Below are positions 1 through 23,281 of a DNA stretch of 23,281 nt, piece by piece. A program made the position numbers and the translations under genes. The notes under the pieces were generated by a model. The model did not search any database and was not told the origin of the DNA. It was given only the letters and a program-made list of their open reading frames with translations. Source of the DNA: Candidatus Poseidoniaceae archaeon (GTDB taxonomy: Archaea > Thermoplasmatota > Poseidoniia > Poseidoniales > Poseidoniaceae); NCBI GenBank assembly GCA_965662895.1, contig CBFIJH010000019.1, positions 1 to 23,281 of the forward strand, read 5' to 3'. The stretch's first letter is position 1; every line of letters begins with the position of its first letter.

Positions 1-24
1 CTGATGATTATAGGGTCTAAGCAC

Positions 25-61
25 AAGCCCAATGATTCGTTTTGACCCAATCATTGGGCTT
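25..61. repeat. Perfect 13-bp inverted repeat (hairpin)
   Basis: AAGCCCAATGATT (25-37) and AATCATTGGGCTT (49-61) are exact reverse complements with an 11-nt loop. Confidence 0.85.
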
Positions 62-84
62 TGTCATAGCCTAGCGTTAGCACC

Positions 85-142
85 GACTCACTGCAAACCC
101 TTTGATTTGCTATTTCCTGAGCAATGGGTATTCGGACATACC
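85..142 (-). repeat. Intergenic palindromic element, copy A
   Basis: 47/58 identity, ungapped, with 610-667. Minus-strand core TACCCATTGC-N14-ATCAAAGGGTTT-GCAGTG. Confidence 0.85.
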
Positions 143-207
143 ATCCCAAATTGACAACTGTGTTTATTCGATTCTCAAACTAATGTTCTGAATACTCGGT
201 TTCTCAA

Positions 208-483
208 TCACTCAGAAACTGGAAAGTAGAATGGACCATAATCCCAAGTCATTATTCCATGATAGAACAAAGATGAGAAAGCACTCACTAAGATGAAAAT
301 AATGCCTAAAACAAAAAGTAACCAATTTTCTTCCTTGTATTCAGAGATCGCCCTTTCTAAGGAGGAGAAAATTGCTGCAATACAAAATAGAAGCCCAATC
401 ACTGAATTGAAATCGGTCATGACTGCTGTGAAAACTGCAAAACAAAGAAGAAGAATTGTAAAGCCGAAATGTTGAATCGCCAT
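208..483 (-). CDS. Small integral membrane protein (about 3 TM helices), unknown function
   Basis: 91-aa ORF with three hydrophobic stretches; TATA-like TAATTATATA about 25-30 nt upstream of the ATG. Confidence 0.65.
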   Translation of the reverse strand: MAIQHFGFTILLLCFAVFTAVMTDFNSVIGLLFCIAAIFSSLERAISEYKEENWLLFVLGIIFILVSAFSSLFYHGIMTWDYGPFYFPVSE

Positions 484-609
484 TGCAACATTCTTACTTT
501 AGGCCTGTATATAATTAGCGCCTACAGAGAAGCGTCATCCAACACAAAACGTCTACACACGAGGAAATTGGTTGTATTGGTATACTGCTACGAGGGTAGG
601 GATGTACAT

Positions 610-667
610 GACCCACTGCAAGCCCATAGATTGGTTCATACCTGAGCAATGGGTATTCGGATAGACC
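610..667 (-). repeat. Intergenic palindromic element, copy B
   Basis: Shares the exact 21-mer CCTGAGCAATGGGTATTCGGA with copy A. Minus-strand arms ACCCATTGC/GCAGTGGGT pair over 9 bp with one G-T. Confidence 0.85.
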
Positions 668-694
668 CTTTGATTCAATCCTGAAACGATTAGA

Positions 695-1171
695 CTAGGG
701 CCCGCCCCATTCTGATAAGCCTCCAAGACTCCCTCCCCCATAGCCTCCAATGTCTCCAAGAACTAGATAGACAACAATCCAATACATCATTCCTACAACA
801 ATGAAAAATACAATTGTGTAGCCGTTTTTTCCTTTATTTCCAACCAGCATAAAAGGTAATGCTATTATTAGAAGTATAGGAGAGGCGCAGCAGAAAAACA
901 TACTTTCTGCATTGGGTGCAATTATTATTGATAAGAAGGACAGAACTATCAGTATAAAACTAAAGGTATTGGCATCACTCGAGGGTTTTTCGTTGGGGAA
1001 GTCGATAGTTTTCGTTGCCTCGCCATTCTCAATCTTTTCCCATTTCGATCCATCTTCATTCAATTGTAATCCTTGTTCTCGCATTATGAAAAGTATCCTT
1101 TCTCTTTCATCAGAATCAACATCAATTGACTCTTTGCTCGAACTAACTCTCATTGTCTGGTTATCATCCAA
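695..1171 (-). CDS. Membrane protein: soluble acidic N-terminus, 3 TM helices, Gly-rich tail
   Basis: 158-aa ORF with three C-terminal hydrophobic segments ending GGYGGGSLGGLSEWGGP. The ORF track start codon is TTG. Confidence 0.65.
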   Translation of the reverse strand: MDDNQTMRVSSSKESIDVDSDERERILFIMREQGLQLNEDGSKWEKIENGEATKTIDFPNEKPSSDANTFSFILIVLSFLSIIIAPNAESMFFCCASPILLIIALPFMLVGNKGKNGYTIVFFIVVGMMYWIVVYLVLGDIGGYGGGSLGGLSEWGGP

Positions 1172-1239
1172 TGACTTACATTACATTATCGCCTCCAAAA
1201 TTAGAACTTAAAGAAGTAATAAGAGGCACAGAAAAGATA

Positions 1240-1308
1240 CACTGCGATTCCTTTGATAGGGCGTTTTTGCAAAGGGCCCCCTTTGATAACCCCTCTTGGC
1301 AGTGGGTA
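1240..1308 (-). repeat. Intergenic palindromic element, copy C (longer spacer with inner hairpin)
   Basis: Minus strand TACCCACTGC-N41-ATCAAAGGAATC-GCAGTG; inner hairpin CAAAGGG-CC-CCCTTTG at 1270-1285. Begins 8 nt after the stop of the TauD-like gene. Confidence 0.65.
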
Positions 1309-1316
1309 GTCTCTGT

Positions 1317-1985
1317 TCAGCCCCTGTGTTCTACATATTTCTCAATTTTTTCCGCCCCTATCCAATATCGTTTGAGTAAGCGATTTGAATTGTCTTCCAA
1401 GGCTGTTCGGCCATGAAGCATACGCCTGTTATCAATAACTAAACATTCTCCAGGTTTGAGTTTGAGTTGTATTGTTTTAGCAAACCTCACCGCTTCGTTA
1501 AAGGTATCAAAAGCCTCTTGTTGCTTGATAGATAAATCCTCATTCACTAACCAGAAGGCAGTTGGTTCAAACAAAACAGAATAATATATCCTGTCACCCA
1601 AAGGAGTTTCATAAATTAAAGGATGATAACCAACATCGTCTTTGAAAACCAAGTGCTCCTTCAGATGAATAGTTCGAAGAATCTCTTGAACATCTGAAGG
1701 CATTAAACTAAAAACGCGTAACCCATCAATCATTGTCGAATGCCCACCACGTTGATCTTGGACTAAGCAGTGCCACAAAATGTAGTGGGACAAATGGTGA
1801 TCCGTGTGAGGGGGTAGCCTTTCAGAAGATGTTACCAAAGCAGGAGTATGCTGTTGTACCAATACATCGTTTTCCAAGATGATAAAGCCAAGTTGAGTTA
1901 TCACATCCTCGATATCTGAATCATGATTGGAAAACCGACTCCATCCTTGGGAAGCCAAATCCGCCAATATTCCATCAATCGCCAT
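1317..1985 (-). CDS. TauD/TfdA-like (clavaminate synthase-like) Fe(II)/2-oxoglutarate dioxygenase
   Basis: HxD motif (LPPHTD), GGxSxxxDG, and C-terminal LKPGECLVIDNRRMLHGR...R carrying the third iron ligand and the 2OG-binding Arg. Confidence 0.85.
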   Translation of the reverse strand: MAIDGILADLASQGWSRFSNHDSDIEDVITQLGFIILENDVLVQQHTPALVTSSERLPPHTDHHLSHYILWHCLVQDQRGGHSTMIDGLRVFSLMPSDVQEILRTIHLKEHLVFKDDVGYHPLIYETPLGDRIYYSVLFEPTAFWLVNEDLSIKQQEAFDTFNEAVRFAKTIQLKLKPGECLVIDNRRMLHGRTALEDNSNRLLKRYWIGAEKIEKYVEHRG

Positions 1986-2026
1986 TGCTTCGCAACAATT
2001 ATATTCTCATTTATTTATGTCGCTAC
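1986..2026. promoter_or_regulatory. Probable bidirectional archaeal promoter, leaderless
   Basis: Only 41 bp between divergent ATGs (1985 and 2027). AT boxes AATTATATT and ATTTATTTAT lie about 25 nt from each start. Confidence 0.5.
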
Positions 2027-2467
2027 ATGGCACAAGTAGTAACTGTTGACCTTCGAGATAGAGCCAAGCGTTCAGAAAACTTCCCTGAAAATTGGACTGA
2101 TGGAATGTTGGATGAAGCAATCCAACGATATGAAAAATTCCTTCTTCTAGCTGCAAAACATCCTGATGAGCCTATTGCACCGACTAGAGATATTGATGAG
2201 ATTTGGCACCTCCATATGCTCAGCCCCGTCGCATATCATAGGGACTGTATCACACTGATGGGTAAAATTCTCGATCACGACGGCGGATTTGGCGCAGTTC
2301 CAGAGGAAATGCCTAAACTTGAAGAGACATTCATGAATACTGCAAAATTGTGGGAAAACGAGTACGGTAATTCATATGTTGGAAATCCTGAAACTCAATT
2401 AGATGATAATATGAAGAAATGTTGGCACAATTGTGTAAGTAGATGTCACAATGCTTGCAAATCTTGA
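2027..2467 (+). CDS. DUF1399/glycine-rich-domain (GRDP)-like protein with C-terminal CxxxCxxxCxxxC tail
   Basis: Motif AIxRYxKFLxL...PTxDIDEIWHLHMLSPxxYxxDC...GxILDH is typical of DUF1399-like proteins. Ends CWHNCVSRCHNACKS. ATG 2027 preferred over TTG 1985. Confidence 0.75.
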   Translation: MAQVVTVDLRDRAKRSENFPENWTDGMLDEAIQRYEKFLLLAAKHPDEPIAPTRDIDEIWHLHMLSPVAYHRDCITLMGKILDHDGGFGAVPEEMPKLEETFMNTAKLWENEYGNSYVGNPETQLDDNMKKCWHNCVSRCHNACKS

Positions 2468-2477
2468 TTATTGAAGC

Positions 2478-2539
2478 CATTACGTATCCTTTGAAATAGG
2501 TGAAAGTCCCACTGGTTAAGTAGTACGAATCAGGGGGTA
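2478..2539 (-). repeat. Intergenic element, degenerate copy D at the island/core boundary
   Basis: Minus strand TACCCCCTGA-N34-TTCAAAGGATAC-GTAATG, with the same block order and orientation as copies A-C; just downstream of the purP stop. Confidence 0.4.
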
Positions 2540-2567
2540 CCCTTTGCTCAAGCATCCTGTCATTTAA

Positions 2568-3725
2568 TCAGGTTAGAACTTCGAGTAAGCGATCTTGTTC
2601 AGCAGCCATTCGAAGTTCCATGGCAATTCGTCGTCCACTGGACATTGGCTTGCGCCAGAGAGCGTTTCCGTAGGGATGGCCGACGTTTAGGTGGACGTTT
2701 GTACCTCCGCCGAGTCGGGGAGCGACATCATAAATCCAGTAATTCATGTCTTTGTCGATGCAGGTTTGAAGACAAAATGGTCCGATGATTCCTGGGTCGT
2801 AATGTTCCTTGCTTGCTTTGATGAATTTCTCACCAAGTTCGAAGGCCTTCTCAAGCAAGGATTCACGAATCGTTGCTGTGTTGTGGCCAACCACTGTCAT
2901 CTCAGGAATCTTTTGATGAGCAGGCATCGTCATTTGCTGTGGTGCTGGAAGTCGGACATGTCCATCCAAAGAGGACTCAAATCGCCAATCTACACCTAGA
3001 AGTTCCAATCTCTCTCCTTCATCCGCAAGTGGGCTGTAGAAGAAGTTCAGGTTGAAGACGGGTCCAATGACATAGCGCTCAATTCGTGCTCCATCGAGAG
3101 ATGCTTGATCGATGATACCATCCTTGAGAAGGACTTCTGATTTTTCTTTGTATTCTGCATACGATGCGCACGTGAAGAAACCGCGTTCGAGTTTCTTTTG
3201 TGCATGGTGAAGTTTGACGATGACGAGGCAATCGATATCTTCTGGATTGTCGATCGCCTCTGGATAAGGAAGTCCTGCTTTATCGAGAATCCAATAGTAA
3301 TCTTGTTCCTCGGTTCGTTCTTCCATTCGTAACATGTTTCGAGATCCGAAGAGTGGGATCTTGAATTTATTTTCTACATCTTCAATCGATGAATAGGATG
3401 TAAAGGATCTGTTTGGAATGTAGACTACGTTTCGTTTCCTCATCTCCAACTGCATTGATTCATTCATGACATCGTTGAACGATGGCATCACAATTGCTTT
3501 GTCGACCATTCCTCGAAGGACGCGTCCGGAACTTGAGCGCTTGGTCTTGAAGTAATCTGCGTACGTCTTGTGCCGTCCTTCTTGACAATAAGCAACGGTT
3601 GGAAATCCTTCCTCGATCCCACCATCGCATATATCCAAAGCTGAGTGCGATGCAGTCATTCCAATTCGGAGTTTCATCCGATCGTATTCCTCAATGATTT
3701 CTGCAATATCATCCCGTTGAAGCAT
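2568..3725 (-). CDS. purP: PurP-family formate--phosphoribosylaminoimidazolecarboxamide ligase (ATP-grasp)
   Basis: ASHSALDICDG..EEGFPT, IPNRSF, LERGFF, GPFCLQ, DVAPRLGGGTN, MSSGRRIAMEL. Start set at the ATG of MLQRDDI. Confidence 0.9.
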   Translation of the reverse strand: MLQRDDIAEIIEEYDRMKLRIGMTASHSALDICDGGIEEGFPTVAYCQEGRHKTYADYFKTKRSSSGRVLRGMVDKAIVMPSFNDVMNESMQLEMRKRNVVYIPNRSFTSYSSIEDVENKFKIPLFGSRNMLRMEERTEEQDYYWILDKAGLPYPEAIDNPEDIDCLVIVKLHHAQKKLERGFFTCASYAEYKEKSEVLLKDGIIDQASLDGARIERYVIGPVFNLNFFYSPLADEGERLELLGVDWRFESSLDGHVRLPAPQQMTMPAHQKIPEMTVVGHNTATIRESLLEKAFELGEKFIKASKEHYDPGIIGPFCLQTCIDKDMNYWIYDVAPRLGGGTNVHLNVGHPYGNALWRKPMSSGRRIAMELRMAAEQDRLLEVLT

Positions 3726-3780
3726 GACTCTCAGCCTCTTCCTGTTAATCACGGTCTTTGATACAATCGATGCAATGGTT

Positions 3781-4695
3781 TCAATCGAACCGTTGCAATT
3801 CCATCAGTTCCTCTGTGGTGAGCGTGTCTCCAGACATCAACTTGCTCATCAAATCTTGGACTTCAACACGGGCCGTTGGACGTGCACCTTCGCCTGCTTC
3901 TGCACTGCGTCGAGCACGCATCATGTCTTGAATCGAGTGGAGGCATCGAAGCGATACGATGTAGAATCGATGCGCTTTGTCCGCCTCTTGTTTTGTGTTT
4001 CTCAATTCGCGATGCTTTGAATTCGCTCGCTCACGTTGTTTGTTGACTTCCTTGTCCCACTGAATCATCAAATCGTGTGCTTCTTGTGCAGCAGCAGCAG
4101 CTTCTTGAACAGCATGATGTGCTTCATCGTGCTCTTTTCGAGCAGCATTGAGTTCCTCATTTTCACTCGATTCGCTCGACATTGATTCCTGGTCTTTCTT
4201 CATCTGTCGGATTTTTGCGTTGAGTTCTTTCAACCGCTTCATGACTTTTCCTTCGTTTTTGCCTGTGTGTTCGCCTCGTTCGAACTCACGCTCAAGGCGA
4301 CTGAACTCTCGTTGCAGTGATTGAAGTGTCACTGGACGTTCACGACGTCCTCTTTGTCCGCGTTCAGCAGGCTTCTCTTCGGGTTGATCAGCACGCAACT
4401 TGTCTCGGATTTCTGCGACTCTCTTGCTGGCTTCATTACGAATTCCTTTCTTCTCTCGAACAAGTTGGTTCATCTGTTCACGAACTTGCTTTTGTTGCTC
4501 CGAGAGTTGAATCAATTCTCGAACTTCAGAGTTGAACTCGTTTCGTTGCGAGACCAATTCCTTGGTTTTTTCATTCCACGAATCGCGTTCCTCACGGTAT
4601 TGCGTTGCCTTTCCGTCTAGAATGTTGCGTCGTTCTTCAAAGAGTTGCTTGAAATCATCCATGGTCTTCACTCTCGTTCTGTGGAACATCGACAT
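3781..4695 (-). CDS. Archaeal coiled-coil protein (COG1340-like)
   Basis: Long E/K/R heptads with RDxxN, ADxxH repeats and the C-terminal SGDTLTTEELMELQ signature. Confidence 0.8.
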   Translation of the reverse strand: MSMFHRTRVKTMDDFKQLFEERRNILDGKATQYREERDSWNEKTKELVSQRNEFNSEVRELIQLSEQQKQVREQMNQLVREKKGIRNEASKRVAEIRDKLRADQPEEKPAERGQRGRRERPVTLQSLQREFSRLEREFERGEHTGKNEGKVMKRLKELNAKIRQMKKDQESMSSESSENEELNAARKEHDEAHHAVQEAAAAAQEAHDLMIQWDKEVNKQRERANSKHRELRNTKQEADKAHRFYIVSLRCLHSIQDMMRARRSAEAGEGARPTARVEVQDLMSKLMSGDTLTTEELMELQRFD

Positions 4696-4823
4696 ATGCC
4701 ACAGACAACCGACCTACAACGTCCATATAACCCCTTCACTCCATTCGATACAATTGCTTGTTGTGGAAATCAATGGAAAGTAATGTTGAAAATCCTTTAG
4801 GAGAGTAGCACACCGGTGAGGAC

Positions 4824-5507
4824 ATGCTGCTTGGTGGGATGCAAGGGATGGAACGTGTCGTGCAGTCTGACATCCAAACTCCGTACATCAGTTTGGTTAC
4901 GGGCCCCCCTGGTTCTATGAAATCCTCATTTTGTTTGACCTTGTTGACCAATCACCTTCACCGAACGGGTGAATTTGGATTGTATTGCACCGTTGAAGAG
5001 ACGGTTGACTCGCTCATGCGGGGTGCATCGAGTCTTGGGCTTCAGTTGCCGATGAATCTCCAAGTCACCGATTTCACGGAACTTCGGCGCGAGAACGAGG
5101 ACATGGACTACCTGAAATTTACGCGAAAAATGATAGAGCACTTCAAACAAACACACGGCGATCGATTCACAACGTTTGTTCTCGATTCTCTGGGAGCCAT
5201 CTATTCGCTAACAACCGTCGATGAAGCGATGCGCAAGAAGATGTTCTCCTTCTTTGATTTTCTTCGGTCCATGAATCTCAATGTTTTCCTCATTACCGAA
5301 CGCAATCTTGGAACGCATGCTGAGTTGCAGGGCAATGAGGGCTTTCTTGCTGATGCAGTCATCAACATGGGAATGGATCATCGAAACGGTAAGTTGGTTC
5401 GAACCATGCAAATTGAAAAAATGCGACATGTTCGTCACGCTATGGAAAAACAAGCTGTCGATGTTGGTCCTCATGGCATGGTCGTACTTGGCCCATTATT
5501 CGATTGA
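4824..5507 (+). CDS. KaiC/RAD55-like RecA-superfamily ATPase, single domain
   Basis: Walker A GPPGSMKS, catalytic EE (TVEE), Walker B FVLDS, FLADAVI, IEKMRHVRH; SD-like GGTGAGG before the ATG. Confidence 0.88.
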   Translation: MLLGGMQGMERVVQSDIQTPYISLVTGPPGSMKSSFCLTLLTNHLHRTGEFGLYCTVEETVDSLMRGASSLGLQLPMNLQVTDFTELRRENEDMDYLKFTRKMIEHFKQTHGDRFTTFVLDSLGAIYSLTTVDEAMRKKMFSFFDFLRSMNLNVFLITERNLGTHAELQGNEGFLADAVINMGMDHRNGKLVRTMQIEKMRHVRHAMEKQAVDVGPHGMVVLGPLFD

Positions 5508-5738
5508 ACCGAGAAGTCGATCAATTGCTCCTAGATTGGCATTGGCCCTCGATTGGATAAGGATGATTTTTGAATTCTTACGAAAGAACACCGCACAACC
5601 TTTCTTTCCAACAAGCGTCATCTTCTTTCTTGAACCAAGCAAATCCTGAATGTTTTGAAATGGCCCGTTGGGTTCAAGGATTTGGACAGACGTAGTGTCT
5701 GGAAGTTGCCGTAAGCCAGCGAGAATGGATTCTTCCAC
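5496..5738 (-). CDS. Small hypothetical protein
   Basis: 80-aa ORF with GTG start 3 nt after the GNAT stop, filling the gap at the end of the minus-strand operon. Confidence 0.55.
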   Translation of the reverse strand: MEESILAGLRQLPDTTSVQILEPNGPFQNIQDLLGSRKKMTLVGKKGCAVFFRKNSKIILIQSRANANLGAIDRLLGSIE

Positions 5739-5741
5739 GTC

Positions 5742-6284
5742 TCAGACTTTATGCTTGGGTGTATCATTGTTTGGATGAAATTGTTGAAGTCCACCACGCA
5801 TCATGTATCCCATACCTTGTCGGTAATAACCGTGCAACTCCTGCATAATTTCCAAACCTCTGTTTCTATAGAATGTGATTGCACGATGATTTGATGCCCG
5901 AACTTCCAATTGAACCCTACGATATCCCTTTGCCCAAAGTGTGTCAACCATCTCGTTCCAAACAACAGAACCCCAGCCTTTTCCGCGAGAACCCGAGTCG
6001 AGTACAAACGACACGATTCGAACGATATCATCCTTGAACGGTGTTGTCCATAACAGTCCGCGCATCGAACTAGGCACCGATTCAGTCGAATCAAAAAGCA
6101 TGAAGTTCCCTTCCCAATCTGGAACAGGCAAGGATTGAATCGATCCGAGGAAGTATTCTTCTCCTGTACCTTCAAGAAACAGTTGTTGGATTGTTTGAAT
6201 CCATTCGATGGGAAGTTGTTCAGGAGAGGGGCTGTGTCGCCATCCCTCGTCCAATGCATCACTTCCTCGATTGTTTTCGTCCAC
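5742..6284 (-). CDS. GNAT acetyltransferase (RimI/Ard1-like)
   Basis: Motif A SRGKGWGS and LEVRASNHRAITFYRNRG...GYY. True start probably GTG 6284 or TTG 6254, not 6419. Confidence 0.85.
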   Translation of the reverse strand: MDENNRGSDALDEGWRHSPSPEQLPIEWIQTIQQLFLEGTGEEYFLGSIQSLPVPDWEGNFMLFDSTESVPSSMRGLLWTTPFKDDIVRIVSFVLDSGSRGKGWGSVVWNEMVDTLWAKGYRRVQLEVRASNHRAITFYRNRGLEIMQELHGYYRQGMGYMMRGGLQQFHPNNDTPKHKV

Positions 6285-8376
6285 GGGAACGACCTTGGCG
6301 AATGTCAATTCGTTTTGACGTTCGTTTCTTCGATTGGCGCTGCTTTGGTTGAGATGTTTTCTTTTCACCCGAACCAAGACTGGCAATACCCCCTTTTGAG
6401 AGCAAGGCATCAAGTTCATTCAACGAAATTGAATCGCCGCTTGATGCCTTCTGACGAACCTCATTGATGTTGACTTCAGGGGCCCTCCTCCGCGTTCTTC
6501 GTGATTGAGGACTTGTTGTTCGTCGCTTTTGATTTCGATTGTTCTTCGATGAAATCCGTTGCCAAGCTTCCAAACGTCCTATTTCGCGACGGAGTTCGTG
6601 TTTTGTGGAGTATTGTTGATTGATGGAACGCTGAAGCAACTTGGCATTTTTCTGGAATTCCTTAACCGACTTTGGATTGAGGTGAACGCCTTCAAGAGCA
6701 GGGTTGCTTTCAGTCAGTTTGACAAGAACGTCTTCCTCTCGTTTTCTTGTTTTCTTTAGAGCTCGGTATTCCTCGTTTTGTTCACGTCGCAATCGAATGA
6801 AATCTTGATGAGCTTCATTGGATTGAAGCGATGCTTGGTACATCGCTTGCAGTTCAAAGAAATATGCAAAATCGCCTCGTTCAACACCGAGTGTTGGTGC
6901 ATTGAAGATGTCGACTTCTGCGGTCAATTTTTCGAAGATCCGAACCATTTCTTGGTGAATCCGTTTTGTCGGGATTGCAATACGTTGGTTGATTCCATCG
7001 CGAACTTCGCGTAACTCCTGGACTTTCATGCTTAATGGACGTAGTTCAGCAAGGATTTGTTGCCGATCGGAGCGAACGTTTCTCGTTTCACGAAGGCCAC
7101 CTCGAAGGAGTTCCAAAAGTTCCTTTGAATTTTGGCGCTCTTCGACAAGTTCTCGTATTTGTTTTTCGACATCCTCAAGCGATGTTCTCAATTCCTCAAG
7201 GCGGGTTGCGATTTCATCGCTGGATGTTTTTCGCAAATCGTGGAAAAGATCCTCGGGTTCTTCATTGACTTCGACCAATGGCTCGCATATATCCTGCCAA
7301 GAATTCCCTTCAGAAAGCATGTGAATGGCGCGCATGAATTCATTTTGAATCGACATCGCCCCTTCTGCTCGAACCACTCGTGAGAGATCGTGACCATGAT
7401 CAAATGGATCTTCAATTGGCATCACGTGTTGCATGCGTCCATCGTCGGCACCAGTAACGACTTCAAGTGGAAGCGGGCCAACGTGTTGCCATTTCTTTTG
7501 TTTGGTAGAGAGATGGGCCCCATTGCGAATCGAGACGACCATCGCTTCCCAATCCCAACGAGTTGCAAATCGGTCGAAGAAACCAATCAACAGCGATGCA
7601 AGCGACATTGTGTTTTTGGTATCGTACGCATCATCGTTAAATCCAACATCGAAGGTCTTGCCATGGAATGTTAAGGGCTTCTTGTTGTGGTTTTCTTGCC
7701 TGTTTGGAACGAGCGGAGGTTGAACAATCTGCGCGTATTGAATCGCCAGTAGAGTCCATGCATAGGACGACAATGTTCCTTCGAAGGCATTGTTGATTCC
7801 TCTTCTGCTTGCCCAATACTTGATCATTTGAACCAGAAGACGTAGCCGTTCCTCCTGAGCGTAAGATTTGAGCATCATTGAATTGTAGATTGCAAGACGG
7901 TTGTCAAGTGAGATGTCCACATCCAAACCTGAGCGAGGGTCGCGGAACTTGATGATTGGAATCCTTGCTTTTGGGATGAGTTGAATGTCATCCATCCCTT
8001 CCTCTTGCAGAACACCTGACAATTTTCGCAAGACTTTTTGCGGTGTTTTCTTTTTGAATGAAAGGCAAAGATCGAGATCGCCCGTTCCGATGGATAGATT
8101 GGTTACACTCGAACCAAAAGGTTCAACCACGGAATTTTTGCCAAATCGACGGAAAATAACGCCCTTTAGGTGCTTTGTAAGTGATTCCCGACTTTTCGAT
8201 TTTGCATCCCCAATTCGCTTGATAACGTTGTTCAAGTCCGATTCAAGCTTTTGCAAATAGTTCTCATCAATTGAATCCAAGTCAGGGATTTCGATGTCTT
8301 CGAGGAGATGTTTGTAGAGATAAGGCCAGCGATCTTGTTGATCCTTTGACAACCCAGTTGTTGTGCAGACGCTCAC
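6259..8376 (-). CDS. Cid1/TUTase-like non-canonical poly(U/A) polymerase fused to a COG1340-like coiled-coil
   Basis: PFGSS...GDLDL, ARIPIIKF, DVDIS.DN.LAIYNS.ML, IKYWA..RGIN....GTLSSYAWTLL and PAP-associated IEDPFDHGHDLSR. About 300-aa coiled-coil C-terminus ending SGDSISLNELDALL plus basic tails. Confidence 0.88.
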   Translation of the reverse strand: MSVCTTTGLSKDQQDRWPYLYKHLLEDIEIPDLDSIDENYLQKLESDLNNVIKRIGDAKSKSRESLTKHLKGVIFRRFGKNSVVEPFGSSVTNLSIGTGDLDLCLSFKKKTPQKVLRKLSGVLQEEGMDDIQLIPKARIPIIKFRDPRSGLDVDISLDNRLAIYNSMMLKSYAQEERLRLLVQMIKYWASRRGINNAFEGTLSSYAWTLLAIQYAQIVQPPLVPNRQENHNKKPLTFHGKTFDVGFNDDAYDTKNTMSLASLLIGFFDRFATRWDWEAMVVSIRNGAHLSTKQKKWQHVGPLPLEVVTGADDGRMQHVMPIEDPFDHGHDLSRVVRAEGAMSIQNEFMRAIHMLSEGNSWQDICEPLVEVNEEPEDLFHDLRKTSSDEIATRLEELRTSLEDVEKQIRELVEERQNSKELLELLRGGLRETRNVRSDRQQILAELRPLSMKVQELREVRDGINQRIAIPTKRIHQEMVRIFEKLTAEVDIFNAPTLGVERGDFAYFFELQAMYQASLQSNEAHQDFIRLRREQNEEYRALKKTRKREEDVLVKLTESNPALEGVHLNPKSVKEFQKNAKLLQRSINQQYSTKHELRREIGRLEAWQRISSKNNRNQKRRTTSPQSRRTRRRAPEVNINEVRQKASSGDSISLNELDALLSKGGIASLGSGEKKTSQPKQRQSKKRTSKRIDIRQGRSRGRKQSRK

Positions 8377-9239
8377 TCTTCCTCGCCTCCACCCTGTTCT
8401 TGCTGACGACGCTCACGTGCTAAGGCCCGAGTCGACTTTCCTCCATCTCGAACCCTCTCTGCATCAGCCATCAGTTCGTGGTAGCCTTGTTCGATGCAAT
8501 TGTTCCAAAATTCGATACCTCGCTGGCTTTCGTCAAGAGCTTGTGCAAGACGTGTTGTTCTTGCATCAGCATGCTTCCGCTTCTGTTCGTTTTCGATATA
8601 AGTGTCGTGAAAAATCTGGTTCTCATCGTGCAATTGAACCATTGCTTGATGCGCTTTGTCTGCTGTTTCAAGAAGTTGCTTTGCTTGTTCTCGAAGCTCT
8701 TTCATTTGATTGATTTGAGCAAATTTTTCCTTTCGATTGCCAACCCACTCTTCATGTTCCCGAATGAGATTTTTCATTTGGTTGAGTGTTGAACGTTCAT
8801 CGACATGGGTGCCCCAGTTGGTTTGCAGTGAAAGGTCGAGGGCATCGAGTCTTTGCTGCAATCGCTCTCTCGCCCATTCTGGATCAGGGTTTGAATCCCC
8901 TTTTTTGGCGGGTGTTGACTGTCGGATTTCGTTTGCTTCCATGAAGAGCAATTTTGCTTTTGCTTGTGCCGTATTTCGTTCTTTCTTCAATGATGCAACT
9001 TTTCTGTTGACCTCGTCGCGCTTGCTCTTGGCGGCACGAGCCATTGCTGCAGCCTCGGTAAGTTCATCACTACGGGCATCGAGTTGCTCGGGAATTTCAG
9101 CTGCAAGACGTTCTCTTCGGTGAAGGATGGCTTTGCCTAAAAACTCGGGCGTGATTGCCAAGAGTTCCTCAGGCGTCATGTATTCGACCCACCCTGCTTC
9201 CTTCAATAAACCTCCCGTCATGCCTCTGTTCGACATCAT
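8373..9239 (-). CDS. Archaeal coiled-coil protein (COG1340-like)
   Basis: KRDEVN..V..LK.ERN and ADKAHQ repeats; stop overlaps the next start (GTGA). Start probably ATG 9239 (GGAGG upstream) or 9221. Confidence 0.78.
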   Translation of the reverse strand: MMSNRGMTGGLLKEAGWVEYMTPEELLAITPEFLGKAILHRRERLAAEIPEQLDARSDELTEAAAMARAAKSKRDEVNRKVASLKKERNTAQAKAKLLFMEANEIRQSTPAKKGDSNPDPEWARERLQQRLDALDLSLQTNWGTHVDERSTLNQMKNLIREHEEWVGNRKEKFAQINQMKELREQAKQLLETADKAHQAMVQLHDENQIFHDTYIENEQKRKHADARTTRLAQALDESQRGIEFWNNCIEQGYHELMADAERVRDGGKSTRALARERRQQEQGGGEEE

Positions 9240-9270
9240 GCTCAAAAACCTCCATTGTTTCAAGGTCGTT

Positions 9271-11409
9271 ATGGAAGGGTTTCGCAATCCAATTCCAACC
9301 ACGTTCCTGGTTGGTTTGCTTTTGTGTTCTCTTCTCTCAGTACCTGTTGTTCAAGCCGATACGTCCACCAATGTGCAATTCGTTGGTCCGAATGCTTTGA
9401 CCTACTCCGGAGCAGATCAATTTGGAACACTTACCCTCAATTCTTCCGTTCGGCAAGGCGATTTCCTCCAACTTGAAATCCCGGTTGAGAACATCGGTTC
9501 GACTGCAGAAAGTGCCTCGATTGTTCTCCAAGTTTCTCAAGAAACCTGGAACGAAACGATGCAATTCGAGAATGTTTCCATCCAAGGAATGAGTACGCAC
9601 GTGTTCTCTTATCTCTCATCCGTGCACGTTCTCGAGGGTTTGCTTGAGGTTTCGATGACATTGAACAACACACCATTGTCACTTAATGACTCAATTCAGG
9701 TGGGTCCACCACCCCTGCCAAATGTTCACGTCGCCCTTGAACTGTTGACATCAACATACGATGCCGGCGATACGATTCAATTCAATCTTACATCAAGCAA
9801 CATGGAAGGGGAGCGAGCTTTCAACGGAAGGCTTCGTTGCGATTTCTTGAATGAAGAAGTCTACAATGAAACCTTGACCATCGATATCGGTCAGGAAAAC
9901 ACAGATGTTCTCTCATTAAACGCGAGACCTGGGGTCTTAGAGTGTGAACTTGCCGGCGATCGGAATCAATCGATTCAAACCCAAACAATCTTCTCACTGG
10001 ACGACCTGCAGGCTGCTGAGTTTGCACAAGCTGGCTCAAGCGGTTTCACAATTCTTGGAGGCCCGCATCACGCTGGTGATGATGTCGAAGTATCTGTCAT
10101 TCTGCGAAATCAAGGAGATGCATCGGGTTCTGCGCGATTGCATGTGAATTTGGATGGTGTGGAAAAAACCAGCAATCTTCTCAACCTTGATGCAGGTTCT
10201 GCAGGTGAGTTGCGACTTACATTTGAAGACTTGAACGAGGGCAATCATGGAATAACTTGGTCGATTGTATCATCGGATGGAATTGTTGCTTCCCATCTTA
10301 GCGGTACGGATACCCTCTCAGTTTTACCTTCACAGGATATGTACGTTGAACTTGAAGCAGAACAAACCGAAAACGGTGTGCAATTAAGTTGGAACGTTTC
10401 GATTACAAATGGACCCGATCGAGAGGTGAAATTGCGCTATGGTTATCGCGTTTCGGGTACCGATGTTTACGTTAACGAACAAACAGTAACGTTGGGTTCT
10501 GGTACGCTTACTGGTCAAACAGCGCTCGGTGATGTTTCCTCAGATACAGTTGTCATGCGAATGGAACCGGTAGGATGGACGGCCTCTTCGAACAGTTACA
10601 TCGCAAGTGCAACGTTCGTGACAAGTGATGTCGACTATTCGATTGAAATCGACCCGATAACGCTTCCAAGAGAACCCATTGAAGGAGATGACATGACGGT
10701 AACCATCATGCTTGCCAATGCTGGTTCCTCACAGGGCCCCTCAGGGATGTTGTATCTGACAGATAGCGATGGCTATGTGTTTGGAAAACTCTCGACTGAG
10801 CCAGTGGGTGCAAGTTCATCTCGAAATGTTGATGTTACATTCAAGGTTCCAAAAGGAAATGAAATCCTTCTAACAGCGGAATGGAGATTCGATTCATTGT
10901 CCATTGAGGATGAATTAAGCATACTCGTTTCGGCTCAAATCACGGACGATGAAGGAATGGAACTTCCGTTTGCGGCAATCGGAAGCGGGATTGCCATCGC
11001 TTGTTTCATCATCTTCGTTCTTCACCTGCGTCGTGGTACATCAGAGACATCCGAATCGAAGACTCCAAAGAAGAAAAAGGATGCAAAAAAGGTAGAGAAA
11101 AACGTCGAGCCAGTGGAAAAATCGTGCCCAGCATGTGAACGAACCTTACGCATACCTGGCGACTACTCAGGAGCAGTACGGTGTCCTGATTGTGCAGAGA
11201 AGTTTCATGTTGAAGCCGAAGATTCGTTTGATCTTGATGAAGAACTTGATGCGATGGACGAACCAGAGGATTCGACGCCTCCTGTGGTCGAACAAAAAGT
11301 TGAGATTTCCTGTCCTGAGTGCTCGTCCAAACTACGTGTTCCATCCAACTACAAAGGTTCAGTTCGCTGTCCGTCGTGTTCGAATGTGTTTTCGGCTGCC
11401 CAAGGATGA
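9271..11409 (+). CDS. Single-pass surface protein with CARDB/Ig-like domains and two cytoplasmic C4 zinc ribbons
   Basis: Signal peptide ending VVQA; Ig-like repeats (V.N.G motifs); TM FAAIGSGIAIACFIIFVL; CPAC..CPDC and CPEC..CPSC. Start set at ATG 9271. Confidence 0.8.
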   Translation: MEGFRNPIPTTFLVGLLLCSLLSVPVVQADTSTNVQFVGPNALTYSGADQFGTLTLNSSVRQGDFLQLEIPVENIGSTAESASIVLQVSQETWNETMQFENVSIQGMSTHVFSYLSSVHVLEGLLEVSMTLNNTPLSLNDSIQVGPPPLPNVHVALELLTSTYDAGDTIQFNLTSSNMEGERAFNGRLRCDFLNEEVYNETLTIDIGQENTDVLSLNARPGVLECELAGDRNQSIQTQTIFSLDDLQAAEFAQAGSSGFTILGGPHHAGDDVEVSVILRNQGDASGSARLHVNLDGVEKTSNLLNLDAGSAGELRLTFEDLNEGNHGITWSIVSSDGIVASHLSGTDTLSVLPSQDMYVELEAEQTENGVQLSWNVSITNGPDREVKLRYGYRVSGTDVYVNEQTVTLGSGTLTGQTALGDVSSDTVVMRMEPVGWTASSNSYIASATFVTSDVDYSIEIDPITLPREPIEGDDMTVTIMLANAGSSQGPSGMLYLTDSDGYVFGKLSTEPVGASSSRNVDVTFKVPKGNEILLTAEWRFDSLSIEDELSILVSAQITDDEGMELPFAAIGSGIAIACFIIFVLHLRRGTSETSESKTPKKKKDAKKVEKNVEPVEKSCPACERTLRIPGDYSGAVRCPDCAEKFHVEAEDSFDLDEELDAMDEPEDSTPPVVEQKVEISCPECSSKLRVPSNYKGSVRCPSCSNVFSAAQG

Positions 11410-11446
11410 GAGAAACCCTTGAATTTCAGGACGATGAGCATTGCCC

Positions 11447-12115
11447 ATGGCGGGGCATTTTCAAGAATTTGAAGATGAATACCTCGAGACCATGTATGAA
11501 TTCTATGAAAACGATGAAACATCAAGGGTAAGAACCGGTGATTTGGCTGAAAGGCTTGGTGTTTCTCCGGCTTCTGCAACAGAAATGATGCAGCGATTGT
11601 CTGCAAAAGGCTTCATTGATTATCAGCGTTACAAAGGTGCAAAACTCACCCAGAAAGGACTCGAGCATGGCCAGATGATGAAACGCCGTCATCGTCTTGC
11701 TGAAGTGTTGTTGAATCGAATTCCGTTCGATGGTAACACGCATGAGACCGCTTGCCGGCTTGAACATGCCATCGACGATGATCTGGAAGTTGCGTTGACC
11801 GTACTCCTTGGCGACCCACAATACGACCCCAGTGGCCGAATCATACCAAAATCTGGTGCGCATCTTGAACGCCGCATTCAAACAGTGCAGCATTCTCATG
11901 CACGGTTATCGGATCTTGCAACGAATGAGTCTGGAACAACCAAAGGACTTCTCTTGTCAGAATCGCTCAAGTCGATTCTTGGCGATTCGATTGGCCTCGG
12001 GACGGTTATCAAATCCAACGGCAATGGAGTCTACTCAATCGACAACAAAGACCTTGTTTTGGATGAGGCGATAGCCAACGACATCATCGTGGAACGTCAG
12101 TCCAATGAGAATTGA
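11447..12115 (+). CDS. DtxR/MntR-family metal-dependent transcriptional regulator
   Basis: EDEYLETMY, DLAERLGVSPASATEM HTH, RRHRLAEVLL, ACRLEH, DPSGRIIP and a degenerate FeoA-like tail. Confidence 0.92.
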   Translation: MAGHFQEFEDEYLETMYEFYENDETSRVRTGDLAERLGVSPASATEMMQRLSAKGFIDYQRYKGAKLTQKGLEHGQMMKRRHRLAEVLLNRIPFDGNTHETACRLEHAIDDDLEVALTVLLGDPQYDPSGRIIPKSGAHLERRIQTVQHSHARLSDLATNESGTTKGLLLSESLKSILGDSIGLGTVIKSNGNGVYSIDNKDLVLDEAIANDIIVERQSNEN

Positions 12116-13674
12116 ATGTTTTCGACGATTCGGCCCCGAATCCTTTTGAGTTCAATCAGCAAGGACTTTGTGTGAGCGAGACGACTGTTGAAGCCCCCTC
12201 CGAGGACATTGCCTCTTCGTTGTTTGAGCGCGAACGCATACTGCTCTCCATCGACAATCAGCTCATTTCTCTTGGATTGCGCCTCACGCTGCTCCTTCCT
12301 GCCTTTTGCTTGTTCATTCTTCTCGGGGCATGGGCTTACGAAGATGCCGATCCAAACTGGTGGGAATCGAGCATTGAGCCGTCCTTGGGACTTTCATTTA
12401 GCGCGACCTTGTTGTTGCTTGGAACGGTCGTTGGAATTGGATGGTTGCTCGCGCTAGGCCTTCACCGCTACCGTATCGCACTTTCGTATTCCTCTTTCGT
12501 GCATGAGGTCGAGGCTTCATCGAAACGCCATCAGAGTATCGAGGCGCTCCATGGTTACGATGGAATGGCGCATCGGATTCACAAACAACTGCGAATGCAC
12601 TCGCTCTCTTTTTCCACAGTGCTCCTCAGTTGCATTGGACTTGGAATCGTTCTGCTTATTGGTTTGGATACGTCACTCGGTGAGAATGTCTTTTTAGCAT
12701 CATGGGGAATGCTCCTCCTTGCTGTTGGGTTTCACATGAACACTCGACAAAACAGGTTCAATATGGTCCACAAATCCGGATTGTTGGATGCCTTTGAACC
12801 TCCTGTTCATCCTTCAACGTTGGATGGCGTTTTTGACGATATGATTCGTACGCATCTTGATCCATTGCTTCGCTCAAAATACGATGATTTGATGCGAACG
12901 GTTCAAGGACATGTCCGACGAGGAATCAAGCATGATTTCGCACGAGAAAAAGTTCTGATGACACTGTATCACCACTACAATGGAATGGATTCCAAGACGG
13001 TCCGTCTTGAGTTGGAGGAAGTGCTCAAAGAAGAAGGAGCGGACGTTCTGTTGGCTGAAGATTCGTTCAACCTCGAGCTTTGGCTTGAACTGATTGAACA
13101 TGCGCAACAGCAATGCCCTGCGTTTTTCCGCTTAATTGACCGCATTGAGCAGGACATGCAATTTGGACGCCCACCTGCATTGAAGGATTTGGTTTTCGAA
13201 GTTGATTTGGAAAACGTTGTAACAAAACGAGCGAACCTGTTCGTCTTTATGCACAACCTGTCCAAGAAAAGAAAAACGGTTGTGTTTCGCGTCCAGTCAC
13301 CCGATTTTAGGCCAAACCAACTCGCCATGCGATACGATTTAGCCCCTGGAAAAGAAGTATGGTGGTCTTCTGATTCATTACCGATTGCGATCGAAGGCAA
13401 CGAGGATGTACTCGGAAAAATGACTGGCTTGCTGCGTGATGGAACCATGGCCTGGCAAACGCTCCTGCCCGAACGATTCGGAGAAGCGACGGTTTCGGTT
13501 CGGCTGGAAGAGGTGAGCGGAGATCTTCTGATTGGACGTCAAATTAACGTGAACGTTCGTAACGAATTCCGTCGTCGTTTGCGTCGCATCGTGACATTAT
13601 CCACCCAGGTAATGGGGACCTTTGTCATCACCTTGGCGACAGTGCTTGAACTGCTCGAAATTTTCAACGTTTGA
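12112..13674 (+). CDS. Multi-pass membrane protein of unknown function
   Basis: Four N-terminal TM helices, large soluble region, C-terminal TM helix; TTGA overlap with the DtxR stop. Confidence 0.75.
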   Translation: MNVFDDSAPNPFEFNQQGLCVSETTVEAPSEDIASSLFERERILLSIDNQLISLGLRLTLLLPAFCLFILLGAWAYEDADPNWWESSIEPSLGLSFSATLLLLGTVVGIGWLLALGLHRYRIALSYSSFVHEVEASSKRHQSIEALHGYDGMAHRIHKQLRMHSLSFSTVLLSCIGLGIVLLIGLDTSLGENVFLASWGMLLLAVGFHMNTRQNRFNMVHKSGLLDAFEPPVHPSTLDGVFDDMIRTHLDPLLRSKYDDLMRTVQGHVRRGIKHDFAREKVLMTLYHHYNGMDSKTVRLELEEVLKEEGADVLLAEDSFNLELWLELIEHAQQQCPAFFRLIDRIEQDMQFGRPPALKDLVFEVDLENVVTKRANLFVFMHNLSKKRKTVVFRVQSPDFRPNQLAMRYDLAPGKEVWWSSDSLPIAIEGNEDVLGKMTGLLRDGTMAWQTLLPERFGEATVSVRLEEVSGDLLIGRQINVNVRNEFRRRLRRIVTLSTQVMGTFVITLATVLELLEIFNV

Positions 13675-13725
13675 AGCGGAGAATGCAAGCCATAGGTTTG
13701 AAATGCAAAACCACTACGCAGTGGT

Positions 13726-14733
13726 ATGTTGGGTTCCAAGGACCAAGCAGAAGAACGTCCAGATGCGGACTTGCGTGACCGCCTCCACGCAATGGAGGCA
13801 AAAGTCCGAAAGCTGCGAGAAGTCCGCAACAATTTCAGTTCAGATGCACGTTCTGCTGCTGAACAACGAAATGCCGTGCAGGCTCAATACAAAGAGCATC
13901 GAGAAAAGGTCGATGTCGTCCTTGCAGAAGTCAAGGCCATCCGCAGTGAAATTCGCATCTTTAAGGAAAAGCGAAATGCGATTCAGGACCAAATCAAAAC
14001 CATCATTGGTCAGGCCAAAGGACGCCGTGGCGAAAAGAACGAGAAAAAGAGTGCCACCGCTGAACATGCGCAACTCAAGCGTGACGTCGCGCAACTTGAG
14101 AATCTCTACAATACCTCGGCAATGGGTCCAAAGAAAGAAAAAGAAACGATGGAGAAAATCAAGAACATGCATCGTCGAATTCAAGAATTGGCTCCGGATG
14201 TCGAAGCATTTGAACTGGTCGCTGTTGATCTCGATGACCTCGACTCTGCCATCAAGACACTCAAGGCAGAAGCCGATGCAGCCCACCAAGCCATGCTCGA
14301 AGCTGTAGGTCGTGCCGATGAAAAGTCAAAAGAAGTGGACGAGGCGTTCGCACATCGTGATTTCCTCAAAGCAGAGGGTGACCGCCATCACAACGAATAC
14401 GTCGCACTACGAGCAAAAGCCGATGAGACGCACGCAAAAATCGATGAGATGATGACGGATGTCAACAAGGTTCGAGATGAATTGAACATGGCACGTGAAG
14501 AGAGGAAATCTTGGATGACGGAGCACAACAACGCAGTTACAAAGAGCCTCAAAACCGGGGCGGAGTCGGAAGAAGTTGCTGATGAACTGATTAGCAGTCT
14601 CCTAAGTGAAGGAACACTTACGTTCGGAGGAATGGGTCAAGAAGAGACAACGGGCGACAACACTCCACGACGTGGTGGAAAGAAGAAGAAGATGGGCCGA
14701 ATCGACATGTCGGCTGGTCGTCGTCGACGATGA
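13726..14733 (+). CDS. Archaeal coiled-coil protein (COG1340-like)
   Basis: RN-repeat heptads, T..MGPKKEKE.MEKI, ADAAHQ/GDRHH/ADETH repeats, basic tail. Confidence 0.8.
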   Translation: MLGSKDQAEERPDADLRDRLHAMEAKVRKLREVRNNFSSDARSAAEQRNAVQAQYKEHREKVDVVLAEVKAIRSEIRIFKEKRNAIQDQIKTIIGQAKGRRGEKNEKKSATAEHAQLKRDVAQLENLYNTSAMGPKKEKETMEKIKNMHRRIQELAPDVEAFELVAVDLDDLDSAIKTLKAEADAAHQAMLEAVGRADEKSKEVDEAFAHRDFLKAEGDRHHNEYVALRAKADETHAKIDEMMTDVNKVRDELNMAREERKSWMTEHNNAVTKSLKTGAESEEVADELISSLLSEGTLTFGGMGQEETTGDNTPRRGGKKKKMGRIDMSAGRRRR

Positions 14734-15767
14734 TTGACATGCTTGGCATCATCATGGCAGGTGGGCAAGGTTCGCGATTGCGACCGATTACGGATGTTCG
14801 CCCAAAACCCATGGTCGAAGTACTCGGTCGTCCGGTCATTGATTTTGTCAAAGATTCGATGATCGCTGGTGGGGTAACGAACATTGTTGTCACAACGGGA
14901 TACAAAGGCGAAATGCTTGCTGACCATGTTGCTGGGTGGAACACGAACGGCTGTCAGGCACGCATTAATCAGGAACGAACTCCAATGGGAACGGCTGGAA
15001 GCGTTCGATTATTGCTTGATGAAATCAAAGAGACCGTCATTATTGGTTCCGGCGATTCTGTTGCTTCCTTCGATATTTCTGCACTGCTCGAAGCCCATAA
15101 ACGCAGTGGAGCAAAAGCGACGATGGCATTGTGGGAAGTCGAAGATCCGAGCCCGTTTGGTATCGTTGGTTTGTCATCCTCAGTTGATGGAGAAATCGAT
15201 GGAAATCTTCGCGAGGGATACATTCGACGATTCAAAGAAAAACCCACCCGTCAAGAAGCCTTCAGTAATGTGATTAATGCTGGACTGTACATCCTCGAAC
15301 CCGAGGTTATGGCACTCGTGCCTGAAGGTGAGAAGTACGACTTCTCCAAGAATCTCTTTCCACGACTGCTTGAAATGGGTTGGCCGATGTATGCTCAGGC
15401 CATCAACGGCGTTTGGTTTGATGTTGGTTCGCCGCAGGAATTGATTCGTGCTCAAAACGTACTCGTCGAGCGAAGAAAAGAACTTCCATTTCCTTTACCA
15501 GAAGGAATCCGAATTGAGAACGGTTCGTTTCTCCATCCGAGTGCTCGAGTCTCTGAGAGTTCAAACGTTCAGAAATCGGTCATTGCCCAACAAGCAACCG
15601 TCGGTGAAAATGTTGTGCTCAAACATTGCGTCTTGATGAACGGTTCAACTGTGGAAGCTGGAGCGAAGTTGGAAAATTGCATCCTTTCACCCGGGGCTGT
15701 TGTTGCAGCCAATTCTACAGCAACCGACGTAATTCTGGGTGATCGAGAACGTTTTGAAAATGTTTGA
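14730..15767 (+). CDS. NDP-sugar pyrophosphorylase (mannose-1-phosphate guanylyltransferase/GCD1-like)
   Basis: IMAGGQGSRLRPIT..RPKPM, MGTAGS, FKEKP, INAGLY, WFDVG and a C-terminal hexapeptide beta-helix. Confidence 0.9.
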   Translation: MIDMLGIIMAGGQGSRLRPITDVRPKPMVEVLGRPVIDFVKDSMIAGGVTNIVVTTGYKGEMLADHVAGWNTNGCQARINQERTPMGTAGSVRLLLDEIKETVIIGSGDSVASFDISALLEAHKRSGAKATMALWEVEDPSPFGIVGLSSSVDGEIDGNLREGYIRRFKEKPTRQEAFSNVINAGLYILEPEVMALVPEGEKYDFSKNLFPRLLEMGWPMYAQAINGVWFDVGSPQELIRAQNVLVERRKELPFPLPEGIRIENGSFLHPSARVSESSNVQKSVIAQQATVGENVVLKHCVLMNGSTVEAGAKLENCILSPGAVVAANSTATDVILGDRERFENV

Positions 15768-15820
15768 AATATGAAGAATGTCGGCATTGATTTCTAATAC
15801 CCTTGGAGCGTGAACAAAAC

Positions 15821-16045
15821 ATGGCAGAACGGACGTATGACCGAACATGGGAAGAAATTGAAACCATGCTTGCTCGTGCTGAGAAGAAGATGCGGAAGTG
15901 GAAAGACTTCTTCGAAGATTGTCGTGATCGGGGTGACCGTGACGGAATGAAGGACGCTGCTCGAAATTTCAAAGCGCTTGAAGGTGTCATTAAGACACTC
16001 AAGTGGACACTTGGAGATGTGACCGTCGACACGCCATTGGAATGA
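15821..16045 (+). CDS. Small helical hypothetical protein
   Basis: 74-aa ORF from ATG 15821 (ARNFKALEGVIKTLKWTLG) converging directly on the pdxS stop. Confidence 0.7.
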   Translation: MAERTYDRTWEEIETMLARAEKKMRKWKDFFEDCRDRGDRDGMKDAARNFKALEGVIKTLKWTLGDVTVDTPLE

Positions 16046-17038
16046 TTACCAACCGCGCTGATCGAGGCGAATTTCAAGCGTTTCAAGTTCGTCTCCCTTC
16101 ATTGGGTCACCTTCCGTCATCGCCATCGCTTCTGCCACCTTCGAAGCATCGTCGTAATGGGCTGTTGCCATCACAATTGCATCCGCCATGTTTGGTGGGT
16201 CGTCCGACTTGAAGATTCCAGAGCCGACAAAGATTCCATCCAATCCCATTCGCATCATGTGTGAAGCGTCCGCAGGCGTAGCAATTCCACCTGCTGAGAA
16301 GGTAACGACTGGTAATCGGCCGAGTGATTTGACTTCATCGAGAACGCCACGTATCGATGCTCGCATGGTGTCATCAATGGTTCCGAATGGTGTTTCAAGG
16401 TGCGTGCCAGGGAGCTTGGAGGTGTCTGCGAGAACTCTGTATCGCTCAAGAATGAGATCGGCGGTTTCGTCGAGCAATGCATCATCCATGGACTGAACTT
16501 GCTTAATTTCCTGAGTAATCAATCGAGAGTGCGTAACGGCTGCAACAAGGTTGCCTGTCCCTGCTTCACCTTTGGTTCGAATCATTGCAGCACCTTCGTG
16601 AATTCGACGAACAGCTTCACCGAGTTCAGTAGCACCACAAACGAATGGAATGTCGTAGTCTTTCTTGTTGATGTGGAAGAAAGGATCGGCTGGAGTGAGT
16701 ACTTCGGATTCATCAACCATGTCAACACCCATGGCTTCGAGGATTCTTGCTTCACCCTCGTGGCCAATACGGGCTTTTGCCATGACGGGGATCGATGTGC
16801 AGTCAAGAATTCCTTGAATCATGTCGGGGTGACTCATACGGGCAACACCGCCGGCCTTCCGAATATCTGCTGGTACGCGCTCAAGCGCCATGACTGCGAC
16901 TGCTCCAGCATCTTCGGCCACTGCTGCTTGTTCAGCATCAACGACGTCCATGATGACACCGCCCTGTTGCATTCGAGCAAACCCTCGCTTGAGCAAATCG
17001 CTACCATGGCGAAGTTGTGAAAAGTCTGTACGAGTCAT
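16046..17038 (-). CDS. pdxS: Pyridoxal 5'-phosphate synthase lyase subunit
   Basis: [69 protein letters not shown]. Confidence 0.96.
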
Positions 17039-17099
17039 GGGTATCAATCCGTTCGGGGGTTTCCCCCTTCAAGAAGGTTGGTCAGCGCCCACAGTCGAA

Positions 17100-17375
17100 T
17101 CAGGAGCCAAGTACTGGGGAATCGCCTTCTGCGATCGGAGCATCTGCTGCTTCGGTTTCGTTCCTCTCAATCCATTCTTCTTCTTCGTCAGGAACATCGG
17201 TGTCAGCGAAGATGGCTTCAACTGGGCACTCAGGAACACATGCTCCACAGTCGATGCACTCGTCCGGGTCGATGACCAGATAGGTATCCATTTCACGAAA
17301 TGCTTCAACAGGGCAAACTGCGACGCAATCTTGGTACTTGTGATTCATGCATGCTGAGGTGACAACGTGAGTCAT
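17100..17375 (-). CDS. fdxA: 7Fe (FdxA/Azotobacter FdI-type) ferredoxin
   Basis: [23 protein letters not shown]...[21 protein letters not shown]; true start at ATG 17375. Confidence 0.88.
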
Positions 17376-17433
17376 GATTTTCGGATTGTCATCAAGTACT
17401 TGAATGCTGTTCATTTGATCATTTGAGTTTAGG

Positions 17434-17844
17434 TTATCCGAAAACTTGCTCTGCGATGGATTGCACCTCTTGGCCAGGATAAACTGCAAGTTTGATTCTG
17501 ATTTTGATGACAGGGATTTTTTGCTGCGGTTGAGCAAGGACGACGTCCTGCCCAATCACGGATTCCAGACAAAGTCGAAGATGGAGTACATTGTTCTCGT
17601 CCAGTCGTTCATTCAGTTCTGAAAGAAGGGTTGAATGGTGCGGCTTTAGTTTTGATAGAAAGGCATCAACCAACTTGTTCTTCTTGATCTGCGTTGAGAG
17701 CATTGCAACTTTTGGACCGTGATACGAAGTCGTCATGTCCACGGACCATTCGGTTTCCGTCAGCCAATTCAACGCTTGGTCGATCAAATCAAAGTCCTGC
17801 AATTCATGTGCAGTTGCCGCAGCATGAACGTGAAGGATGCCCAT
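17434..17844 (-). CDS. Archaeal RNA-binding protein (DUF54/PF01877-like)
   Basis: [36 protein letters not shown] pattern. Confidence 0.7.
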
Positions 17845-17968
17845 AAAATGACGTCGCATCGTCAAGGTCATGAGGTTTGCCGCTCGTCTTTTCCATCAAT
17901 TTGCTTCAAATAGGTGATGTATGTCGGTGGAATGCTAGAGGGGTAGCCCCCTCAAGATACCCTCCGAG

Positions 17969-18958
17969 ATGAGTGACATGGCAAAGAAGATTAGCGCTAA
18001 AGCGCGAGCAGCAGCCCGTAAGCAGAGAGATAAGTGGAAGACCAAGCGTTGGTACACAATCCGAGCGCCTCGACACCCATGGAATTACCAAAACATTGGT
18101 GAGACCATCGGTGAGTCCGACGAACACATCATCGGTCGTATCTACGAGATGACCCAGCAAGAATTCAACGGTGATTTTACCAAGATGCACGTTATGCTGC
18201 GCTTCCGAGTTTCTGGAACTGTAGGGCAAGATGCTTTGACCACATTTGTCGGTCACCACCACCAAACCAATCACATTCGACGTCAAATCCGCCGATACCG
18301 TGGGAAGATCGACGATGTTCTCGACGTCGTTACCGAAGATGGTTTCTTGGTCCGAATCAAGCCGTTGATCATCACACAAAAGCGAATCCAAACCTCGGTT
18401 AAACAATCCATCCGTGCGAAAACACGCGACGTTGTGCTTGGCTTTGCTGCAAAATCCACCTATGATGCATTGCAGGTTGCAATGCTTGATGGATCGCTTG
18501 AGTCTGAAATACAGAACCAAATCAAGAGCATCTATCCCTGTCGGTCGGTCGTCATCCGCAAGAGCCAACTTCTCCAAGAAGGTGTCGAGATGGACCAAGG
18601 TCCTACGCTTGACGAGATTCACGCAGAAGAGGCCCGCCGAGAAGCCGAAATCAAGGCCAAGAAGGCTGCAGCACTTGCTGAAGCCATGGCCGAAGAAGAG
18701 TTTGAAGGAGACGATGACGAAGCAGAAGATTCTGAAGAAGACGCAGTCGAAGAGGTTGCAGAGGCTGAAGAAGCGCCTGCAGAAGAGGAAGCAATTGTCG
18801 AAGAAGCCTCTGAAGAAGAGGCTCCTGCTGAAGAAGCATCCTTCGATGATGTTGATTACAGTTCAATGACCGTTGCAGAACTCAAGGAACTACTCAAGGC
18901 GGCAGGTAAGCCTGTCTCCGGAAAGAAGGCTGAACTTATCGAGCGCCTGCAAGAGTAA
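17969..18958 (+). CDS. rps3ae: 30S ribosomal protein S3Ae (eS1) with acidic linker and C-terminal SAP domain
   Basis: DKWKTKRWYTIRAP, IGET, GRIYE.T, IRRQIRR...KID, IYP.RSV.IRKS; tail MTVAELKELLKAAGKPVSGKKAELIERL. Confidence 0.93.
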   Translation: MSDMAKKISAKARAAARKQRDKWKTKRWYTIRAPRHPWNYQNIGETIGESDEHIIGRIYEMTQQEFNGDFTKMHVMLRFRVSGTVGQDALTTFVGHHHQTNHIRRQIRRYRGKIDDVLDVVTEDGFLVRIKPLIITQKRIQTSVKQSIRAKTRDVVLGFAAKSTYDALQVAMLDGSLESEIQNQIKSIYPCRSVVIRKSQLLQEGVEMDQGPTLDEIHAEEARREAEIKAKKAAALAEAMAEEEFEGDDDEAEDSEEDAVEEVAEAEEAPAEEEAIVEEASEEEAPAEEASFDDVDYSSMTVAELKELLKAAGKPVSGKKAELIERLQE

Positions 18959-18998
18959 TCAGCGAACATTTGACAACCCTTGACGAAGAGGGACGGTC

Positions 18999-19784
18999 AT
19001 GCAGCGTCTTGCCATCATTGGTGGAACGGGTCTTCTCAACATGGCAACAGGGCAACCTTTTGCGGATGCTGGACTCGAAGTACTTGCAACGGATTCGTTT
19101 GAAGTTGAAACGCCATACGGCAATGTTCCACTGAAGTCGTTTCAACTCCGACACGGTTCAACAGAGAAGACCCTCGTCTTCCTTCAGCGTCACCACAACG
19201 AAGGTAAGCCAAACAAACCACCTCACAACATCAACCACCATGCCAACATCTGGGCACTGAAGCATGCCAATATGGACGCAGTTCTTTCTGTCTGTTCTGT
19301 GGGTTGCATCATCGAAGATTTCCCTCCAGGACGCGTCGGATTGGCCAATCAATACATCGACTTTACGGGACAAACAACAACCTTCCACGATGAAGAGGCT
19401 GAGTTTACCTCGGTGACAGTCCCATTCGATGAAGCCATGAATGCATCATTAGAGACGGTTCTACGGAAGGATCAGAATCTAGCCGATGAACGCCTCTTCT
19501 TCACATACTGGCTTGCACAAGGCCCTCAATTTGAAACGGCAGCAGAAGTTCTCGCCATCGAGAAACTTGGTGGCCATGTTGTGGGAATGACCATGCCTCG
19601 AGAAGCCAAGCTTTGTCGAGAAGTCGAGATGCCATATGCAGCATTGCTCATTGGTTCAAACTGGGCTGCTGGAAAGGAACCAGGTGATGCAAACGCAGAT
19701 TTGAGTCATGAGGCTGTCTCAGCAGAAGCCAATCGTCGACTCGGTCCCGTCTGGGCGTGCATCACCTCATTGCTGACACAATGA
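18999..19784 (+). CDS. MTAP-family purine nucleoside phosphorylase (probably methylthioinosine/6-oxopurine type)
   Basis: AIIGGTG, VETPYG, FLQRH, PPH.IN..ANIWALK, GPQFETAAE, VVGMT..REA.L, NWAAG. Confidence 0.88.
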   Translation: MQRLAIIGGTGLLNMATGQPFADAGLEVLATDSFEVETPYGNVPLKSFQLRHGSTEKTLVFLQRHHNEGKPNKPPHNINHHANIWALKHANMDAVLSVCSVGCIIEDFPPGRVGLANQYIDFTGQTTTFHDEEAEFTSVTVPFDEAMNASLETVLRKDQNLADERLFFTYWLAQGPQFETAAEVLAIEKLGGHVVGMTMPREAKLCREVEMPYAALLIGSNWAAGKEPGDANADLSHEAVSAEANRRLGPVWACITSLLTQ

Positions 19785-19812
19785 TTTAGTGCGTTCAACA
19801 AAACCAAGCATT

Positions 19813-20181
19813 ATGGAACCATTCTCGGTTGAATCTTGGCTTGCATCTGATGATGAAGATGTTTGGACTGGAATGATGAAACGCGTTGCAGCTTTTCATC
19901 ACAAGCACGACTTTGCTGGAAACAACGGCCATGACATGGGTTATCGAATCGCTTTAACCGTTGAAGAACTCGGTGAACTTGCAGCAGCCATCACCAAGAA
20001 CAAACCGATTGAAGAAGTTGCAGAAGAAATGGCTGACGTTCTTATTCTTCTGATGGGGCATTCACTGGCAATGAACATTGATCTCAAAGCCTCATTTGAA
20101 GCGAAAGTTGACAAGATTATGCAACGGCCTGCTCGAAAAGGACGACTCGGTATTCGAGTCACAGAATACACCGATTCATGA
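19813..20181 (+). CDS. MazG-like nucleotide pyrophosphohydrolase
   Basis: LTVEELGELAAAI...VAEEMADVLILL (EExxE...ExxD). Confidence 0.85.
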   Translation: MEPFSVESWLASDDEDVWTGMMKRVAAFHHKHDFAGNNGHDMGYRIALTVEELGELAAAITKNKPIEEVAEEMADVLILLMGHSLAMNIDLKASFEAKVDKIMQRPARKGRLGIRVTEYTDS

Positions 20182-20682
20182 TTTTGTCAGAATCATGTAT
20201 GTTGTCGGATGTTCGTTCACAGGACTCTGTGGAGTCGATTCAACGACTTCTCGATGCCACTCATCGCCAAACAGTCGAACTTTGACATCACCAGAATTTG
20301 ATGTCTCTACGGATGTGAGATGAATCTCTTCAACCATGTCGCGACATTGTTCGTACACGTTTGCACCTCCAATAATCCAACATTCATCACATTTTTTGGT
20401 CTTTGCAAAATCAATACCATCCTCTATAGAATAAACGACTTCCGCATTGGACAAGGTATAGTCACGGTTCCGCGTCACCACGATGTTGATGCGATCGACA
20501 AGGGGCCGATACATTTCTGGTATTGTTTCCCAAGTCGTTCGTCCCATGAGTACTGCACTGCTTCCTGTGCCCAACGTTAAGCGCTTGAAGCGAAGCATGT
20601 CCGACCGAAGGCGCCATGGCAATCCATTTTCTTTGCCGATGCAACCATCCAAATCCATGGCAAGGATCATTTTCAGTTGCAT
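20176..20682 (-). CDS. folA: Dihydrofolate reductase
   Basis: IGKENGLPWRL.SDM.RFK, MGRTTWETI, RPL.DR.NIV.TR, WIIGGA.VY. Confidence 0.93.
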   Translation of the reverse strand: MQLKMILAMDLDGCIGKENGLPWRLRSDMLRFKRLTLGTGSSAVLMGRTTWETIPEMYRPLVDRINIVVTRNRDYTLSNAEVVYSIEDGIDFAKTKKCDECWIIGGANVYEQCRDMVEEIHLTSVETSNSGDVKVRLFGDEWHREVVESTPQSPVNEHPTTYMILTKS

Positions 20683-20687
20683 AGAAA

Positions 20688-21482
20688 TCAAACCGAGATA
20701 GGTGCCGAGATGTGCGGGTGGTGTTCGTAACCAACCACTTCGATATCATCATAGGTGAATCCATCAATGTCCATGATGGATTCATCGAGTTTCAAGGTTG
20801 GAAGCGGAAGGGGTTCTCTGCTAATTTGCTCCCGAGCCTGATCAAGGTGATTCATGTACAGGTGTGCATCGCCGAGTGTGTGGACAAATGTTCCAGCCTC
20901 AAGCCCGCATACCTGAGCCATCATGTGCGTCAACAACGCATAGGAAGCAATGTTGAATGGTACACCTAGGAAAACATCAGCGCTTCGTTGATACAGTTGG
21001 CAATTCAATTTACCATCAGCGACATGGAATTGAAAGAAAGCATGACAAGGCATCAATGCCATCTCATCCAGCTCACCGACGTTCCACGCTGAAACAATGA
21101 TGCGTCGACTGTTGGGATTGGTTTTGATTTGTTCAATGGCGTGTTCAACTTGATCGATAATGCGCCCATCTTTCGCTTCCCATTTTCTCCATTGTTTGCC
21201 GTAAACTGGTCCAAGGTCACCGTTTTCATCAGCCCATTCGTTCCAGATTCGAACGCCGTTCTCTTGGAGGTATTTGACGTTGGTATCACCTTTGAGGAAC
21301 CAAAGCAATTCATGAACAATGGAACGTAGGTGAAGTTTCTTTGTCGTCACCATCGGGAAGCCTTCGGACAAATCAAAACGCATCTGATAACCAAATACTG
21401 AGAGCGTACCGGTTCCCGTTCTGTCACCTTTTTCCACACCGTTGTCGAGAATGTGTTTCATCAGGTCAAGATACTCTTGCAT
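20688..21482 (-). CDS. thyA: Thymidylate synthase, bacterial type (264 aa)
   Basis: [57 protein letters not shown]; SD-like GGTGAG before ATG 21482. Confidence 0.97.
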
Positions 21483-21533
21483 GTGCTCACCAAAGGTCTG
21501 TCGTTGATGGAAGCCCTTGAGGCTTACCAAGCA

Positions 21534-22319
21534 TCAGGGAGCACCAAGCGCCTGAATGCTTCCCATCAATTGGTCAGTGAACCGTCGATACATGTTGGCT
21601 AATTCGCTTCGAATTTCATGCTCTTCCTTGTCAGCGAGTTGCTTCAAGGACTCGGCGGTTTGATTCCCTCCGTTCACATCCGTCAACCATTGGTACCAGG
21701 TCACGCCTTCACCTGAGTGGAACCGAACTGGTCGATGCAATCGAGGGACCTTATGCTGTTGTGGTTGCATCATCGCTCGTGTCCCAATCAGTGCAATTGG
21801 AACCACAACGCAATTCGGATAAGAAGCAGCTAATCGAGCAACGCCAGTCTTTCCTGGCAACAAGAATGGAGATTCCGTTCGTTTGGAGCGCGTTCCTTCA
21901 GGAAAAATGCCCAATGCCCGACCTTGATCGAGAACATCAGCAGCACTGGATAATGCATCAAGGCCACCACTTTCTCGCTGTGTTTCGATTTGTCCAGTCG
22001 ATTTCATAACAAATCGAGTCCAGAATTTCTTGAAGTGACCATCCTTTGCAAGGTAATGTGTTGTTCTCCTGGAAGCGAGAATGACCATAATTGGATCGAC
22101 GTGCGAGAGATGATTTGCAGCAAGAATGACGCCTCCTTTTCGGGGAATGTGATGCTCGCCTCGAATTCTTAGTCGTAGAAGAAAACGAAACGTTGGTACG
22201 AGGGTTAAGCGCAAGAAGTTGTAAAACAAAAAACGGGAAGGCTTGTTGCCAGTTGTTGGAATCAACCAATGTTCACGCAACGCTTCCCACGCAGCGACGA
22301 CCTGTTGGTCTGGCTCCAT
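21534..22319 (-). CDS. plsC: PlsC-like lysophospholipid acyltransferase
   Basis: NHLSHVD (HX4D), YLAK, IFPEGTRS, GKTGVARLA, VVPIAL. Confidence 0.88.
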   Translation of the reverse strand: MEPDQQVVAAWEALREHWLIPTTGNKPSRFLFYNFLRLTLVPTFRFLLRLRIRGEHHIPRKGGVILAANHLSHVDPIMVILASRRTTHYLAKDGHFKKFWTRFVMKSTGQIETQRESGGLDALSSAADVLDQGRALGIFPEGTRSKRTESPFLLPGKTGVARLAASYPNCVVVPIALIGTRAMMQPQQHKVPRLHRPVRFHSGEGVTWYQWLTDVNGGNQTAESLKQLADKEEHEIRSELANMYRRFTDQLMGSIQALGAP

Positions 22320-22381
22320 ATTTGTCGCTGAACATCAAAGGTTTTCATCATTGTGAACTGAAGAGGCGTAAAGATTCGATT

Positions 22382-23026
22382 TCATTCCTCTTCAGACCAT
22401 GTACGTCGCATGACTCTGCCAGCCAACTCGCCGGCATCGAAGGCTTCCATGTCGTGTTCAACGATGAAATGCATGACCAATTCATGTTGAGCAACCATTT
22501 GCTTACATGTTGGACATTCATGCATTCTCACTTGTTTCATGCCCATGAATTCCATACGGCCTTGATGCGTGGATAGTCGACGTCCAGTTCGCATCAGGAC
22601 GGAAACGAAGACAAATGTGAACAAAACGATGAAGCAACCAAAGCCGAGGAAGACACCAGATGGTGGTGGATTTTGTTTGAGTTTGATGTCTTGAATCATT
22701 TGACTGTTGGATGAATCACGATGGGCCTGTATGTCGATGGTATGTGTGAAATTCTCACCGCGCAAGTTCAGCAAGATGTCGAGATCGTCTTCTTCATCGG
22801 TCACATCAATCATGATTGAATAGTAACCATATGCATCTGTTATGGATTGAGCACCTCGGTATTGGTAGCATGCAAAGTCGCCTGGAATGCACTGGACATA
22901 GACGTAATCGAGTGTGACGGGAGTGTTGTCCGCAAAAGTGGCTTTCCCAGTAATTCGGTAGGTTTCGGCCTGAACCGATGGAGAAAGCAGTACAATGAGG
23001 AGAATGGATAATAGCAACCTCCTCAT
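22382..23026 (-). CDS. Single-pass membrane protein with extracellular beta domain and cytoplasmic C2H2 zinc finger
   Basis: Signal peptide (SVQA), ITG...TDAYGYYSI carboxypeptidase-regulatory-like domain, TM helix, CPTC-x8-LVMH-x4-H. Confidence 0.75.
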   Translation of the reverse strand: MRRLLLSILLIVLLSPSVQAETYRITGKATFADNTPVTLDYVYVQCIPGDFACYQYRGAQSITDAYGYYSIMIDVTDEEDDLDILLNLRGENFTHTIDIQAHRDSSNSQMIQDIKLKQNPPPSGVFLGFGCFIVLFTFVFVSVLMRTGRRLSTHQGRMEFMGMKQVRMHECPTCKQMVAQHELVMHFIVEHDMEAFDAGELAGRVMRRTWSEEE

Positions 23027-23095
23027 GGTATTTGCTTCGTTCCTTGTCTTATAGTATCTTGATTCAAGCCTTAGCGTTCACAGTGAAGACTGTTC

Positions 23096-23224
23096 ATGCT
23101 TTGCGATATCATCGACGGACTCTACCTCGTCGGTGCAGGAACCCACCCAGAAGCTGGATTATCGGGTGTTCTCAATTCAGCAAAAGCCACGGTCGATCTC
23201 ATTCTTTCAGAACTTGAGAACTAA
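23096..23224 (+). pseudogene. crtI: 3' remnant of phytoene desaturase (CrtI family)
   Basis: Translates to MLCDIIDGLYLVGAGTHPEAGLSGVLNSAKATVDLILSELEN*, matching the CrtI C-terminal LYLVGAGTHPGAGxPGVxxSAKAT. In-frame TGA at 23084. Confidence 0.8.
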
Positions 23225-23225
23225 A

Positions 23226-23281
23226 CTACGAAAACCAAGGATGTCTTCCAAAATGGTTCCTTGGAACTGGTTCTCCTGTTC
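23226..23281 (-). CDS. Possible 3' end of a gene running in from beyond the window
   Basis: Frame TGEPVPRNHFGRHPWFS* ends at TAG 23226-23228, abutting the crtI relic stop. Confidence 0.3.
   Translation of the reverse strand, partial: TGEPVPRNHFGRHPWFS

Follow-up and report, generated by a model that had tools for sequence, protein, structure and literature searches.

What separates the small, unrelated genes that follow purP at the start of contig C19 of a Poseidoniaceae archaeon, and how did these genes get there? The Marine Group II archaea (Poseidoniales), an uncultured group of very high abundance, rank among the most numerous archaea in surface seawater, and to our knowledge little is known of gene exchange among them. 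The window analyzed here (23,281 nt) is the entire contig C19 of genome G000, so that no leftward extension is possible. A sequence-only reading had described four co-oriented palindromic sites in it and had proposed an undescribed integron-like system of gene capture. The substance of this proposal found support, through changing gene content, an invariant breakpoint and a candidate recombinase, while the size of the site, its stem, the fourth copy and the position of exchange had to be revised. The repeats probably serve a family of 262-aa serine recombinases in these archaea as sites of site-specific recombination; the evidence is entirely computational, and recombination was not seen directly. 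The portions of the literature on Poseidoniales and Marine Group II that were consulted contain no description of such a system.

The repeat family in the window and across genomes

Copies A (89-130), B (614-655) and C (1240-1308) contain three conserved blocks exactly as first read. The left block matches nine times in the window against 2.3 expected, with nine or more matches in none of 100 shuffles, and the right block seven times against 1.3, a number likewise reached in none of 100 shuffles. In the 1.86-Mb genome, the full three-block pattern occurs four times and a reversed control pattern never. The 42 nt originally taken for the site are only part of a conserved unit of about 86 nt. 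According to a covariance model of this unit (R1), copy A extends from 65 to 150, with 89-130 as its core, and copy B from 590 to 675, both on the minus strand (79.5 bits, E 2.6e-21, and 91.9 bits, E 4.5e-25, respectively).

Co-orientation holds for A, B and C and fails for D, whose left block has three mismatches and which R1 misses. The orientation of the sites is moreover mixed, as an overlooked copy at 6-80, partial and divergent, lies on the plus strand (30.6 bits, E 1.7e-6), fused head to head with A. Its left arm belongs to a class also present in a complete copy in G006. Copy C, on the minus strand, matches the block pattern exactly and has no R1 match in the window or in the genome scan. 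With an internally duplicated short motif and neither of the two outer modules, it is a partial or hybrid site, and it is kept in the relatives G020 and G030, the DNA past 1308 differing in each. Alignment and BLAST show D (2470-2550) to be a divergent repeat in which two right arms meet in a palindromic junction (R'-TA-R). Its span 2478-2539 gives no R1 match even at E≤10; since D recurs by BLAST in 3 of the 36 other genus genomes (G022, G025 and G031), it is a divergent partial relative and not a fourth good copy. A score of C and D no better than background, named at the outset as grounds for refuting the proposal, is borne out under R1; other evidence accounts for them as partial or hybrid sites.

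The covariance model, recommended at the outset as a check, detects the repeat in 35 of the 37 genus genomes and in all five near-complete genomes of two sister genera. Copies are few, about 1-10 per genome, and lie mostly beside contig ends. R1 finds 12 in G000, nearly all at contig ends; contig C11 carries a fifth good copy missed in the first reading, and others sit at the ends of C8, C5 and C24. The sites occur at several unrelated gene ends, including those of purP, an SDH operon, secY and an AstE-like gene. The unit carries inverted-repeat ends, falls into several subfamilies and holds, on the side nearer the recombinase gene described below, five copies of the short motif CARWGGGT or its complement.

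Pairing of CAYTGC with GCAGTG had been put forward as the structure of the site. This stem does covary (11 double-change cells), and so does an alternative in which the same 5' half pairs with the nearer CARAGGG motif (22 cells). As both beat shuffles, neither can be chosen, and the proposed stem is one of two alternative pairings rather than the defining structure. The outer stem and the 3' hairpin show no significant covariation, and RNAalifold found no compensatory pairs in 20 canonical copies (from 22 copies of the 42-nt core); the roles of the accessory motifs are for this reason guesses. Single-sequence folding energies are no better than those of shuffles (z about -0.8 to +1.0).

A putative exchange point and cassettes in changing contexts

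The island occupies a hot spot after the purP-type core gene (2568-3752, minus strand; Pfam DUF1297 and DUF1246), that is, its 3' flank. This gene is present in 29 of 37 genus genomes, often at a contig end, and its flank is common to G000, G022 and G023 up to 2538-2539, where G000 and G022 diverge and the G023 contig stops. The window would hold three recombinase-less cassettes, at about 73-597, 598-1307 and 1308-2538, stacked just after purP. Pfam upheld the cargo as initially described. The first cassette carries a 91-aa ORF (208-483, minus strand) and the second a 158-aa ORF (695-1171, minus strand) shared with G030; both are hydrophobic, with hydrophobic stretches, and belong to no Pfam family. 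The third carries a TauD-family dioxygenase (1317-1985, minus strand; PF02668, 1e-22) and a GRDP-like, formerly DUF1399, protein (1985-2467, plus strand; PF07173, 1.1e-11). A TauD-like ORF likewise comes after a unit on contig C90 of G025. The end of C11 was considered as the neighbor of C19 and ruled out; synteny in six relatives places the far border of the island at the start of C12, where a remnant of a recombinase C-terminus is found (C12:25-177).

Homology between contigs breaks down at a precise point of the unit. A unit is no more than 60 nt away from 134 of the 306 homology ends at which both contigs continue for at least 80 nt, and these ends are most frequent at model positions 80-81. 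Of all 306, 94 fall within 8 nt of the TA dinucleotide of a unit against 1.3 expected, counts that overstate independence because each pair is taken twice and many contigs are near-duplicates. This point falls outside the 42-nt core. Its C, T and A are kept in 109, 108 and 108 of 109 distinct copies, and the conserved core at the breakpoints, CGCTAC, confirms the original remark that no attC-type core is present. At least five classes of left arm combine with at least seven classes of right arm around the TA, about which the canonical arms TCAGA/TCTGA are symmetric.

Four crossover positions can be predicted in the window. At the first (72-73), the sequence at 61-90 suggests that two left arms are joined (L-TA-L'), the flank of A beyond the TA matching the left arm of the 6-80 copy in reverse complement. 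The second (597-598) would lie at the beginning of the block shared with G030, which starts at 592, and the third (1307-1308) at its end, at 1308. The fourth (2538-2539) would form the border with the conserved purP flank. Contig pieces from the public sequencing run X1 end at 598, 1309 and 2539, close to or at the last three of these positions. Other runs contain alternative continuations. One X2 contig aligns from 72 onward, after eight letters of a canonical right arm; at the third TA, X3 continues with the reverse complement of a left arm of the recombinase-proximal type; and in X15, a canonical left arm stands before the purP flank. These three continuations fit an arrangement of interchangeable left and right arms. 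X2 and X3 also each have a single contig that spans the region unbroken (641/646-2564). All the public runs covered were assembled contigs; no joints were reported from them, and absent joints or uncovered parts are uninformative. The three cassettes of the window were probably flipped as one block, a reading weakened by the conservation of the D-type junction on both sides of the TA in three other genomes.

Gene content between sites is not fixed, as it differs between genomes at homologous sites. The block 592-1308 is 90% identical in G030, where it is embedded in unrelated DNA on either side. Units 2 and 3 of the C8 array of G000 are 91-92% identical to those of G031, and the cargo between them is unrelated. 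Cassettes containing a recombinase gene, of 1.07-1.18 kb and 2.11-2.12 kb, have exchange points at both ends, and a type I restriction-modification system is part of one recombinase unit bounded by two sites. One 2.1-kb recombinase cassette is shared at 98% identity by two species in different chromosomal places, next to the AstE-like gene in G000 and, in G005, next to a gene that we take from its translation to be Nudix-like. The G000 copy of the latter, on a different contig, is followed by no unit, and the empty position opposite the G005 insertion has no recognizable resident site, an observation that suits insertion in the manner of a transposon better than site-by-site exchange. The orientation of cassette genes varies, with 19 in the same and 18 in the opposite direction.

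A mid-size serine recombinase in register with the unit

The window contains no recombinase, as had been stated; a candidate was found elsewhere in the genome. It is a 262-aa protein encoded in a sister array on contig C8 (C8:89112-89900), with a Resolvase domain (PF00239, 1.4e-30) and a partial Recombinase domain (PF07508, residues 204-241 only). Residues Y16, R18, S20, D93, R94, R97 and E145-R148 are invariant in 19 homologues; they include the catalytic set R18, S20, D93, R94 and R97, and on this ground the protein can be assigned to the serine recombinase superfamily. In fold, its closest matches are large serine integrases such as Bxb1 (about 245-254 columns), and the alignment covers only the first half of Bxb1 and LI-type integrases. 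The catalytic domain matches those of Gin, TP901-1 and gamma-delta, Gin being the nearest solved sequence relative (4m6f, 1.8e-14). The zinc-ribbon and coiled-coil part of large serine integrases is missing. Among at least 120 homologous matches listed, with the 'longer' length class left out, lengths range from 255 to 304 aa except for one partial sequence (173 aa). A large serine recombinase, with Recombinase and zinc-ribbon/coiled-coil domains in 400-700 aa, is ruled out by the length of 262 aa and the partial PF07508 match.

Just upstream of the recombinase gene, a unit is present at 6 of the 8 loci in the genus and at 40 of the 78 metagenomic ones. In the latter, the distance to the gene takes few values, 77 nt in 9 loci, 184-190 nt in 30 and 320 nt in one. 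Units upstream of the gene are on the opposite strand in 67 cases and on the same strand in 3, with the exchange point at the end distal to the gene. A proximal unit is absent at E≤0.01 from the remaining 38 metagenomic loci, 8 of which have too little upstream DNA. The enzyme is much rarer than its putative sites: recombinase genes were found in 5 of 37 genus genomes and in 21 of 151 genomes across the order, against 35 of 37 for the sites, and this mismatch is real despite incomplete genomes. A scan of genome contigs with a single recombinase protein recovered only two near-identical loci. The only Phage_integrase match in the genome, on contig C20, adjoins no array.

The repeat family, the clustered breakpoints, the reassorting arms, the register with the recombinase gene and the cassettes in different contexts can be connected in one mechanism. 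The site would measure about 86-90 bp, with a roughly dyad-symmetric exchange point around the near-invariant C-T-A at one end and, beside it, about 67 bp whose five short motifs are putative accessory binding sites, comparable to those of a transposon res site. The 262-aa enzyme is predicted to bind these motifs and to cut at the TA. A cassette would be the stretch between consecutive exchange points, made up of a right arm, one to three genes of either orientation, an accessory region and a left arm. Two sites in the same orientation would recombine to release the cassette between them as a circle bearing one complete site; such a circle would enter any resident site by the reverse reaction, and recombination between inverted sites would flip the intervening DNA. 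As only some cassettes carry the recombinase gene, the others must move in trans.

Alternative explanations and known systems

Could the units instead be attL/attR scars of integrative elements carrying the recombinase, with recombinase-less 'cassettes' as immobile decayed remnants at hot spots, comparable to SCCmec-type islands? The recombinase genes inside two-site-bounded units, one with restriction-modification cargo, and the C-terminal remnant on C12 agree with such an origin, as do the integrated 'Charybdis' elements of about 4.6 kb with an 'integrase/recombinase' that a preprint reports in Poseidoniales (bioRxiv 10.1101/2025.08.03.668216). However, recombinase-less cassettes keep complete, highly conserved sites, the cassette at 592-1308 is intact in another species and context, sites occupy many chromosomal places rather than one attB, the enzyme lacks the part that sets the attP x attB direction, and an IMG/VR scan returned no close recombinase relatives and only two distant matches. 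This origin is held to be unlikely, if deserving of attention. A selfish MITE- or REP-like palindrome, spreading by itself or through an unseen transposase, would gather in flexible regions and break assemblies by repetition, and is consistent with the inverted-repeat ends, the subfamilies, the dispersed low-copy distribution and a summed unit depth 4-7 times that of the flanks. It is considered improbable, since the genome has no match to a Y1 transposase (PF01797), no transposase or integrase is present among 111 ORFs flanking units, the unit stands at set distances from the recombinase gene, and the breaks in homology fall on a single invariant trinucleotide within the unit, not on its two ends, with arms that reassort.

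The same breakpoints speak against ordinary homologous recombination between the 86-bp repeats without a dedicated enzyme. The repeats are long and similar enough for short-homology exchange, and many genomes have sites where the recombinase was not found, yet such exchange predicts breakpoints along all 86 nt, whereas they pile up at positions 77-82, and subfamilies differing over most of the unit still share C-T-A and swap arms there. This explanation is given slightly less credence still. That the unit is a structured non-coding RNA or a transcription terminator placed after genes is hardly credible. The minus-strand hairpin potential, with one U-G to C-G change, and some covariation in the two alternative stems are set against folding energies indistinguishable from shuffles, no Rfam 15 match at gathering score in the whole window, an unfixed relation between the directions of unit and gene, and the presence of this stretch in no RNA run; breakpoints and recombinase register would also be left unexplained.

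Site-specific recombination by the serine enzyme can be compared with several established systems. Integrons combine the tyrosine recombinase IntI, an attI site and arrays of attC cassettes, and CALINs are attC clusters without integrase. Shared features are arrays of small unrelated gene cassettes, co-oriented, imperfectly palindromic sites with variable inner sequence, and an exchange point within the site, which makes each site a composite of two neighboring cassettes. The reading direction of the recombinase gene likewise points away from the array, a site adjoins the gene, and recombinase-less arrays exist, as in the window. In contrast to integrons, the enzyme neighboring the arrays is a serine recombinase of the Resolvase family, the core is C-T-A and not G|TTRRRY, and the cassette genes lie in either orientation, so that no common promoter can serve all of them. 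Furthermore, the recombinase gene is itself two-site-bounded and mobile, and many small hot spots take the place of one platform.

Resolvases of Tn3/gamma-delta, Sin and beta delete DNA between directly repeated res sites, and the classical ones avoid insertion. The likeness lies in the serine enzyme, in a site length of about 90-115 bp, in a predicted crossover subsite at one end with putative accessory subsites between it and the recombinase gene start, and in the deletion that direct repeats would give; a res of 114 bp with three dimer-binding sites is described in PMC2602789. Unlike in res systems, there is no transposase partner, the C-terminal part corresponds to the 'recombinase domain' of large serine integrases and not to a small helix-turn-helix, and the sites bound gene cassettes spread over the chromosome, so that insertion must occur too. 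SCCmec and other composite islands, assembled by large serine recombinases, similarly place units with and without recombinase in tandem between repeated sites, with the enzyme acting in trans. They differ in using one conserved gene end (rlmH, tRNA or ssrA), short att sites and enzymes with zinc-ribbon/coiled-coil parts, whereas here every cassette keeps an 86-bp multi-motif unit whole, at several gene ends. Among DNA invertases such as Gin and Hin, Gin has the catalytic domain nearest in sequence among solved structures, and the head-to-head and palindromic junctions of the window fit inversion. Mpi of Bacteroides is a multi-site invertase, and here too one enzyme would act on sites dispersed in the genome. 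Most arrays are nevertheless direct repeats, as the 67 to 3 ratio upstream of the gene indicates, which implies excision and insertion and not a two-state switch. Because the serine enzyme is itself on a cassette, the likeness is to res/resolvase and SCC-type elements as much as to integrons; in its working it resembles an integron or a res/resolvase system, and it belongs to neither.

A broader proposal, for which the chances appear evenly balanced, is that Poseidoniales run a native cassette exchange, a counterpart to the integron built on a serine recombinase. An enzyme of middle size, with only a catalytic and a recombinase domain, acting on res-like 86-bp sites would excise, insert and invert cassettes of one to three genes, including its own gene, at several hot spots, and would explain much of the strain-level variation in gene content and the fragmentation of assemblies. 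If true, this would provide a concrete mechanism for the small, highly variable 'islets' that hold membrane, surface and defence genes, and a reason why Marine Group II assemblies break at the same places. It would also mean that the integron idea of cassette capture has a second, independently evolved enzyme chemistry.

A conserved unit of about 86 nt

Three copies of the repeat, A, B and C, had been placed by the sequence-only reading in an island at 85-2539 beside purP, and a sequence pattern search recovered all three at the same positions and with the same blocks. The fourth, D, is present, but its left block has three mismatches, and R1, a covariance model of the unit built from 20 copies, never picked it up. 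The left block has 9 matches (2.3 in shuffles) and the right block 7 (1.3 in shuffles), and none of 100 shuffles contains as many of either. The full three-block pattern occurs four times in the whole genome (G000; 1.86 Mb in 26 contigs, among which C19 is the entire window), three times in the window and once at C11:73393-73434, and a reversed control pattern does not occur in it. When the copies are aligned with their flanks, the supposed site of 42 nt turns out to be only the middle of a conserved unit of ∼86 nt, which contains five copies of a single short motif, CARWGGGT, or its complement ACCCWYTG.

At E ≤ 1, R1 has 12 matches in G000. Those in the window are A (65-150), B (590-675) and an inverted partial copy (6-80) that overlaps A by 16 nt; the others comprise four within 5 kb of the end of C8, two within 2 kb of the start of C5, one on C24 truncated by the contig start, one near the end of C11 and a weak one on C4. 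These positions indicate a family concentrated at contig ends and of mixed orientation, and the idea that all sites are co-oriented does not hold.

Elsewhere in the genus, 16 of 36 genomes have the strict pattern; it was found in none of 24 genomes of other genera. R1 matches 35 of the 37 genomes of the genus at E ≤ 0.001 (1-10 matches each, very many of them <1 kb from a contig start), and at E ≤ 0.01 it has 3-7 dispersed matches per genome in all five near-complete genomes of two sister genera. Unit neighbourhoods are unlike in nearly every species. Typically, one side has a housekeeping gene (purP, an SDH operon, secY, a gene for GMP synthase or an AstE-like gene), and on the other are small ORFs without a Pfam family or giant surface proteins, followed by a contig end; the 111 ORFs flanking units include no integrase or transposase. 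In a relative (G002:C51, 7954-8051), two core copies stand in tandem, 15 nt apart, directly after secY, at the end of a ribosomal protein cluster.

Single copies fold no better than shuffles, and no stem variation exists among canonical copies. In an alignment of 41 copies from several subfamilies, one 5′ half has two alternative partners, both with double changes. The stem of the sequence-only reading is 89% paired with 11 double-change cells (0/500 shuffles) in this alignment, which is biased towards it, but the nearer partner also covaries, being 80% paired with 22 such cells, a value reached by 0/500 shuffles. Motif copies change together between subfamilies, which would fit either a strand that folds, as attC does, or repeated sites for a protein.

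The serine recombinase and its neighbouring units

The array on C8, outside the window, contains an ORF for a serine recombinase of 262 aa (C8:89112-89900, minus strand) with a Resolvase domain (1.4e-30) and part of a Recombinase domain; its catalytic residues are invariant in 19 homologues. The closest solved sequences are the Gin invertase and the TP901-1 catalytic domain, and the best alignment of its predicted fold (pLDDT 75) is to the first half of large serine integrases, Bxb1 among them. The protein has a catalytic and a recombinase domain, without the zinc ribbon and the coiled coil. It has 994 relatives at E ≤ 1e-5; the 120 listed come from marine samples, mainly on contigs of 1-6 kb, and measure 255-304 aa (most 261-265 aa) except for one partial sequence of 173 aa. 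A search found the recombinase in 5 of the 37 genomes of the genus and, across the order, in 21 of 151 genomes belonging to 8 of 22 genera.

In the genus, an opposite-strand R1 unit precedes the start codon by 90-190 nt at six of eight recombinase loci, one of these six units being weak (E 0.22). A further 78 metagenomic loci, retrieved with the recombinase alignment, contain 101 R1 matches at E ≤ 1 and 89 at E ≤ 0.01. In 40 of them, an opposite-strand unit lies upstream of the recombinase gene, separated from it by 77 nt in 9 loci, by 184-190 nt in 30 and by 320 nt in 1; the remaining 38 have no proximal unit at E ≤ 0.01, 8 of these having <270 nt of upstream DNA. In the E ≤ 0.01 tally, 67 upstream units are opposed in strand to the recombinase gene and 3 share its strand; for downstream units the counts are 11 and 8. 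The array form unit-gene-unit-gene-unit-recombinase was mapped in four loci (L140, L141, L107 and L132), recombinase genes flanked by two co-oriented units occur in L114/115 and L118/120/121, and in L105 two recombinase units stand side by side in tandem.

The sole tyrosine recombinase match in G000 is at C20:14010-14519, in an open frame of 365 aa. In a Poseidonia MAG (L103), the serine-recombinase cassette adjoins homologues of the genes that neighbour this tyrosine recombinase match.

Proposed exchange point, cassettes and the purP island

Unit-bearing loci were compared all-vs-all by megablast (≥93% identity, ≥250 bp), and 306 homology ends at which both contigs continue for at least 80 nt were kept. 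Of these, 134 lie ≤60 nt from a unit and 94 lie ≤8 nt from model positions 78-79 (1.3 expected by base share), counts in which each pair figures twice and many contigs are near-duplicates, so that events are not independent. Ends of DNA shared 5′ of the model cluster at positions 79-82 (8, 24, 18 and 9 cases) and those of DNA shared 3′ at 77-78 (8 and 5). The C-T-A at positions 77-79 is kept in 109, 108 and 108 of 109 distinct copies, a set that omits copies without room for a 14-nt flank before the contig end. Around it, at least five left-arm and at least seven right-arm classes are combined in many ways, the commonest being TCAGA / TCTGA, symmetric about TA. One right-arm class, in which C-T-A precedes a conserved stretch of ∼20 nt ending GGGGGACTGA (L038, L104, L109, L110, L114), is seen on five unrelated metagenome contigs and could be the mark of a common cassette or of a favoured target on the chromosome.

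G030 has a block with 90% identity to window 592-1308, a segment made up of unit B, the 158-aa gene and site C, and on both sides of it the DNA is unrelated to that in the window; the block is bordered by the TA of B and the TA closing C. Seven high-identity blocks with crossovers at both ends are all recombinase cassettes, of 1.07-1.18 kb or 2.11-2.12 kb. One of them, the G000 cassette (∼C8:88057-90169), has at its left edge a C-T-A but no full unit; a 98% identical copy stands in G005 after a gene that, judged by its translation, looks Nudix-like. The G000 counterpart of that gene is on C6 and is not followed by a unit. In the C8 array, units 2 and 3 have 91-92% identity to two G031 units, with unrelated intervening genes. 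Co-oriented units are 268-6740 bp apart and enclose 0-4 ORFs, usually 1-3; the ORFs share the strand of the unit in 19 cases and oppose it in 18. No Pfam family matches 18 of 26 cargo proteins; the others comprise a type I restriction-modification system of three genes, a C5 methylase, and one HNH, one T5orf172 and one TPR protein. On G025:C90 (45-6982), two co-oriented units enclose a serine recombinase and complete type I restriction-modification genes (HsdR, HsdS, HsdM); after them comes a TauD-like ORF that is related to window 1317-1985.

purP, present in 29 of 37 genomes of the genus, is often followed by a contig end 0-700 nt past its stop. G000, G022 and G023 have ∼29 nt in common after the stop and diverge immediately past GGGT; the G023 contig terminates at that base and the G021 contig at the corresponding motif of its own flank. 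In six relatives, purP is followed by 0-2 small ORFs and then by a block whose G000 copy opens C12, an order that places the island between the C12 start and purP. At this far border, C12:25-177 preserves, as a remnant, the final 51 residues of a related serine recombinase (55% identical), joined to an open frame unrelated to it; G061 and G116 likewise have matches to the C-terminus only. Bordering the island, C12:689-4042 encodes a surface protein of 1117 aa that is 63-86% identical between species, its neighbours being 87-99% identical; it is a fast-evolving surface gene adjoining the hot spot.

Crossovers at 72/73, 597/598, 1307/1308 and 2538/2539 would divide the island into three cassettes. 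Since C and D start at TA, continue with a right-arm-like motif and lack the accessory half, they are interpreted as partial or hybrid sites. The junction at 72/73 joins two left arms head to head and that at 2538/2539 joins two right arms as a palindrome, as would be expected of the reciprocal products of an inversion of 73-2538 between inverted sites; its reversal would bring A beside the purP flank, oriented as in G022. We infer such an inversion in the window, a reading weakened by the D-type junction being conserved on both sides of TA in G022, G025 and G031.

The window stretch occurs, as contigs only, in 18 public runs of 8 studies, and one run per study was examined for four of them (X1, X2, X3, X15). 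Contig pieces terminate at 598, 1309 and 2539 in X1 and at 610 and 2544 in X15, and a single contig spans 641/646-2564 in X2 and X3. Unit-bearing pieces have a summed depth 4-7x that of their flanks. In X1, the 66-nt purP flank (2538-2603) has ∼7x the summed contig depth of the adjacent island (971 vs 139), so in most cells or relatives of the sample purP seems to be followed by something else. A canonical left arm precedes a contig that starts at 2538 in X15, and 8 letters of a canonical right arm precede one that starts at 72 in X2; in X3, the DNA past 1309 matches the reverse complement of a left arm of the recombinase-proximal type. These continuations fit alternative partners at identical TA positions; being contigs, they give no rates, and no joint was reported in any of the four runs.

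Comparison with known systems

The integron-like capture system proposed from sequence alone shares with integrons the cassette arrays, the composite sites, the existence of arrays that lack a recombinase, and a recombinase gene whose reading direction points away from the array. It fails the tests that define integrons, large serine integrases and MITEs. In enzyme class and site layout, the likeness is to res and its resolvase. In Tn3-type transposons, res and tnpR are arranged with the crossover at the res end distal to the gene; here, likewise, the crossover is at the unit end distal to the recombinase gene, with a motif-rich 67 nt in between. Tn3 res measures 114 bp and has three dimer sites, according to PMC2602789.

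At G025:C81 (4666-7875), six small ORFs follow a homologue with 63% identity to the recombinase, and no R1 unit is close by. This could be a small integrated element of virus-like type, perhaps one of the ‘Charybdis’ elements of Poseidoniales. Integrated copies of these elements are reported to carry an unspecified integrase/recombinase (bioRxiv 10.1101/2025.08.03.668216), and a link between them and the recombinase/unit system is possible.

It is reasonably probable that the units are the sites of this serine recombinase family. No description of the system was found in the literature searched, and in our reading it would represent a new form of site-specific cassette exchange.

Follow-up and report, generated by a model that had tools for sequence, protein, structure and literature searches.

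A Cid1/URT1-type terminal nucleotidyltransferase fused to a coiled-coil protein in Poseidoniaceae archaea, with a probable preference for UTP

The window, a stretch of 23,281 nucleotides from a Candidatus Poseidoniaceae archaeon, carries on its minus strand an ORF at 6259-8376 that begins with GTG and encodes a protein of 705 aa, in which a nucleotidyltransferase (NTase) module is fused to a module made of a coiled coil and a basic tail. Upstream in the operon lies the gene of a DUF7121-family coiled-coil protein (8373..9302, minus strand), whose stop overlaps the NTase start in the sequence GTGA; translation of that gene probably starts at an internal Met near 9179-9239. Downstream lies a RimI-like GNAT acetyltransferase gene (5742..6254, minus strand). 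In tblastn, its homology sets in only at residue 56-60 of the long frame, and its probable start is the TTG at 6254, 4 nt past the NTase stop. A second DUF7121 paralog (3781..4695, minus strand) completes the context of the conserved block. A different minus-strand frame over the GNAT gene, ORF 5801-6262, was taken as a non-gene because it has neither a family match nor homology in relatives. Neither Rfam families nor tRNAs were detected in the window.

The original prediction described the NTase gene as translationally coupled to archaeal-type neighbors and contamination as unlikely, while naming a chimeric assembly as a possible flaw. The coupling is real, and the 4-bp overlap with the upstream gene is kept in five of seven genus representatives. 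The gene order PurP-DUF7121-(KaiC)-GNAT-NTase-DUF7121-CARDB/Zn-ribbon-DtxR is common to the window and six other genera, including a single-contig genome of 2.06 Mb, and the full-length homologs in these six genera measure 673-750 aa. Additionally, the GC content of the NTase gene resembles that of its flanks. The assembly behind the window does have 26 contigs and is of metagenome type, which is the one point in favor of eukaryotic contamination or a chimera. Against this, the same fused gene recurs with this order in seven genera and appears in 177 genome records, its start and stop adjoin or overlap archaeal neighbors, the contamination estimate is 0.04%, and independent contigs cover the junctions, among them a 13.3-kb contig of another run that spans window positions 5700-9400. 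Synteny and the independent contigs thus exclude an artifact of this kind, in agreement with the original prediction.

The N-terminal module (residues 1-375; 7252..8376, minus strand) contains a Pol-beta-type NTase palm and a PAP-associated (PAP/OAS1 substrate-binding) domain. In Pfam, the palm scores 97.8 bits with PF22600 (MTPAP-like_central; cut-off 27 bits) over residues 57-174 (7855..8208, minus strand), and the second domain scores 49.5 bits with PF03828 (PAP_assoc; cut-off 22.6 bits) over residues 258-329 (7390..7605, minus strand). A phmmer search against PDB sequences was led by URT1 (E 4.6e-42 over residues 62-368; 148 bits), followed by Cid1 (6.7e-40; 140 bits), CutA (4.3e-39; 138 bits), TUT4 (3.2e-38; 135 bits) and TUT7 (4.2e-36; 128 bits), while the more distant relatives GLD2, TUT1, MTPAP and Trf4 scored 96, 91, 59 and 42 bits, respectively. 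The AF2 model of the module has a mean pLDDT of 81. In Foldseek, this model ranked URT1 first (7xs4; E 5e-22, TM 0.86 on target), followed by CutA, Cid1 and TUT7, and its overlay with URT1, Cid1 and TUT7 spans 340-375 columns. The Cid1/TUT-like family assignment of the original prediction, which an HMM search for PAP_assoc and a Cid1-like palm was to check, is borne out by these results. Moreover, CCA-adding, MNT and CD-NTase enzymes, a grouping that would have spoken against it, are absent from the 38 PDB matches. The module is thus of the Cid1/URT1/TUT type and not a CCA-adding, MNT or CD-NTase enzyme. Public databases label the gene 'nucleotidyltransferase domain-containing', 'DNA polymerase sigma' or 'hypothetical'; NCBIfam gives no match for the protein, and no paper describing this enzyme was found in the literature searched.

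The residues of the active center agree with this identity. The translation contains FGSS (87-90), GDLDL (99-103), DVDIS (152-156), NS (165-166), GTLSSYAW (200-207) and IEDPFDHGHDLSR (321-333), so that all the motifs predicted originally are present, and such a set in a 705-aa protein is far beyond chance. Within the palm, S89 lies at 8110-8112, the catalytic D100 and D102 at 8071-8079, and the catalytic D154 at 7915-7917 (all minus strand). The catalytic and NTP-binding residues are all intact in this protein, and 41 of the 42 archaeal sequences aligned conserve the catalytic residues. The nucleotide-recognition motif (NRM) IEDPFDHGHDLSR (7378..7416, minus strand) holds the cluster D323-x2-D326-x2-H329 and also aligns with eukaryotic homologs; HMMER places it on IEDPFETSHDLGR of URT1, with the second His (H329) on the His of URT1, and the UTP-favoring His claimed earlier is indeed retained. 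H329 is kept in 37 of the 42 archaeal rows and is otherwise Arg (3), Leu (1) or Ile (1), whereas D323 is nearly invariant. In PMC5689010, the Cid1 cluster is described as D330/E333/H336, and DxxExxH is given there as a marker of poly(U) polymerases. The archaeal cluster reads DxxDxxH, with Asp (D326) in the middle acidic position where DxxExxH has Glu. Based on this cluster, the module most likely prefers UTP, and since H329 is replaced in five of the 42 rows, specificity may differ among lineages.

The C-terminal module (residues 376-705; 6262..7251, minus strand) is delimited by the AF2 model and by stand-alone homologs in the same slot. It opens with a DLFHDLR motif and continues with long antiparallel helices in the AF2 model (386-465, 470-485, 496-557 and 568-618), a conserved stretch at 637-668 with the consensus EVRxKAxSGG..SL..LDxLLSxGG, and a disordered Lys/Arg-rich tail (residues 669-705; 6262..6372, minus strand) with 16 K+R among 37 residues and a pI of 12. 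No Pfam family matched this module at E<=1, and Foldseek gave no match to its fold at E<=1e-3. A wide VIA-align search yielded Z scores of at most 11.9, less than the roughly 13 that helical models should reach by chance, and all matches were long coiled coils of a generic kind (SMC, cohesin elbow, chemoreceptor and prefoldin). The DUF7121 (PF23435) proteins, which include the products of the two flanking genes and of ORF 13726-14733, are archaeal coiled-coil proteins of similar size, all helical and encoded in the same block. Homology of the module to this family was nevertheless not detected by Pfam, BLASTP or hhalign: the BLASTP E values against the flanking genes were 0.5 and 0.017, neither significant, and the hhalign probability was 1.6-20%, against 78-97% among three DUF7121-type genes. 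As a lead only, a language-model look-up returned one DUF7121-containing cluster among the three nearest to the module.

The two modules differ in their distribution. In genome sets of the family recorded as Poseidoniaceae, a further family (f2) and the sister family Thalassarchaeaceae, PAP_assoc was detected in 98/149, 0/2 and 0/149 genomes and PF22600 in 97/149, 0/2 and 0/149, respectively, so that the check on distribution across Poseidoniales proposed with the original prediction found the NTase domain in one family of the order. In a sample of the phylum covering about 50 families, a single family had the domain, which occurred in 42 of 57 Poseidoniaceae genomes and in none of the 343 others. 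A scan of genome contigs with alignment A1 recovered 177 relatives, 80 of which were listed and are all MGII/Poseidoniales-type records, bar three with odd submitter labels; these three aside, no homolog from another prokaryote is among the 80 matches listed. The same alignment found no relative in viral contigs, and a search of genome contigs with the single eukaryotic protein P0137 gave no match. The host of this enzyme is an archaeon of the Poseidoniales, while the literature describes the family as eukaryotic. By comparison, the profile of residues 376-705 is present in 144/149 Poseidoniaceae, 2/2 f2 and 137/149 Thalassarchaeaceae genomes and in 0/179 of the rest of the phylum. In genomes that do not carry the NTase domain, these 330 aa form a stand-alone gene in the same operon slot; its occurrence there across the order is new here and upholds the earlier description of the enzyme as fused to an archaeal coiled coil. 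Because residues 376-705 stand alone at the same slot, we read the fused gene as a eukaryote-derived catalytic module joined to a resident archaeal gene.

To place the NTase module among its relatives, we looked up 19 of its nearest non-archaeal relatives among the best 150 representatives; 12 bear eukaryotic names and none a prokaryotic one. In a tree built without a GLD2/Trf4/MTPAP outgroup, 13 archaeal representatives form one clade with support of 100/100, on a long stem of 1.05 changes per site that joins at an unsupported node (39/39) and is not nested within any single eukaryotic subgroup. Because of this node and the missing outgroup, the direction of transfer is drawn from the distribution and the order of the PDB scores. 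Since the scores lie far closer to URT1, Cid1 and TUT4-7 than to GLD2, TUT1, MTPAP and Trf4, they suggest that the archaeal clade branches within the eukaryotic radiation. The position outside any one eukaryotic subgroup, in a tree of that design, would also suit a family that was anciently archaeal and vertically inherited, or one donated by archaea to eukaryotes. This reading is very unlikely, since the domain occupies one of about 50 families sampled in the phylum, is an add-on to a gene that stands alone in the sister family, and scores in the order just given.

We propose that the catalytic module was acquired a single time, from a eukaryote, by an early ancestor of the Poseidoniaceae (MGIIa). 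An in-frame fusion would then have placed it at the 5' end of the resident gene, where it would have replaced a short basic (K/R/G-rich) leader. Afterwards, it may have decayed through dead active sites or vanished in some genera. Catalytically dead variants are L122 (genus g22) and P0198, and the stand-alone forms of genus g13 nest among fused forms; neither the stand-alone genes nor their N-terminal extensions showed NTase remnants (all E>0.03). Where dS is unsaturated, the dN/dS values of the two halves are 0.05/0.05 and 0.03/0.06. Collectively, these results indicate that the NTase domain is kept under purifying selection (dN/dS of about 0.05), that some lineages have inactivated it and that others no longer have it, and the repeated loss and inactivation show that its activity is dispensable.

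Taken as a whole, the protein is likely an active, UTP-preferring RNA tailing enzyme of the Cid1/URT1/TUT4-7 type, derived from a eukaryote and joined to a Poseidoniales coiled coil. Its specificity is the point most exposed to an alternative, in which an active enzyme would add poly(A), C or mixed tails and supplement exosome-type A-rich tailing. In the Cid1 family, a few NRM residues determine specificity, so that it is difficult to predict from sequence. Moreover, the archaeal cluster is DxxDxxH rather than the canonical DxxExxH, five of the 42 archaeal rows do not have the His and three of these carry Arg, as CutA does, and the CutA score almost equals that of Cid1. However, H329 aligns with the His by which URT1 selects UTP and is present in 37 of the 42 rows, D323 hardly varies, and the top solved relatives are uridylyltransferases (URT1, Cid1 and TUT4/7), well above GLD2, MTPAP and Trf4; we therefore regard a non-U polymerase as unlikely, though of some weight.

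Two further alternatives concern whether the module acts on RNA tails at all. The dead versions in relatives, together with a coiled-coil gene that works without the NTase domain across the sister family, could point to a pseudo-enzyme or scaffold in this genome, with function in the coiled coil alone. Such a role is most improbable, as the catalytic and NTP-binding residues are intact here and in 41 of the 42 rows, and purifying selection on the catalytic half is as strong as on the C-terminal half. A defense-type NTase (CD-NTase/CBASS, MNT-HEPN or MenT-like) or a CCA-adding-type enzyme would have the same Pol-beta NTase fold, which is common to all of these, and could account for a weak NTP_transf_2 match (17.3 bits, under the cut-off of 21). 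The presence of a PAP_assoc domain and a Cid1-type NRM, empty PADLOC results for the NTase and six neighbors, the empty NCBIfam result, and a conserved housekeeping neighborhood instead of a variable island leave this reading with hardly any probability.

For a UTP-preferring tailing enzyme, we envisage that module 1 (residues ~1-375) would act as a template-independent RNA 3'-terminal ribonucleotidyltransferase, extending RNAs by short tails of U or of mostly U. Module 2 (376-705), an antiparallel coiled coil with its conserved SGG...LL.SGG motif and Lys/Arg-rich disordered tail, might together with operon partners bring RNAs near the enzyme. Being single-stranded, the U tails could give 3'-5' exonucleases a landing pad at the RNA 3' end. 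An RNB enzyme resembling RNase R and the RNase PH subunits of the exosome, all encoded in the genome, are possible readers of such tails, and Sm/LSM proteins gave no match in this 92%-complete genome. A look-up of RNA sequencing runs listed none that contains the locus. RNase R was rejected as an obligate partner because RNB and the NTase are not co-distributed among Poseidoniaceae genera (38/43 and 6/43 in g13, 4/17 and 16/17 in g14, 0/3 and 3/3 in g17). From the conserved DxxDxxH motif, we infer an RNA 3'-uridylation pathway, and Poseidoniaceae cells may tag RNAs with U-tails, as in eukaryotes. More specifically, and only tentatively, the acquired TUTase could be tethered to a native ribonucleoprotein scaffold and U-tail specific RNAs for decay or processing.

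Archaeal RNA tailing is ascribed to the exosome and CCA-adding enzymes. Cid1-type RNA 3' uridylation is treated as a eukaryotic trait in PMC11646218. Here, purifying selection has kept an intact Cid1-type enzyme fixed in the majority of genera of a marine archaeal family that is abundant worldwide and whose members rank with the most abundant archaea in surface waters of the ocean. If uridylation is confirmed, this would be the first such pathway outside eukaryotes, with the Thalassarchaeaceae as a natural 'minus-enzyme' control. The capture can be read from genomes through the fused form, the surviving unfused form of the sister family, and the later inactivations and losses, and would make a clear case of an RNA-metabolism enzyme passed from a eukaryote to an archaeon. 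Lineages in which the domain is present, dead or absent offer a natural comparison for the role of U-tailing without eukaryotic decay machinery, and the fusion provides a first clue to the function of a coiled-coil protein that is specific to the order and has no assigned role.

Among known systems, GLD-2, TUT1/Star-PAP, MTPAP and Trf4/5 belong to the same superfamily and have the same domain pair as the archaeal protein, but are clearly more distant (42-96 bits versus 128-148 for the Cid1/URT1/TUT4-7 group). CutA of Aspergillus and Thielavia, which adds C and U, is near-equal to that group in score (E 4.3e-39, TM 0.82-0.84); its cluster, ExxNxxR, contrasts with the archaeal DxxDxxH, and Arg occupies that position in 3 of 42 archaeal rows. 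The closest systems are URT1, Cid1 and TUT4/TUT7, which have the same two-domain core with the Pol-beta palm inserted in the PAP/OAS1 substrate-binding domain, and the same catalytic Asp triad, SSY stacking motif and acid-acid-His nucleotide-recognition cluster (sequence E of about 1e-36 to 5e-42, model TM 0.76-0.87 on target). In contrast, the archaeal protein has Asp as the middle acidic residue, which is Glu in Cid1 (E333), and does not have the zinc knuckles, N-terminal disordered regions and second (inactive) module of TUT4/7. Unlike URT1, Cid1 and TUT4-7, it is extended at the N terminus by 56 aa that show a conserved Cys/Gly/Trp pattern, and at the C terminus by 330 aa of archaeal origin that make up the coiled coil and basic tail.

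The open frame at 6259-8376 (-), 705 codons from a GTG start, had been put forward in the original prediction as a uridylyltransferase of Cid1/TUT type, and all of the TRF4/Cid1-family motifs listed there are present in its translation. Pfam recognizes an MTPAP-like central palm domain (PF22600, residues 57-174; 97.8 bits, cut-off 27) and a PAP_assoc domain (residues 258-329; 49.5 bits, cut-off 22.6). Searched against PDB sequences, the protein gave 38 matches at E<=1e-3, every one a non-canonical terminal nucleotidyltransferase (NTase). Among these solved relatives are URT1 (E 4.6e-42, 148 bits), Cid1 (E 6.7e-40, 140 bits), CutA (E 4.3e-39, 138 bits), TUT4 (E 3.2e-38, 135 bits), and TUT7 (E 4.2e-36, 128 bits), as well as GLD2 (96 bits), TUT1 (91 bits), MTPAP (59 bits), and Trf4 (42 bits). 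Moreover, an AlphaFold2 model (42 homologues as input; mean pLDDT 81) superposes on URT1, CutA, Cid1, and TUT7 with TM values of 0.76-0.87 on the target. Collectively, the Pfam domains, PDB matches, and fold overlay confirm a terminal nucleotidyltransferase of Cid1/TUT type. A CCA-adding, MNT, or CD-NTase enzyme is excluded by the same three lines, and NCBIfam and PADLOC searches with the protein returned no match. By all sequence and fold criteria tested, the catalytic module is a member of the Cid1/URT1/TUT4-7 group, with predicted activity. Its core is preceded by an acidic N-terminal extension (residues 1-56; 8209-8376, -), in which M1, C4, G8, and an RWP motif are nearly invariant among the archaeal proteins.

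The catalytic centre (S89, D100, D102, D154, N165, K186, and S203-S204-Y205) is intact in 41 of 42 aligned archaeal rows, and the His of the acid-acid-His cluster D323/D326/H329 is retained in 37 of the 42; these rows are non-independent. At the nucleotide-recognition motif, the alignment sets IEDPFDHGHDLSR against IEDPFETSHDLGR of URT1, His over His. According to the accessible part of PMC5689010, Cid1 owes its UTP selectivity to D330/E333/H336 (DxxExxH), a cluster also present in poly(U) polymerases of demonstrated activity; H336A/N converts Cid1 to a poly(A) polymerase, and the CTP preference of CutA accompanies ExxNxxR. Judged from its sequence, the enzyme is somewhat likelier than not to be a uridylyltransferase. 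In the H329 column (window 7390-7392; alignment A1 of archaeal homologues), Arg occurs in proteins P0123 and P0126 and at locus L024, Leu in P0107, and Ile at L023, and nucleotide preference may be shifted in these lineages.

Residues 376-705 match no Pfam family. They are predicted to form long antiparallel helices (386-465, 470-485, 496-557, and 568-618) followed by a conserved short helical motif, and a disordered Lys/Arg tail (16 K+R in 37 residues) closes the module; fold searches returned only generic coiled coils. The window also holds three DUF7121-type paralogues (3781-4695, -; 8373-9302, -; 13726-14733, +) in one 11-kb block, each of them conserved in position across the order. No homology of the C-terminal module to the flanking DUF7121 genes was detected, with hhalign probabilities of 2-20% versus 78-97% among those genes. 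In three genomes that lack the NTase domain, where PurP was used to find the locus, a stand-alone ORF has the DUF7121 gene on one side and the GNAT gene on the other; it measures 285 aa in genus g13 and 436 aa in genus g16 (both of family f1) and at most 354 aa in family f3. These ORFs match only residues 376-705 of the window's protein, and their 4-bp overlaps are often the same. A profile search of the order sample found the module in all 26 genera (f1 144/149, f2 2/2, f3 137/149), in open frames of ~320-360 aa in f3 and ~700 aa with the NTase; in the phylum sample, it was found in 25/25 genomes of f1, 16/16 of f3, and 0/179 of other families. Additionally, the stand-alone proteins open with a short leader rich in K/R/G, which is RGG-like in one of them and runs straight into a DLF.DL motif; in the fused form, that motif comes after the NTase module. 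Because stand-alone forms occupy the same slot and the distribution is order-wide, the coiled coil is a resident, order-specific gene to whose 5' end a eukaryote-type module was fused in frame. The predicted fusion to an archaeal coiled coil is therefore borne out.

The genome (1.86 Mb, 26 contigs) is 92% complete with 0.04% contamination, and the window is one entire 23-kb contig on which the NTase gene lies among archaeal housekeeping genes (PurP, ribosomal protein S3ae, PdxS, ThyA, and KaiC-like). The proposed translational coupling is seen in the sequence, where the GTG start of the NTase gene and the stop codon of the gene upstream overlap within GTGA; a TTG 4 nt past the NTase stop is the most likely start of the downstream GNAT gene. 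The order PurP, DUF7121, (KaiC), GNAT, NTase, DUF7121, CARDB/zinc-ribbon gene, DtxR, orf520, coiled-coil gene, and sugar nucleotidyltransferase is identical in six other genera, sampled by one genome each, of which one is a single-contig genome of 2.06 Mb. Five of the seven genera retain this 4-bp overlap between the NTase gene and the gene upstream. Contigs from four other runs of one study match at >=99%, and a 13.3-kb contig spans 5700-9400; since these may share the window's source sample, we weighted them below synteny. Furthermore, the GC content of the NTase gene is that of its flanks. Gene order common to seven genera, gene overlaps, the spanning contig, and flank-like GC establish a genuine archaeal gene and bear out the view that contamination is unlikely.

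Other features of the locus were also observed. The CARDB/zinc-ribbon ORF (9127-11409, +; 760 aa), which encodes a CARDB domain and has several zinc ribbons at its C-terminal end, is transcribed divergently from the NTase operon. It is conserved in position, although identity between genera is no more than 27-33%. The longest frames of this ORF and of the DUF7121 gene share ~175 bp, which places the true start of each further inside. The ribosomal protein S3ae ORF (17969-18958, +; 329 aa) is spanned by its family model at residues 12-207 only and has a C-terminal extension of ~120 aa. One in-frame TGA is reported in the PurP orthologue of one g13 genome (L104, G046:C2:308657-309814).

PAP_assoc was found in one family. 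In the order sample, it occurs in 98/149 genomes of f1, 0/2 of f2, and 0/149 of f3, and in the phylum sample in 42/57 of f1 and 0/343 of the rest, with none in 14 control genomes. The less specific PF22600 model, which matches two of the 14 controls, gave 97/149, 0/2, and 0/149 in the order sample. Within the window's genus, 22/24 species carry PAP_assoc; by genus, the counts are g1 18/18, g12 46/49, g14 16/17, g15 8/8, g17 3/3, g18 1/1, and g13 6/43, and jointly 0/10 for g16, g19, g20, g21, and g22, where zero means not found among genomes searched, many of them incomplete. We read f1 as Poseidoniaceae because the labels on named matches read Candidatus Poseidoniaceae, Poseidoniales, 'Euryarchaeota', or MGIIa; f3 we take, from general knowledge of the order, to be Thalassarchaeaceae. 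Among 80 of the 177 relatives, submitter labels misfit at L029, L037, and L073 (two bacterial names and one Thalassarchaeaceae); all three genomes have the full-length gene and are probably mislabelled or mis-binned MAGs.

HMMER over 1.84 billion representatives returned 7661 matches at E<=1e-3 and 312 at E<=1e-30. Among the matches listed, the scores of archaeal-type representatives run from 608 to 184 bits; a break separates them from the next proteins, which start at 182 bits and have ~35-39% identity. Of 19 proteins looked up below this break, seven are metagenome proteins without a name, and the 12 named all come from eukaryotes (Phalansterium, Hydra 'TUT4-like', Pigoraptor, Planoprotostelium, Ginkgo, Filamoeba, Lichtheimia, Pecoramyces, Fabomonas, Neoconidiobolus, a Microbotryomycete, and Spizellomyces). 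A quick tree was built from 125 catalytic domains, with 26 of 151 rows left out for coverage <75% or a two-module layout; in it, the archaeal rows and the metagenomic P0198 form one clade (SH-aLRT 99). In a careful tree of 77 rows without outgroup (13 archaeal and 64 of 111 others, chosen to span clades), the archaeal rows again form one clade (100/100), with a stem of 1.05 changes per site and an unsupported joining node (39/39). By these trees, the archaeal NTase is of single origin, and no donor lineage is singled out. We infer transfer from eukaryote to archaeon from the one-family distribution, the add-on architecture, and far better scores to URT1/Cid1/TUT4-7 than to the remaining paralogues of eukaryotes.

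For the C-terminal module, a careful tree (35 rows, rooted on 10 f3 rows) splits f3 from f1 at 97/92. All 16 fused forms predicted to be active fall in one clade (98/93), which also includes three stand-alone g13 forms and the dead variant P0198; one stand-alone g13 form is sister to the fused g13 gene (91/84). This nesting indicates that at least some f1 stand-alone forms are secondary losses. A search of the stand-alone genes turned up no trace of the NTase domain. P0198 and L122:1-1956 (-) of genus g22 are full-length fused homologues with a recognizable NTase domain and a destroyed active site: FGS became YSG or IDS, GDLDL became GGIEV or GEFGV, and DVDIS became PVRIS or NVNMG, so that neither the GS motif nor any of the three catalytic Asp remains. 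From sequence, both have the look of naturally occurring pseudo-enzymes. For comparisons inside the window's genus with unsaturated dS, dN/dS of the catalytic/C-terminal halves is 0.05/0.05 and 0.03/0.06.

That the resident module would bring the enzyme to its substrates is suggested by the tethering to a basic-tailed coiled coil, by the basic leader that the catalytic module replaced, and by an operon whose other fixed members encode a RimI-like GNAT and a DUF7121 coiled-coil protein. Possible tail readers in the window's genome are three RNase PH genes and an RNase R-like RNB protein (contig C6; L015:634-2994, +; 786 aa), whose best PDB match is RNase R (7.5e-47), with Dis3L2 at 3e-30. The RNB domain is nearly limited to f1 (115/149 genomes, and 2/149 of f3). 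Because RNB and the NTase differ in their distribution by genus (g13 38/43 vs 6/43, g14 4/17 vs 16/17, g17 0/3 vs 3/3), we rejected RNB as an obligate partner; it was probably acquired independently, as a second gain bearing on RNA decay. Sm/LSM (PF01423) was not found in the 92%-complete genome by a search that was positive in all three archaeal controls having it.

As reported in the accessible portions of two papers, Cid1-type enzymes are treated as eukaryotic (PMC11646218), and archaea are mentioned for CCA-adding enzymes only (PMC6240794). Full-text searches limited to main texts outside subscription journals retrieved no publication that describes an enzyme of this kind in Poseidoniales or any other archaeal group, and none on DUF7121. 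What is new here is a eukaryote-type catalytic module fused onto a resident Poseidoniales gene. In contrast to the Cid1/URT1/TUT4-7 enzymes, the window's protein sits in another domain of life, in an archaeal host, is without eukaryotic accessory domains, and is fused to an archaeal gene.
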